The position numbers were made by a program, and so were the translations under genes. Below are positions 1 through 37,962 of a stretch of 37,962 bases of DNA, one piece after another. The stretch comes from Bacillota bacterium (lineage in GTDB: Bacteria > Bacillota > Clostridia > Christensenellales > Aristaeellaceae). The stretch is from positions 1 to 37,962 of the forward strand of contig JAEWNM010000041.1 of assembly GCA_023392755.1 (NCBI GenBank), written 5' to 3'. Under the pieces are notes generated by a model. That model did no database searches. It was not told the DNA's origin and was given only the letters and a program-made list of their open reading frames with translations. Positions within the stretch are counted from its first letter, which is position 1, and each line of letters begins with the position of its first letter.

Positions 1-127
1 TGCGCAAGAATTTCGAAGAAATTCTCTCCTTGCCCGAGCAAACGGCCGCAAAATGGCAACGCCATTTTGCAGTGCAGCGAGGGAAAAACTCAACAAAGTG
101 GCGACAGCCACTTTGTTGATACACTGA
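1..127 (+). repeat. Copy A (right-hand 127 nt only, cut by the window edge) of a multi-hairpin non-coding repeat family
   Basis: Aligns ungapped with 28262-28388 (14 mismatches in 127 by hand count). Hairpins: AGAATTTC-gaa-GAAATTCT (7-25), GCAAAATGGC-aac-GCCATTTTGC (48-70), CAACAAAGTGGC-gaca-GCCACTTTGTTG (91-118). Shared end ATACACTGA. Confidence 0.85.
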
Positions 128-128
128 A

Positions 129-161
129 GCTGCGTTCCCTTGCCAAACAGGGGAACGCAGC
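129..161 (-). terminator. GC-rich hairpin abutting repeat copy A, downstream of the minus-strand acyltransferase gene; possible terminator
   Basis: GCTGCGTTCCC-(loop)-GGGAACGCAGC, a perfect 11-bp stem. There is no clear U-tract on either strand, so terminator function is uncertain. Confidence 0.35.
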
Positions 162-210
162 GCCGCATATGTCAGTGTTCTTCATGTGCCGGCAGCAAAC
201 CATGTGCATT

Positions 211-1458
211 CTACAGGGCACATTGCAATGCATCCCGTATCCTTGCAAGCAGCCGCTCGACTTCGCCCGCATCCCGTTCTTCTGCGTAGAATCCCGCCGA
301 AAGGGTCAGGACATCGCCGTAACCGCCCGCGCCCAGCATGAACGCCGGGGCATTGAGGATGGGCAAAAACGGCAGGATTTCCGTGACCGGCACATCGCCA
401 AAGTGCATGGTGCCCGGGAATATCAGCCCCAGGTTGGACAGGATGGGCGCGGCCATACCCGAGAGACGGCTCTTTCTGCCGGCGCCAAGCAGCGCCTCCC
501 TCGCCATGCCATAGGGCATGGTCCGCAAATAGGCCATCATCGCCGCGCTTGAAAGGCCCGGGCGGTTCTCCTTGAGAAGCGCCGTGTGCCGCTGCACGGA
601 CGCAAGCGTACCGGCAAAGGAATCCTGCGGTGAAACGGTGACGCTTACCGCCTCCATCCCCGAAAGATTGCACGCGGCAGGTGCGGCCGCCTCATCAAGG
701 TACCGGCGCAGGTCCACCGTCATATGAATCGCGATTGGGCCCTTTTGGGCGCACGAGCCCGGCAGCGCCCGTGCAAATGCCGCGAGCAGCCTGTCGTTAA
801 CCGTGCCGCCGGGGCGCCGAACAGCGGATAGGGGCATGGATATCCATCTGTATTGTGGTTTTTGCCCATCCATCCCCTTATAGGGAACCGTTACAACCGG
901 GCCGGATGACGGTGCCTCCTTGCGAAGCGCCATGCGAAAATCCGGCAAACCGCACCGCGCGAACACCTGCTCTTCCGACCGGTCCGGCAGGATGCTCTCG
1001 GGCATCCTTTCCCCGGCGAGGCGCAAATTATAGCATTTGCTAAATAGCGAAAGGCACATCTTCGCGCCAGCGCCGTCGGCCGCCGCATGGTCTATCCCAA
1101 GGCATAGCACAGTCCGGCCGGGGCACGAAATCAGCCGCACTTCCATCTGACGGTCCCGCGTTGGTGAAGCATGCATAAACGCTTCCAGCCCCTCGCACAA
1201 GCCGCTTGCATCCGCCTGCGTAAACCGGCCCGTAGCGTCCGCGGGGACCCAAACGGGCGGGTCCCGCATATCGTCGAAGCGGCATCCCAGCACGGGCTGC
1301 AGGGCGATCAAATCCTCTGTCGCCTGCCGCAAAATTTGAATATCCGGTTTTCCCGCAAGCAGTGCGGCAATGTATATTGTGCCGCTTCCGCTCACCTCAT
1401 GGGACAGGTGGTTGGCCCAGTCCTGCCCGGTGGTTTCCAAAGAGCGCTCAGCTTTCAT
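211..1458 (-). CDS. Stand-alone condensation-domain/HxxxD-type acyltransferase (PapA5 / wax-ester-synthase-like superfamily)
   Basis: 415-aa ORF containing GIDHAAADGAG, which is the HxxxDG catalytic motif of condensation/acyltransferase domains. It overlaps the stop of the upstream TetR gene by 11 nt, which looks like an operon. Confidence 0.6.
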   Translation of the reverse strand: MKAERSLETTGQDWANHLSHEVSGSGTIYIAALLAGKPDIQILRQATEDLIALQPVLGCRFDDMRDPPVWVPADATGRFTQADASGLCEGLEAFMHASPTRDRQMEVRLISCPGRTVLCLGIDHAAADGAGAKMCLSLFSKCYNLRLAGERMPESILPDRSEEQVFARCGLPDFRMALRKEAPSSGPVVTVPYKGMDGQKPQYRWISMPLSAVRRPGGTVNDRLLAAFARALPGSCAQKGPIAIHMTVDLRRYLDEAAAPAACNLSGMEAVSVTVSPQDSFAGTLASVQRHTALLKENRPGLSSAAMMAYLRTMPYGMAREALLGAGRKSRLSGMAAPILSNLGLIFPGTMHFGDVPVTEILPFLPILNAPAFMLGAGGYGDVLTLSAGFYAEERDAGEVERLLARIRDALQCAL

Positions 1459-2086
1459 GTGTGCAGGTACATCCTTTCTCTGTCAGCAATAAACCGTTCA
1501 GCAGCGCGGCGGGCGGCGGGGCAAACCGCCGCATGGTAATCTTATACAGGCAAAGCCCCTGAAACGCCGCCCAATAGAGCTGCGCCAACTGGCGCGGGTC
1601 CCCCGGCTTTACCGCCCCCTGTGCCTGGCCGGCCTGGATCAGCTTTTCCAGGTGGTCAAACGGCGCGGCCATGCCTGCCATTTCAATCATGGGCATTGCG
1701 GATACCGGCTGGGAAGCGCCCGCGATGCCTGCCTGAAGCAGCAAAAGAAAGTAATAGGCTGTCTTGTCGTCCCGATGAAGTGTCCCGCTGACCATTTCGG
1801 AAATCCGCCCGATCTGTTCCGCTGCTGACGCCTCGCTCTGCCCGCAGGGCGCCAACGCGTCCATGGCACCTTTTAGCGCCATGTTGACCAGGGTGGCAAA
1901 CAATTCTTCCTTGGATGCGAAATAGTGATAAAGAAGCCCAAGGCTGATTCCCGCCTCCCGGGCAATCTCCGTCACACCGGTGGCGGATACCCCCTTGCGG
2001 GCAAAGAGCAGCAGGCCGGTGTCAAGTATCCGTTCTTTGGTCTTGTCCTGCATCTTAAGAAACTGCTCTTTTGTTCGGGGCGACAT
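1448..2086 (-). CDS. TetR/AcrR family transcriptional regulator
   Basis: N-terminal HTH signature ILDTGLLLFARKGVSATGVTEIAREAGISLGLLYHYFASKEELF. Start chosen at MSPRTKEQ (ATG at 2086) rather than the ORF-track start at 2122, which would run through a palindromic operator. Confidence 0.85.
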   Translation of the reverse strand: MSPRTKEQFLKMQDKTKERILDTGLLLFARKGVSATGVTEIAREAGISLGLLYHYFASKEELFATLVNMALKGAMDALAPCGQSEASAAEQIGRISEMVSGTLHRDDKTAYYFLLLLQAGIAGASQPVSAMPMIEMAGMAAPFDHLEKLIQAGQAQGAVKPGDPRQLAQLYWAAFQGLCLYKITMRRFAPPPAALLNGLLLTEKGCTCTHES

Positions 2087-2106
2087 GGCAAGCACCGCCT
2101 TTATTA

Positions 2107-2122
2107 TTGAAATATATTTCAA
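2107..2122. promoter_or_regulatory. Perfect 16-bp palindrome TTGAAATATATTTCAA; candidate TetR operator just upstream of the tetR start
   Basis: Self-complementary 16-mer 21 nt upstream of the tetR ATG. It shares half-sites TTGAAAT/ATTTCAA with the palindrome at 2258-2271. Confidence 0.5.
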
Positions 2123-2257
2123 TCATAAACCCTGAGCCGGATTCTGTCAAGCCCGTCTTTGGGCACAGATTGGCCGGCCCCCACATGGAAAGTGCCGCGA
2201 AAGCCGGTCCGAATCTTTATTTTCATGCATGAGCCGCCTATGCAAGGCAATACTAAA

Positions 2258-2271
2258 CTTGAAATTTCAAG
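2258..2271. promoter_or_regulatory. Perfect 14-bp palindrome CTTGAAATTTCAAG; second candidate operator upstream of the cotF-like genes
   Basis: Self-complementary 14-mer about 22 nt upstream of the ATG at 2293, with the same half-sites as 2107-2122. Confidence 0.45.
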
Positions 2272-2292
2272 AACACAGAAAGGAGCCTAAAC

Positions 2293-2478
2293 ATGCCACA
2301 ATTAAACCAGATAGAGCTGCAGAACCTCCGCCACATTATTGGGGCGCATGAAACAGCGTATCAAAAGATGCAGTCCTATGCCCAGCAGGCGACGGACCCT
2401 CAGGTTAAAGCATACTTCCAAAAGTCCGCCCAGGACGCACAAAGCACAAAGCAGCAGCTTATGTCGTTTCTGCAATAA
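2293..2478 (+). CDS. Small spore-coat-associated protein (partner of a CotF-family protein)
   Basis: 61-aa ORF with RBS AAAGGAG 7 nt upstream. Helical, Q/A-rich sequence, followed 15 nt later by a Coat_F-domain gene, which is a typical two-gene arrangement. Confidence 0.6.
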   Translation: MPQLNQIELQNLRHIIGAHETAYQKMQSYAQQATDPQVKAYFQKSAQDAQSTKQQLMSFLQ

Positions 2479-2492
2479 AGGAGGGAATAAAC

Positions 2493-2741
2493 GTGTTTCA
2501 AGAAAAAGCCATGGTCAACGACGCGCTGGCATCGGTGAAGAGCAGCCTCACCTTTTATGCCAATACCATCTCCGAGTGCGCCAACCCCATGCTGCGCAGC
2601 ACAATCCAGCAGATCAGGGACAAATGTGAAGCATCGCAGTACGAGCTTTACAAGCTGGCCCAGACAAAGGGATATTACAAGCCTGCCGTTATGGCAAAGG
2701 ACGACGAAATACAACAGACCAAAATGCAGCTGCAAAGCTGA
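2493..2741 (+). CDS. Coat F domain-containing spore coat protein
   Basis: GTG start preceded by GGAGGG. Motifs NDALASVKSSLTFYANTISECANPMLRSTIQQI and KGYYKP match the Coat_F (PF07875) pattern E..NP.LR...GWY.P. Confidence 0.75.
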   Translation: MFQEKAMVNDALASVKSSLTFYANTISECANPMLRSTIQQIRDKCEASQYELYKLAQTKGYYKPAVMAKDDEIQQTKMQLQS

Positions 2742-2823
2742 ATAAAAACGCGGCCGTACGCTTTCCCTACGGAAGGAGTGCGGCCCTTTTGCGCAGCGGA
2801 CCGGCGCATAATCAAAGGCCCGA

Positions 2824-2852
2824 TTGACGAAAGGAATGCGCGGGGGTATAAT
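2824..2852 (+). promoter_or_regulatory. Sigma-A type promoter for the riboswitch-controlled ABC operon
   Basis: TTGACG (2824-2829), 17-nt spacer, TATAAT (2847-2852). Confidence 0.65.
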
Positions 2853-2884
2853 GCAAGCACAAATGAATAGCGTGTGTATCTGCA

Positions 2885-3045
2885 TGAAAATGCGGCGCCG
2901 CAAGGCGTCATGGGAACGCGGATGAAATTTCCGGACTATCCCAGTAACCGTGAAACGGACGAACGGGCAAAAGAGCCACTGTCGCAAGATGGGAAGGCGC
3001 CCAAGTAGGATGAAGTAAAGTCGGGAGACCTGTTTACACGTAAAC
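2885..3045 (+). promoter_or_regulatory. Cobalamin (B12) riboswitch aptamer
   Basis: Conserved blocks in order: GGGAAcgcGGaTGAAAttTCC, CCCAGTAACCGTGAA, GAGCCACTG, GGGAAGGCG, and the B12 box AGTCGGGAGACCTG (3019-3032). It sits directly upstream of a BtuF-type binding protein gene. Confidence 0.85.
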
Positions 3046-3094
3046 GCCTCTGGGGAATGGGATATGCTATGCATAGATGGGACTATGCCTTATA

Positions 3095-3128
3095 AAGTTG
3101 TCTCTTTCAAAAGAGGGACAACTTTTTT
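3095..3128 (+). terminator. Intrinsic terminator (expression platform of the cobalamin riboswitch)
   Basis: GTTGTCtCTtt-caaa-agAGgGACAAC followed by TTTTTT, located 30-60 nt before the ABC operon start. Confidence 0.75.
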
Positions 3129-3176
3129 GCTTCCCCCTCAATCTATTCATTTGAATACATGAAAAGGGGTGACCAA

Positions 3177-4109
3177 ATGAAGACATCCAAGACCGTATCC
3201 CTGTTACTGGCAGCCGCACTGTTCCTTGGCCTGCTCACAGGCAGCGCCATGGCAGAAGCCACAGCACCCATTTGCGTAAAGGACATGACAGGCCGGGAAA
3301 TCCAGCTGGATGCGCCCGCAACGCGCATAGTGGCGCTATTGGCCGCCGACTGCGAGATACTCTACGCCCTGGGGGCGGGTGACGCGCTGGTGGGCCGCGG
3401 CGAATACTGCGACTATCCTGAGCAAGTGCAAAGCGTTCCCTCCGTGCAGTCCGGCGCGGAGACAAACATTGAGCAGATCGTGGCCCTCACGCCGCAGGCG
3501 GTGCTCATGAGCACCATGGCGCAGACGGAAGAACAGGTTGCCGCGCTGGAAGCGGCGGGCATCAAGGTCGTGGTCAGCGACGCCCGCGATATTGCAGGCG
3601 TCTATACGGCCATAGAGCTGATTGGCGCGGTGGCCGGAAAGACGGAAGAAGCAGCAGCCCTGACGGAGAGCATGAAAACTGCCTTTGAAGGAATTGGAAA
3701 AAAGGCCGCGGGCGACGGTACCAAAACAATCTACTTTGAGGTGTCTCCCCTGCAATGGGGGCTGTGGACCGCTGGAAGCGGCACGTTTATGGATGAGCTG
3801 GCAACCATGCTGGGGCTGAAAAACGCTTTTGCGGATGTACAGGGCTGGGGCGAAATCTCCCAGGAGCAGGTTATAGAGCGCGACCCCGATTATATCGTCA
3901 CCATTGCCATGTACAACGGCGAAGGCCCCGACCCGGTGGAGGAAATCATGAACCGGGAAGGCTGGCAGGATTTGAAGGCGATAAAGAACAAAACCATACT
4001 CCATGCCGATTCCAACGAAATCTCCCTTCCCGGTCCCCGCCTGGTGGAAGCTTGTGAAACCTTGTATCAGTTCGTGTACGAACCGGAGACACTTGTGCCC
4101 GCGGCATAA
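3177..4109 (+). CDS. ABC transporter substrate-binding protein, cobalamin/siderophore (BtuF/FecB-like) type
   Basis: Signal peptide MKTSKTVSLLLAAALFLGLLTGSAMA and the periplasmic-binding-protein pattern RIVALLAADCEILYALGAGDALVG. Start at 3177 follows RBS AAAGGGGTGA. Lies behind a B12 riboswitch. Confidence 0.8.
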   Translation: MKTSKTVSLLLAAALFLGLLTGSAMAEATAPICVKDMTGREIQLDAPATRIVALLAADCEILYALGAGDALVGRGEYCDYPEQVQSVPSVQSGAETNIEQIVALTPQAVLMSTMAQTEEQVAALEAAGIKVVVSDARDIAGVYTAIELIGAVAGKTEEAAALTESMKTAFEGIGKKAAGDGTKTIYFEVSPLQWGLWTAGSGTFMDELATMLGLKNAFADVQGWGEISQEQVIERDPDYIVTIAMYNGEGPDPVEEIMNREGWQDLKAIKNKTILHADSNEISLPGPRLVEACETLYQFVYEPETLVPAA

Positions 4110-4166
4110 AAAACAGACGGATGGGGGGCGGCCTTCCGCCCCCTTCCATGAAGCACAGAGGCATGT

Positions 4167-5198
4167 ATGAAAAGACGGCGGGAAGGCTTTCATCCTTATG
4201 AATATATTCTGCTTTGCGGGGCGACGCTGGCAGCTTTGCTCCTGTGCGTATGCATGGGCAGCGTGAATATTTCGCCGAAGGATACCCTCACCGCCGTCTG
4301 GAATACGGTGTGGGGGCTGCCGATACCGGAGGGCGTATCCCGGTCCATTATTGTGTTTGTCCGCCTGCCCAGGGTTGTCTGCGTCGCGCTGTCGGGGGCG
4401 GCCCTGTCCCTGTGCGGCGCCGCCATGCAGGGCCTGCTCCGCAATCCCCTGGCGGATGGCTCCACCCTGGGGGTTTCCTCCGGCGCATCCCTGGGGGCCA
4501 TTTTGGCCATTGCCTTTGGCATCACAATTCCCGGCATTGGCTATGCCGGGGCCATGGTGACGGCAATGGTCTTCGCGTTTTTGTCCCTGGTGTTCATCCT
4601 GTCCCTGGCTTACCGGCTGGACCATTCCCTGGCCACCAACACCATCATATTGATCGGCGTTATTTTCACCATGTTCGCCCACAGCATTATCAGCCTGATC
4701 ATCACCTTTTCCGGGGAAAAGATCAAATCGATCATGTTCTGGACAATGGGCTCCCTGGCGGGCAGCAATTATCAAAATGCACTGGCCCTGCTTGCGGCCA
4801 TCATTGTCTGCGGCGCGCTGATGCTGTCAAGCGCCCGGGAACTGAACGCCTTTGCCATCGGGGAGGACAACGCCCGCCATGTGGGTGTGGATGTGAAGCG
4901 GGTGAAAATGAGGGTGCTCATCTCCGCCTCCGCCCTCATTGGCGTGTGCGTATCCATTGGCGGCACCATCGGCTTTGTCGGGCTTGTGATACCCCATACC
5001 ATGCGCATGCTGACAGGCCCCAACCATAAGCGCCTGCTGCCCGCCAGCATGTTTGGCGGCGCCATTTTCCTGATGCTGGCCGACCTGATCGGCCGTACCA
5101 TTTTAAGCCCTCTTGAAATACCCATCGGCGTTATCACCTCCCTGATCGGCTCGGCGGTGTTTGTATATATCTTCTATATAACAAGAAAGGCGAGATGA
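4167..5198 (+). CDS. FecCD/BtuC family ABC transporter permease
   Basis: 343-aa polytopic membrane protein with typical FecCD blocks (LADGSTLGVSSGASLGA, HTMRMLTGPNHKRLLPAS). Confidence 0.85.
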   Translation: MKRRREGFHPYEYILLCGATLAALLLCVCMGSVNISPKDTLTAVWNTVWGLPIPEGVSRSIIVFVRLPRVVCVALSGAALSLCGAAMQGLLRNPLADGSTLGVSSGASLGAILAIAFGITIPGIGYAGAMVTAMVFAFLSLVFILSLAYRLDHSLATNTIILIGVIFTMFAHSIISLIITFSGEKIKSIMFWTMGSLAGSNYQNALALLAAIIVCGALMLSSARELNAFAIGEDNARHVGVDVKRVKMRVLISASALIGVCVSIGGTIGFVGLVIPHTMRMLTGPNHKRLLPASMFGGAIFLMLADLIGRTILSPLEIPIGVITSLIGSAVFVYIFYITRKAR

Positions 5199-5201
5199 AC
5201 A

Positions 5202-5960
5202 ATGCTGAATGTAGAGCACCTCACGGTTCGGCATGGCAGTCTCACCGTGCTGGACGATATTAGTTTTTCGCTTTCGGCAGGCCACTGGCTGATGGTGGCC
5301 GGGCCCAACGGCGCGGGGAAATCCACGCTGGTCCACGCCATCTCCCAGGGCGTTCCCTTCCGTGGCGACATCCGCTTTCAGGGCCGGAATATCAGCAGAA
5401 TACGCCCCGGCGCACTGGCCAGACAGATGGGGGTACTGTCCCAAAGCCATCAAATGGGCTATGCCTTTTCGGTGGAGGAAGTAGTCAACCTGGGAAGGTA
5501 CGCCCATCAAAAGGGACGCCTTTCCTTTACCGATGAGCAGGGCGGAAAAATGGTGCACGCCGCCCTTGAGATGACCGGCATGCTGCCCCAAAAGCACCAG
5601 TCGGTGCTCACCCTGTCCGGCGGTGAGCTGCAGCGGACGTTTCTGGCCCAGATTTTTGCCCAGGACCCGAAATTGATACTGTTGGACGAGCCCACCAACC
5701 ATCTTGATCTGAAATACCAGAAGCAGATGTTTGAGCTGATCGGCGCATGGCTGAAGCAGCCTGACAGGGCTGTCATTTCCGTTGTGCATGATATCAGCCT
5801 GGCCAGGGCTTACGGCACTCATGCCATGCTGCTCAATCAGGGAAAACTGGTGGCCTATGGCAGCAACCGGGACGTTTTGTCTAGGGAAAACCTTCAAAGC
5901 GTATATGCCATGGACGTGCACAACTGGATGCAGGGAATGCTGTCCCAATGGAGGGAATAG
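5202..5960 (+). CDS. ABC transporter ATP-binding protein (FecE/BtuD-like)
   Basis: Walker A GPNGAGKST, signature LSGGELQR, Walker B ILLDEPTNHLD. Starts 4 nt after the permease stop. Confidence 0.9.
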   Translation: MLNVEHLTVRHGSLTVLDDISFSLSAGHWLMVAGPNGAGKSTLVHAISQGVPFRGDIRFQGRNISRIRPGALARQMGVLSQSHQMGYAFSVEEVVNLGRYAHQKGRLSFTDEQGGKMVHAALEMTGMLPQKHQSVLTLSGGELQRTFLAQIFAQDPKLILLDEPTNHLDLKYQKQMFELIGAWLKQPDRAVISVVHDISLARAYGTHAMLLNQGKLVAYGSNRDVLSRENLQSVYAMDVHNWMQGMLSQWRE

Positions 5961-6170
5961 AAAAGTATTGATTTTCCAAAAACTTGCTGTATCATGGGGG
6001 CAGAAGGCACATAAACGCTGCCGGGCTTATGCTTATCTGTTCCGGGTTCTATTCGCATTCATCCTCCGCATCCATTATAGCAGCATATCGCCAGAATCAA
6101 TGCGCCATGGAGCAAGCCATCCTGCCGCATGAAAAAGAATCGGACCGACATGAAGTAAAGGAGCGGTATC

Positions 6171-7200
6171 ATGAACGGAACAGCGCAGACAAAACAGTCA
6201 AAACGCAGGCGGCTTTATGTCAGATGGCTGCTGCCCGCCCTTGCCCTCCTTTTCGCCGCATCACTCCTTGCCTTTGCCTGGCCGCACATCCAGGCGGCCC
6301 GCACCATAGGAAGCCTTCGGAAGGTAGACGACTATCCGCTGTATACAATGACCTATTTCGGTGGCTATGATCTTGACTATTCGGCGTATAACCCAAGCCT
6401 TGCGGTGGCCGGCGGCGACATGCTGTGCAGCAGCTTTCTGGCACGCAACGAAAAAGGGGAGCCTCTTTTTTGCCGCAACCTCGATTATACCCTGACCAGC
6501 CATCCCATTGTAATGGTGAGTACCGGCGCGCCGGGAAAAAATGCGGGGCTGGCCATTTGCGATTTGTTTTATCTGGGTTACCGGGGGCGGCAAGCTGCCT
6601 ACCGGCTCGGTGTCAAGTGACGGCGCGCTGCTTATGGCACCCAGGATCACCATTGACGGCATGAACGAACATGGCGTTGCGCTGGCAATCCTGTCCGTCC
6701 CCCATGCCGAGCCTGCGCTTGATCCGGCCAGGCAGACCATTGACGAGGTAGCCGCCGTGCGCCTTTCGCTGGACAACGCAAAAACCGTGGATGAGGCGGT
6801 TGAGGTAATCAAGGGTTACAATATGGTTTTCAATGAAGGCCCGGTGCACTTCATGATTGCGGACGGAAGCGGCGATTCGGCCATTGTAGAGCTGGTGGAC
6901 GGGGAGACCAAGGCAATCCGAAGCGGGAAAGCATGGCAGGTGGCCACAAATTTCATTGTGTCCAGCCCGGCCCGGGAAGGCGTGGGGCAGGACCGCTATG
7001 ATCTGGCGGAGCAGGCGCTTGAAAAGGCCGGAGGCGTTCTTGGCGAGGAGGAGGCAATGGACCTGCTGGGCCGTGTATCGCAGCCGGGCACGCTGTGGTC
7101 TGTCATCTATAATTTGCGAACAGGCGAAGCCAGGCTTGCGCTGAAAAAGAACTTTGATAAGATATATCAGTTCAAACTGAAGATGCATGACCCCGTGTAG
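6171..7200 (+). pseudogene. C45-family / choloylglycine-hydrolase-like Ntn amidohydrolase (carcinine hydrolase / acyl-CoA:6-APA acyltransferase family), split by a 1-nt frameshift
   Basis: ORF 6171-6620 (signal anchor, candidate nucleophile Cys in MLCSSFLARNEKGEPLFCRNLDY) continues in the next frame as 6541-7200 (LLMAPRITIDGMNEHGVALAIL...). The frames switch at the run CCGGGGGCGG (6581-6590). Confidence 0.65.
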
Positions 7201-7341
7201 CCGCCTGTTTCATACGGCGTCCCGCTTCATATGCATGGATGCCGCGCCGGGATGAGCAGACCTGGCCAGCGGTTTTGGCTGCCAAGCCATAATCGGTTTT
7301 TTGCCGGCGGGGCATCTCCCGCTTTAGGGACACACAGAGCA

Positions 7342-7372
7342 AATCACGCCCCGGCCAAGCCGGGGCGTGATT
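7342..7372. terminator. Hairpin between convergent genes (probable bidirectional terminator)
   Basis: AATCACGCCCCGG-ccaag-CCGGGGCGTGATT, a perfect 13-bp stem between the hydrolase stop and the anti-sigma stop. The U-tract is weak. Confidence 0.55.
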
Positions 7373-7379
7373 GCGTGCT

Positions 7380-8780
7380 TTACATGGTACTCTTCCAATC
7401 TTCCAGGGTATCGACATCTTTCAAATCCACCGCGTACGCGGCGATGATTTCCCCCGTACGCGCATCCAGCTCCACCTTGTAGTTGGGCATACGGGCATTT
7501 TCGCCGTAGTAGGCCAGCACTTCGGCACCGAAAGCCTCGTCGCTGTCGTACTGACTGGGCCTATGAAAGAAGAACTTCCAAAGCGGCTTATCCGGGTTTG
7601 TTATGTCATAGAACACATTGGGTTTGTGAAGGAAAAAGCGGAGTTCCTCCTCCTTGCGGCCCAGCGGGTCAACAAGGGCCTTTTGGGCCAGCTCCAGCGC
7701 TTGAGCCTGCGTTAGCGCCTTTTCATCCGGCAGGCCATAGATGAATGAAGAAAAGGCAACATCCCTCGGACTGAAGTAGTCCGGCTCCTGGGCATACCGA
7801 ATTGAAATTTCTTTCGCCAGCGTTTCTGACCAGAGCGCCTTGGCTTCCAAGCTGCTCCTTTGCAGATTGGCACCATGGGCCTCACCAAACTCTCTCATCT
7901 TAATCATGAGAGGATCGTTGCGCCTCTTGTTGGCATCCTCCTCATAGGCACGCTTGCTTTCCAGCAGGCTTTCCACCGATTCTCGCAGTTCCCCCGTCTC
8001 CGGGTGAATATACACCCAGAAATTTTCGAACAGCCGTGTCTTGACCGGCATGCTCTCCGGCGCCCAATAGTCAACGGACCAGTAGGCCTGCTTATCGCCG
8101 GTCGCCACGGAATCCTCCGGCACCTGGAAAGAGGTGGTCACGGTGTAAGCGTCCAGCACGCTTTCTAAAACGCCGTAGCCTTTGGCAATCTCCCGTCGGG
8201 CAATCGCGATGGCCTTTTCCTCATCAACCGGGCCTTCCGGCATAACATACAAGGTATGGTCCGCTCCCTGCAAGCCCATGTCCACCATCAACTGGGAATA
8301 CCAGGCCTGCTCATCCTTTGTCCACTGTTCAAAGGGGCCCCAGGCGGCAATCATGATTTCCATGAAGCTGATTTCAGAAACTTCCCGCCCGGTAAATGTA
8401 CTGAGGGCCTCATCCGCGATTTTTTCGGCCTCCTGTGCCGGCAGCTTGCCGGAGAGAAGGTTTTCAACCGCTTCGGTTTTTTTTGCAAACTCCTGCTCCA
8501 CAAGCGCGCCTACCAGGGCAATCTTTTTCTCCACGGGCCACTGTTCAAAATAGCCCGAATCCTGCTCCGTTTGCACAATCTGCCTTGCGGTATCCTTCCA
8601 AGTGGTCAGCGCAAGCGCCACCCCGGCTGCCAGCACCAGTACCAATACCGTAACCAGTACAAATGAAATTTTCTTCTTCACAACAGGTTCCTCCTTTACA
8701 CCGCGTGCCGCATTCATCAATGCATGATAGCAGTCATCCGGTATCGGGCCAAACGCGTTTTTCAAATCATTGCGCTTCAT
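7380..8780 (-). CDS. Putative anti-sigma factor, single-pass membrane protein with a large extracytoplasmic domain
   Basis: 466 aa with a short cytoplasmic N-terminus, one TM segment (ISFVLVTVLVLVLAAGVALAL) and a C-terminal domain of about 390 aa. The start overlaps the ECF sigma stop by 14 nt. Confidence 0.6.
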   Translation of the reverse strand: MKRNDLKNAFGPIPDDCYHALMNAARGVKEEPVVKKKISFVLVTVLVLVLAAGVALALTTWKDTARQIVQTEQDSGYFEQWPVEKKIALVGALVEQEFAKKTEAVENLLSGKLPAQEAEKIADEALSTFTGREVSEISFMEIMIAAWGPFEQWTKDEQAWYSQLMVDMGLQGADHTLYVMPEGPVDEEKAIAIARREIAKGYGVLESVLDAYTVTTSFQVPEDSVATGDKQAYWSVDYWAPESMPVKTRLFENFWVYIHPETGELRESVESLLESKRAYEEDANKRRNDPLMIKMREFGEAHGANLQRSSLEAKALWSETLAKEISIRYAQEPDYFSPRDVAFSSFIYGLPDEKALTQAQALELAQKALVDPLGRKEEELRFFLHKPNVFYDITNPDKPLWKFFFHRPSQYDSDEAFGAEVLAYYGENARMPNYKVELDARTGEIIAAYAVDLKDVDTLEDWKSTM

Positions 8781-9258
8781 GAAGCCACGCCTCCTTTTCC
8801 CCTTCCATTTCCGTGCGAAGCGTATCGCGCGCCCGGCTCAGCCTGCTTCTGACCGTGCTTTGAGGTATGTGAAGCAGCCGGGCAATTTGCTCATAGGAAT
8901 ATCCTTCAAGATAATGCAGCACCAGCGGCAGGCGCAGCCTTTCGGGCAGGCTTTCCACTGCCCACTGCAATGCCGGATCGGGCGCGCGGGATGGATATGC
9001 GGCATCCACTTCGTTTTGAAGCAGATATTTCCGTTTTCTTCGCAGCAGTGTATGGCATTCATTGATCAGGATGCGTGTAATCCACGTGCCAAACAGGGTT
9101 TTGTCACGCAGCTTATGCCGGCTCTCCCATGATTTGAGCATCGCTTCCTGCAAGGCATCCTTGCAGTCCTCATCATTTCGCAGGATTGTGCGCGCGACAC
9201 GGTAGAGCATTTCGCTCTTACCATCCACGAGCGCAACAAAATCCTTTTTGTCGATCAT
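8767..9258 (-). CDS. RNA polymerase ECF-type sigma-70 factor
   Basis: Region 2 (LYRVARTILRNDEDCKDALQEAMLKSW, FGTWITRILINECHTLLRRK) and region 4 (LPERLRLPLVLHYLEGYSYEQIARLLHIPQSTVRSRLSRAR). Start at MIDKKD follows RBS GGGGTGAA. Confidence 0.9.
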   Translation of the reverse strand: MIDKKDFVALVDGKSEMLYRVARTILRNDEDCKDALQEAMLKSWESRHKLRDKTLFGTWITRILINECHTLLRRKRKYLLQNEVDAAYPSRAPDPALQWAVESLPERLRLPLVLHYLEGYSYEQIARLLHIPQSTVRSRLSRARDTLRTEMEGEKEAWLHEAQ

Positions 9259-9583
9259 GCGTTTCACCCCATATCCGCCTTGCTGTAACGCGTTACATGA
9301 ATTAGACGCGGTTGCAGCCGGAATCCTCATGCTTGGACAAAAATATTTTGGTAATTCTGGCGTCAGTAACCATGCGGATAAAAGGCAAACTGCCGTGAGC
9401 GGTGAATTTTTTGCGTTGGAGTACTGTGGATTACGTTCTCAAACCATTCCCCCACTGAATATAAGCAATTGGAGGATGGGATTTTCAAGGCTTGACGGCA
9501 TGGTTTCGCTTGCAAAAAAGCGCCGGAAACCTATTGCGTCATGCATGCCGTTGTTTCAAAGAAAGCATGAAAGGGGGGGCACT

Positions 9584-9913
9584 ATGTTTGAGAGCAAAAT
9601 GGTCAGGATTGAAAAGGCAATCAGGAAGGGAAATGAGCAATCGCTCATCAAGCTGGCGGATTCCAAGGATATGGAATGCAGATTGGCAGCCATTTCCGGC
9701 CTTGGAAAAACAAAAGGCGATGAAGGGTTCAACTACCTCATACTGCTTGTGAGAAACCAGGATGCCAGGATTCGCGCCGCGGCGGCAAACGCCCTGGGGG
9801 AGACAGGCAACCCCCATGCCAAGGCGTATATCAAGGCGCAGTTCAAGGTGGAAACAGACCCGCTGGCGCGTGAGGCCCTTGCCAGCGCCGGTGCAAAAAT
9901 CAAGGAATTCTAA
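9584..9913 (+). CDS. HEAT-repeat domain protein
   Basis: 109 aa with RBS AAAGGGGGGG upstream of the ATG at 9584. Repeats of the type D..CRLAAISGLG and DARIRAAAANALGETGNPHA. Confidence 0.6.
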   Translation: MFESKMVRIEKAIRKGNEQSLIKLADSKDMECRLAAISGLGKTKGDEGFNYLILLVRNQDARIRAAAANALGETGNPHAKAYIKAQFKVETDPLAREALASAGAKIKEF

Positions 9914-10038
9914 ACATGCCATTGTGCGGGAGGACACGCTTGTTTGCCGTGCCGGCAAAAGCAAGGACAGGGCCGCTTTGGCCTTTGGGTGCAGGTGCCA
10001 GCTTAACTGACGGCAACGCATTGAAATGGAAAATGGAA

Positions 10039-10078
10039 CGCCGATAAGCAGCCCGGCAGGGCGGCTTATCGGCGTTTA
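10039..10078 (+). terminator. Intrinsic terminator after the HEAT-repeat gene
   Basis: CGCCGATAAGC-(14-nt loop)-GCTTATCGGCG, an 11-bp perfect stem followed by TTT. Confidence 0.55.
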
Positions 10079-10271
10079 TGTACGCATTTTAAGAATGCCG
10101 GAACAGGAAATCATGCCACCCAAAACGGCATTGACTTCTTCCACCATTATTATAGCATGCTTTTGAAACAATAACCAGACTGTATATTCCGGCGGGAATG
10201 TGCTAGACTACATGCACGTCGGAGTACGCCGGCCCCCATATGCGGCAACGGACGAAAGGGGATGCAGGGCA

Positions 10272-12521
10272 ATGAGCAAGGCGCAGGAGCAGGGCGAGCA
10301 GGAGGCTGAAAGCCTGTACCTGAAGCAAACGGTCGCCACCGCCCGCAGGCAATGGATGCTTGCAAGGCAAAGGGTACACGGCCAGGAGGCGGATATATCT
10401 TCTGCGTATGAGGATATGCAGGAGTATGTAACCCATGAGGTATCGGGCCTTTACTCCATGCAGGGCTTTCACGACCTGGTGGAATTGAGCCAGTACGCAA
10501 TGCCTGTGTCGGGGCAGATCTCCGCCCATGAAGCCGGGGTTCAGGCCATACGCACTTTGGAAAGAATGATGGACTCCCCTTACTTTGCCAGAATCGATTT
10601 CCGTTTTGACGGGGATGAGGCGGCGGAAAAAATCTATATCGGGCGCGCTACGCTGATGGATCAGCAAACGATGTCCATCTATGTACACGATTGGCGGGCG
10701 CCCATATCCAGCATGTTCTACCGTTTTGGGATAGGCCGCGCATCCTATAAAGCCCCCAGCGGCACGGTCCATGGCGAGATGAGCCTGAAAAGGCAGTATG
10801 AAATACAGCGGGGCGAGCTTTGTTATTTCTTTGATGCGGATGTACAGATCATCGACGAATACCTCCGGCAGCTGTTGTCCAGGCCCGCTTCCCCGAACAT
10901 GAAGACCATTGTGGAAACCATTCAAAGGGATCAGGACATAGTAATACGGGATATGGAAAACGACGTATTGATGGTGCAGGGCGCAGCGGGCAGCGGCAAA
11001 ACCTCCATCGCGCTGCACAGAATTGCCTACCTTACGTATCAAGGGCTTGGCAGCAGGCTTAACGCCAACGACATCCTCATCCTCTCGCCCAATACGGTAT
11101 TCGAGGAATACATATCCCACGTTCTTCCGGAGCTGGGAGAAAACCACGTTAAGACGCTGCTGTTTGAAGACATGTTTCATAAAATTCTGCCAGGGGTTCC
11201 GATTCAGTCAAGGGGCCAATGCATAGAGCAATTGCTTGCCACGGAAGACGATGTCCAGGCGGCGCTTAGCAATAGCTGCGCCGCGCTGAAGGGGTCGGCC
11301 GCGTTTATCCGTATGCTGGACCGGTTGGTGCTGGAACTGCCCCGGAAGTGGATTGCCTACCGGGATATCGATTATGCCGGCCAAACGATTGCCCGGCGGG
11401 AATTGGAAAAAACCGCCCTATGCAACTCCAAAAAAATCGCGCCGCTGGGTGTTCAGCTCAAGTGGCTGGAAAGCGAAATACTGGAAAGGGCACATGGGTT
11501 GCGCAAGCGGCGCATGCAGAAGCTGGAGCAGTTTGCCGCGCTGTATCCGGAGCACGCGATGGAAGTGGAAGCGTTTTCCAGGTGGCTGTCCATACGGGAA
11601 AGCGCCGTTCTACTTAGGGAAATCAAAGCGTTTACCCATATTGATGCCCTGGCTGTATACCGCAGGCTGTTCAACGACGAGAAGTGCTTTTACCGCCTGT
11701 TTGATGGCATACCGCTGCCTGACAACATTGAGGAAATCCGCCGCCTGACATGCAGTCGTCTGTCCGGGGAACGGCTGTATAGCGACGATGCCCAGGCGCT
11801 GCTGTATTTGCATATACGCATCCACGGCTTCGGGGAATACACGCATATGCGCCAAGTGGTGCTGGATGAGGCGCAGGATGAGTATCCGCTGTATTTTGCC
11901 ATACTGCGCGAACTGTTCCCCTACGCCCGCTATACGATACTGGGCGATGTGAACCAGACCATCGGAAAGCAGGCGGACATATCGCTGTATGACCTAATTG
12001 GCAAAACGCTGGGCAAGGAAAAGTCCACGCTGGTTTCCATGGAAAAAAGCTTCCGGTGCACCATGGAAATATGGCGGTTCAGCACAAGATTCCTGGAACC
12101 GGGCACGGCCGGCCAGTGCTTCAGCCGCAGCGGTGAGGAGCCGGCCGTCCACAGGGCCGAAGACCTTTCACAGATGGATGAAATGCTGATACGGGAAGTG
12201 GCCGCCTGCAAGGAAAAAGGACACCAGTCCATCGGGCTGATCGCAAAGACGGAGCGGGATGCGTTTGCGCTGTATGGACGGCTGAAGCACAGGCTGGATG
12301 TGCGTTTGATTCATAACGGGGCCATGGCGGACATACGCGGCACGCTCATCCTGCCCATTTATCTGGCAAAGGGGCTGGAGTTTGACGCCGTGCTTGTGTG
12401 CGGCACGGATCAAAAGCATTACCATGCACAAAGCGACAAACGGCTGCTGTACATTGCATGCACAAGAGCGCTGCACCGGCTGAACCTTTTTTACATGGGG
12501 GAGATTAGCCCGCTGCTGTGA
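10272..12521 (+). CDS. helD: HelD-type UvrD-like helicase (RNA polymerase recycling ATPase)
   Basis: About 750 aa. N-terminal coiled-coil region, Walker A VQGAAGSGKTSIALHRIAYL, DEAQD box VVLDEAQDEY, C-terminal LLYIACTRALHRLNLFY. Start at MSKAQEQ follows RBS AAAGGGGA. Confidence 0.8.
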   Translation: MSKAQEQGEQEAESLYLKQTVATARRQWMLARQRVHGQEADISSAYEDMQEYVTHEVSGLYSMQGFHDLVELSQYAMPVSGQISAHEAGVQAIRTLERMMDSPYFARIDFRFDGDEAAEKIYIGRATLMDQQTMSIYVHDWRAPISSMFYRFGIGRASYKAPSGTVHGEMSLKRQYEIQRGELCYFFDADVQIIDEYLRQLLSRPASPNMKTIVETIQRDQDIVIRDMENDVLMVQGAAGSGKTSIALHRIAYLTYQGLGSRLNANDILILSPNTVFEEYISHVLPELGENHVKTLLFEDMFHKILPGVPIQSRGQCIEQLLATEDDVQAALSNSCAALKGSAAFIRMLDRLVLELPRKWIAYRDIDYAGQTIARRELEKTALCNSKKIAPLGVQLKWLESEILERAHGLRKRRMQKLEQFAALYPEHAMEVEAFSRWLSIRESAVLLREIKAFTHIDALAVYRRLFNDEKCFYRLFDGIPLPDNIEEIRRLTCSRLSGERLYSDDAQALLYLHIRIHGFGEYTHMRQVVLDEAQDEYPLYFAILRELFPYARYTILGDVNQTIGKQADISLYDLIGKTLGKEKSTLVSMEKSFRCTMEIWRFSTRFLEPGTAGQCFSRSGEEPAVHRAEDLSQMDEMLIREVAACKEKGHQSIGLIAKTERDAFALYGRLKHRLDVRLIHNGAMADIRGTLILPIYLAKGLEFDAVLVCGTDQKHYHAQSDKRLLYIACTRALHRLNLFYMGEISPLL

Positions 12522-12575
12522 TGGCGCGGCCTGGTGAAGGGAGGATTCTGCTTGGTTATTTACAAGGTAACAAGG

Positions 12576-12842
12576 ATGCTGGCGGATATCATCAGCGCGG
12601 ATGAGGAGGACATTTCGCCGAAAATGGCCCTGACCAGCGTCAACGGCGTTTATCCCATTGATCTGGCCGGCTTGATCATCGCATGCGAGAAGGAATTTCG
12701 GATCACCATTCATGATGAGGATGTGCTCACCTTCGGCTGCATTGCCGACCTTGCGGCATACATTGATCAAATGAAACTGGACGGCCTGGCGGAAACGCCC
12801 GAGCGCACGGAAGAAGACCGCACCGCATGGTTTTACGAATAG
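12576..12842 (+). CDS. Acyl-carrier-protein-like small protein lacking the phosphopantetheine serine
   Basis: Aligns to the ACP core (LGxDSLDxVEL...EF.I.I.DED) as NGVYPIDLAGLIIACEKEFRITIHDEDVLTFGCIADLAAYI, with Pro in place of the modified Ser. The start is uncertain (GTG 12534 or ATG 12576). Confidence 0.45.
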   Translation: MLADIISADEEDISPKMALTSVNGVYPIDLAGLIIACEKEFRITIHDEDVLTFGCIADLAAYIDQMKLDGLAETPERTEEDRTAWFYE

Positions 12843-12888
12843 CCTCATCAGCGCACACTGGCAATCCGCGGCGTCCCATGGTAAAATA

Positions 12889-13989
12889 ATGGCAGATATC
12901 ACCCTTGAAAAAAATGCCATTCAAAAGACAAAACTTTCCAAGGCGCGCAAACATACGCCTGATGAACGGAGGATGCGTTTGGACGGCTGGAAAACCTGCC
13001 TCAAGGCTGATCCCACGCCTTGGCTTTTGGAGGCGGAAAACCCGTCGGTGCGTTTATTCACGCTGACGGATATACTGGATAAACCGGAAGGTGATCCGGC
13101 GGTGCAGGACGCCCGGCAGGCGGTCATGCAGGCCGGCATGGTGCCCGATATCCTGTCAAGGCAGCGGGAGCCAGCGTATCTTAAGGCCTACCCCGCCTTT
13201 TACACCGGCAAATACAAGGGCCTTGTATGGTCGCTGATCGTGCTGGCGGAGCTGGGTGCCCAGCCCAACGCGCAGATCAGGGAGCAATGCGAATACCTGC
13301 TTGATTATTCCCAGGAAACGCAGGACGGCGGCTTTTCGCAGCATGCGGCGGCGAAAGCGGGCGGGGGCAGGGTCAGCGAGGTCATCCCCTGTCTGACCGG
13401 GAATATGGTATGGAGTCTTGTTCGCTTGGGCTATCTTCATGACACACGGGTGCAAAAGGGCATCGATTGGCTCACACGGTATATGCGTTTCAACGACGGC
13501 GTGGAAAAAGAACCCCAGGTTCCGCCATATGACCATTATGAAGCGTGCTGGGGCAGGCATACCTGTCATATGGGCGTTGTGAAGGCACTCAAGGCATTCA
13601 GCGCCATACCGGAAGGGGAGCGGACCGCCGCCGTAAGCGATACGATTCAAAAGGCCGCCGAATTCATGCTGATCCACCATATTTACAGGCAAAGCCACAA
13701 CCTGAAACGAACCTCCAAGCCCGGCTGGCTGAAATTCGGCTTTCCCCTGATGTATCAGACGGACGTGCTGGAGATACTGGACATACTTGTCACGCTTGGC
13801 ATACATGACAGCCGCATGGAGGATGCCGTGGGCCTTGTAATTGAAGCGCAGGATGATATGGGCAGGTGGTGCCTTAATAACACCTATGGCAGCGACCGGC
13901 TGCTGATTCCCATGGGCCGCAAGGACGAACAAAGCAAATGGCTTACGCTAAGAGCCGTGAGGGTTTTGAAGAGGCATATGTGCAGATAA
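12889..13989 (+). CDS. Hypothetical protein, possibly a prenyltransferase/squalene-cyclase-like alpha/alpha-toroid repeat protein
   Basis: 366-aa ORF with good coding appearance and repeated aromatic/Gly-rich segments (QDGGFSQHAA, GNMVWSLVRLGYL, DDMGRWCLNNTYG). The fold assignment is from memory only. Confidence 0.4.
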   Translation: MADITLEKNAIQKTKLSKARKHTPDERRMRLDGWKTCLKADPTPWLLEAENPSVRLFTLTDILDKPEGDPAVQDARQAVMQAGMVPDILSRQREPAYLKAYPAFYTGKYKGLVWSLIVLAELGAQPNAQIREQCEYLLDYSQETQDGGFSQHAAAKAGGGRVSEVIPCLTGNMVWSLVRLGYLHDTRVQKGIDWLTRYMRFNDGVEKEPQVPPYDHYEACWGRHTCHMGVVKALKAFSAIPEGERTAAVSDTIQKAAEFMLIHHIYRQSHNLKRTSKPGWLKFGFPLMYQTDVLEILDILVTLGIHDSRMEDAVGLVIEAQDDMGRWCLNNTYGSDRLLIPMGRKDEQSKWLTLRAVRVLKRHMCR

Positions 13990-14024
13990 ATGCCTTTGGT
14001 TTGCCGATCATGAAAGGAAATCAC

Positions 14025-15598
14025 ATGTTCAGGCCGCAATTTGCAAGAAAATATTCCGAAGACACGGGCTTTCGGCGAACGCAGCAGGGCAAGCCGCTGA
14101 CACGCTTTTTACGCATGGTGGAAACGTTTGGGCTTATTATCGGAATCATGGCGGCCGCCACGTTCATTTCCTTAATGTTCAGAAACCTGGGCTTTCATGA
14201 ATCCAACTATATCATGACCTACAACCTGGGCGTCGTATTGATCGCCTACCTTACGGAAGGGTATTGGTACGGTATTGCCGCTTCTCTTTTGGGGATGCTG
14301 ACATTCAACTACTTTTTTACCGTGCCGTACTATACGCTGGTCGCATACAGCCCGGAATATCCTGTCACATTCATTATCATGCTGATTACGGCGCTGATCG
14401 CAAGCACATTGACGGCCCGGGCCAAACGGGAATCCCAGCGGGCCGAAACGCGGGAAAAGCGCATCCATATCCTTTATCAGTTGGAAAAGAACCTGCTGGC
14501 CGCCAACAGCAAGCCCCAGCTTATCAAAGTGGCGTCCAAGGATATCAGCGGCCTGTTTGACGCTTCCGTCATGATCCTGGTGTCCGACCTGGACGGCGAA
14601 CTGTCCATGCGCCATGTGGTGGGCACCGATATCTTCCAGGAGGAGCGGGAAAAGGCCGCCATGATGGAAACCTACCGTTCCGGCATGGCCAGCGGTACCA
14701 GAAAGGAACTGTTTTCCTTTTGCAGCGCCTATTACCTGCCTGTCAACGGCCCCAGCGGCGTGCTGGGTGTCATCGGCATCGCTTTTCCCGACAAGTACAT
14801 GCTCTTAGAAAGCCAGAAGATGTTCCTGGATACCATCAGCGCCCAAATCGCCCTGGCATTGGAGCGGGAGCGGCTGTACGAAAAGCAGCAGCGGACCAAA
14901 ATGGAAATAGAAAAGGAACGGCTGCGGGGCAACTTGCTGCGTTCCGTATCCCATGATCTGAGAACGCCGCTAACCAGCATACTGGGTTCCGTAGGAACGA
15001 TGATTGAAAATTATGACGTGCTGGACGACGCGGTATGCAAAGACTTCTTAAGCGACATTTACGGGGAGGCCGAGTGGCTGAGCGCCCTGGTGGAAAACAT
15101 ACTGAGCCTGACACGGCTGGAGGGCGGAAAGATCGCGCTGCACAAGGAAATGGAGGCGGTGGAAGAGATTGTTGCCGAGGCCGTCTCCCGCGTGAAGAAA
15201 CGGGCCGGGCAGCATGTGATCGATATTGCGATCCCGACGGAACTGCTGATGATCCCCATGGACGGCACGCTGATTGAACAGGTGCTGGTAAACCTTTTGG
15301 ACAACGCCATCAAGCACACCCCTGCCCATGCCGCCATCAGGATCGCCGTGCGCCGGGAAAAGGGACGGGCGGTATTTGAGGTCAGCGACAACGGACAGGG
15401 GATTCCGGATAACGACCTTCCCTTCATTTTTGACCGTTACTTCACAAAGCCGCCCGGCGGCACGAACCGGCGGGGCATCGGTATCGGGCTTTCCATATGC
15501 GATTCCATTGTCAAGGCCCATGGCGGAGAGATTGCCGCGGAAAACAAATCTTCAGGCGGTGCGGTGTTCCGGTTTACGCTGCCCACGGAGGAAAACGA

Positions 15599-15602
<4 letters not shown>
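14025..15602 (+). CDS. kdpD: KdpD-like sensor histidine kinase lacking the N-terminal KdpD/Usp sensor module
   Basis: Starts with a four-TM DUF4118-like block, then a GAF-like region, H-box LRSVSHDLRTPLTSILG and HATPase motifs (LDNAIKHTP, DNGQGIP, GIGIGLSIC). RBS AAAGGAA lies before the ATG at 14025. Confidence 0.75.
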
Positions 15603-16294
<692 letters not shown>

Positions 16295-16316
16295 AGGTAT
16301 ATACACCGATTTTTTT

Positions 16317-16339
16317 GCCGCCTGCGGGCGGCTTTTTTT
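16317..16339 (+). terminator. Intrinsic terminator after kdpE
   Basis: GCCGCC-tgcg-GGCGGC followed by TTTTTTT, and preceded by TTTTTTT. Confidence 0.7.
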
Positions 16340-16432
16340 CACAAAGTCTTAACTGCCGTGGCCGGATATTCACAGCATCCTTATTCCGCATCCGCTATAA
16401 TACAATCATTCTCCGGAAGGGAAGGATCAGCA

Positions 16433-16771
16433 ATGCAAAAGGATGAATTTTCATCCGCCTATTGGGCGGCGGTGGAAAAGGCCGCCCTTGCCTTGAAAAA
16501 AGGGGATTTCCCTTTGTCGCGCTCAAGCATTGCCAACGCCATGGCAATGAATATGGATGCCCCGGAACCCCATAACCTGCTGGGCATATTCTACGAGCTT
16601 CTGGGCGACGACAGGGCCGCCAGGCAGCACTACCGGGCCGCCTACGCGCTGGACCCCACATACAAGCCCTGCTGCCGCAATCTGGAAAGGCTGGCCCTGT
16701 ATGGCTGGAACGCATCATCCGGCGGCCTTGACTTTGGCGTTTTTGCGCCGCAGGATGGCAGCGGCGCTTGA
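16433..16771 (+). CDS. Tetratricopeptide-repeat protein
   Basis: 112 aa with RBS GGGAAGGA. TPR-like segment PHNLLGIFYELLGDDRAARQHYRAAYALDPTY. Confidence 0.55.
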   Translation: MQKDEFSSAYWAAVEKAALALKKGDFPLSRSSIANAMAMNMDAPEPHNLLGIFYELLGDDRAARQHYRAAYALDPTYKPCCRNLERLALYGWNASSGGLDFGVFAPQDGSGA

Positions 16772-16814
16772 AACTGACGCAAATGCGGCAACAGCCGCAA
16801 AGAGGTGGATTGTT

Positions 16815-17429
16815 ATGTATGTAATCATTGCGGGCTGCCGCAAGGTAGGCTCCAATCTCGCGCTGGAACTGGCGCAGGAAAACCACGACGTGGTCGTTAT
16901 TGACAGCGATTCCGGCCATTTTGATGCGTTGGGCGCCGGCTTCAACGGCGTAACCATCGCGGGCATGCCCATAGACGAGGATGTTTTGCGCGGCGCCGGC
17001 GTGGAGCAGGCGGATGCGCTGGCGGCCGTTACGGATGATGACAACATGAATATCATGGTGTCCCAGGTCGCAAGGGAGCTGTTTCATGTGCCGGTGGTCA
17101 TCACCAGAGTGTACGATCCCCAGCGCGAGGCCTTTATGGGCAAAATGGGGCTGACCACCATCTGCCCCACTACGCTGGCGGTACAAAAAATCAAAGGCCT
17201 GCTCCTGCGCCAAAGCCAGGCAGAAATACTGAATATCCATGGCACAGGTGTCTCCTTTCGGGTCGTTAAGCCCGCGCGCCGCCTGATCGGGAAGAGCATG
17301 GGAGAAATCAGGGAGGAATCCATTCTGGGCATCATCAGAAACGACATATTTTTTCTGCTGACGCCCAAAACGCTCATTGAACACAACGACATGCTTGTCG
17401 TCGCGGACTATGCATCCATGGGAGTGTGA
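16815..17429 (+). CDS. trkA: TrkA/KtrA-type potassium uptake regulatory subunit (RCK_N + RCK_C), copy 1
   Basis: MYVIIAGCRKVGSNLALELAQENHDVVVID Rossmann start and a C-terminal RCK_C-like segment (RVVKPARRLIGKSMGEI). Confidence 0.8.
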   Translation: MYVIIAGCRKVGSNLALELAQENHDVVVIDSDSGHFDALGAGFNGVTIAGMPIDEDVLRGAGVEQADALAAVTDDDNMNIMVSQVARELFHVPVVITRVYDPQREAFMGKMGLTTICPTTLAVQKIKGLLLRQSQAEILNIHGTGVSFRVVKPARRLIGKSMGEIREESILGIIRNDIFFLLTPKTLIEHNDMLVVADYASMGV

Positions 17430-17435
17430 ACCAGA

Positions 17436-18101
17436 TTGTATATTGTGATCGTAGGGGGCGGAAAGGTTGGCTACTATCTGGCCAAAACACTTGCCCCCGA
17501 AAAGCACAGATTGGTGCTTTTGGAAGAGGATGAAGCACAATGCGGCAAAATTGCCGGCGAATTGAACGATCTTCATATCTCGCTTGTCCGCGGGGACGGT
17601 ACAGACATCCATTCCCTGCGCGACGCCGGAATCGAACAGGCCGATATGCTGATTGCGGTCACAGGCCATGACCAGAACAACCTGGTGGCCTGCCAGCTGG
17701 CCAAAAGCTATTTCGGCGTGCCGCGCACCATAGCGCGGGTCAACAATCCCAAGAACATTCAGGTGTTCAAGGAACTGGGCGTCGATTCCGTTGTGAGCAG
17801 CACCGCGCATATCGCCGGCATCATCGGCCATGAAGTAGACTGGGCCGGCATCAACCAAATGCTGGCCCACAAGGTTGGGGATGTGCGAATAAAAGATATG
17901 CAGGTGTCCGAATCCTCGGCGGCGGCCGGCAGGACCGTGGCCAACCTGGCCTTGCCCAAGGGCACTGTTTTGATCTGCGTAATCAGGGAAAAAAACGCCT
18001 TCATTCCCGACGGGCAAACGCAAATCCTGGGTGGCGACAGCGTTATCGCCATTTCCCACGAGGACAACATGGCCAAATTAACCGACTACTTTTCCATCTG
18101 A
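17436..18101 (+). CDS. trkA: TrkA/KtrA-type potassium uptake regulatory subunit, copy 2
   Basis: TTG start. YIVIVGGGKVGYYLAKTLAPEKHRLVLLEED (GxGxxG) and an RCK_C segment (MQVSESSAAAGRTVANLALPKGTVLICVIRE). Confidence 0.8.
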   Translation: MYIVIVGGGKVGYYLAKTLAPEKHRLVLLEEDEAQCGKIAGELNDLHISLVRGDGTDIHSLRDAGIEQADMLIAVTGHDQNNLVACQLAKSYFGVPRTIARVNNPKNIQVFKELGVDSVVSSTAHIAGIIGHEVDWAGINQMLAHKVGDVRIKDMQVSESSAAAGRTVANLALPKGTVLICVIREKNAFIPDGQTQILGGDSVIAISHEDNMAKLTDYFSI

Positions 18102-18116
18102 CAGGAGGGAATATCC

Positions 18117-18221
18117 ATGAAAAAAATACGGGATGGCATTATGGGCATGCTGGCGGAAATATTGTTTGCCGGCGGGCTTATAATGGCAGGCTTATTCCTG
18201 TCGTTTTTGGGCGGGCGGTGA
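18117..18221 (+). CDS. 34-aa hydrophobic peptide between trkA and trkH (absent from the ORF track)
   Basis: ATG at 18117 is preceded by AGGAGGG with a 6-7 nt spacer. Product MKKIRDGIMGMLAEILFAGGLIMAGLFLSFLGGR has a basic N-terminus plus one TM helix. Its stop is 7 nt before the trkH ATG. Confidence 0.55.
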   Translation: MKKIRDGIMGMLAEILFAGGLIMAGLFLSFLGGR

Positions 18222-18228
18222 AGAGCCC

Positions 18229-19751
18229 ATGCTGGAAAAACGTAACTTTGAAAGCAAGCTCAAACCGATTTGCTACTATATCGGCATTGTTATTGTTGGT
18301 CTGGGGCTGGTGCAGTTTGTTCCTCTGGTCACATCGCTTCTATACGGCGAGTGGCCTGTGCTGATCGATTTTGCCATTGGCGGCTCGTTAACACTGCTGA
18401 TCGGCGGGGTACTGATGCTGCTTTTTTACAAGTACCGCAAGCATAAGCTCAGTTGGGGCGAAGGTATGGTCGTCACCGCAGGTTCCTGGTTTGTGGGCAT
18501 GCTGCTTTGCGCCCTGCCTTACTACCTCAGCGGGAATTATCTGTCATACCTGGACAGCTGCTTTGACGTAATGAGCGGGTTTACCACCACCGGCTTAACG
18601 CTGATCATGGACATGGATCACCTGGCCAACGGCATCAACATGTGGCGCCACCTTTTGACGTTTGTGGGCGGGCAGGGCATGGTGGTGCTGGTTTTGACAG
18701 CGCTTGTCAAAGGTGCCAACGGGGCATACAAAATGTATGTGGGCGAAGGCAAGGATGAGCGGCTGATGCCCAATGTCGTCCATACCGCAAGGTACATCTG
18801 GCTGATCAGCCTGAGCTATCTTGCGGTGGGCACGCTTTGCCTATGGATGGCCGGGATTCTGGCCGGCCTTTCACCGGACCGCGCCTTCCTGCATGGGCTA
18901 TGGGTATTCATGTCCGCATGGAGCACGGGCGGATTCGCGCCCATGTCCCAAAGCATACTCTATTATCACGACACGCTGTATGAAATCATCACCGTTATAT
19001 TCTTTGTCATCGGCTCCTTCAACTTTGCACTGCACTATGCGGCTTTCACAGGCCGCAAGCGCGAGCTGACAAAGAATATCGAAACGCTCTCCTTCACCAT
19101 TACCGTAACAGCGCTCACTTTGCTCGCTACGCTGGGGCTCATGCAGCACAGGGTTTATCCCGGCGCAATGGCGATGTTCCGAAAGGGGTTTTATCAGCTC
19201 ATTTCCGGCCATACCACCACCGGCTTCATGACCCTGTATGCCCGGCAGTTCTACAACGAATGGGGGGACATCGCCCTTTACGCCATCATCACCGCCATGC
19301 TCATCGGCGGCAGCGCCTGCTCCACGGCGGGCGGCTTCAAGGGCCTGCGCATGGGCATTATTTTCAACGCCTTTCGCAAGGATGTAAAGCGCATGGTGCT
19401 GCCGGAATCCATGGTATACGTGCAAAAGTACCACCATATCAAGGACGTCCTGCTGGATGACAACGCCGCAAGAAGCGCGCTCTTGATTGTGATGGCCTAT
19501 GTCATAACCTTGCGCTGGGCACGCTGGCCGGCATGCTGTGCGGCTATCCCTTTGGCCTGTCCGCGTTCGAAGCGGCGTCGGTTACGGGGAACGTGGGGCT
19601 GAGCGCCGGGCTGACCTCATCTGCCATGCCGGCGGCCTTAAAGGTCACGTACATCGTTATCATGTGGCTGGCACGGCTGGAGTTTATGTCCATCCTGGCC
19701 TTGGGCGCATATTTTGCAATGAAGGTGAAAAAGAAATGTCAAAGACAATAG
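18229..19751 (+). pseudogene. trkH: TrkH/KtrB family potassium transporter membrane subunit, interrupted by a frameshift near 19505-19512
   Basis: ORF 18229-19602 carries the TrkH body (MSGFTTTGLT, SAWSTGGFAP, ISGHTTTGF, CSTAGGFKGLRM). The conserved C-terminus (ALGTLAGMLCGYPFGLSAFEAASVTGNVGLSAGLTS...WLARLEFMSIL) is read in another frame ending at 19751. Confidence 0.7.
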
Positions 19752-20233
19752 CCGCCTTCTTCCTTGCCGCCGTCATAATGCTGTCGTTTCCTGCCATGGC
19801 GCTGGCCACGGCGGTATCAAGCACCGATCTGATCGAAGGCGCAAAGGATTTGAACGGGCGGGAAGTGGTGTATGCGGGCGAAGTCATCGGCGACATCATG
19901 ATACGGGGTGATCACGCCTGGGTCAATATATCCGACGGATCAAACGCGATAGGCGTATGGCTGAAAGCCGCGAACATGCAAGGCATTGCCATTCCCGGCA
20001 GGTATGGCGTGCACGGTGATGAAGTAAGGCTGACGGGTGTCTTTTACAGGGCCTGCCCGGAGCACGGCGGAGATATGGACATTCATGCCCGGCAGGCCGA
20101 AATACTGAAAAAAGGCTTTGCGGTGCCCGGCAAGGTCGAGCCGTTCAACGCGGCGGCCGCTGCCGTGCTGATGCTGGGCAATGTGTTTCTTTTTGCATTT
20201 ATGGCCAAAAAGCGGCGCAGCAGCCGCCCGTAA
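19736..20233 (+). CDS. Hypothetical secreted/membrane-anchored protein (signal peptide, about 110-aa beta-rich domain, C-terminal TM anchor)
   Basis: MSKTIAAFFLAAVIMLSFPAMALA signal sequence and C-terminal AAAAAVLMLGNVFLFAFMAKKRRSS. The start overlaps the trkH C-terminal frame by 16 nt. Confidence 0.55.
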   Translation: MSKTIAAFFLAAVIMLSFPAMALATAVSSTDLIEGAKDLNGREVVYAGEVIGDIMIRGDHAWVNISDGSNAIGVWLKAANMQGIAIPGRYGVHGDEVRLTGVFYRACPEHGGDMDIHARQAEILKKGFAVPGKVEPFNAAAAAVLMLGNVFLFAFMAKKRRSSRP

Positions 20234-20264
20234 TCCCTCATTCAAAAACAGTATGCCGCCTTTG

Positions 20265-21347
20265 CTAAAACCATTTCTTCCTTTTGAAGTAATACGCCAT
20301 GCAGCCGGCAATGAGCAGCATCACCATCAGGGCGGCGCCATATCCCCACCGCCACGTGAGCTCCGGCATGTAATGAAAATTCATGCCGTAAACACCGGCG
20401 ACAAATGTCAGCGGAATGAAAATGGTGGAAATAATGGTAAGCACCTTCATGATTTCGTTGAGCTTGTAGCTGGTATTGGAAATGTGCAAATCGGTAAGGC
20501 TGGACAAAAGCTCCCGGCTTGTTTCCGTGGAATCTATGGCCTGTACGATGTGGTTGTACACATCCCGCAGATACGGCTCCGTCTGCGCGCCGATCAAAGG
20601 GGTGGATTCCTTGCCCATCAGGGAAGTTACGTCCCGCAGAGGCCAGATGTATCTGTTCACCTGAAGCAGTGATTTTTTGATACCCCGGATCGCATGCAAA
20701 TGCTCCTGGGAGGTGGCCGCCATCACCTGTTCCTCCTGTGCATCAATCCGCTCGTTCAGCTCTTCCAGCACATCGAAGTACCCTTCCACAATGGCGTCCA
20801 GCAGAAGATAGACCAGGTAATCGGCGCCGGAAGTGCGGACGTGCGCGCCCTTCATTTCAATCCAGCCGCGGATGGCGCCAAAAACATCGCCTTTGAGCTC
20901 GCCAAAGGTAATCACATAGTTTGCGCCAAGCAAAAGGCTTACGTGCTCCGCCACCATCTCGCCCTCGCAAAAGTAAATCATTTTGGCCACGATGTACAAA
21001 AAGTTGGGATACACCTCAATTTTGGCGCGCTGCTCCTTATCGGCGATGTTGTGGATCACCAGCGGATGTATCTGAAAAGCGCCGCAAAGCGCCTCCATCG
21101 TTTCCTGCGTATGCTGCCCGTCCACATTGATCCACCGCACCAGTTCTTTTGGGATATCCGCAAGCGCCGCAAACTCCTCTGTGCGGGAGCAGTCAACCTG
21201 ATATGCCCTTGCCTGCTCCGCGTCATACTCGATGACCTCTATGGCATCGTTACCGCCTGTGCTTTGGCTGTTTTCACGAACCTTCCCTTCCACCCCGGCC
21301 CGCCTCCCATCCAAGAATCCTTGCCGCATCCTGAAGCTTTCATACAA
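20265..21347 (-). CDS. corA: CorA family magnesium/cobalt transporter
   Basis: C-terminal TM pair with the signature YGMNF (VAGVYGMNFHYMPELTW). The start is uncertain (TTG 21347 or ATG 21329). Confidence 0.85.
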   Translation of the reverse strand: MYESFRMRQGFLDGRRAGVEGKVRENSQSTGGNDAIEVIEYDAEQARAYQVDCSRTEEFAALADIPKELVRWINVDGQHTQETMEALCGAFQIHPLVIHNIADKEQRAKIEVYPNFLYIVAKMIYFCEGEMVAEHVSLLLGANYVITFGELKGDVFGAIRGWIEMKGAHVRTSGADYLVYLLLDAIVEGYFDVLEELNERIDAQEEQVMAATSQEHLHAIRGIKKSLLQVNRYIWPLRDVTSLMGKESTPLIGAQTEPYLRDVYNHIVQAIDSTETSRELLSSLTDLHISNTSYKLNEIMKVLTIISTIFIPLTFVAGVYGMNFHYMPELTWRWGYGAALMVMLLIAGCMAYYFKRKKWF

Positions 21348-21382
21348 TCATCTCCTATTCGATGGGTGGCGGAAGAATCCTT

Positions 21383-22324
21383 TTATATGGCGGCACGGTT
21401 CGGCACATCTTTATGCGCCGCTCTGCCGATCAAAATCATGCCTCCGGTGATCAACAGCCCGCCCGCAAGCTGCGCCAAGACAAGCCGTTCTCCCAGGAAA
21501 AGCACGGACAGCAGCGCGGAGGTGAAGGGCATCATGCCTGAATAGGCGGCGGCAGTCAGCGCGCCGCACCTTGAAATACCCTCATACCAGCAGATAAAGG
21601 CCAGCGCCGTCACAAACAGGCCATACCACAAAAGCGCCAGCCACTGGGTAAAGCCGATGGCGGCCAGCCGCCGGGCAGGCTGCTCCAGCAGGGCCGGAAA
21701 AAGACAGAGAGCCAGCGCCATGGCGGATACAATGGCCGTTTGGACAGGCGGCTCCACCGGCCGGGTGGCACCTGACGGTCCTTTTGTTACAAACGCCCTG
21801 GAAAAAACATTGAAAACCGCCTCGCATGCCGCGGCGCAGATTACCAGCATGTTGCCCAGGAAATGGTTTGGGGCAAAGGCGCTGTTCGGCGCCAGCAGGC
21901 CCTGTATCAATAGCACGCCTGCCATGGTCATGCCGATGCCCGCAAGCTTCCTTCCATTGGCTTTCTCCCGCAGAAATGCCATGGCCAGCACCGCCGTAAT
22001 AGCCGGTGTCGCGCTGGTCAATATCCCGGCTTCTGCGGAGCTTGTCATTTTCAGGCCGCTCAGTAAGAACATGCGGAACATAAAAATGCCGCACAGCGCC
22101 TGCAAGGCCAGCAAGAGATACCCTCTTAAGGACAGCCTTTTTATCACGCGCACAATTTTGTGAAAGCAGGCGGGCACAAGAAACATAAGCGCAAAGAACA
22201 GGCTCACCCCCGTAATCGTGAAAACGCCCAGCTTTCCGGATACAAGCCTGCCCGCAACTACACTGGTGCCCGCCAGCGTGAAGGCAAAGATCAGGTACAT
22301 GGGTCCCTTCCTATCCCGCGCCAT
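21383..22324 (-). CDS. DMT superfamily (EamA-like) transporter
   Basis: 313 aa, about 10 predicted TM helices arranged as two EamA-like halves. Divergent from a MocR-type regulator. Confidence 0.8.
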   Translation of the reverse strand: MARDRKGPMYLIFAFTLAGTSVVAGRLVSGKLGVFTITGVSLFFALMFLVPACFHKIVRVIKRLSLRGYLLLALQALCGIFMFRMFLLSGLKMTSSAEAGILTSATPAITAVLAMAFLREKANGRKLAGIGMTMAGVLLIQGLLAPNSAFAPNHFLGNMLVICAAACEAVFNVFSRAFVTKGPSGATRPVEPPVQTAIVSAMALALCLFPALLEQPARRLAAIGFTQWLALLWYGLFVTALAFICWYEGISRCGALTAAAYSGMMPFTSALLSVLFLGERLVLAQLAGGLLITGGMILIGRAAHKDVPNRAAI

Positions 22325-22368
22325 CCTATTTCCTCCCGAAAGACTTTCTTTTGCATGTAAGCCATGGT

Positions 22369-22422
22369 ATGATTATAGTCATCAAACTGGCATGGTAAAG
22401 TGCCAGTTAAATGATGATTATA
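22369..22422. promoter_or_regulatory. Candidate MocR operator region: direct repeat ATGATTATA (x2) flanking the inverted repeat ACTGGCA-N8-TGCCAGT
   Basis: ATGATTATA at 22369-22377 and 22414-22422. ACTGGCA/TGCCAGT at 22386-22407. Lies in the 118-nt divergent intergenic region between the eamA-like and mocR-like genes. Confidence 0.45.
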
Positions 22423-22442
22423 CTAGACCAGTTGGAGGCAAT

Positions 22443-23843
22443 ATGTTGGGCATAAAGCTGAACAGGCAGTCGGAATTGCCGGTCAAGCGCCAGCTGTATG
22501 AAGCGCTGAAAAAGCAGATCACAGGCGGGCAATTGCGCTCGGGCGAAGCGCTGCCCTCCACGCGGGAGCTGGCGCAGGCCTTGGCCATATCCCGCAGCAC
22601 CGTATGCGAATCGTATGAAATGCTCCTGGCGGAGGGCTTTGTTATAAGCCGCCAGGGCGCGCCCACCGTGGTGGCCGATAGCCTTTATGTGGAAAAGCTG
22701 CCGGATGTTATGCCTTGTGATGCCGCGGTTCACACGCCGATTGCCGCCGACTTTTGCACGGGCCGCCCCGATTTGAATCTTTTTCCCAGATTTGTGTGGC
22801 AGCAGATGATGCGCCGCGCCCTTGCACAAACGCCCCTGTCCAGCTATGGGTACACCGGGCCCCAGGGCATGGACGCGCTGCGGGAGGAAATTGCGTCTTG
22901 GCTTTTTCGCTGCCGCGGCCTAACCGTGCATCCTGGCGACGTTTTCATTACCGCAGGCGCGACCCACGCCCTGCACCTGGCCGCCGATTTGTTGCACCGG
23001 GATGGGCAGCGGCTGCTGATTGAGGACCCCTGCCATACGGGAATGCTTCGCACCTTTTTGAACAAAGGCTATAAGGTGATGCCGGTGCCCGTGGATGACC
23101 AGGGCTTGATAACAGACTGCCTGCCGGAGCATGGCGAAAACTTTGCCGTATATGTCACGCCTTCCCACCAGTTCCCGCTGGGCGGCATACTGCCCGCGTC
23201 CCGGCGGGCCGCGCTCATACGCTACGCCCGGGAAAGAGACATGTATGTGATCGAGGATGACTATGACAGTGAATTCCGCTATAGCGGCGAGCCTGTCGCG
23301 CCGCTGTACGCCCTGGACCCCCAGCGGGTGGTTTATGTTGGCACCTTCAGCAAAACGCTTTTCCCGGCGCTTAGGATAGGCTTTGCGCTTTTGCCGCGGC
23401 AGCTTCAAAAACGGTGGCAAACCTTGCGCACCCATACGGATGTGCAAAATTCGCTTTTTGAGCAGGCCGCCTTGGCCCTGCTCATAGATACGCGCAAGCT
23501 TGACAGGCACATTCAGAAAATGCGCAGGGTCTACGGCCAGCGGCGGCAGGCGCTGCTTGACGCGCTTGAGGGCTCCTTTGGCGGCGCGTGGCTTCCCTGG
23601 GGCGATAATGCCGGGCTGCACCTGGCCATACAGTTCCCGGGCATGCGCTTTGACAGCGCGTTCCACAAGCAGTGCCTGCGCCACGGCGTATATGTTACGC
23701 CTGTGGAGCATCATTGCATCAAAAAGGGCCGTCACCTGGACAAACTGCTGCTGGGCTACGGACACCTGACCCCGGAGGAGATATTCCATCACGTCCCGCT
23801 GCTTTTGCAGGCGATGGCCGCATGCAAAAGCAAAAACATATAG
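22443..23843 (+). CDS. MocR/PdxR-type regulator (GntR HTH fused to a PLP-dependent aminotransferase-like domain)
   Basis: wHTH LPSTRELAQALAISRSTVCESYEMLLAEGFVISRQG. Fold-type-I domain with YVTPSHQFPLG and PLP-lysine motif GTFSKTLFPALRIG. Start at ATG 22443 (MLGIKLNRQ). Confidence 0.85.
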   Translation: MLGIKLNRQSELPVKRQLYEALKKQITGGQLRSGEALPSTRELAQALAISRSTVCESYEMLLAEGFVISRQGAPTVVADSLYVEKLPDVMPCDAAVHTPIAADFCTGRPDLNLFPRFVWQQMMRRALAQTPLSSYGYTGPQGMDALREEIASWLFRCRGLTVHPGDVFITAGATHALHLAADLLHRDGQRLLIEDPCHTGMLRTFLNKGYKVMPVPVDDQGLITDCLPEHGENFAVYVTPSHQFPLGGILPASRRAALIRYARERDMYVIEDDYDSEFRYSGEPVAPLYALDPQRVVYVGTFSKTLFPALRIGFALLPRQLQKRWQTLRTHTDVQNSLFEQAALALLIDTRKLDRHIQKMRRVYGQRRQALLDALEGSFGGAWLPWGDNAGLHLAIQFPGMRFDSAFHKQCLRHGVYVTPVEHHCIKKGRHLDKLLLGYGHLTPEEIFHHVPLLLQAMAACKSKNI

Positions 23844-23945
23844 ACAGGCGCGAAAGGATTATCGAAAAAAATCTCTCCCCGCGCCCTTTGGCAAAATGCC
23901 GTGCGGCATATTCAATTTTTCATGGCCAGATATTGTATTTGGCTA

Positions 23946-23975
23946 TTGCCATGCCTGCAACCGGAGTGATATGAT
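23946..23975 (+). promoter_or_regulatory. Candidate sigma-A promoter for the Spo0A-like receiver gene
   Basis: TTGCCA (23946-23951), 18-nt spacer, TATGAT (23970-23975) with TG at the extended -10 position (TGATATGAT). Confidence 0.4.
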
Positions 23976-24015
23976 ATTTTCATAATCAGCAATTGTACGA
24001 AAGTAAGTGAATGTC

Positions 24016-24432
24016 ATGTCGACCGACCTGATCAAGGTATTGGTGGTGGACGACAATAAAGACCTTGCCTCCATCATCAATTGCGTGTTCGCGCAGTACG
24101 CCGACATTGTCCCCGCGGGGGTCGCCTGCAACGGGCTGGAAGCCCTTGATATGATCCGGCGCGCAAAATTCGATGTGGTTTTGCTGGACATCATCATGCC
24201 CGGCATGGATGGCATGCAGGTGCTTTCCAAGCTTCAGCAGATGGAGGGCGATAAGCCAACCGTTATCGTATTGTCGGCCGTGGGCAGCGGACCGGTGATT
24301 GAGCGCGCATTGGAGCTGGGCGCCGACAGCTTTCTTGTCAAACCCGTGGATGCCGCAACCATGATCGAAACAATACGCGCATCCCACAAGGCCCGCCGGA
24401 ACAGCGGCCCGGCCAAACTGCATATCGGATAG
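24016..24432 (+). CDS. Stand-alone response-regulator receiver domain of Spo0A type (no DNA-binding domain)
   Basis: IKVLVVDDNKDL, FDVVLLDIIMPGMDGMQVL and PTVIVLSAVGSGPVIERALELGADSFLVKPVD closely follow the Spo0A receiver pattern (DIIMP.LDG, VI.LSA.GQ......A..LGA.Y...KP). The ORF stops after about 138 aa. A convergent kinase gene begins 85 nt later, so there is no room for a Spo0A_C domain. Confidence 0.7.
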   Translation: MSTDLIKVLVVDDNKDLASIINCVFAQYADIVPAGVACNGLEALDMIRRAKFDVVLLDIIMPGMDGMQVLSKLQQMEGDKPTVIVLSAVGSGPVIERALELGADSFLVKPVDAATMIETIRASHKARRNSGPAKLHIG

Positions 24433-24516
24433 CGCCCTTGGCCCTGTGCCTGGGCAAGATGCGCAAGCCTCCGCCCCGCCAATGACGCCGGAAATGAATA
24501 CCGTCAATTCCCCGCC

Positions 24517-25953
24517 TCACTGCCAATTGAATGTAAAAGCCGTGCCTTCACCCGGTTTGCTTGCAACGGAAATCCGTATTCCATGGCGGCCGGCAATTTG
24601 TTTTGCAATCGCAAGACCCAGGCCGGAGCCTTGGCGGTTTTCCTCCGTTCTGGCCTTGCGAAACCGGTCGAAAATGTAGGGTATATCCTCCGGCGCTATG
24701 CCGCAGCCTTCATCCCGAATCACCGCTTCCCGCTTTGTAAGCGTTACATGCACGGCGCTTGAAGAGGGCGAAAACTTGACGGCATTGTGAAGAACGATCA
24801 TGAACATTTGCCGGAGCCGTCCGTAATCCCCATAAAATTCCACCGGCTCGGCCGGCAGTTCCCGCAAAATGCGTATCCCCTTTTCCCCGGCCATCTGGCC
24901 TGCGCTGCGCAACGCGTCCGAGAGCACCTCATTCAGGCTGAGCGCCGTACGTTCCATGGAAAAATCGGCGCTTTGAAGGCGGCTCAAATCCATCAGGTCA
25001 TTTACCAAGCGGTCAAGCCCCTGCGTTTCCTTGAGCATTTGGCGGTGATAGCTTTCCACCTTAACGGCCTCGCTCACCACACCGTCATTGAGGGCCTCCA
25101 GGGAGCCTCTCAATACGGCGACGGGGGTACGCAGCTCATGGGATACGTTGGCCAGAAAATCGCTGCGCAGCTGCTCCTGCATTTCCCTTTCCTTCCGCGC
25201 TTCCCGCAGCCTGACGATCAGTATGTCTATAGCCTGGGCCAGCTTGCCAATCTCATCCTTTTGCGTGACACCGGTCTGTACGTCATAGTCTCCCCGGGCC
25301 AGGCAAAGTGCGGTTTGTTTCATGCGGTTCAGGGGCTTTGCAAACGCCATGGAAAGCAGCAGCGCCGGCAGGATTGACAACAGCAGCGCAGCGGCCGTGC
25401 TGTACAGCAGGATATCCATTCCCTGGCTTGAGGCTTCCCGCATCCCCGACACGGCATCGTGCAAAAGAAGCGCGCCCACCACCCGATCTCCTACATAAAT
25501 AGGCGCGCCAACAGTCAGCGTGGGCGTTCCAAGCAAGCTGGAGAACCCCTCGCTGAAGGGAACTTTTCCTGCAAACACCTCGCCAACCAGTGTTTCGGCG
25601 TCCTCCGGCAGGTCGCTGTAAACGGGCGCCTGCGCCATTTTCTGGCGCGCCGTCAGCAGCTGCAGATCCTCATCCACAATCCATACATCCGTCATGGCGA
25701 TATCATTGAGCATGCGCAGGTACATGCCGTACCTTCCCTGCCCGCCGCCCATCATGGTCTTTAAGGCCGGGCTGTCAAGATACGTAGTCAGCGTCATGGC
25801 CATGGCCGTGGCCCGCTGCTTCAGTTCCTCTCTTTTCACAAAAAGCGTATGGCGCGTGAAAAGCGTCTGGAATAACCCGCCCACAAGCAGTGCGAATACC
25901 AGCAGCGCCGCGGCAAAGTAAGCCATGAGCTTGAGTGCGATTCTATTTTTCAT
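24517..25953 (-). CDS. Sensor histidine kinase (two TM segments, HAMP, HisKA, HATPase_c)
   Basis: H-box FLANVSHELRTPVAVLRGSLEAL, N box VLHNAVKFSP, G boxes RDEGCGI and GSGLGLAIAKQIA. Overlaps the upstream regulator gene by 11 nt. Confidence 0.9.
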   Translation of the reverse strand: MKNRIALKLMAYFAAALLVFALLVGGLFQTLFTRHTLFVKREELKQRATAMAMTLTTYLDSPALKTMMGGGQGRYGMYLRMLNDIAMTDVWIVDEDLQLLTARQKMAQAPVYSDLPEDAETLVGEVFAGKVPFSEGFSSLLGTPTLTVGAPIYVGDRVVGALLLHDAVSGMREASSQGMDILLYSTAAALLLSILPALLLSMAFAKPLNRMKQTALCLARGDYDVQTGVTQKDEIGKLAQAIDILIVRLREARKEREMQEQLRSDFLANVSHELRTPVAVLRGSLEALNDGVVSEAVKVESYHRQMLKETQGLDRLVNDLMDLSRLQSADFSMERTALSLNEVLSDALRSAGQMAGEKGIRILRELPAEPVEFYGDYGRLRQMFMIVLHNAVKFSPSSSAVHVTLTKREAVIRDEGCGIAPEDIPYIFDRFRKARTEENRQGSGLGLAIAKQIAGRHGIRISVASKPGEGTAFTFNWQ

Positions 25954-26638
25954 CCGCCTTCACCTCAAATTTGTACCCTACGCCCCAAATGGTGCGAATC
26001 TCCCAGCCTATGGGGCCAAAGGATTCCAGCTTGGCCCGCAGCCGCTTGATATGGGAATCCACCGTGCGGCTGTCGCCGAAATAGTCGTAGCCCCATAAGC
26101 TTTCCAGCAGGTTATCGCGGGAAAATACCTTGTTTTTATGGGTGGCCAGCGTCCACAATATTTCCAGTTCCTTTTTGGTGAGCGGCACATCCTGTCCATT
26201 CACCTGCGCAGCATAATCCTCAAGGCGGATAAAAAGGTTTCCCTGGGCAAATGTTTGCTTGGGTGATTCCTGCGCCTTGTCCAGCCTGCGCAGCACGGCG
26301 CGGATGCGCGCCATCACCTCGCCCGGGGAAAAGGGCTTGACAATATAGTCATCGGCACCGATGTCCAGCCCCATAATCCTCTCAAAATCCTCGCCCCTGG
26401 CCGTCACCATGATGATAGGGACTGTGGAGGTTTTGCGTATCTCCCGGCAGACGGCAAACCCGTCCAGCTTGGGCATCATCACATCCAGCAGCACCACATC
26501 CGGCCTGACGCTCAAGAACAAATCAAGCGCCTCCCGTCCATCCGCCGCCACATGCGGCGTATGGCCTTCTTTTTTTACGTATTCCTCCAGAATGGATGCA
26601 ATCTGCCGGTGATCGTCCGCAATCAGAATCGCTGCCAT
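25943..26638 (-). CDS. OmpR/PhoB-family response regulator
   Basis: ILIADDHRQI, DVVLLDVMMPKLDG, DYIVKPF and winged helix LTKKELEILWTL...VWGVGYKF. Start at MAAILIADD follows RBS AGGAGG. Confidence 0.9.
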   Translation of the reverse strand: MAAILIADDHRQIASILEEYVKKEGHTPHVAADGREALDLFLSVRPDVVLLDVMMPKLDGFAVCREIRKTSTVPIIMVTARGEDFERIMGLDIGADDYIVKPFSPGEVMARIRAVLRRLDKAQESPKQTFAQGNLFIRLEDYAAQVNGQDVPLTKKELEILWTLATHKNKVFSRDNLLESLWGYDYFGDSRTVDSHIKRLRAKLESFGPIGWEIRTIWGVGYKFEVKADEK

Positions 26639-26811
26639 ACGCCCCTCCTGCTTTTCTTTCATTATAGCACAGCATACCATTGCCTTATGGCAAAATTGTG
26701 TCATTTGTCAGCCTTACCCTGCCCGCAACGCCGCGCATTTTTTCCCGAAAAAACAAAATTCCGCCACACTCGCAAAGTACCATAAAGCCACAGCTAAGGA
26801 TGCTGATTGAA

Positions 26812-27447
26812 ATGAAAGAGGTGAACCTTTTGAAAATCACAAAGACCCCGGTTATCTTGCTGGCTCTTGTCCTGGCCGTGACCATCCCCGCACTGGCTTT
26901 GGCCGAAAATGCATCCGGCTCCACCGCGCCCAAAACGAATTACACCGCCGAAGAAATGCTTGCCCTGGCCATTGAGGATGAATACCTGGCGCAGGCGCAG
27001 TACAAGGCCGTTATGGATGCGTTTGCGCTGGACCGGCCTCTTTGCAGCCTTCTGCGGGCCGAAAGCATGCATATAGCCGCCCTGTCTGCGCTGATGCAGG
27101 CCCATGATATTCCGGTCCCGGAGGATGCCGCCGCCGGCCAGGTAAAAGTACCCGCCACGCTTACGGAAGCTATTTCAGCGGGCGTAGAAGCCGAAACGAA
27201 AAACATCGCGATGTATGAATCCTTCCTGGCCCAGGACAATCTGCCAGAGGATCTGCGCACCGTCTTTACGTCGCTGAAAAACGCATCCGAAAATCACTTG
27301 AACGCATTTCTCCGCACAGAACAGCGCACCGGCACGGGCCGGAACACCATGATGAACAGGCAAATGCCCGGCAGGGGCCGGCAGGGCCGCATGCAAAGAA
27401 ACGGCGGTGCCTGTGACGGCAATTGTTTGGGCCTGCCCAACGACTGA
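26812..27447 (+). CDS. Secreted ferritin-like DUF2202-type protein
   Basis: Signal peptide KITKTPVILLALVLAVTIPALALA and two ferritin-like helical repeats (EEMLALAIEDEYLAQAQYKAVMDAF; EAETKNIAMYESFL...ASENHLNAF). The start is ambiguous (ATG 26812, or TTG 26830 with RBS AAGAGGTGA). Confidence 0.6.
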   Translation: MKEVNLLKITKTPVILLALVLAVTIPALALAENASGSTAPKTNYTAEEMLALAIEDEYLAQAQYKAVMDAFALDRPLCSLLRAESMHIAALSALMQAHDIPVPEDAAAGQVKVPATLTEAISAGVEAETKNIAMYESFLAQDNLPEDLRTVFTSLKNASENHLNAFLRTEQRTGTGRNTMMNRQMPGRGRQGRMQRNGGACDGNCLGLPND

Positions 27448-27484
27448 GCGCCGGCAATGCCAATTTGATTAGTTAATGCAAAAA

Positions 27485-27516
27485 CCCTTCCGGCCGCGTG
27501 GACGGAAGGGCTTTTT
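27485..27516 (+). terminator. Intrinsic terminator after the DUF2202 gene
   Basis: CCCTTCCG-gccgcgtgga-CGGAAGGG followed by CTTTTT. Confidence 0.75.
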
Positions 27517-27619
27517 GCCATTCATCGGCCTTTGTTTGAACAGGCGGTTTTTTTGGTATGGTATTAGCACCGCAATCCCCCGGCACCATTACCCAGGCAG
27601 TAAGTATATGGAGGCTTAT

Positions 27620-28120
27620 ATGGCAGGCAGCATAGCAAAAATTGTTCCCAACCTGTGGTTTGCATCCCAGGCGGAGGAAGCGGCGCGTTTTTACACGGCC
27701 CTGTTCCCAAACTCCGGCATAGGCAGGATTACGCGTTACGGCAAGGCAGGCCACGACATACACGGGATGGAGGAGGGCACGGTGATGACCGTGGAGTTCA
27801 CCCTGAACGGGCAAGACTTCCTGGCGCTTAACGGCGGTCCGCTGTTTACGTTCAGCGAGGCCATATCTTTCATCATCCAGTGCGAAACCCAGGAGGAGGC
27901 TGACAGCTACTGGGATAAGCTCACCGAGGGCGGCGACCCGGATGCGCAGCAATGCGGCTGGCTGAAAGACAAGTTCGGTGTATCCTGGCAGGTTATTCCC
28001 ACCGAGTTCAACGAATTGATGAACGATCCCGACCCCGAAAAATCGGAACGGGTGATGGAAGCCATGCTGCAAATGAAGAAATTGGATATCGCCACCTTGA
28101 AAAAGGCGTACGGGAGCTGA
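27620..28120 (+). CDS. VOC-superfamily protein, PhnB / 3-demethylubiquinone-9 3-methyltransferase-domain (PF06983) type
   Basis: KIVPNLWFASQAEEAARFYTALFPNS, VMTVEFTLNGQDFLALNGGP and QCGWLKDKFGVSWQVIP match the family pattern closely. RBS GGAGG lies 7 nt before the ATG at 27620. Confidence 0.85.
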   Translation: MAGSIAKIVPNLWFASQAEEAARFYTALFPNSGIGRITRYGKAGHDIHGMEEGTVMTVEFTLNGQDFLALNGGPLFTFSEAISFIIQCETQEEADSYWDKLTEGGDPDAQQCGWLKDKFGVSWQVIPTEFNELMNDPDPEKSERVMEAMLQMKKLDIATLKKAYGS

Positions 28121-28146
28121 CGCAGCCGGATGCCGGCATGAAAAAC

Positions 28147-28178
28147 AGCCGGGAAGCCGCCGCGCGGCTGTCCCGGCC
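28147..28178. repeat. Left copy of a 32-nt direct repeat (a terminator-type hairpin) flanking repeat copy B
   Basis: AGCCGGGAAGCCGCCGCGCGGCTGTCCCGGCC is preceded by AAAAA. It differs from 28388-28419 at one base (A/C in a bulge position). Confidence 0.8.
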
Positions 28179-28184
28179 CAGACC

Positions 28185-28388
28185 ATCAAAAAACCCTGGG
28201 AGGTATCGGAGGGCCGAGGTCCTCCGATGCTAGATCGCAAACCAGCGACATGTGCGGTGGTTTGCGAGGAATTTTGCAAAAATTCCTTCCTTGCCCGAGC
28301 AAACGGTCGCAAAATGGCATCGCCATTTTGCAGTGAAGCGGGGGAAAAACTCAACAAAGTGGCGACAGCCACTTTGTTGATACACTGA
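28185..28388 (+). repeat. Copy B (complete, about 204 nt) of the multi-hairpin non-coding repeat; MITE-like or structured-RNA element of unknown family
   Basis: Five helices: 28205-28228, 28235-28243 paired with 28259-28267, 28267-28287, 28309-28331 and 28352-28379. The left 75 nt match 37795-37869 (5 mismatches). The right 127 nt match 1-127. No credible ORF. Confidence 0.85.
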
Positions 28389-28419
28389 GCCGGGCAGCCG
28401 CCGCGCGGCTGTCCCGGCC
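28388..28419. repeat. Right copy of the 32-nt direct repeat (hairpin) flanking repeat copy B
   Basis: AGCCGGGCAGCCGCCGCGCGGCTGTCCCGGCC followed by TTTG. Together with the left copy it would reconstitute a single A5-hairpin-T3 bidirectional terminator. Confidence 0.8.
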
Positions 28420-28449
28420 TTTGAAAACCTGCGGGCCGCTCCTTTATGC

Positions 28450-29004
28450 TCAAATAGCAACAGCAAGCACGCTGAGAACGGCATTGTTGATCGTGGCACC
28501 CGGCGTAACATCGACGATGGAATTCGTCGACAGATTGACCGTGTAGGTGTAAAGCCCTTCCGGCACATTCGCATCCATGAACTGGAAGCTGAAAGATTCC
28601 GACTCCAATACAACCACCGTCGTGGAGAACGTATAGGTGGAGCCGACGTTCATAGGAGCGCCATTATTGTATACGCGCTGGATCTGGAAGTTCAGCGTAA
28701 CGGAAATCCCAAGAGGCAGGCTGATGGTGCTGGTGAACGTCAGCAGGTTGTTTGTATTGCCCATTCCGGCGGTATCAACCGAAGTGGATACCACATTGAT
28801 GGGGCTGCCAAGTACCGTTGTAAAAACGGGCAGGGGGCCGGCGCCGCCGGAGGAAGCATTCAAGGCAACCTGTCTGTCACACACGGGCCTTTGCCATTTG
28901 CCGTACGAATCGTTCTGCGCCACGATATCGGTACCGGGTTCGGCATAGCCATTGGTGTCATATCCCATAGCGGGGTAATACCCGTTGCATTTATCTACGA
29001 TCAT
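28450..29004 (-). CDS. Hypothetical beta-rich protein (T/S/N/V-rich; possibly DUF4489-like or a spore-surface-type beta-sandwich)
   Basis: 184-aa ORF with RBS AAGGTGAT. The N-terminal region contains Cys residues (KCNGYY, PVCDRQ), followed by low-charge beta-strand-like segments (LLTFTSTISLPLGISVTLNFQIQRVYNNGAPMNVGSTYTF). The family assignment is from memory only. Confidence 0.5.
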   Translation of the reverse strand: MIVDKCNGYYPAMGYDTNGYAEPGTDIVAQNDSYGKWQRPVCDRQVALNASSGGAGPLPVFTTVLGSPINVVSTSVDTAGMGNTNNLLTFTSTISLPLGISVTLNFQIQRVYNNGAPMNVGSTYTFSTTVVVLESESFSFQFMDANVPEGLYTYTVNLSTNSIVDVTPGATINNAVLSVLAVAI

Positions 29005-29246
29005 AAGACATCACCTTACTCAGATTTGGAGACCCTCTCCGCTTCATACTATTCTGTCCTTATGAATTTGTGTTACCATGCGCAAAGGCCTTTATCCTGT
29101 TTCCGGATAAAATGGCCTGCGCACGCCATCCCGCGTCCGGCAGGAAAACGCAGTGCCTTGGGCGAAAAGCAAAAACATGGACTGCCGTTTCGGATAAAGC
29201 ACGCATGCAATAAAATATCCCGCGGCTTATGAAGGAGATGAATTTC

Positions 29247-30617
29247 ATGCCCGTAACCATCAGCTATGACGCGTCCCATAAGCTGCGCCTGTCGGGCCTC
29301 CACTGCGATTGCTCCTGCGACCATCATATGCCCGCTCAGGATATCTATGTGGGCACTGACCTGATTCCACACCTTAAGGATTATGTGAGAGCCAGAAATC
29401 TTGGTACCCGGTGCGTGCTGGTGGCCGACAACAACACGTATGAAATCGCCGGGCGCAAGGTGGAACAAACATTGGTTCAGGCCGGGTTTACCGTAATCCC
29501 CTGCGTTATCCGCCGGGAACATGCCATGGAACCGGATGAAAGGGCTTGCGGCGAGGTTCTATTATCCATCCAGCCGGAAACGGAGTTTTTGGTAAGCGTT
29601 GGCTCCGGCTCCATCACCGATATCACCCGCGTCAACGCCACGCGCGCAAAGCTCCCTTTTGTATGCGTGGGCACCGCACCCTCCATGGATGGATATACAT
29701 CCGTGGTGGCTCCGCTGCTGCTGCGCGGCGTCAAAATCCATCGGGCGGGCGTATGCCCGGAGATTATCGTGTGCGACCTGGATATTCTGCGTACCGCGCC
29801 CCTGTCCATGGTGCAATCCGGCGTGGGGGATGTGCTGGGCAAGTATATCGCAGGGGCGGACTGGATGATTGGAAACATCATCAACGGCGAGCCCTGCTGC
29901 CCGGCTTGCGTTAAAATCGTACTGGACGCGGTAGATAGGCTGATGGAGAACGCGGGCGAAATCCGCCAAAGAACGGAAAAGGGCATCCGTATCCTTATCG
30001 TGGCGCTTTTGCTGGCTGGCGTCACCATCATGATTGTGGGTCATACCAGGGCCGTGGCTTCGGTAGAGCACAACATCGCCCATTACTGGGAAATGGCGCA
30101 GCTTATGCGGGGCAGACAGCCGCCGGCCCACGGCGCATCCGTCGGCGTGGCGACGCTGTTATGCTGGCCCCTGTTCCTCCGTTTCGCCGGGGAGGATCCG
30201 GGCCGCCTGGACCTGAACAATATAAAAGCCCGGCGCATCGGCCGGGAAGAGAGAATCCAATGGCTCCGCTTCGCCTACGGGGAGGAGGCCGCCAATGCCA
30301 TCATCAAGGACAACCCCGGCGATTTTTTATCCTGGGAGGAGCAATCAAGGCGTATTCAAACTGCACAGGCAAATTTTCAGCAGCTGAGGGATATCATCCT
30401 TGGCCTGCCGGAGCTGGGCCGCATCCAGCATGCGATGCGGGAGCTGGGCGCGCCCATGACCCCGGCGGAGCTGAACGTAGATGAACCGCTCCTGAACGTA
30501 TCCATGCATTGCGCCAAGGATTATCGCACCCGCTATACACTGTTCAAGCTCATCGACGAATGCGGGCTGATGGAGGAATATCTCAAAGATTATCCGCTGC
30601 CAAAGACATATTTATAG
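29247..30617 (+). CDS. egsA: sn-glycerol-1-phosphate dehydrogenase family protein (AraM/EgsA-like, Fe-ADH superfamily)
   Basis: VSVGSGSITDITR, VGTAPSMDGYTSVVAPLL and GDVLGK plus His-rich metal-site blocks (VEHNIAHYWE, PAHGASVG). Start chosen at ATG 29247, 9 nt after GAAGGAG; the ORF track starts at 29229. Confidence 0.7.
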   Translation: MPVTISYDASHKLRLSGLHCDCSCDHHMPAQDIYVGTDLIPHLKDYVRARNLGTRCVLVADNNTYEIAGRKVEQTLVQAGFTVIPCVIRREHAMEPDERACGEVLLSIQPETEFLVSVGSGSITDITRVNATRAKLPFVCVGTAPSMDGYTSVVAPLLLRGVKIHRAGVCPEIIVCDLDILRTAPLSMVQSGVGDVLGKYIAGADWMIGNIINGEPCCPACVKIVLDAVDRLMENAGEIRQRTEKGIRILIVALLLAGVTIMIVGHTRAVASVEHNIAHYWEMAQLMRGRQPPAHGASVGVATLLCWPLFLRFAGEDPGRLDLNNIKARRIGREERIQWLRFAYGEEAANAIIKDNPGDFLSWEEQSRRIQTAQANFQQLRDIILGLPELGRIQHAMRELGAPMTPAELNVDEPLLNVSMHCAKDYRTRYTLFKLIDECGLMEEYLKDYPLPKTYL

Positions 30618-30634
30618 CAGTGCCTGCCAAAAGC

Positions 30635-31291
30635 TTATGACGCCCGCATGGCGGGAATGGTATCCAAAAGGCGCATCCAGCGCCGTTTCATCCATTGTAT
30701 GGTTGGCCCGTTCAAGAAGGCGGAGAAAAAGGTGCCCACACCGATGCCCTCCAGGCTGCCGTACAGCATGAACGACAGGATAATCCCCAACGACAAAACC
30801 ACCACGTCAAAGCGCTGCTTGACCTTGCGTATGCTTAGGCTTTTGTAATAGCTCACTTCCCGAAGGAACATGTCAAAGGGCGGTATGGGCAGCCGGGTCA
30901 GCATATACGCCCCCACACCGCCGGTTAAGATCAGGTAGCCCGCCAGGTAATACAGCACCCTCAATAAGAGCGTGTCGGCAGGCAAGCCCCGAAGGCAGAA
31001 TACAAAAAAATCTATCAGGTAGCCCGACGCCACCGAGGACAGGAAGGAAGCCAGATAATCAATTTTAACTTTGCGCACCGTAGCGATCAGGGCAAGCATC
31101 GTAAGCCCCTGCACCACATATGTCCATACGCCAAAGCTTAAAAACAGAAACTTCCGCCCGACCACATACGCCAGGGAAGAGGCAACCGCCGTTCCCATGG
31201 CGCTTTTCACATACAGCGCGGTGCCAAACGCCACCAGAATCAGCCCCGCCGCGTATCCGAACCAGTCCCTCGGGGTTGGCTTTTGCCGCAT
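30635..31291 (-). CDS. YczE/YyaS/YitT-like (DUF6198) integral membrane protein
   Basis: About 218 aa, five to six TM helices, pattern FGTALYVKSAMGT...PPFDMFLRE. Start at MRQKP (31291) follows RBS GGGTGGA; the ORF track starts at 31318. Confidence 0.6.
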   Translation of the reverse strand: MRQKPTPRDWFGYAAGLILVAFGTALYVKSAMGTAVASSLAYVVGRKFLFLSFGVWTYVVQGLTMLALIATVRKVKIDYLASFLSSVASGYLIDFFVFCLRGLPADTLLLRVLYYLAGYLILTGGVGAYMLTRLPIPPFDMFLREVSYYKSLSIRKVKQRFDVVVLSLGIILSFMLYGSLEGIGVGTFFSAFLNGPTIQWMKRRWMRLLDTIPAMRAS

Positions 31292-31453
31292 TCCGTTATC
31301 CACCCTTATCCACGCCATTAAAGCCGCAGCCGCGGCCTATGCATGCAAATACTTGTCCAGTATACAGGCAGGCATGCCTTTTTACAACAAAATCCGTGCT
31401 TTTCCACTACTTATGCGCGCTTGTTTCTTTCGTGCACTTTTCCCCGCTTTGCC

Positions 31454-31482
31454 TTGACAGGAGCAGGTGTCTTCCGTATACT
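31454..31482 (+). promoter_or_regulatory. Sigma-A promoter of the aconitase gene
   Basis: TTGACA (31454-31459), 17-nt spacer, TATACT (31477-31482), about 55 nt upstream of the ATG. Confidence 0.65.
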
Positions 31483-31538
31483 GCAACCATTCGGCTTTGT
31501 ATCCAAAAAACAGGATCACATGCGCAATGGAGGGCATT

Positions 31539-33470
31539 ATGAACCTGACGCAAAAAATACTCTCGGCTCATCTCGTCTCCGGAGAATTTATGCCCGGCCG
31601 GGAGATCGCCATCAGGATAGACCAGACGCTGACCCAGGACTCCACGGGCACCATGGCCTACCTGCAATTTGAGGCCATGGGTGTAAAACGTGTGCGCACG
31701 AAAAAGTCCGTGGCGTACATTGACCACAACACGCTGCAAACAGGCTTTGAAAACGCCGACGATCATAAATACATACAAACAGTGGCCAGAAAGCACGGCG
31801 TTTGGTGTTCCAAGCCCGGCAACGGCATTTGCCACCAGGTGCACCTGGAGCGTTTTGGCATACCCGGCCAGACACTTTTGGGCAGCGACAGCCACACGCC
31901 CACCTGCGGCGGCCTGGGCATGATCGCCATCGGCGCGGGCGGGCTGGATGTGGCCGTGGCCATGGGCGGCGGCGCATATCACATCAGCTGCCCCAAGGTG
32001 GTCAATGTTCAGCTTGCGGGAAAGCTGAAGCCTTTTGTAGCCGCGAAGGACATCATATTGGAAGTGCTGCGCAGGCTGTCGGTAAAGGGCGGCGTGGGCC
32101 GGGTGATGGAGTATACGGGTGATGGCGTCATGTCGCTGTCCGTGCCGGAGCGGGCCACCATCGCCAACATGGGGGCGGAGCTGGGCGCTACCGCTTCGAT
32201 TTTCCCCAGTGATGAAAATACGCGAATATTTCTTGCGGCACAGGGCCGGGAAAAGGACTTTATCCCGCTTCTCCCCGATGATGACGCGGTCTATGACGAA
32301 ACGCTGTTCATTGATCTAGGCACCCTGGAGCCCTTGGCAGCCAGGCCGCACATGCCCGACAACGTGGCGTCCGTCCGGGAAATCGGACCCATTCATGTGG
32401 ATCAGGTGTGCATCGGCTCCTGCACCAACTCCAGCTATCTGGATATGATGCGCACGGCCGCCATCTTAAAGGGCAGGACGGTGCACCCCGACGTATCCCT
32501 GGTCATTTCTCCGGGCAGCAAGCAGGTGCTTTCCATGCTGGCAAAAAACGGCGCGCTGGCTGATTTGATCCAGGCCGGCGCCCGCATACTGGAGTGCGCC
32601 TGCGGCCCCTGCATCGGCATGGGCCAAAGCCCGTCCAGCAACGCCGTCAGCGTACGCACCAACAACCGCAACTTCTATGCCCGGTCCGGAACAAAAAGCG
32701 CGCAGGTTTATCTTGCAAGCTGTGAAGTGGCGGCGGCTACCGCGCTTGCCGGCGTGCTGACCGACCCCAGGACGCTGTCTGTAGACCTATGCGTGCCAAT
32801 GCCGGAAAGCTTTCCTGTCAATGACAACCTCATCCTTCCCCCGGTGGATGCTGGGCAGGAGGATGCTGCGGACGTGGTGCGCGGTCCCAACATACAGCCC
32901 TTCCCCGTGAATGTGCCGCTCAAGGCGCGCCTGTCCGGCCCGGTTCTTTTGAAAATGGAGGATAATATCACCACCGACCATATCATGCCCTCCAACGCAA
33001 AGCTGCTGCCCTACCGCAGCAATATCCCCTATTTGTCAGATTATTGCCTGACACCCGTGGACCCGGATTTCCCCAAAAGGGCGAAGGCGGCGGGCGGCGG
33101 CTTTTTGGTGGCAGGGCAAAACTACGGCCAGGGCTCCAGCCGGGAGCATGCCGCGCTGGTTCCCCTGTACCTGGGCGTGAAGGGCGTTGTCGCCAAATCC
33201 TTTGCGAGAATCCATATGGATAACCTTATCAACAACGGCATCCTTCCGCTGACATTTGCGAACACCGCAGATTATGAGCGGATGGAGCAGGGCGATGTAA
33301 TCGTATTTGCGGACGCCAGGGCGCAGGTTGAAAAAGCCGGGGATGTTTTCACCCTCACCAACGAAACAAAGCAGTTTGAATTTTCGGTACACATGCCTCT
33401 CTCCGCAAGGCAGAGGAGCATGATCCTGGCCGGCGGGCTTTTGAACTATACCCGGGAAACCGGGGAATAA
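31539..33470 (+). CDS. acn: Aconitate hydratase (about 640-aa aconitase)
   Basis: IDQTLTQDSTG, GICHQVH, LGSDSHTPTCGGLG, Fe-S cysteines in CIGSCTNSSY and CGPCIGMGQ, and a swivel domain with GQNYGQGSSREHAA. Start at MNLTQK follows RBS GGAGGG. Confidence 0.9.
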   Translation: MNLTQKILSAHLVSGEFMPGREIAIRIDQTLTQDSTGTMAYLQFEAMGVKRVRTKKSVAYIDHNTLQTGFENADDHKYIQTVARKHGVWCSKPGNGICHQVHLERFGIPGQTLLGSDSHTPTCGGLGMIAIGAGGLDVAVAMGGGAYHISCPKVVNVQLAGKLKPFVAAKDIILEVLRRLSVKGGVGRVMEYTGDGVMSLSVPERATIANMGAELGATASIFPSDENTRIFLAAQGREKDFIPLLPDDDAVYDETLFIDLGTLEPLAARPHMPDNVASVREIGPIHVDQVCIGSCTNSSYLDMMRTAAILKGRTVHPDVSLVISPGSKQVLSMLAKNGALADLIQAGARILECACGPCIGMGQSPSSNAVSVRTNNRNFYARSGTKSAQVYLASCEVAAATALAGVLTDPRTLSVDLCVPMPESFPVNDNLILPPVDAGQEDAADVVRGPNIQPFPVNVPLKARLSGPVLLKMEDNITTDHIMPSNAKLLPYRSNIPYLSDYCLTPVDPDFPKRAKAAGGGFLVAGQNYGQGSSREHAALVPLYLGVKGVVAKSFARIHMDNLINNGILPLTFANTADYERMEQGDVIVFADARAQVEKAGDVFTLTNETKQFEFSVHMPLSARQRSMILAGGLLNYTRETGE

Positions 33471-33500
33471 ACTGCGCCATTCATGAAATCAAGCAGATAA

Positions 33501-33528
33501 TGAGGGGGCCAAGCAATTGGCTCCCTCA
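33501..33528 (+). terminator. Stable GNRA-capped hairpin 30 nt after the aconitase stop (possible terminator or RNA-stabilising stem)
   Basis: TGAGGGGGCCAA-gcaa-TTGGCTCCCTCA, a 12-bp stem with one G-U on the plus strand (A-C on the minus strand). No U-tract follows. Confidence 0.35.
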
Positions 33529-33727
33529 GACTGTAAAGAACCTCCGGCAGCCACTGGAGGAAGTCGACACCCATATTCAGAATGTGATACACAGCGATAT
33601 ATATGGCATAATCCTGAACATAAGCAAATGGATAAGCAGTAAAAAGGGCTGTGCCCCCATGATTGTACCGATGACGACAGACCTTTGTGAAATCCGGCCT
33701 GATGACGCAATCACACACAGGCAGATG

Positions 33728-33773
33728 ATAAAAATCACCGGAGGCATGCGCAAGCTTTGGCGCATGCCTCCGG
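33728..33773 (-). terminator. Intrinsic terminator of the CHAP hydrolase gene
   Basis: CCGGAGGCATGCGC-(8-nt loop)-GCGCATGCCTCCGG, a perfect 14-bp stem followed on the minus strand by TGATTTTTAT. Begins 27 nt after the stop at 33800. Confidence 0.8.
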
Positions 33774-33799
33774 CCGTATTCTTTCAATATCAAACAACT

Positions 33800-34750
33800 T
33801 TATTGATCGCTGGCCACTACCCAGTTTGCCGGATCGCCATCCAGCCTGTTCTCAATTTCTTCCTGCATGGCAAACTGCGTCTCCATATCCGCGATGCCGG
33901 ACGCCTTTTTCCCCGGCATATATTCCTTCTGGAAAGTGCGTATGGCAACGGTGGTTTTCGCGCCGAATGAGCCGTCGACATCCTCGGGCTGCATCAGCGA
34001 AAGCTCCTGAAGCCTGGTTTGCAGCTGCCGCACCTTTTCGCCCTTGTTGCCGGAACGCATGGTGACTTCGGCCACATCCTTCACGGTGCCGTAGCCCAGG
34101 ATGGTGGAATCGGAAAGCAGGTATTCTTTTCTTTCCACCTTGGAGGGATTGTTGCCCTCGATAACGTGTACGACCACCTGGCCCTCTTCGTTCACATCCG
34201 TATATTCCACCATGGCCACGTGATCTGTATCCCGGCCGCTGCGCCAGGTGAAATACATCCAGTCCCCCGGATTGGGAATGTATTCATCCCGGAGCATGGG
34301 CGCCTGCCTGCCTGGGAACCACTGGGTTCCCCAATCGTCGATAGCGCCTTTTCTGTCTATATAGCGGCCCCGTGCGATAAACCAGTCACGGCCCACATTG
34401 CTGCCGCTGTACAGGGGATACTGCTCCTTGAGCAGGTTTGTACCGTAGCGCTGATCTGTCTGGTCAACAGACCAGCACAAAAATTCAGCACACCATTGGG
34501 CATAGGGGTCGCCTGACCAATCGCCGTATTTTGTAAAGCCGTTTTTCTTTTCTGTATATCCCAGCTCTTCCCTTGCGACGGACAGCAGAAGCTCCACAAA
34601 AGATCCTTCCGGCGCCGCCGTTGCCTGCGCAGCCGCCGGCGTTTCCTGCGCTGAGGCAGCGGGCACAGAGGGGGCAGTCCCTTCCTCTGCCAGCGTGCAT
34701 GTCAGCACAAACAGCAGGCTCAGGGTAAGCAGCAGAAACCTTCTGCCCAT
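33800..34750 (-). CDS. Secreted CHAP-domain peptidoglycan hydrolase with a C-terminal PG_binding_1 domain
   Basis: Signal peptide, CHAP Cys in YAQWCAEFLCW and His in DTDHVAMVE. C-terminal peptidoglycan-binding repeat (GEKVRQLQTRLQEL...DGSFGAKTTVAIRTFQ). RBS AAAGGAGGTG. Confidence 0.8.
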   Translation of the reverse strand: MGRRFLLLTLSLLFVLTCTLAEEGTAPSVPAASAQETPAAAQATAAPEGSFVELLLSVAREELGYTEKKNGFTKYGDWSGDPYAQWCAEFLCWSVDQTDQRYGTNLLKEQYPLYSGSNVGRDWFIARGRYIDRKGAIDDWGTQWFPGRQAPMLRDEYIPNPGDWMYFTWRSGRDTDHVAMVEYTDVNEEGQVVVHVIEGNNPSKVERKEYLLSDSTILGYGTVKDVAEVTMRSGNKGEKVRQLQTRLQELSLMQPEDVDGSFGAKTTVAIRTFQKEYMPGKKASGIADMETQFAMQEEIENRLDGDPANWVVASDQ

Positions 34751-34813
34751 GCAGACACCTCCTTTACTGCACCTATGCTAACACAATTTCGCGGCCTTTC
34801 GCAACGGCAACTC

Positions 34814-35506
34814 TTAACAGCCAAACGATACAAAAACGGGTACGGGGTCTCCCAAAGCAAGATAATCCTCCGCCACGCGGCAATCATACGCCAGCACGTG
34901 AACGCCCGCCTCCGCCGCCTGACGCAGCTCCTTTGCAAAGCCGGGATCGGTATCTTCATTGGGTGAAAAGCTGTGTACGCCGCACATTTGAATCACAAAA
35001 ACCACATAACACGCAAATCCTTGCGCAACCGCCGCCGAAAGCTCACGCACATGCCTTGCCCCCCGCTGCGTAGGCGCGTCGGGAAAGCGGACATGGCCAT
35101 TTTCCTCCAGCGTAACGCCCTTGACCTCCACCAGGCAGCGCATTTCCCCAGCTTCCACATAAAAATCCAGCCGCGACTGCCCATAAGTATACTCCGGGCG
35201 GATCAGATTCGCGCCGGGCAGAAAGCCGCCGCCCTCCGCCCATTCCCGGAATACCTTGTTGGGCGCCTGGCTGTCGATGTTGATGAGCTTGTCCCCCTTG
35301 AAAACGGCAATCACATCGTACCGCGTTTTGCGGGCGGGATTTTCGCCCGGAGCCAGCACCACCTTCGCATCTTGCACAAACAGCTCCCGGCACCGGCCCG
35401 TGTTTTTCACATGGCAGACCACCGTTTCCCCATCTACCAGCACATGGGCCACAAAACGGTTGGGCCGGCTTAGAAACCGGCCTGTTATTACGCTCTCGTA
35501 CCGCAC
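34814..35506 (-). CDS. sfsA: Sugar fermentation stimulation protein SfsA (nuclease-fold DNA-binding protein)
   Basis: GRFLSRPNRFVAHVLVDGETVVCHVKNTGRCRELF, SRLDFYVE, LVEVKGVTL and FPDAPTQRGARHVREL. GTG start at 35506 avoids overlap with the upstream VanW gene. Confidence 0.85.
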   Translation of the reverse strand: MRYESVITGRFLSRPNRFVAHVLVDGETVVCHVKNTGRCRELFVQDAKVVLAPGENPARKTRYDVIAVFKGDKLINIDSQAPNKVFREWAEGGGFLPGANLIRPEYTYGQSRLDFYVEAGEMRCLVEVKGVTLEENGHVRFPDAPTQRGARHVRELSAAVAQGFACYVVFVIQMCGVHSFSPNEDTDPGFAKELRQAAEAGVHVLAYDCRVAEDYLALGDPVPVFVSFGC

Positions 35507-35513
35507 GGCCGCC

Positions 35514-36518
35514 TCACTGCTTAAAGATGCACATAAACAGCGCGCCGTCCTGGGCACTTGCCTCCACCCTTATGGGGAAGTCATAGTCATTGCGTATGAC
35601 CAGGTTCAGGCTGTCGTTGCCCACCGCCGCATCCACCCCATGGGGCAAATAGCTGGCCCCGGCTGGACCATGGGGACGGCGATACAGCACGGTGATGTTG
35701 GGCAGCTGCAGCAGGGCGTTGTAAAATGTGGAGGATACCTGGCAGGTGCCCCCGCCATAGCCCGGCTGGGCCTTGCCATTGATCAGCACCGGAGCTTGCA
35801 TGTATCCGACGCTCCTGTTGTACGGCCCGATCTGCCCATTGAAATCCAATTCCTCTCCCGGCGCGATTACCCGGCTGAGCCTTTGGCAGGCGACAACAAT
35901 ATTCTTCATCCGGCCAATGTTGGATTCTGTATCAATCACCCTGTAAAAGGAGGTAAATGCCGCTATAGGTGTTTCGCCGCTTACAGGCGTGTCTGTAGGC
36001 GATACAGGCGTCAGGTCCTTCAATAAACGGGTATCCACATAAGCGTAGGCGCGCCAATAGGGAATCCTCGCCCAGCCGTCGGTGATGTCCAGTATGCTTA
36101 GCTTCGCCCCCGCTTGCAGTGTTACAAAAGCCTCCGCATCCGCCTGCGGTGCATGCAGCACAGGGGTCACATCCGCCGTCACCGCCATAAACGTATGCTT
36201 GAAAACGCCATAGGGCGGCGTGTTTTGGGGATCTATCGGCGTAACCTTGTGAATGCGCGTGCGCACCAGGTACCCGGTCTCCCCTCCATAGCGGACCTTT
36301 ACCCATTCTGGATCAACGCCCAGAATTTCCACCGTTTTCCCCTTGGGGATACGGGCCAGTATCTTTGCCGTTTCGCTGGCCTGCGCGCGCATAATGCAGC
36401 CGTCATAAGCAGTCAGCGCCGTATAAAGCGGCTGCTCCGCGGCCAGCCCGGAAGGCAGGACGCCTATAAGCAACACCATTGCCGCAAGCCCGGCAAACAG
36501 CCTTTTCCAGAATAACAT
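35514..36518 (-). CDS. VanW family protein with N-terminal SH3-like domains
   Basis: Signal peptide, two SH3b-like segments (MRAQASETAKILARIPKGKTVEILG; HAPQADAEAFVTLQAGAKLSILD) and VanW core GYGGGTCQVSSTFYNALL. RBS AAGGAG. Confidence 0.8.
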   Translation of the reverse strand: MLFWKRLFAGLAAMVLLIGVLPSGLAAEQPLYTALTAYDGCIMRAQASETAKILARIPKGKTVEILGVDPEWVKVRYGGETGYLVRTRIHKVTPIDPQNTPPYGVFKHTFMAVTADVTPVLHAPQADAEAFVTLQAGAKLSILDITDGWARIPYWRAYAYVDTRLLKDLTPVSPTDTPVSGETPIAAFTSFYRVIDTESNIGRMKNIVVACQRLSRVIAPGEELDFNGQIGPYNRSVGYMQAPVLINGKAQPGYGGGTCQVSSTFYNALLQLPNITVLYRRPHGPAGASYLPHGVDAAVGNDSLNLVIRNDYDFPIRVEASAQDGALFMCIFKQ

Positions 36519-36613
36519 GGGGCAGTCTCCTTTAACCTATGTTTCCAGTTTGATTATACCATCCTTTTCCTTCCGGGCGCAAGCAGCGCGGCCTGGTTTT
36601 ACATACCGCACGC

Positions 36614-36633
36614 TTTGTCAGATTTTTGACAAA
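36614..36633. promoter_or_regulatory. Inverted repeat TTTGTCA-N6-TGACAAA upstream of fba (candidate Rex/Crp-Fnr-type operator)
   Basis: Perfect 7-bp arms about 35 nt upstream of the -10 element. The half-site TGTCA/TGACA resembles TGTGA-N6-TCACA-type boxes. Confidence 0.35.
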
Positions 36634-36667
36634 TGCGGACTGAAAGCTGTTCAAAAAAGAAAACCTC

Positions 36668-36676
36668 TGCTATAAT
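36668..36676 (+). promoter_or_regulatory. Extended -10 promoter element of fba
   Basis: TGCTATAAT, about 30 nt upstream of the ATG at 36707. Only a weak -35 (TTCAAA, 15-nt spacer). Confidence 0.5.
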
Positions 36677-36706
36677 AAGCTGAAATGACGCAAGGAGGGT
36701 TTGTAC

Positions 36707-37636
36707 ATGCCACTTGTCAACACAAAGGAATTATTTCAAAAGGCGTACGCGGGCGGCTATGCCATTGGCGCCTTTAACGTCAACAATATGGAAATCATAC
36801 AGGGAATTACCGAGGGCGGAAAAATGGAAAACGCGCCCCTGATCCTGCAGGTTTCTGCCGGCGCCCGCAAATATGCCAAGCATGTCTATCTGATGAAAAT
36901 GATCGAGGCCGCCCTTTTGGATACCGACCTGCCGCTGGTTGTGCATCTGGATCACGGCCCCGACTTTGAAACCTGCAAAAGCTGCATCGACGGCGGTTTC
37001 ACCAGCGTTATGATCGACGGCAGCCACCTCACCTTTGAAGAAAATATCGCCGTCACGAAAAAAGTAGTGGAATATGCTCATGACCGCAACGTAACGGTGG
37101 AGGGCGAGCTTGGCCGCCTGGCCGGTGTGGAGGACGCCGTTGCCGTAAGCGACGATGACGCCCGCTACACCGATCCCGCCGAGGTGGAGGAATTCGTTTC
37201 CCGCACCGGCGTTGACAGCCTCGCCATCGCCATCGGCACCAGCCACGGCGCATTCAAGTTTAAGGGCGAGCCCCGCCTGCGCTTTGACATACTGGAAAAG
37301 GTGGCGCAAAAGCTGCCCGGCTTCCCCATCGTGCTCCACGGCGCCTCCTCCGTCATCCCCGAGCATGTGGAAATGATCAACAAATTCGGCGGTGATATGC
37401 CCGGCGCCCAGGGTGTGCCCGAAACCATGCTTCGCCAGGCCGCACAGATGGCGGTTTGCAAAATCAACATAGACAGCGACCTGCGCCTGGCCTTTACCGC
37501 AGTGCTCCGCAAGCACTTTGCAGAGCACCCCGACCACTTCGATCCCCGCCAGTATCTGACCGATGCCCGCACCGCGCTTCGCGAAATGGTACGCCACAAA
37601 ATCGTGAACGTTCTGGGCTGCAGCGGCAAAGCATAA
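36707..37636 (+). CDS. fba: Class II fructose-1,6-bisphosphate aldolase
   Basis: GYAIGAFNVNNME, LILQVSAGARKY, VVHLDHG, SVMIDGSHL, VEGELG, LAIAIGTSHGAFKF and IVLHGASS. RBS AAGGAGGG lies before the ATG at 36707. Confidence 0.92.
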   Translation: MPLVNTKELFQKAYAGGYAIGAFNVNNMEIIQGITEGGKMENAPLILQVSAGARKYAKHVYLMKMIEAALLDTDLPLVVHLDHGPDFETCKSCIDGGFTSVMIDGSHLTFEENIAVTKKVVEYAHDRNVTVEGELGRLAGVEDAVAVSDDDARYTDPAEVEEFVSRTGVDSLAIAIGTSHGAFKFKGEPRLRFDILEKVAQKLPGFPIVLHGASSVIPEHVEMINKFGGDMPGAQGVPETMLRQAAQMAVCKINIDSDLRLAFTAVLRKHFAEHPDHFDPRQYLTDARTALREMVRHKIVNVLGCSGKA

Positions 37637-37672
37637 ATGCTTTAGCCCACTGCATATCAATCGCGGACCAAT

Positions 37673-37711
37673 AGGCACTTTGGGATTTTGCGTCCCGAAG
37701 TGCCTGTTTTT
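37673..37711 (+). terminator. Intrinsic terminator of fba
   Basis: AGGCACTTTGGGA-ttttgcg-TCCCGAAGTGCCT (13-bp stem with one G-U) followed by GTTTTT. Confidence 0.8.
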
Positions 37712-37794
37712 ATGCGCCGGTGCATTCCCGTGCCCCAATCCAAAATCCGGCTCTTTCGCAAAGTCTATGGCTGGCTCCCCGCCAACCTCGGACT

Positions 37795-37962
37795 ATCAAA
37801 AAACCCAGGGAGGTATCGGAGGGCCGAAGCCCTCTGATTCTAGATCGCAAACCAGCGACATGTGCGGTGAGTGAGGTGAGCGCTGCCAGTGGCAGCAAAG
37901 GGCGAACCGAACGAATCAACCGAAACAAGCGGCTGTAAGCCGCGCCGATTGAGGTTGCGGAG
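37795..37962 (+). repeat. Copy C of the multi-hairpin repeat (left part plus an extra internal module of about 84 nt; cut by the window edge)
   Basis: 37795-37869 match 28185-28259 (5 mismatches in 75). Then comes an insertion with its own hairpins (GCTGCC-agt-GGCAGC, GCGGCT-gta-AGCCGC). GGTTGCG at 37953-37959 then re-joins the consensus (GGTTTGCGA in copy B). Confidence 0.8.

What the first reader, a model, noticed from the sequence alone, without database searches (positions are those of the whole stretch)
1..161. Window opens inside a copy of a structured repeat; two compensatory base-pair changes relative to the internal copy
- Positions 1-127 align ungapped with 28262-28388.
- In the first hairpin (7-25 versus 28268-28286), both stem differences are compensatory. 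A7-T25 becomes G-C and C14-G18 becomes T-A, while the loop also changes.
- The other two hairpins are conserved, with changes only in loops or linkers.
- That pattern suggests selection on secondary structure (RNA or single-stranded DNA), not decay of a dead repeat.
- Both window edges fall at nearly homologous positions of this element (end ...GGTTGCGGAG, start TGCGCAAG...). This looks like an assembly break at a multi-copy repeat, so the genome may hold many more copies.
- The element ends (ATACACTGA) directly against an unrelated GC-rich hairpin at 129-161.
Basis: seen in the sequence. Interest (0 to 1): 0.6.

Follow-up and report, generated by a model that had tools for sequence, protein, structure and literature searches.

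The report
Truncated hairpin-duplicating mini-transposon at contig start
The window opens inside one copy of a 209-base non-coding mobile element that lands on terminator hairpins and duplicates them, and whose own hairpin fold is kept by matched base changes across many related bacteria.

Summary
Positions 1-127 align ungapped with 28262-28388 (113/127), and both stem differences in hairpin 7-25 are compensated.

- **What it is.** Bases 1-126 are columns 85-209 of a 209-bp MITE (CAG...CTG, imperfect terminal inverted repeats). The own genome has 108 hits, 22 of them at contig ends.
- **The 129-161 hairpin is not unrelated.** It is the right-hand copy of the target-site duplication. The left copy, 97% identical, abuts element columns 1-55 on contig C314.
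- **Target duplication.** A whole locus-specific hairpin (16-45 nt) is duplicated in 84 of 118 copies. Relatives show empty sites with a single hairpin.
- **Likely mobiliser.** An IS1182-family IS in the same genome shares the terminal 15-17 bp and also abuts hairpins. In another genus, 5 of 5 complete IS copies carry whole-hairpin duplications.
- **Covariation is strong.** Within the genus, 26 of 66 pairs changed on both sides (shuffles 14.5±1.7, 0/500). Across genera the figure is 43 of 66.
- **Where selection acts.** Private mutations hit stems and loops equally, so selection acts on source copies, not on inserted ones.
- **Unresolved.** Whether the fold works as DNA or as RNA is open.

The scan had already reported this element from two other places in this window.

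The parts
1..126 (+). 3' part (model columns 85-209) of one copy of the 209-bp MITE, cut off by the contig start
   Evidence: nhmmer hit C306 1-126 to columns 85-209. It is 113/127 identical to the internal copy.
7..25 (+). Helix H3 (8 bp, loop GAA). This copy has the A-T / C-G subfamily state.
   Evidence: Fold. Subfamily table (AT,CG,GAA = 8 copies). Pair counts.
48..70 (+). Helix H5 (10 bp)
   Evidence: Fold. In the cross-genus alignment 10 of 10 pairs changed on both sides (helix 6).
90..119 (.). Helix H6 (13 bp), overlapping the inner part of the right terminal repeat. On the minus strand it is followed by a TTTTT run (positions 85-89) and reads as an inward-facing terminator-like site.
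   Evidence: Terminator scan (119->90, tail GTTTTTCCCT). 98-99% of cells paired, with 5 and 9 pairs changed on both sides.
112..126 (+). Right terminal inverted repeat (TTTGTTGATACACTG)
   Evidence: Its reverse complement shares ATCAACAAAGT and the terminal CAG with the left end of the IS1182-family IS.
127..163 (.). Right-hand copy of the target-site duplication. It is the intrinsic-terminator-like hairpin (stem 129-161) of the convergent gene at 211-1458.
   Evidence: A second copy, 97% identical over 35 nt, lies at C314:214->180. It directly abuts element columns 1-55 and has an A-run upstream.
211..1458 (-). ORF (415 aa, no Pfam match) whose terminator hairpin was the insertion target
   Evidence: ORF list. 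Pfam scan. Geometry.
28147..28178 (.). Left copy of the target duplication of the internal element
   Evidence: Repeat family D3, 97% identical. A single hairpin sits at the orthologous site in G005, G006 and G012.
28179..28387 (+). Complete reference copy of the MITE (CAG...CTG)
   Evidence: 236.8 bits, columns 1-209.
28388..28419 (.). Right copy of the target duplication of the internal element, followed by TTTG
37789..37869 (+). Third copy, columns 1-81 (left terminal repeat, H1 and the 5' part of H2)
37870..37962 (+). 93-nt second repeat nested in the H2 loop region of the third copy. The contig ends where it ends.
   Evidence: Contig-end clustering (C306_R against C23_R). Copies with the same insert elsewhere are listed.

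Best explanation
**What it is.** Bases 1-126 are the right three-fifths of one copy of a 209-bp non-autonomous transposable element (MITE). Bases 127-163 are the right-hand copy of its target-site duplication, which is the whole terminator hairpin of the convergent gene at 211-1458. The left hairpin copy and element columns 1-55 lie on contig C314. There the element is interrupted by a further IS, which explains the assembly break.

**How it moves (inferred).** The element is moved in trans by an IS1182-family DDE transposase. This is inferred from shared 15-17-bp termini with an IS of that family that is multi-copy in the same genome. The transposase would recognise stem-loop or cruciform DNA, not a sequence. 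[quoted passage not shown] This step is inferred from the anatomy and corresponds to pathway b of the IS1272 model in PMC5678879.

**The fold.** The element carries five well-supported helices kept by compensatory change. Selection acts on source copies, not on inserted ones.

**Favoured role of the fold (about 50%, inferred).** The helices act as DNA stem-loops. They would mimic the end and target architecture that this hairpin-specific transposase binds. H6 would also serve as an inward-facing terminator, like the left end of the IS.
For: **Copies and alignment**
- Alignment and compensated pairs.
- 108 copies, 22 of them at contig ends.
- Present in 11 of 12 other species of the genus.
- Full-length structural matches in 80 of 151 sampled genomes and 45 of 72 genera of the family.

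**Target duplication**
- Whole-hairpin duplications of 16-45 nt (median 23) abut CAG...CTG in 84 of 118 copies. The control of random intervals gives 11 of 3000.
- Empty sites with a single hairpin occur in three relatives.
- The duplication partner of the window-start copy is on C314.

**Link to an IS1182-family IS**
- Fragments of an IS1182-family transposase gene and IS ends sit at nine contig ends of the own genome, and all abut hairpins.
- MITE left end against the reverse complement of the IS right end: 16/17. MITE right end against the IS left end: an identical ATCAACAAAGT.
- Five of five complete IS copies in G081 carry whole-hairpin duplications. Their 486-aa protein scores 440 bits against NF033551, whose cut-off is 270.

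**Structure**
- Covariation.
- Subfamilies, including a G.T intermediate.
- Private mutations are equally frequent in stems and loops.
- No conserved ORF.
- No orientation bias relative to flanking genes (9 against 9 in tandem contexts).
- H6 plus a T-run reads as a terminator-like site.
Against: - No intact transposase gene is assembled in the own genome. Only C-terminal fragments and ends are present.
- The MITE is abundant in G009 and G007, where no IS1182-family match was found. Mobilisation there is unproven or past.
- 34 of 118 copies lack a clean duplication, and some are flanked by two different hairpins.
- The characterised family member IS1272 deletes its target hairpin and does not duplicate it (PMC4923244, PMC5678879).
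- A DNA-level role does not explain the invariant 16-nt apical motif of H2, which is absent from the IS.
- It also does not explain the excess of G.T over A.C variant classes (20 against 8; 10 against 0 in H1 plus H3). That excess points to one particular strand folding on its own.
- Transposition has not been observed.
Confidence: 0.85

Rival explanations
1. The element is the same MITE, but its conserved fold works as RNA. Possible roles are a structured 3'-UTR or insulator that limits the damage done by separating a terminator hairpin from its U-tract, or a small RNA carried by the element.
For: - G.T variant classes outnumber A.C classes 20 to 8, and 10 to 0 in H1 plus H3.
- The base-change spectrum is only mildly skewed, C>T 16 against G>A 11, in stems and in loops alike.
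- The plus strand folds slightly better, by a mean of 1.2 kcal/mol, in 75 of 118 copies.
- An invariant apical motif in H2 is not found in the IS.
- H6 plus a T-run is terminator-like on the minus strand.
Against: - There is no orientation bias relative to flanking genes (9 against 9 in tandem contexts) or to the T-tract side (18 against 25).
- No promoter-like site lies inside the element.
- No Rfam family matches, even at E<=10.
- Inserted copies show no purifying selection on stems. That argues against a host-level RNA function for each copy.
Confidence: 0.3
2. There is no selection on structure. The matched changes would be by-products of templated repair within quasi-palindromes or of gene conversion among copies, combined with recent amplification.
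For: - Several compensated pairs are transversion pairs, or show no intermediates at all. Examples are C-G to A-U with 62 against 42 sequences, and A-U to G-C with 77 against 32 and none unpaired.
- The element lives on DNA hairpins.
Against: - A G.T intermediate subfamily exists at six different loci.
- Helices keep their place and length across genera while their sequences are wholly replaced.
- Private mutations in stems are not corrected: 33 of 64 leave a mismatch.
- Conservation spans 45 of 72 sampled genera.
Confidence: 0.1
3. A different machinery moves the element. Candidates are an IS30-family IS of the IS1630 type, a terminator-targeting group IIC intron or retroelement, or an HUH/RAYT enzyme.
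For: - IS1630 (IS30 family) is the published case of variable 19-26-bp duplications (PMC2853133).
- Group IIC introns home to terminators (my own knowledge, not tested here).
Against: - No IS30-family match was found in the own genome, and only two above cut-off in the genus.
- No intron or ribozyme model matches.
- Terminal inverted repeats plus a target duplication do not fit HUH elements.
- The termini match the IS1182-family IS, which itself makes the same duplications.
Confidence: 0.05
4. The contig is circular and its two ends are the two halves of one element copy.
For: The two ends stop at nearly homologous columns of the element. Only about 3 nt (GTT) would be missing between them.
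Against: - The left hairpin copy and columns 1-55 that belong to the start copy are on C314.
- The end copy has a different left flank with no such hairpin.
- The overlapping bases differ (TTGCGGAG against TGCGCAAG).
Confidence: 0.03

Closest known systems
IS1272 / TnSha1 (IS1182 family, staphylococci)
   Same: - The transposase family is the same (NF033551).
- The targets are hairpins or terminators with no sequence consensus (PMC4923244, PMC5678879).
- The element ends can themselves form stem-loops.
   Different: - IS1272 removes part or all of the target hairpin and leaves no duplication.
- Here the whole hairpin is duplicated, in 84 of 118 MITE copies and in 5 of 5 IS copies. This matches the hypothetical pathway b of PMC5678879.
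- The item in the window is a 209-bp non-coding derivative, not an IS.
IS1630 of Mycoplasma fermentans (IS30 family)
   Same: It produces long, variable target duplications (19-26 bp according to PMC2853133). From my own knowledge of the original 1999 description, which I did not read here, these are inverted repeats.
   Different: - The transposase family is different. No IS30-family match was found in the own genome.
- It is an autonomous IS, not a structured MITE.
Structured bacterial MITEs (Correia/NEMIS, ERIC, RUP/BOX/SPRITE, bcr1)
   Same: They are short, multi-copy, intergenic and non-coding, with terminal repeats and stable predicted folds (review PMC10969869).
   Different: - Those elements make short fixed duplications (for example TA) or none.
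- None is reported to duplicate a whole terminator hairpin.
- This family shares no sequence with them and matches no Rfam model.

Membership tests
MITE (non-autonomous DNA transposon) | Terminal inverted repeats matching those of an autonomous IS | tested here: met
   The termini are CAGACCATCAAAAAACC and, at the other end, TTTGTTGATACACTG. MITE left end against the reverse complement of the IS right end is 16/17. MITE right end against the IS left end shares ATCAACAAAGT and CAG.
MITE (non-autonomous DNA transposon) | Target-site duplication and empty sites | tested here: met
   84 of 118 copies have an abutting direct repeat of 16-45 nt, against 11 of 3000 control intervals. Three relatives have a single hairpin at the orthologous site of the internal copy. 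The partner of the start copy is on C314.
MITE (non-autonomous DNA transposon) | Small, multi-copy, no coding capacity | tested here: met
   209 bp and 108 hits. The only ATG-started frame shifts between variants.
MITE (non-autonomous DNA transposon) | Observed mobilisation by the partner transposase | not testable with these tools
   This needs a transposition assay.
IS1182-family element (as mobiliser) | IS1182-family DDE transposase in the same genome | tested here: inconclusive
   Only C-terminal fragments (60 and 37 bits) and nine IS ends at contig breaks are present in the own genome. Full-length genes above the cut-off occur in four congeners and in G081.
IS1272-type stem-loop-replacing transposition | Target hairpin deleted, no target duplication | tested here: not met
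   The hairpin is duplicated, not deleted.
IS1630-type (IS30 family) | IS30-family transposase as partner | tested here: not met
   NF033563 gives no match in the own genome.
Described structured RNA family (Rfam) | Match to a curated covariance model | tested here: not met
   No hit at gathering score. Only chance-level hits appear at E<=10.
Structured nucleic acid under selection | Covariation above controls | tested here: met
   In A1, 26 of 66 pairs changed on both sides, score 0.160 against 0.083 for shuffles, 0/500, slid controls at most 0.058. In A2, 43 of 66 pairs, score 0.294 against 0.098 (that alignment is fitted to the model). Helices H4 and H4b are weak (73-75% paired).
Structured nucleic acid under selection | Transcription and strand of the folded molecule | not testable with these tools
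Group IIC intron (terminator-homing) | Ribozyme domains V/VI, no target duplication | tested here: not met
   No intron model matches. A target duplication is present.

The most novel reading that the evidence does not exclude
The five-helix core, with its invariant 16-nt apical motif (AGCGACATGTGCGGTG), may be a functional single-stranded molecule. It could be an RNA, or one particular DNA strand, that takes an active part in structure-directed transposition or has a host-level role. It would then not be passive cargo between two terminal repeats. That would make it a new class of element-borne structured nucleic acid in Clostridia.
Probability: 0.2. Interest if true: 0.75.

Novelty: new variant of a known kind. 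Interest (0 to 1): 0.55.

Why it matters
- **A third outcome for hairpin-targeting transposition.** This kind of transposition is known from very few cases: IS1272, which deletes the hairpin, and IS1630.
- **A large natural data set.** This family supplies hundreds of insertions in which an IS1182-type element duplicates the whole terminator hairpin. That fixes where the two strand transfers must occur, and it makes the proposed structure-dependent mechanism testable.
- **Effect on gene ends.** Each insertion separates a terminator stem from its U-tract. The element therefore rewires the 3' ends of many genes in a widespread group of uncultured Clostridia.
- **A fold kept across many genera.** The non-coding fold is conserved by covariation across 45 of 72 sampled genera. 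That is unusual for a MITE and calls for an explanation.
- **A practical consequence.** The element fragments the assemblies of these genomes.

Tried and rejected
- **Known RNA families.** Rfam at gathering score and at E<=10 gave nothing relevant for the element.
- **Coding peptide.** The frame starting at the conserved ATG is not kept in frame between variants.
- **IS30-type partner.** No match in the own genome.
- **Homology between the MITE interior and the IS ends.** There is none beyond the terminal 15-17 bp. The invariant H2 motif is absent from the IS.
- **Orientation bias that would point to co-transcription.** None found.
- **Strand-biased mutation as the cause of the G.T excess.** The bias is only mild.
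- **Empty site for the window-start copy.** Orthologues are only about 65% identical. G009 shows a single, non-homologous hairpin between the same convergent genes, which is suggestive only.
- **Prior description.** Literature searches found no report of this element.
- **One script timed out** and was redone with BLAST.

Full report
**Observation**

Window 1-127 aligns without gaps to 28262-28388 with 113 of 127 identities. For 8-127 the identity is 92.5%. In the first hairpin (7-14 paired with 18-25) the two stem differences are both compensated: A7-T25 against G-C, and C14-G18 against T-A. The other differences lie in loops or linkers. The exception is position 80, which changes a U-A pair to U.G in a weakly supported outer helix. 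The description is correct as written. The one wrong statement is that the hairpin at 129-161 is unrelated to the element.

**What the repeat is**

- The complete internal copy is 28179-28387, 209 bp, running from CAG to CTG.
- The window is a whole contig (C306) of a 3.04-Mb assembly in 379 contigs.
- A profile of the element finds 108 hits in this assembly. 38 are full length and 22 touch a contig end. Together they make up 0.52% of the bases.
- Clustering of contig ends confirms that many contigs break inside the element.
- The window-end copy (37789-37869) carries a nested 93-nt second repeat (37870-37962) in the H2 loop region. Contig C23 shows the element resuming straight after it.
- Both window edges therefore sit near columns 81-85, but they belong to different copies (see below).

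**Target duplication**

Nearly every full copy is flanked by a direct repeat of a whole hairpin that is specific to the locus.

- The duplication abuts the element ends in 84 of 118 copies from 12 species. Its length is 16-45 nt (median 23), and the two copies are on average 95% identical.
- In 3000 random 209-nt intervals the same criterion is met 11 times.
- The duplicated segment usually starts with A and ends with T. It is roughly the stem-loop plus one base on each side.
- For the internal copy, the orthologous intergenic region in G005, G006 and G012 holds one hairpin and no element. This shows that the repeat is a target-site duplication.

**The copy at the window start**

- The hairpin at 129-161 has a second copy on contig C314 (214->180), 97% identical over 35 nt.
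- That copy is followed directly by CAGACC... and element columns 1-55. It is preceded by an A-run and by the stop codon of a gene.
- After column 55 on C314 a different IS-like element begins (terminal sequence GGTACATTGTCAAG...), and the contig ends.
- The locus therefore reads: gene, hairpin, element columns 1-55, IS, rest of the element (window 1-126), hairpin (127-163), then the convergent gene at 211-1458.
- The A-run lies upstream of the left hairpin copy. The hairpin is thus the terminator of the minus-strand gene at 211-1458, now separated from its T-tract.
- Transcripts from that gene meet H6 on the minus strand, followed by TTTTT, about 40 nt further on. This reads as a terminator-like site.

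**The likely mobiliser**

- The own genome holds six right ends and three left ends of an IS at contig breaks. The right ends come with C-terminal fragments that match the IS1182-family model NF033551. Every one of the nine ends abuts a hairpin.
- Three of these ends sit in the H6 hairpin of a MITE copy. C115 and C299 look like the two sides of one insertion that duplicated that 20-nt hairpin.
- The reverse complement of the IS right end is CAGACCATCAAAGAACC, against the MITE left end CAGACCATCAAAAAACC (16/17).
- The IS left end is CAGACCATCAACAAAGT, against the reverse complement of the MITE right end CAGTGTATCAACAAAGT. Nothing else is shared.
- In G081, a genome of another genus in 20 contigs, five complete copies of a related IS are each flanked by a whole-hairpin duplication.
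- The 486-aa protein of that IS scores 440 bits against NF033551, whose cut-off is 270. It carries DUF772 and DDE_Tnp_1_6 domains.
- The IS left end is itself a hairpin followed by a T-run, as is H6 of the MITE when read inward.

**Structure**

*Within the genus.* On 109 copies from the genus (A1), 95.2% of cells are paired, and 26 of 66 pairs changed on both sides. Shuffles give 14.5±1.7, and none of 500 reaches the observed value. The covariation score is 0.160, against 0.083 for shuffles and at most 0.058 for slid controls.

*Across the family.* A covariance model built from A1 finds full-length matches in 80 of 151 sampled genomes and 45 of 72 genera of the bacterial family.

*Across genera.* In the cross-genus alignment, 43 of 66 pairs changed on both sides and the score is 0.294 against 0.098. 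That alignment is fitted to the model, which favours the structure. The raw sequences nevertheless show whole helices replaced while keeping their position and pairing:
- H6 changes from TCAACAAAGTGGC/GCCACTTTGTTGA to GTCAAAAAAGCCGCC/GGCGTGTTTTTTGAC.
- H3 changes from GGAATTTT/AAAATTCC to CCCTTGC/GCAAGGG.

Helices H1, H2, H3, H5 and H6 are well supported. H4 and H4b are not (73-75% paired).

**Where selection acts**

- Private substitutions are as frequent in stems as in unpaired positions (0.70% against 0.86%, p=0.26), and half of them break a pair.
- Inserted copies therefore decay neutrally. The compensated states arose in source copies that went on to proliferate.

**DNA or RNA**

This is unresolved.

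- *Against a fixed transcript.* There is no orientation bias with respect to flanking genes (tandem contexts 9 against 9) or to the T-tract side (18 against 25). No promoter-like site lies inside the element.
- *For one particular strand folding.* G.T variant classes outnumber A.C classes 20 to 8, and 10 to 0 in H1 plus H3. The mutation spectrum is only mildly skewed.
- *Unexplained.* An invariant 16-nt motif at the top of H2 occurs only in element copies and not in the IS.
- *My reading.* I favour DNA stem-loops that mimic the end and target architecture bound by a hairpin-specific transposase, at about 50%. An RNA role gets about 30% and no function about 10%.

**Comparison with what is known**

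- IS1272 and TnSha1, of the IS1182 family, target hairpins and terminators but delete them and leave no duplication (PMC4923244, PMC5678879).
- PMC5678879 draws an alternative pathway in which joining at the 5' feet of the stem-loops would duplicate the whole stem-loop. That is what is seen here.
- IS1630, of the IS30 family, makes duplications of 19-26 bp (PMC2853133).
- Another IS1182-family member, ISPse1, makes a 4-bp repeat (PMC3281130), so the family is heterogeneous.
- I found no description of this MITE in the searched literature, and it matches no Rfam model.
- Two earlier reports of this scan, on other coordinates of this window, reached the same general reading. I reached the IS1182 link and the hairpin duplication from my own tests.

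**Verdict**

The finding is a real, truncated copy of a previously undescribed but widespread structured MITE, together with its duplicated target hairpin. The inference that the repeat is not decaying, and the labelling of the flanking hairpin as unrelated, do not.

Noticed in passing
G000 contigs C314:1-123, C163, C160, C317, C378 (contig ends); variant ends on C222 and C70: A further IS-like element with the terminal sequence GGTACATTGTCAAGTCAAGTGCAAC is inserted at column 55/56 of the MITE. It appears at seven contig ends, which suggests site-specific targeting of the MITE.
   Followed up: partly
window 37870-37962; also G000 C3, C43, C54, C360 (insert at column 41/42) and C283, C239 (insert near column 79): Second small repeats of about 93 and 105 nt are nested in the loops of H1 and H2 of many MITE copies, with short overlaps of 2 and 7 nt. 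They form their own families of contig ends.
   Followed up: partly
G000 C115:10934-10965, C299:202-230, C257:163-190: The IS1182-family IS has inserted into the H6 hairpin of MITE copies. C115 and C299 look like the two sides of one insertion that duplicated the 20-nt hairpin.
   Followed up: partly
window 28245-28260 (element columns 67-82), and all copies: The motif AGCGACATGTGCGGTG at the top of H2 is nearly invariant across genera. In the own genome it occurs only inside element copies (61 of 61) and is absent from the IS.
   Followed up: partly
G000 C310:9890, C207:8096, C214:288, C226:137: Some copies are flanked by two different hairpins and not by a duplication. The cause could be recombination between copies or insertion between tandem terminators.
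   Followed up: no
L240 (G012:C158), about 215 nt upstream of the orthologous hairpin: The site orthologous to the internal copy holds a different, strongly structured insert in G012, with only a weak match to the MITE profile.
   Followed up: no
window 2871-3051 (+): A cobalamin riboswitch (RF00174, 72.8 bits) lies upstream of the ORFs that start at 3159.
   Followed up: no

Follow-up and report, generated by a model that had tools for sequence, protein, structure and literature searches.

A non-coding, five-hairpin mobile element of Clostridia flanked by duplicated terminator stem-loops

Introduction

What kind of sequence lies between two near-identical copies of a hairpin, and how did the hairpin come to be there twice? 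The question is raised by a locus in the window, the whole 38-kb stretch of DNA that was analysed, where an earlier note made from the sequence had described a non-coding element of five hairpins flanked by a 32-nt duplicated hairpin, and had suggested, among other origins, a hairpin-targeting MITE with its partner elsewhere or the remnant of a bridge or guide RNA. Here we report that the element is a member of a hitherto undescribed family of repeats in gut and digester Clostridia, the copies of which are mobile, share a conserved fold, duplicate a whole hairpin and are matched by empty sites at homologous loci.

Results

Structure of the element

All the features described in the earlier note are present at the locus: the element, 5'-CAG...CTG-3', folds into five near-perfect hairpins and is bracketed by direct repeats of 32 nt (31/32 identical), each of which forms a stem-loop by itself. 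Its length had been put at 204 nt and is 209 nt (Table 1). Four of the five hairpins have perfectly complementary arms and the remaining one has arms with 92% complementarity; the fold energy of the 285-nt stretch is -161.9 kcal/mol, compared with -102 ± 5.5 for its shuffles (z = -10.9). The only open reading frames in the element are short and without conservation, and the substitutions are compensatory, not codon-like. The terminal inverted repeat, previously noted as weak, exists and is better described as an imperfect repeat of 15 nt (12/15; CAGACCATCAAAAAA versus the reverse complement CAGTGTATCAACAAA) than as one of 9 nt. Copies of the window type and of the JGI994 type conserve the 5' terminus as CAGAC(C/T)ATCAA(C/A)AAA; this terminus is repeated in the left arm of the terminal hairpin H5, the right arm of which is the 3' inverted repeat. 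Base G28259 is both the last of the H2 apical region and the first of the H2 3' arm. The core (28189-28350) scored 164 bits in cmsearch.

Table 1 Coordinates of the element, its parts and its flanking stem-loops in the window.
Feature	Position	Strand	Remarks
Partial copy, 3' part, cut by the window start	1-128	+	69 bits, model positions 75-159
Left stem-loop copy (target-site duplication)	28147-28178	.	T-run gone, adjoins CAGACC
Mobile element, non-coding, 209 nt, 5'-CAG...CTG-3'	28179-28387	+	
5' terminal inverted repeat CAGACCATCAAAAAA	28179-28193	+	kept in window-type and JGI994-type copies
Hairpin H1	28205-28228	+	compensatory changes in 7/11 pairs
Hairpin H2	28235-28267	+	apical 16 nt AGCGACATGTGCGGTG (28244-28259) invariant
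Hairpin H3	28267-28287	+	compensatory changes in 9/9 pairs across subfamilies
Unpaired linker TCCTTGCCCGAGCAAACGG	28288-28308	+	conserved in alignments
Hairpin H4	28309-28331	+	compensatory changes in 7/9 pairs
Linker AGTGAAGCGGGGGAAAAAC	28332-28350	+	conserved; its A-run is the minus-strand T-run for H5
Terminal hairpin H5	28351-28380	+	terminator-like on the minus strand
3' terminal inverted repeat TTTGTTGATACACTG	28373-28387	+	
Right stem-loop copy and kept T-run (TTTG)	28388-28423	.	stem-loop 28388-28419
Partial copy, 5' part, cut by the window end	37789-37962	+	

Copies in the window and beyond

The window holds three copies of the element: one complete and one partial at each end. A different hairpin (129-162) lies 3' of the copy cut by the window start, and a decayed version of it is found just 5' of the copy cut by the window end (about 37769-37788), which carries a 93-nt module nested inside its H2 loop (37870-37962). 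About 35 more copies were found in Bacillota/Oscillospiraceae MAGs and in metagenomes. Three MAGs have 3-4 copies apiece and one metagenome has 8, and the loci, designated here by L numbers, are unrelated. Core identity among copies inside one genome is 81-96%. Assemblies made independently for the same loci end within the element. A circular window was considered and set aside: compared with L047 the two ends meet within 3 nt (GTT), and a contig break caused by the repeat is at least as likely as circularity, because other assemblies break at the same place.

The exact terminal-hairpin pattern (scanned against 185,579 species genomes) and the exact H2-loop pattern (241 million metagenome contigs) retrieved short elements only. 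Viral contigs scanned for two core patterns gave 0 matches, and BLASTN of the element and of its fused termini against plasmids and phages gave nothing or chance matches only.

Duplication of the flanking hairpin

A locus-specific duplicated stem-loop flanks the element at 19/32 loci. Left/right flank match scores were 26-79 at these 19 loci, compared with a mismatched-locus control with a mean of 13.5, a 99th percentile of 22 and a maximum of 26. The duplicated segment corresponds to the palindrome, ± 1 nt, usually AG...CT, and has a length of 20-34 bp (68 in L027). The left hairpin copy adjoins CAGAC(C/T), and the right copy usually retains the T-run. The flanking hairpins differ from locus to locus, near-identical elements being found in unrelated target sequences, and there was no fixed flanking motif at the loci compared. 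L006 and L015 have ragged 3' junctions (microhomology TGA(T)); in L035 the duplication includes the element's own last hairpins, and a partial, 5'-truncated-looking copy lies next to a full one. The orientation of the element relative to the flanking genes showed no real bias once convergent pairs were discounted, as expected if the palindrome is attacked symmetrically; a strict co-orientation with the upstream gene was dropped, since convergent gene pairs produce it as an artefact. A search for excision footprints, in the form of duplicated hairpins lying side by side, gave none that was convincing. Hairpin pairs 0.1-6 kb apart were also screened as a sign of a long element with hairpin duplication; a pair 4.9 kb apart in L006 proved to consist of two occurrences of a leader-like conserved motif, not a duplication.

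Empty sites

Three loci (L057, L052, L056) carry a single hairpin, without the element, at the terminator of a homologous DUF4489 gene. In L057, where the homologue of the flanking DUF4489 gene is 86% identical, the near-identical hairpin AGCCGGGCAGCCGCCAAGCAGCTGTCCCGGCT is single and lies between an A-run and a T-run. This bears out the earlier note, according to which an A-run/hairpin/T-run terminator would be restored if the element and one repeat were taken away. The empty sites all come from 84-90% homologues; exact-protein look-ups of the flanking genes of the window returned only contigs with the element or broken inside it. Judged by these homologous loci, the 32-mer is the ordinary predicted terminator of the DUF4489 gene; within the window it is confined to the two flanks, and it does not behave as an independent REP sequence, the possibility that the earlier note gave as a refutation. 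The same terminator holds a different family member in L049 (39.7 bits) and element remnants in L053 and L054, and is therefore a hot spot. The remnant in L053 is a 38-nt mini-element: the 5' terminus joined directly to the 3' terminal hairpin, and nothing else.

Conservation of the fold

Compensatory changes were found in 27/41 pairs of the four core helices tested (H1-H4), and on the plus strand G-U pairs outnumber A-C pairs (34 vs 8). The H2 loop is the best-conserved part of the family, being kept even in the distant relative L038, and it is flipped in L027. In L006, L014 and L001 a second repeat is nested in the H1 loop; modular expansion of an RNA was discarded as an explanation, because this H1-loop insert is a copy that belongs to another repeat family. 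The distant relatives L034, L033, L032 and L038 kept the core and not the CAG... ends; the terminal inverted repeats are weaker in L028-type copies and absent in the most distant relatives. Some relatives (L014 5857-6009, L049, L034, L038) have a single hairpin or form their own terminator from H5 and a T-run. When mutual information was used to look for additional long-range helices, the only columns obtained were correlated with subfamily. Palindrome-correcting mutation could mimic covariation, and we note as a methodological caution that near-perfect DNA palindromes are able to give RNA-like covariation signals.

Search for a known family or an enzyme

The earlier note did not recognise the sequence as any Rfam family; the element matched none at the gathering score or at E < 0.01, it matched no intron model even at E <= 10, and no match at the gathering score was obtained for 10 related loci. 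The sole Rfam match in the window is a cobalamin riboswitch (2871-3051).

Neither the 37 loci recovered by scanning genomes and metagenomes nor the plasmid, phage and viral-contig collections yielded an autonomous copy; the partner scans used internal patterns, which an IS sharing only the ends of about 15 nt would escape. All-against-all BLASTP of the open reading frames in the loci revealed no protein family recurring beside the copies. Neither a reverse transcriptase nor a promoter was found near the copies, and no DEDD recombinase was seen there. The scan with the 15-nt terminus gave at least 120 matches; among the matches listed, the only pair of inverted ends (about 1.7 kb apart) was rejected as chance because it lies within a phage structural gene.

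Discussion

A probable non-autonomous element that targets terminator hairpins

We consider it probable, by a modest measure, that we are dealing with a MITE-like DNA element that is non-autonomous, is mobilised in trans, targets terminator stem-loops by their shape and duplicates the whole palindrome. It is smaller than 500 bp and lacks coding capacity, has terminal inverted repeats, and shows duplications, empty sites and dispersed copies, all as in MITEs; as in the IS1182 type, insertion is structure-specific, at stem-loops and terminators. The hairpin-targeting MITE proposed in the earlier note is thus backed by multiple copies, inverted termini, duplications at 19/32 loci and empty sites; its partner was not found, and for this reason its derivation from an IS is putative.

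In the mechanism that we propose, an enzyme encoded elsewhere would move the element and read its target, the GC-rich stem-loop of an intrinsic terminator, by shape and not by sequence. The stem-loop, probably extruded as a cruciform or hairpin, would be subject to a staggered attack in which the element is joined to two strands at the two feet of the palindrome, so that gap repair would copy the entire stem-loop (20-34 bp, ± 1 nt) onto both sides. The likeliest candidate for the enzyme is a hairpin-targeting DDE transposase related to IS1182/IS5; our guess is that active lineages keep the five hairpins and the invariant loop for a single-stranded intermediate or for recognition by the mobilising protein. 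As for the host, the upstream hairpin copy is probably no longer a terminator because it has lost its T-run, and for the same reason the upstream gene probably gains a structured tail of 200 nt. H5 and its A-run form a predicted terminator-like site for the opposite direction; with the T-run kept on the downstream copy, convergent genes are therefore predicted to keep termination on both strands.

Several observations count against the MITE reading: no autonomous copy appeared in the exact-pattern scans of genomes and metagenomes; conservation is highest in an internal loop and not at the termini; the core varies in a compensatory manner, for which a double-stranded cut-and-paste element has no obvious need; the ragged 3' junctions (L006, L015) and the L035 duplication are unusual for DDE chemistry; no hairpin-hairpin excision footprints were seen; and IS1272, a known hairpin-targeting element, deletes its target instead of duplicating it. 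An ordinary cut-and-paste MITE does not account for a selectively maintained internal fold. A further reading, which we regard as doubtful, is that the five-hairpin fold and the invariant H2 loop are the working part, acting as a single-stranded (RNA or DNA) intermediate with an enzyme that finds terminators by shape alone and rebuilds one on each side, by a structure-guided route distinct from DDE, HUH, DEDD and retro-homing.

Alternative explanations

The compensatory variation in H1-H4 and the conserved unpaired segments would also suit an RNA-mediated, SINE-like element, the plus-strand transcript of which folds and is bound at the H2 loop by a reverse transcriptase from elsewhere, with target-primed reverse transcription at the foot of the hairpin and a staggered second nick across the palindrome producing the long duplication. 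This is unlikely in our judgement: the excess of G-U over A-C pairs on the plus strand, the precise junction opposed to a ragged one with microhomology, the 5'-truncated-looking copy beside the full one in L035, the absence of an autonomous DNA version from two very large exact-pattern scans and the lack of excision footprints all agree with it, but the inverted-repeat ends and the mini-element with fused ends point to recognition of the ends as DNA, the duplication is centred symmetrically on the palindrome, orientation is unbiased relative to transcription, the surroundings of the copies yielded neither a reverse transcriptase nor a promoter, and such duplications are not known from any bacterial retroelement. 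Equally improbable, we think, is that the element is foremost a functional structured RNA (for instance an sRNA, or a domain of the 3' UTR, that binds a protein through its H2 loop) kept by the host at many terminators, its spread and the duplications being secondary. Its position always at gene 3' ends, the strong covariation and a core conserved well past the termini, including in relatives with a single hairpin or an H5 and T-run terminator, are what such an RNA would show; however, the neighbouring genes are unrelated and none recurs, the element occurs in either orientation relative to tandem genes, its copy number is high and it breaks assemblies, repeats nested in the loops and the flipped L027 loop would harm a functional RNA, and stems that are near-perfect and closed by 3-4-nt loops are more characteristic of DNA palindromes than of RNA domains. 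An sRNA gene family, also proposed in the earlier note, is possible: the core helices covary strongly and G-U outnumbers A-C on the plus strand, and the copies have no real bias of orientation towards the genes beside them.

Transposition as single-stranded DNA by an HUH (Y1/Y2) enzyme, as for the PATEs of IS200/IS605 or REPIN/RAYT, would explain the apparent dependence on hairpins, especially on H2 with its bulged, mismatched and invariant apex, would leave no cut-and-paste footprints and could rely on a single-copy gene elsewhere, as for RAYTs. We judge it very unlikely, given that HUH enzymes make no target duplication and insert by a fixed 4-5-nt motif, in contrast to the 20-34 bp duplications and diverse targets found here, that the ends of the element are inverted repeats, and that it has a single such hairpin, which is not subterminal; long duplications without a fixed flanking motif also set the element apart from PATEs. 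The least credible origin, with hardly any weight left to it, is a remnant of the IS110/IS1111 type carrying a bridge or seek RNA, like the orphan ssr9 modules of ISPpu9. A trans-mobilised orphan small-RNA module of ISPpu9 that lands in a palindromic REP has been documented (PMC12288879), but here near-identical copies have targets that share no sequence, none of the hairpins has the internal loops in which guide segments would lie, neither long duplications nor inverted termini are a feature of that family, and no DEDD recombinase was seen near any copy; the bridge- or guide-RNA remnant suggested in the earlier note is not supported, the same element being found beside unrelated hairpins. A class C group II intron is opposed by the absence of an Rfam intron match, by the 5' end, which reads CAGACC and not GUGYG, and by the duplication.

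Significance

If the MITE-like reading is right, we know of no clearer natural case of a bacterial mobile element that reads the shape of DNA or RNA over its sequence; the element would regenerate the terminator on which it lands and add a terminator-like hairpin for the opposite strand. It would also indicate, indirectly, that terminator palindromes can be reached in vivo in the form of cruciforms or hairpins, point to an enzyme with structure-specific integration activity and reveal how the 3' UTRs of gut and digester Clostridia are remodelled. Short-read assemblies break predictably at members of the family, copies of which end the window on both sides, and the covariance model built here can be used to annotate it.

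Comparison with known systems

Class C group II introns insert just 3' of intrinsic terminator stem-loops, recognised partly by structure. Unlike the element, they have no duplication and no inverted termini, and the element, of only 209 nt, has no ribozyme core. Spacer integration by Cas1-Cas2 resembles the present case in that a staggered attack on both borders of a repeat of about 30 bp, often palindromic, duplicates the repeat, and casposons also make long duplications (14-15 bp; PMC5137440); the likeness is mechanistic only, the duplicated palindrome here being different at each locus, with no array, leader or cas gene. The orphan ssr9 of ISPpu9 is, like the element, a small module of the size of an RNA gene that lacks a transposase, spreads in trans and has palindromic targets (PMC12288879), but it is specific for one REP, recombines at an AG dinucleotide and makes no long duplication.

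The 2024 MITE review describes nothing of this kind (PMC10969869). Bacterial MITEs (Correia/CREE, RUP, BOX, bcr1, Chunjie, QMITEs) share with the element a size below 500 bp, the absence of an open reading frame, inverted termini, flanking direct repeats, an intergenic and multi-copy distribution, folded transcripts, nested insertions and truncated derivatives. Their duplications usually have a fixed size of 2-10 bp, in contrast to the 20-34 bp (68 in L027) set here by the size of the palindrome, and the element differs from them in having an interior more conserved than its ends.

Direct repeats of the IS1182 family in ISfinder range from 0 to 60 bp. The nearest precedent for the element is found in this family: IS1272/TnSha1 of staphylococci, which likewise choose stem-loops, mostly terminators, by structure, without a primary-sequence consensus, insert at the base of the hairpin, and hit the same terminator repeatedly and in both orientations (PMC4923244; PMC5678879). 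A MITE with IS1182-like ends, MITEPye1, has 4-bp repeats (PMC11578231). In contrast to the element, which duplicates the whole hairpin and has a covariation-supported five-hairpin interior with an invariant loop, IS1272/TnSha1 delete or replace the hairpin and make no duplication; the cruciform model published for them does include a pathway that would duplicate the whole stem-loop (PMC5678879).

Duplication of terminator hairpins at the target site

The element, 209 nt long, is bracketed by a 32-nt direct repeat (31/32 identical), each copy of which forms a GC-rich stem-loop on its own. The earlier note had described this hairpin repeat and, between its copies, five hairpins with no ORF of note, and was right on these points; its size of 204 nt had to be corrected. 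The fold energy of the 285-nt region is -161.9 kcal/mol (-102 +/- 5.5 for dinucleotide shuffles, z = -10.9) and similar on the opposite strand. Bordering the region are the stop codons of a VOC/PhnB-type gene (PF06983), to the left, and of a DUF4489 gene convergent with it, to the right. The comparison of the window with Rfam gave nothing credible on the element, the sole match being a cobalamin riboswitch elsewhere.

Flanks were compared at 32 loci by aligning, for each copy, 70 nt of left flank with 110 nt of right flank, using left and right flanks taken from different loci as control. Scores exceeded the 99th percentile of the control at 19 of the 32 loci (observed 26-79; control mean 13.5, maximum 26). 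The duplicated segment has a different sequence at every locus, is always a palindrome (20-34 nt; 68 nt in L027), corresponds to the stem-loop +/- 1 nt, and typically starts with AG and ends with CT. The CAGAC(C/T) of the element lies directly 3' of the left hairpin copy, and the original terminator T-run follows the right copy in most cases. The left copy has decayed in older insertions (e.g. L015, L007, L010 and the window-end copy), the differences in L015 being all transitions. Hairpin duplication is a systematic target duplication: this mobile, non-coding unit inserts at terminators whose stem-loops are unrelated in sequence, and copies the whole palindrome.

Two loci showed particular arrangements. 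In the target region of L044, two hairpins (CCCCGGCCCTTCGGGCC / CCCCTCCGGAGGAGGGG) alternate in a tandem array, and one of them is duplicated around the element. An unrelated multi-hairpin insert of ~195 nt in L008 (Oscillospiraceae MAG), with CAG at its start, lies between direct repeats of 38 nt that include the hairpin TGCGAAACGCAGTTTCGCA; it may represent another family that makes long duplications.

Empty sites were found through homologues of the DUF4489 protein of the window (source labels Oscillospiraceae, Clostridiales or Acetanaerobacterium, which puts the window in the Clostridia). The element-free site had been anticipated as one hairpin with an A-run and a T-run, which is what L057 (86% identical protein) carries: a single hairpin, AGCCGGGCAGCCGCCAAGCAGCTGTCCCGGCT, nearly the same as the 32-mer of the window. 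A lone hairpin without the element was likewise seen in L052 (84%) and L056 (90%). These single hairpins exclude the 32-mer as an independent REP sequence. In L049 the same terminator is occupied by another, divergent member of the family (39.7 bits, same orientation), and in L053 and L054 by element remnants, indicating that it was hit repeatedly. A synteny breakpoint lies exactly there in L053/L054, together with a 38-nt mini-element, CAGACCATCAACAAAGTGGC-ATA-GCCACTTTGTTGATA, in which both element ends are fused, suggesting a role of the repeats in mediating rearrangements. L053 and L054 encode an identical DUF4489 protein and have different DNA past the terminator.

Copy number and distribution of the family

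The copy search proposed earlier yielded a repeat family; the element is a family member, not a local oddity. BLASTN and nhmmer with the element as query revealed two additional partial copies in the window. Independent assemblies of the same loci carry the element or stop within it, a signature of a multi-copy repeat. Exact-pattern scans gave 15 loci in species-representative genomes (most of them Bacillota MAGs of one study, including three MAGs with 3-4 loci each, plus one Oscillospiraceae and one Christensenellales MAG) and 22 in metagenome contigs; two scans of viral sequences gave 0 copies, and plasmid and phage collections no match. The covariance model of the core (R1) recovered 32 strong copies on one strand (79-181 bits), and weaker, more distant relatives. 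Copies of one genome are 81-96% identical in the core, whereas the most distant subfamilies share 57-67% core identity with the window. Two distant relatives in L038, which keep the H2 hairpin and apex and little else, flank a methylmalonyl-CoA-type operon on both sides, on the strand opposite to its genes.

Both window ends lie inside copies of the long variant. Compared with L047, the end and the start are only 3 nt (GTT) apart within one continuous element, and other assemblies stop at the same point. The 37,962-nt sequence is either circular (or circularly permuted) or a contig broken in a multi-copy repeat.

Coordinates of the element and associated features
Feature	Sequence	Position	Remark
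Direct repeat	window	28147-28178; 28388-28419	
Element	window	28179-28387	+ strand
H1 hairpin	window	28205-28228	
H2 hairpin	window	28235-28267	
H3 hairpin	window	28267-28287	
H4 hairpin	window	28309-28331	
H5 hairpin	window	28351-28380	
Partial copy, 3' half	window	1-128	then different hairpin at 129-162
Partial copy, 5' half	window	37789-37962	extra 93-nt module inside
93-nt H2-loop module	window	37870-37962	
93-nt H2-loop module	L014	1140-1232	
Cobalamin riboswitch RF00174	window	2871-3051	+ strand, 72.8 bits
Distant relatives	L038	330-560; 3130-3370	
Different DNA past terminator	L053 vs L054	~2560-2720	
Hairpin array	L044	710-790; 1000-1040	
Multi-hairpin insert	L008	2487-2760	
Flipped H2 apex	L027	662-693	
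Second repeat family	L006	342-449	
Second repeat family	L014	1006-1075	
Second repeat family	L001	2-63	
Second repeat family	L007	359-703; 6330-6432	
Second repeat family	L049	113-264	
REP/BIME-like hairpins	L004	2805-2823; 3517-3535; 3566-3584	
REP/BIME-like hairpins	L007	~6270-6300; 6440-6460	
Leader-like motif	L006	2930-3000; 7838-7910	

Conserved fold and palindrome rearrangements

The termini are 5'-CAGACCATCAA(C/A)AAA and TTTGTTGATRCNCTG-3' (inverted repeat 12/15 in the window copy), and H5 is formed by the 3' terminus together with a repeat of the 5' terminal motif. When the 32 copies were aligned in a structure-aware manner, 91.7% of cells paired, against 34-51% with slid partners, and 27 of 41 pairs had two-sided changes; none of 500 shuffles reached these values. 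G-U outnumbered A-C in well-supported pairs (34 vs 8, + strand). Foremost among the conserved unpaired segments is the 16-nt H2 apex, AGCGACATGTGCGGTG, invariant in 26/26 aligned copies and still recognisable in distant relatives without the CAG... ends (L038); the others are CCTTGCCCGARCAAACG, which separates H3 from H4, GAGGGAAAA ahead of H5, and GGGAGGT close to the 5' end. With the conserved A-run ahead of it, H5 is terminator-like on the minus strand.

An insert of ~105 nt in the H1 loop (L006, L014, L001) at first looked like RNA modularity; this was rejected, since the insert belongs to a separate repeat family, a copy of which is nested in the loop, and is hence a DNA event. This second family (CCATCTGGCTCAATCG...CTTCGGCTACGGAGCC), independent of the element, was also found alone in L007 (once within a REP-like hairpin) and L049; it occurs in the H1 loop, in tandem clusters and in a REP-like hairpin loop, and appears to target hairpin loops. 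The 93-nt H2-loop module partly matches its reverse complement. REP/BIME-like hairpins (GGGCGATTNNNAATCGCCC, flanked by CTACAG) recur in the L004 and L007 MAGs. Two copies of an intergenic, conserved leader-like motif (GGGATGGCNTCCGAAGGTTYCCAAAGGGCGACCGGAAAGCCCTTTGGTCGC...) lie 4.9 kb apart in L006. Rfam models gave no hit to it at the gathering score, and the motif may represent a cis-regulatory RNA not described so far.

L027 carries the H2 apex in inverted form (reverse complement), L045 has an inverted loop in one copy of its duplicated hairpin (ATAA vs TTAT), and three compensated pairs distinguish the two hairpin copies of L002, pointing to template switching (or recombination) within DNA palindromes. 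Some of the "covariation" could stem from such template switching and would then not require selection on an RNA.

Proposed mode of transposition and comparison with known elements

A crude count placed 24 of 30 copies in co-orientation with the upstream gene. This shows no clear polarity, because the genes around most sites are convergent, so that co-orientation holds whichever way the element points, and tandem gene pairs alone split ~7 to 3. Such a lack is expected from symmetric attack on a palindrome. Upstream A-runs are about as common as downstream T-runs.

The family has all the descriptive features of a MITE except a known parent IS, and the 2024 review of prokaryotic MITEs (PMC10969869) makes no mention of whole-terminator duplications. 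The corresponding tests rejected its identity as a REP, an IS200/IS605 PATE, an IS110/IS1111 guide RNA, a group II intron or any Rfam family. Nevertheless, a plain MITE does not fit all the data. Diverged lineages (81-96% identity) with intact hairpins occur side by side in one genome and many copies have near-perfect (97-100%) duplications, which indicates that the fold is maintained in still-mobile lineages; conservation is strongest in the interior and not at the ends; some 3' junctions are ragged and show microhomology (L006, L015); a partial copy abuts a full one in L035; and no excision footprints were seen. These misfits leave room for three less likely alternatives: mobility by an RNA-mediated route, mobility through single-stranded DNA, or an RNA with a host function. 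We judge it rather unlikely that an undescribed mechanism lies behind the conserved fold.

We favour mobilisation by a trans-acting DDE transposase resembling those of IS1272 and TnSha1 (IS1182 family), given the precedent of these elements, which choose terminator hairpins by structure (PMC4923244; PMC5678879); neither a DDE transposase gene nor matching IS ends were found for the element. Under transposition of this kind, a cruciform or hairpin extruded at the target would receive two strand transfers at its two feet, and gap repair would then copy the stem-loop, exactly as pathway b of the published IS1272 model has it (PMC5678879). The hairpin-targeting IS1182 members thus share their defining target behaviour with the element but differ in outcome, since IS1272 and TnSha1 delete the hairpin (PMC4923244; PMC5678879), which is here duplicated.

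Follow-up and report, generated by a model that had tools for sequence, protein, structure and literature searches.

The repeat found in three copies (A, B and C), all on the plus strand, in the window (the whole stretch of 37,962 nucleotides that was analysed) is a non-autonomous, MITE-like mobile DNA element of ~190–230 nt, and copy C has itself been hit, at the junction between the loop and the 3′ arm of its second hairpin (H2), by a second small repeat. The best overall explanation, which we regard as probable, is that of a MITE-like element whose insertion duplicates a hairpin, whose core is constrained on the plus strand and which carries a nested repeat in copy C. Terminal inverted repeats (TIRs) and the duplication of terminator hairpins, both overlooked in an initial annotation of this DNA, make it a mobile DNA element first, whatever role an RNA may have.

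Features in the window are collected in Table 1. Copy A is 93% identical to copy B (28269–28388) over 120 nt (nhmmer, E=2e-28), and the initial identification of copy C as a third copy of the repeat is borne out by 92% identity over 79 nt (37791–37869 against 28181–28259 of copy B). A covariance model built from other copies matches copy B with E=2e-24 and copy C with E=6e-15. The hairpin at 129–161 is a candidate for the right-hand copy of the terminator targeted by copy A; its position agrees with that of the right-hand hairpin of other copies, its left counterpart falls outside the window, and it would serve the minus-strand gene at 211–1458. Copy C lies, as annotated, downstream of the terminator of fba, a gene named by a match to PF01116 on three metagenome contigs (L001–L003; L numbers denote collected loci).

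Table 1. Positions of the three copies, their parts and the neighbouring hairpins in the window
Feature	Position	Strand	Remark
Copy A, right part (H3 to H5 and right end ...CACTG)	1–126	+	Truncated by window start
Hairpin GCTGCGTTCCCT..AGGGGAACGCAGC	129–161	.	Two bases past copy A right end
Left copy of duplicated target, terminator hairpin AGCCGGGAAGCCGCCGCGCGGCTGTCCCGGCC	28147–28178	.	
Copy B, complete short form, 5′-CAGACC...CACTG-3′	28179–28387	+	209 nt; order TIR, GGGAGG, H1, H2, H3, H4, H5, TIR
Copy B H5	28351–28380		Intrinsic terminator by score on minus strand
Right copy of duplicated target hairpin	28388–28419	.	Followed by TTTG
fba intrinsic terminator, hairpin and T-run	37673–37711	+	77 nt before copy C start (37789)
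Copy C, left part of main element	37789–37869	+	Window end truncates copy C (37789–37962)
Copy C left TIR CGGACTATCAAAAAA	37789–37803		
Copy C SD-like GGGAGG	37808–37813		
Copy C hairpin 1	37815–37838		
Copy C H2 5′ arm TCGCAAACC	37845–37853		Confirms the initial annotation
Copy C near-invariant 15-nt H2 loop AGCGACATGTGCGGT	37854–37868		
Copy C first base of H2 3′ arm	37869		
Nested copy of second, smaller repeat (module)	37870–37962	+	Ends ...GATTGAGGTTGCGGAG at last window base

Ends, target duplication and distribution of the element

Complete copies are 192–229 nt long and contain only mechanical open reading frames, the start of which is not kept in other copies. The element ends in imperfect TIRs (5′-CAGnnTGTCAAAAAA ... 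TTTTTnGACAnnCTG-3′) and, with its ends fixed by the flanks, reads 5′-CAGACTGTCAAAAAA...TTTTTCGACAAGCTG-3′; the two repeats match at 12 of 15 positions (CAGACTGTCAAAAAA against CAGCTTGTCGAAAAA), and at 11 of 15 in copy B (CAGACCATCAAAAAA against CAGTGTATCAACAAA). A search of the collected loci for inverted TIR pairs up to 4 kb apart returned 14, all of them 160–325 bp apart. An outward TTGACA-like hexamer lies 6–9 nt from the tip of each TIR; it reads TTTTTTGACAG on the minus strand in the left TIR and TTGACA or TCGACA in the right one (seen at window positions 28183–28193, minus strand, and at the right end of L065), recalling the outward –35 boxes of some insertion sequences.

Approximately 27 of the 34 distinct complete copies are flanked by direct duplications of a hairpin, 17–35 bp in length. 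These repeats are locus-specific, contain a stem-loop and usually start with A; the duplicated unit corresponds to the stem-loop plus 0–6 flanking bases, and about half of the right-hand copies precede a T-run. Copy B is bracketed in this way by a 32-bp direct repeat, 97% identical and itself a hairpin. A recognisable duplication is absent at L011, L017, L059, L135 and L053, and copy C shows no evident hairpin on its upstream side.

An empty site is available for one locus, that of copy B. In two contigs of related species (L142 and L143) the same flanking genes, encoding a PF06983 protein (88% and 84% identity) and a DUF4489 protein, lie 70–88 nt apart. L142 has a single hairpin, CCGGGACAGCCGCGCGGCGGCCGTCCCGG, followed by TTTG, which is homologous to the duplicated hairpin and carries no element, and L143 has one hairpin, different from the duplicated one. 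A contig of the same species (L140) is filled exactly as in the window. No further pair of filled and empty sites was found among the collected loci.

The element lies at gene 3′ ends, and its context is as predicted for the targeting of terminators: the upstream neighbour is directed at the element in 39 of 56 cases, as is the downstream neighbour in 42 of 51, convergent pairs being the commonest arrangement (gene orientation was assigned by a codon-usage caller validated on this window). Orientation with respect to host transcription is unbiased among complete copies, three lying along and five against flanking genes of one direction ((>E>) 3 vs (<E<) 5). Two loci show further variation at the target. 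At L006 (1–290) the two flanking terminator copies differ by three compensatory changes (AGAGGATCTGC..GCAGATCCTCT vs AGATGGGCTGC..GCAGCCCATCT), which reflects either selection on both hairpins or self-correction of palindromes. L116 (5478–5682) and L056 (4500–4713) are the same locus with the same 35-bp duplicated hairpin, while their H4 regions are wholly different and belong to two subfamilies; the cause is separate insertions into the same terminator or else conversion of one copy by another.

More than 90 copies were found across Bacillota MAGs and gut and bioreactor metagenomes. A genome scan with the hairpin-5 motif added 11 copies in four further Bacillota MAGs, and a metagenome scan with a 17-mer of the H2 loop gave at least 120 stretches, including human-gut and bioreactor sources; ∼100 of the 120 listed hold the element or a relative by iterated nhmmer, and ∼17 are chance matches in coding sequence. 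A covariance model built from the left-half alignment yielded 97 matches in 100 sources. The loop 17-mer matched viral contigs once, at a contig end, and blastn of copy B and one gut copy against plasmid and phage records gave no match. Rfam 15 has no match to the element at the gathering score in the window or in six divergent loci, the only match in the window being a cobalamin riboswitch elsewhere (RF00174 at 2871–3051 (+), 72.8 bits, E=3e-16), with a plus-strand open reading frame (3159–4109) downstream; at E values up to 10, copy B, the six divergent loci and a class-2 locus gave chance-level matches only. No paper containing the loop sequence, in either strand and written as DNA or RNA, came to light in a full-text literature search. 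The element is widespread among Clostridia, human-gut species included, and seems not to have been described before. Many contigs start or stop inside it (L001, L002, L003, L118, L071, L132, L084 and L043); the element breaks short-read assemblies, and copy numbers in MAGs are therefore underestimates.

A second repeat nested in copy C

The initial annotation had noticed extra sequence after GTGCGGTG in copy C and had read it as ∼84 nt inserted within a conserved helix that resumed at GGTTGCG. The insert is real, but it is 93 nt long (37870–37962) and GGTTGCG (37953–37959) is not the 3′ strand of H2: it is the end of the insert, and occurs also in L016, with a different host stem. The metagenome contig L002, identical to copy C and the longest of those carrying it, extends past the window by seven bases only, continuing ...GGTTGCGGAG and then, beyond the window end, GTTTGCG. 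The 3′ strand of H2 is therefore GTTTGCG(A), outside the window, and the insert comprises 93 nt; when the seven bases are added to copy C, the predicted fold closes H2 across the insert. A complete copy C is predicted to proceed with GTTTGCGA, then H3 to H5, and to end in ...CTG. Of the hairpins annotated within the insert, GCTGCC/GGCAGC and GCGGCT/AGCCGC are found in the minimum-energy fold of copy C, whereas CAACC/GGTTG is absent from the predicted fold.

The insert sits between the H2 loop and the 3′ arm, and the same site is occupied in L016; GTGCGGTG / TTGCGGAG is a candidate target duplication of the module. It aligns to the reverse complement of inserts found in the H1 loop of L010 and L005 (z 5–6), L112 holds three related modules in both orientations (z 13–17), and a module profile matches L086, L084, L091, L110 and L043. 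Relative to the host element, the module is inverted in six H1-loop cases (L010, L005, L086, L110, L091 and L084) and co-oriented in two H2-site cases. It also exists away from the main element, as an intergenic stand-alone cluster of tandem or nested copies in L011 (368–700, minus strand), with no main element nearby. Other inserts lie in H4 (L018) and after H2 (L073), and in L086 (2149–2475) H2 is replaced. The earlier reading of the insert as a variable expansion of a functional RNA helix is not supported, as the insert is a second repeat family found inverted elsewhere and on its own. Inserts, loop flip and H2 replacement are DNA-level events in a tolerant element and not conserved RNA expansion segments.

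Identical fba protein is encoded on five metagenome contigs. Of the three listed, one ends shortly after fba; the other two, which reach past the gene, contain copy C and are cut off within it.

Structure and strand bias of the interior

Copy B folds at –96 kcal/mol on the plus strand (z –8.4) and at –88 kcal/mol on the minus strand (z –6.2). Covariation was measured on the left half, since the full-length MAFFT alignment was unreliable in the right half; H1, H2 and H3 were written by hand. Among 22 diverse left halves, 97.2% of cells pair and 14 of 24 pairs are changed on both sides, the copies being related and the changes inherited and non-independent. None of 500 shuffles reached the observed left-half pairing values, and controls with slid partners fell to 32–55% paired. 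The repeat is thus, as annotated, a conserved multi-hairpin structure whose stems covary across the family, and the variation in further copies preserves structure.

The initial annotation had deduced a functional plus strand from two differences in the stem of hairpin 1 between copies B and C, both A-C mismatches on the minus strand. Both are present: TCC in B is CCC in C (G-U to G-C), and CTCCGAT in B is CTCTGAT in C (G-C to G-U); the hairpin-1 loop (GAGG in B, GAAG in C) and two other positions also distinguish the copies. Two switches in a single copy are slight evidence, but the family taken together likewise indicates that the plus strand is the constrained one. The flip at the centre of CCCWGGG (37804–37810; CCCTGGG in B and CCCAGGG in C) likewise exists but carries no information, because the length and sequence of this linker vary across the family. 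In a strand-neutral count, made by Watson–Crick-only hairpin calling and restricted to interior transition-type mismatches in unique hairpins, G-T outnumbers A-C by 18 to 5 overall and by 8 to 0 in H1; a looser count that includes stem-edge extensions, and is contaminated by the edges, gives 27 to 21. In the model-based alignment, which leans towards G-U and in which related copies again share inherited changes, G-U outnumbers A-C by 98 to 30, or by 76 to 17 without the outermost pair. Strand-biased mutation is an unlikely cause, as elements occur in both orientations relative to genes.

In 12 copies that had been found without use of the 15-nt H2 loop (AGCGACAUGUGCGGU), pairwise identity is 97.8% in this loop and 78% in the remaining sequence; in the metagenome copies, which were ascertained through the loop, its invariance is partly by construction. 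The long stem of H4 has an almost entirely different sequence in each subfamily (for example GCGTTTCCCC/GGGGAAACGC vs CAGGAACAACC/GGTTGTTCCTG) around a conserved GCCCGG...AUA/AGA. H5, whose GC stem is flanked by A- and T-tracts, scores as a minus-strand terminator in copy B and is terminator-like in both directions in gut subfamilies. At L108 (576–750, minus strand) the reverse complement of the H2 loop (ACCGCACATGTCGCT) stands between unchanged arms, a DNA-level flip. The GGGAGG 5′ of H1, present in all class-1 copies (37808–37838 in the window with H1), is conserved and single-stranded and nearly repeats the H1 5′ arm GGAGGG; its possible pairing with the H1 3′ arm CCCUCC could provide an alternative structure or mimic an anti-Shine-Dalgarno sequence.

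Compensatory covariation and strand-specific tolerance of G-U of the kind seen in functional structured RNA are present, within a set of related copies. The sequence data support a conserved interior under a single-strand, plus-strand constraint. No sigma-70-like promoter was found inside the element; with no internal promoter and no orientation bias, a plus-strand RNA is something that we infer.

A further possibility is that the element is a purely selfish MITE, in which no single-stranded form (RNA or ssDNA) matters; its hairpins would be palindromic DNA, maintained through intrastrand gene conversion or required as protein-binding sites in double-stranded form. We consider this unlikely, while noting that palindromes can self-correct by template switching and that the inverted loop in L108, the random orientation with respect to host transcription and the tolerance of nested insertions would all fit. 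However, equal numbers of G-T and A-C are predicted in that case, against the observed 18:5, 98:30 and, in H1, 8:0; furthermore, conservation is highest in an unpaired loop of 15 nt that lies far from either end, and the same core is present in relatives without MITE ends.

Two groups of relatives have been noted. The ‘class 2’ loci (L054, L097, L085, L063, L104, L035, L128, L090, L131, L127, L126, L044, L051 and L019) contain H2 with an identical loop, CCTTGCAG, and a stem enclosing GCCCGGT-hairpin-ATAGGCGG, preceded by a different 5′ part with a hairpin GCGCG-GTGTAG-CGCGC and then GGAGGAAGAAC. No duplicated hairpin was seen in them, and each arm of the hairpin at their end resembles the terminal repeat of the MITE (CAGTCTGTCGAAA..TTTCGACAGACTG). 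Of the 14, 8 are located a short distance 5′ of the start of a divergent gene; L131 has no copy at the site syntenic with that of the L035 copy. Long variants at L133 (5372–5542, minus strand), L129 (1023–1185), L040 (218–338) and L068 (6080–6241) are ∼90% identical to each other, and their inner four H2 base pairs differ in each copy, always with compensation (CCGT/ACGG, CATG/CATG, CGGT/ACCG and CCAG/CTGG); those whose sequence reaches that far (L133, L129 and L040) end in a GC-rich terminator-like hairpin of their own.

The mobile form, the long variants with their own terminator (L133, L129 and L040) and class 2, which is without MITE ends, have a core in common: H2 with its loop, then CCUUGC, then a long covarying stem enclosing GCCCGG, a hairpin and AUA/AGA. 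It is conceivable, if somewhat doubtful, that this core is a functional RNA or ssDNA module representing a widespread, unrecognised class of ncRNA in gut and environmental Clostridia; it would then either join structure-guided homing to terminator hairpins or have been captured and spread by a terminator-targeting transposon.

Less probable still is the interpretation given in the initial annotation, in which the repeats are genes for structured ncRNAs, or cis-acting RNA elements, with variable expansion segments, the insert of copy C being one such expansion. The strong covariation and plus-strand G-U bias, the near-invariant loop, the position of inserts in or beside hairpin loops, and the divergent class 2 relatives without MITE ends (L054, L097, L085 and others), some of them near divergent gene starts, are in its favour. 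However, TIRs, locus-specific hairpin duplications and an empty site show transposition at the DNA level; the insert is reverse-complemented at another site, occupies several positions and stands alone; and the element has no Rfam match, no internal promoter and no orientation bias relative to host genes.

Mechanism of insertion and relation to known systems

For the MITE-like element with a constrained core that we favour, a mechanism can be proposed in which a transposase acting in trans binds the inverted repeats and the target is recognised as a structure (an extruded palindrome or cruciform) and not as a sequence. The enzyme would cut at the two bases of the hairpin, and repair would duplicate the whole hairpin, as has been reported for IS1630 of the IS30 family. 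The left hairpin copy would thereby be parted from its T-tract, such that sense transcription from the upstream gene could enter the element, while H5 and the right hairpin copy would restore termination in both directions. The plus-strand G-U bias and loop conservation would then reflect selection on a plus-strand transcript. In ∼0.9 Mb of collected loci (inverted TIR pairs up to 4 kb) no autonomous element with matching ends turned up, and the enzyme family is for this reason a guess; all-against-all blastn of the collected loci for long IS-like repeats gave syntenic matches only.

A literature search for terminator-duplicating elements returned IS1630, IS1272 and SPRITE only. The closest precedent for the mode of insertion appears, by analogy, to be IS1630. 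In Mycoplasma fermentans the inverted repeats of this element measure 27 bp and its duplicated junctions 16, 23, 25 and 26 bp (PMC3317919); in both cases the duplications are long and variable (16–26 bp for IS1630) and do not correspond to a fixed short stagger (PMC2853133, PMC3317919). Duplication of inverted-repeat targets that vary in length and sequence, a trait of the IS30/IS1630 type, is present in the element described here. The likeness is one of insertion behaviour, the collected loci containing no IS30-type partner. In contrast to IS1630, an autonomous element of 1.2–1.4 kb from Mollicutes with a transposase gene and 27-bp inverted repeats, the element is ∼200 nt long, non-coding and found in Clostridia, with 15-nt imperfect inverted repeats and a structured core. 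IS1272 (IS1182 family) of staphylococci also recognises its target by structure rather than sequence, inserting at terminator-like stem-loops of varied size and sequence (PMC5678879); however, it is autonomous and replaces the target inverted repeat, leaving no duplication.

Small size, lack of conserved coding capacity, TIRs, target duplication and filled/empty polymorphism are traits of MITEs that the element shows, the length of its duplication being atypical. Like Correia, ERIC, RUP, BOX and SPRITE sequences it is small, non-coding, multi-copy and intergenic, with inverted-repeat ends and, presumably, folded transcripts (PMC3049150, PMC10969869). Bacterial MITEs and small repeats occur preferentially between convergent genes and are found inserted in each other, and SPRITE resembles a terminator (PMC3049150, PMC10969869). 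Definitions and finders of MITEs assume duplications of 2–10 bp (PMC11602168), the length seen for Correia, ERIC, RUP and BOX; none is known for SPRITE, whereas the element duplicates a whole hairpin of 18–35 bp. It differs also in that its interior is not one long TIR-driven stem, but holds several independent covarying hairpins and a near-invariant loop across very divergent subfamilies.

Insertion in extragenic palindromes is shared with the IS110/IS1111 family, which, however, has no TIRs, duplicates no hairpin and uses sequence-specific targets, whereas the targets of the element share no sequence. A small-RNA module that also exists and circularises alone has been described for ISPpu9 (ssr9) (bioRxiv 10.1101/2025.01.17.633520). 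Several further candidates were set aside. The element is too short for a class C group II intron, matches no group II intron in Rfam and has a duplicated hairpin. Class C group II introns do home to terminator hairpins, but they have no TIRs, do not duplicate the hairpin and need ∼0.5 kb or more of ribozyme. REP, BIME and REPIN sequences are palindromic units of 20–40 nt, single or in inverted doublets, accompanied by a RAYT gene; the unit of the element is ∼200 nt, with five different hairpins in fixed order and orientation. ISAs1, with ‘CAGGG’ ends, was also rejected: the ends of the E. coli H-repeat (CAGGGAAAGATCATCAAAAG and CAGGGCAAGATTACGAAA) have no more than CAG in common in register, and the duplications made by ISAs1 are 8–10 bp.

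A derivative of an ssDNA transposon (a PATE of the IS200/IS605 type or another HUH substrate), with the top strand folding and the H2 loop acting as nick or recognition site, would account for the strand-specific constraint on the hairpins and for the presentation of a conserved sequence by a hairpin loop, which is also seen at the HUH nick sites of rolling-circle origins and IS608 ends. We consider this highly improbable. IS200/IS605 and IS91 elements have neither TIRs nor target duplications, in contrast to the element, which has both; no Rfam match to omega-RNA, IS605-orfB or HEARO was obtained, and a derivation from an IS200/IS605 PATE or from omega-RNA was rejected on these grounds. Furthermore, no tnpA, tnpB or iscB gene adjoins any copy in the gene lists examined. 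Retro-mobility of a SINE-like element, by target-primed reverse transcription at terminators, would fit the variable-length duplications, the plus-strand RNA-like constraints and the 3′-terminal stem-loop (H5), but has to our knowledge no bacterial precedent and is the most far-fetched of these explanations, given precise inverted-repeat ends, duplications bounded by the hairpin and not by a stagger, no poly-A or template-jump signatures and no reverse transcriptase seen nearby.

The element is best filed as MITE-like: it duplicates terminator hairpins in the manner of IS1630, and its structured core is unusually conserved and constrained on one strand. An abundant family that duplicates whole terminators would be missed by finders assuming duplications of 2–10 bp, and it breaks metagenome assemblies: among the matches listed, each contig with copy C ends inside it. 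Insertion that is guided by structure and duplicates a hairpin has so far been reported for the Mycoplasma element IS1630, and would extend to a large group of Clostridia, including human-gut species. With every insertion, one or two genes have their 3′ ends rewired, as the terminator is duplicated and a highly structured 200-nt tail is added, and the near-invariant loop and strand-biased covariation point to a function beyond mobility.
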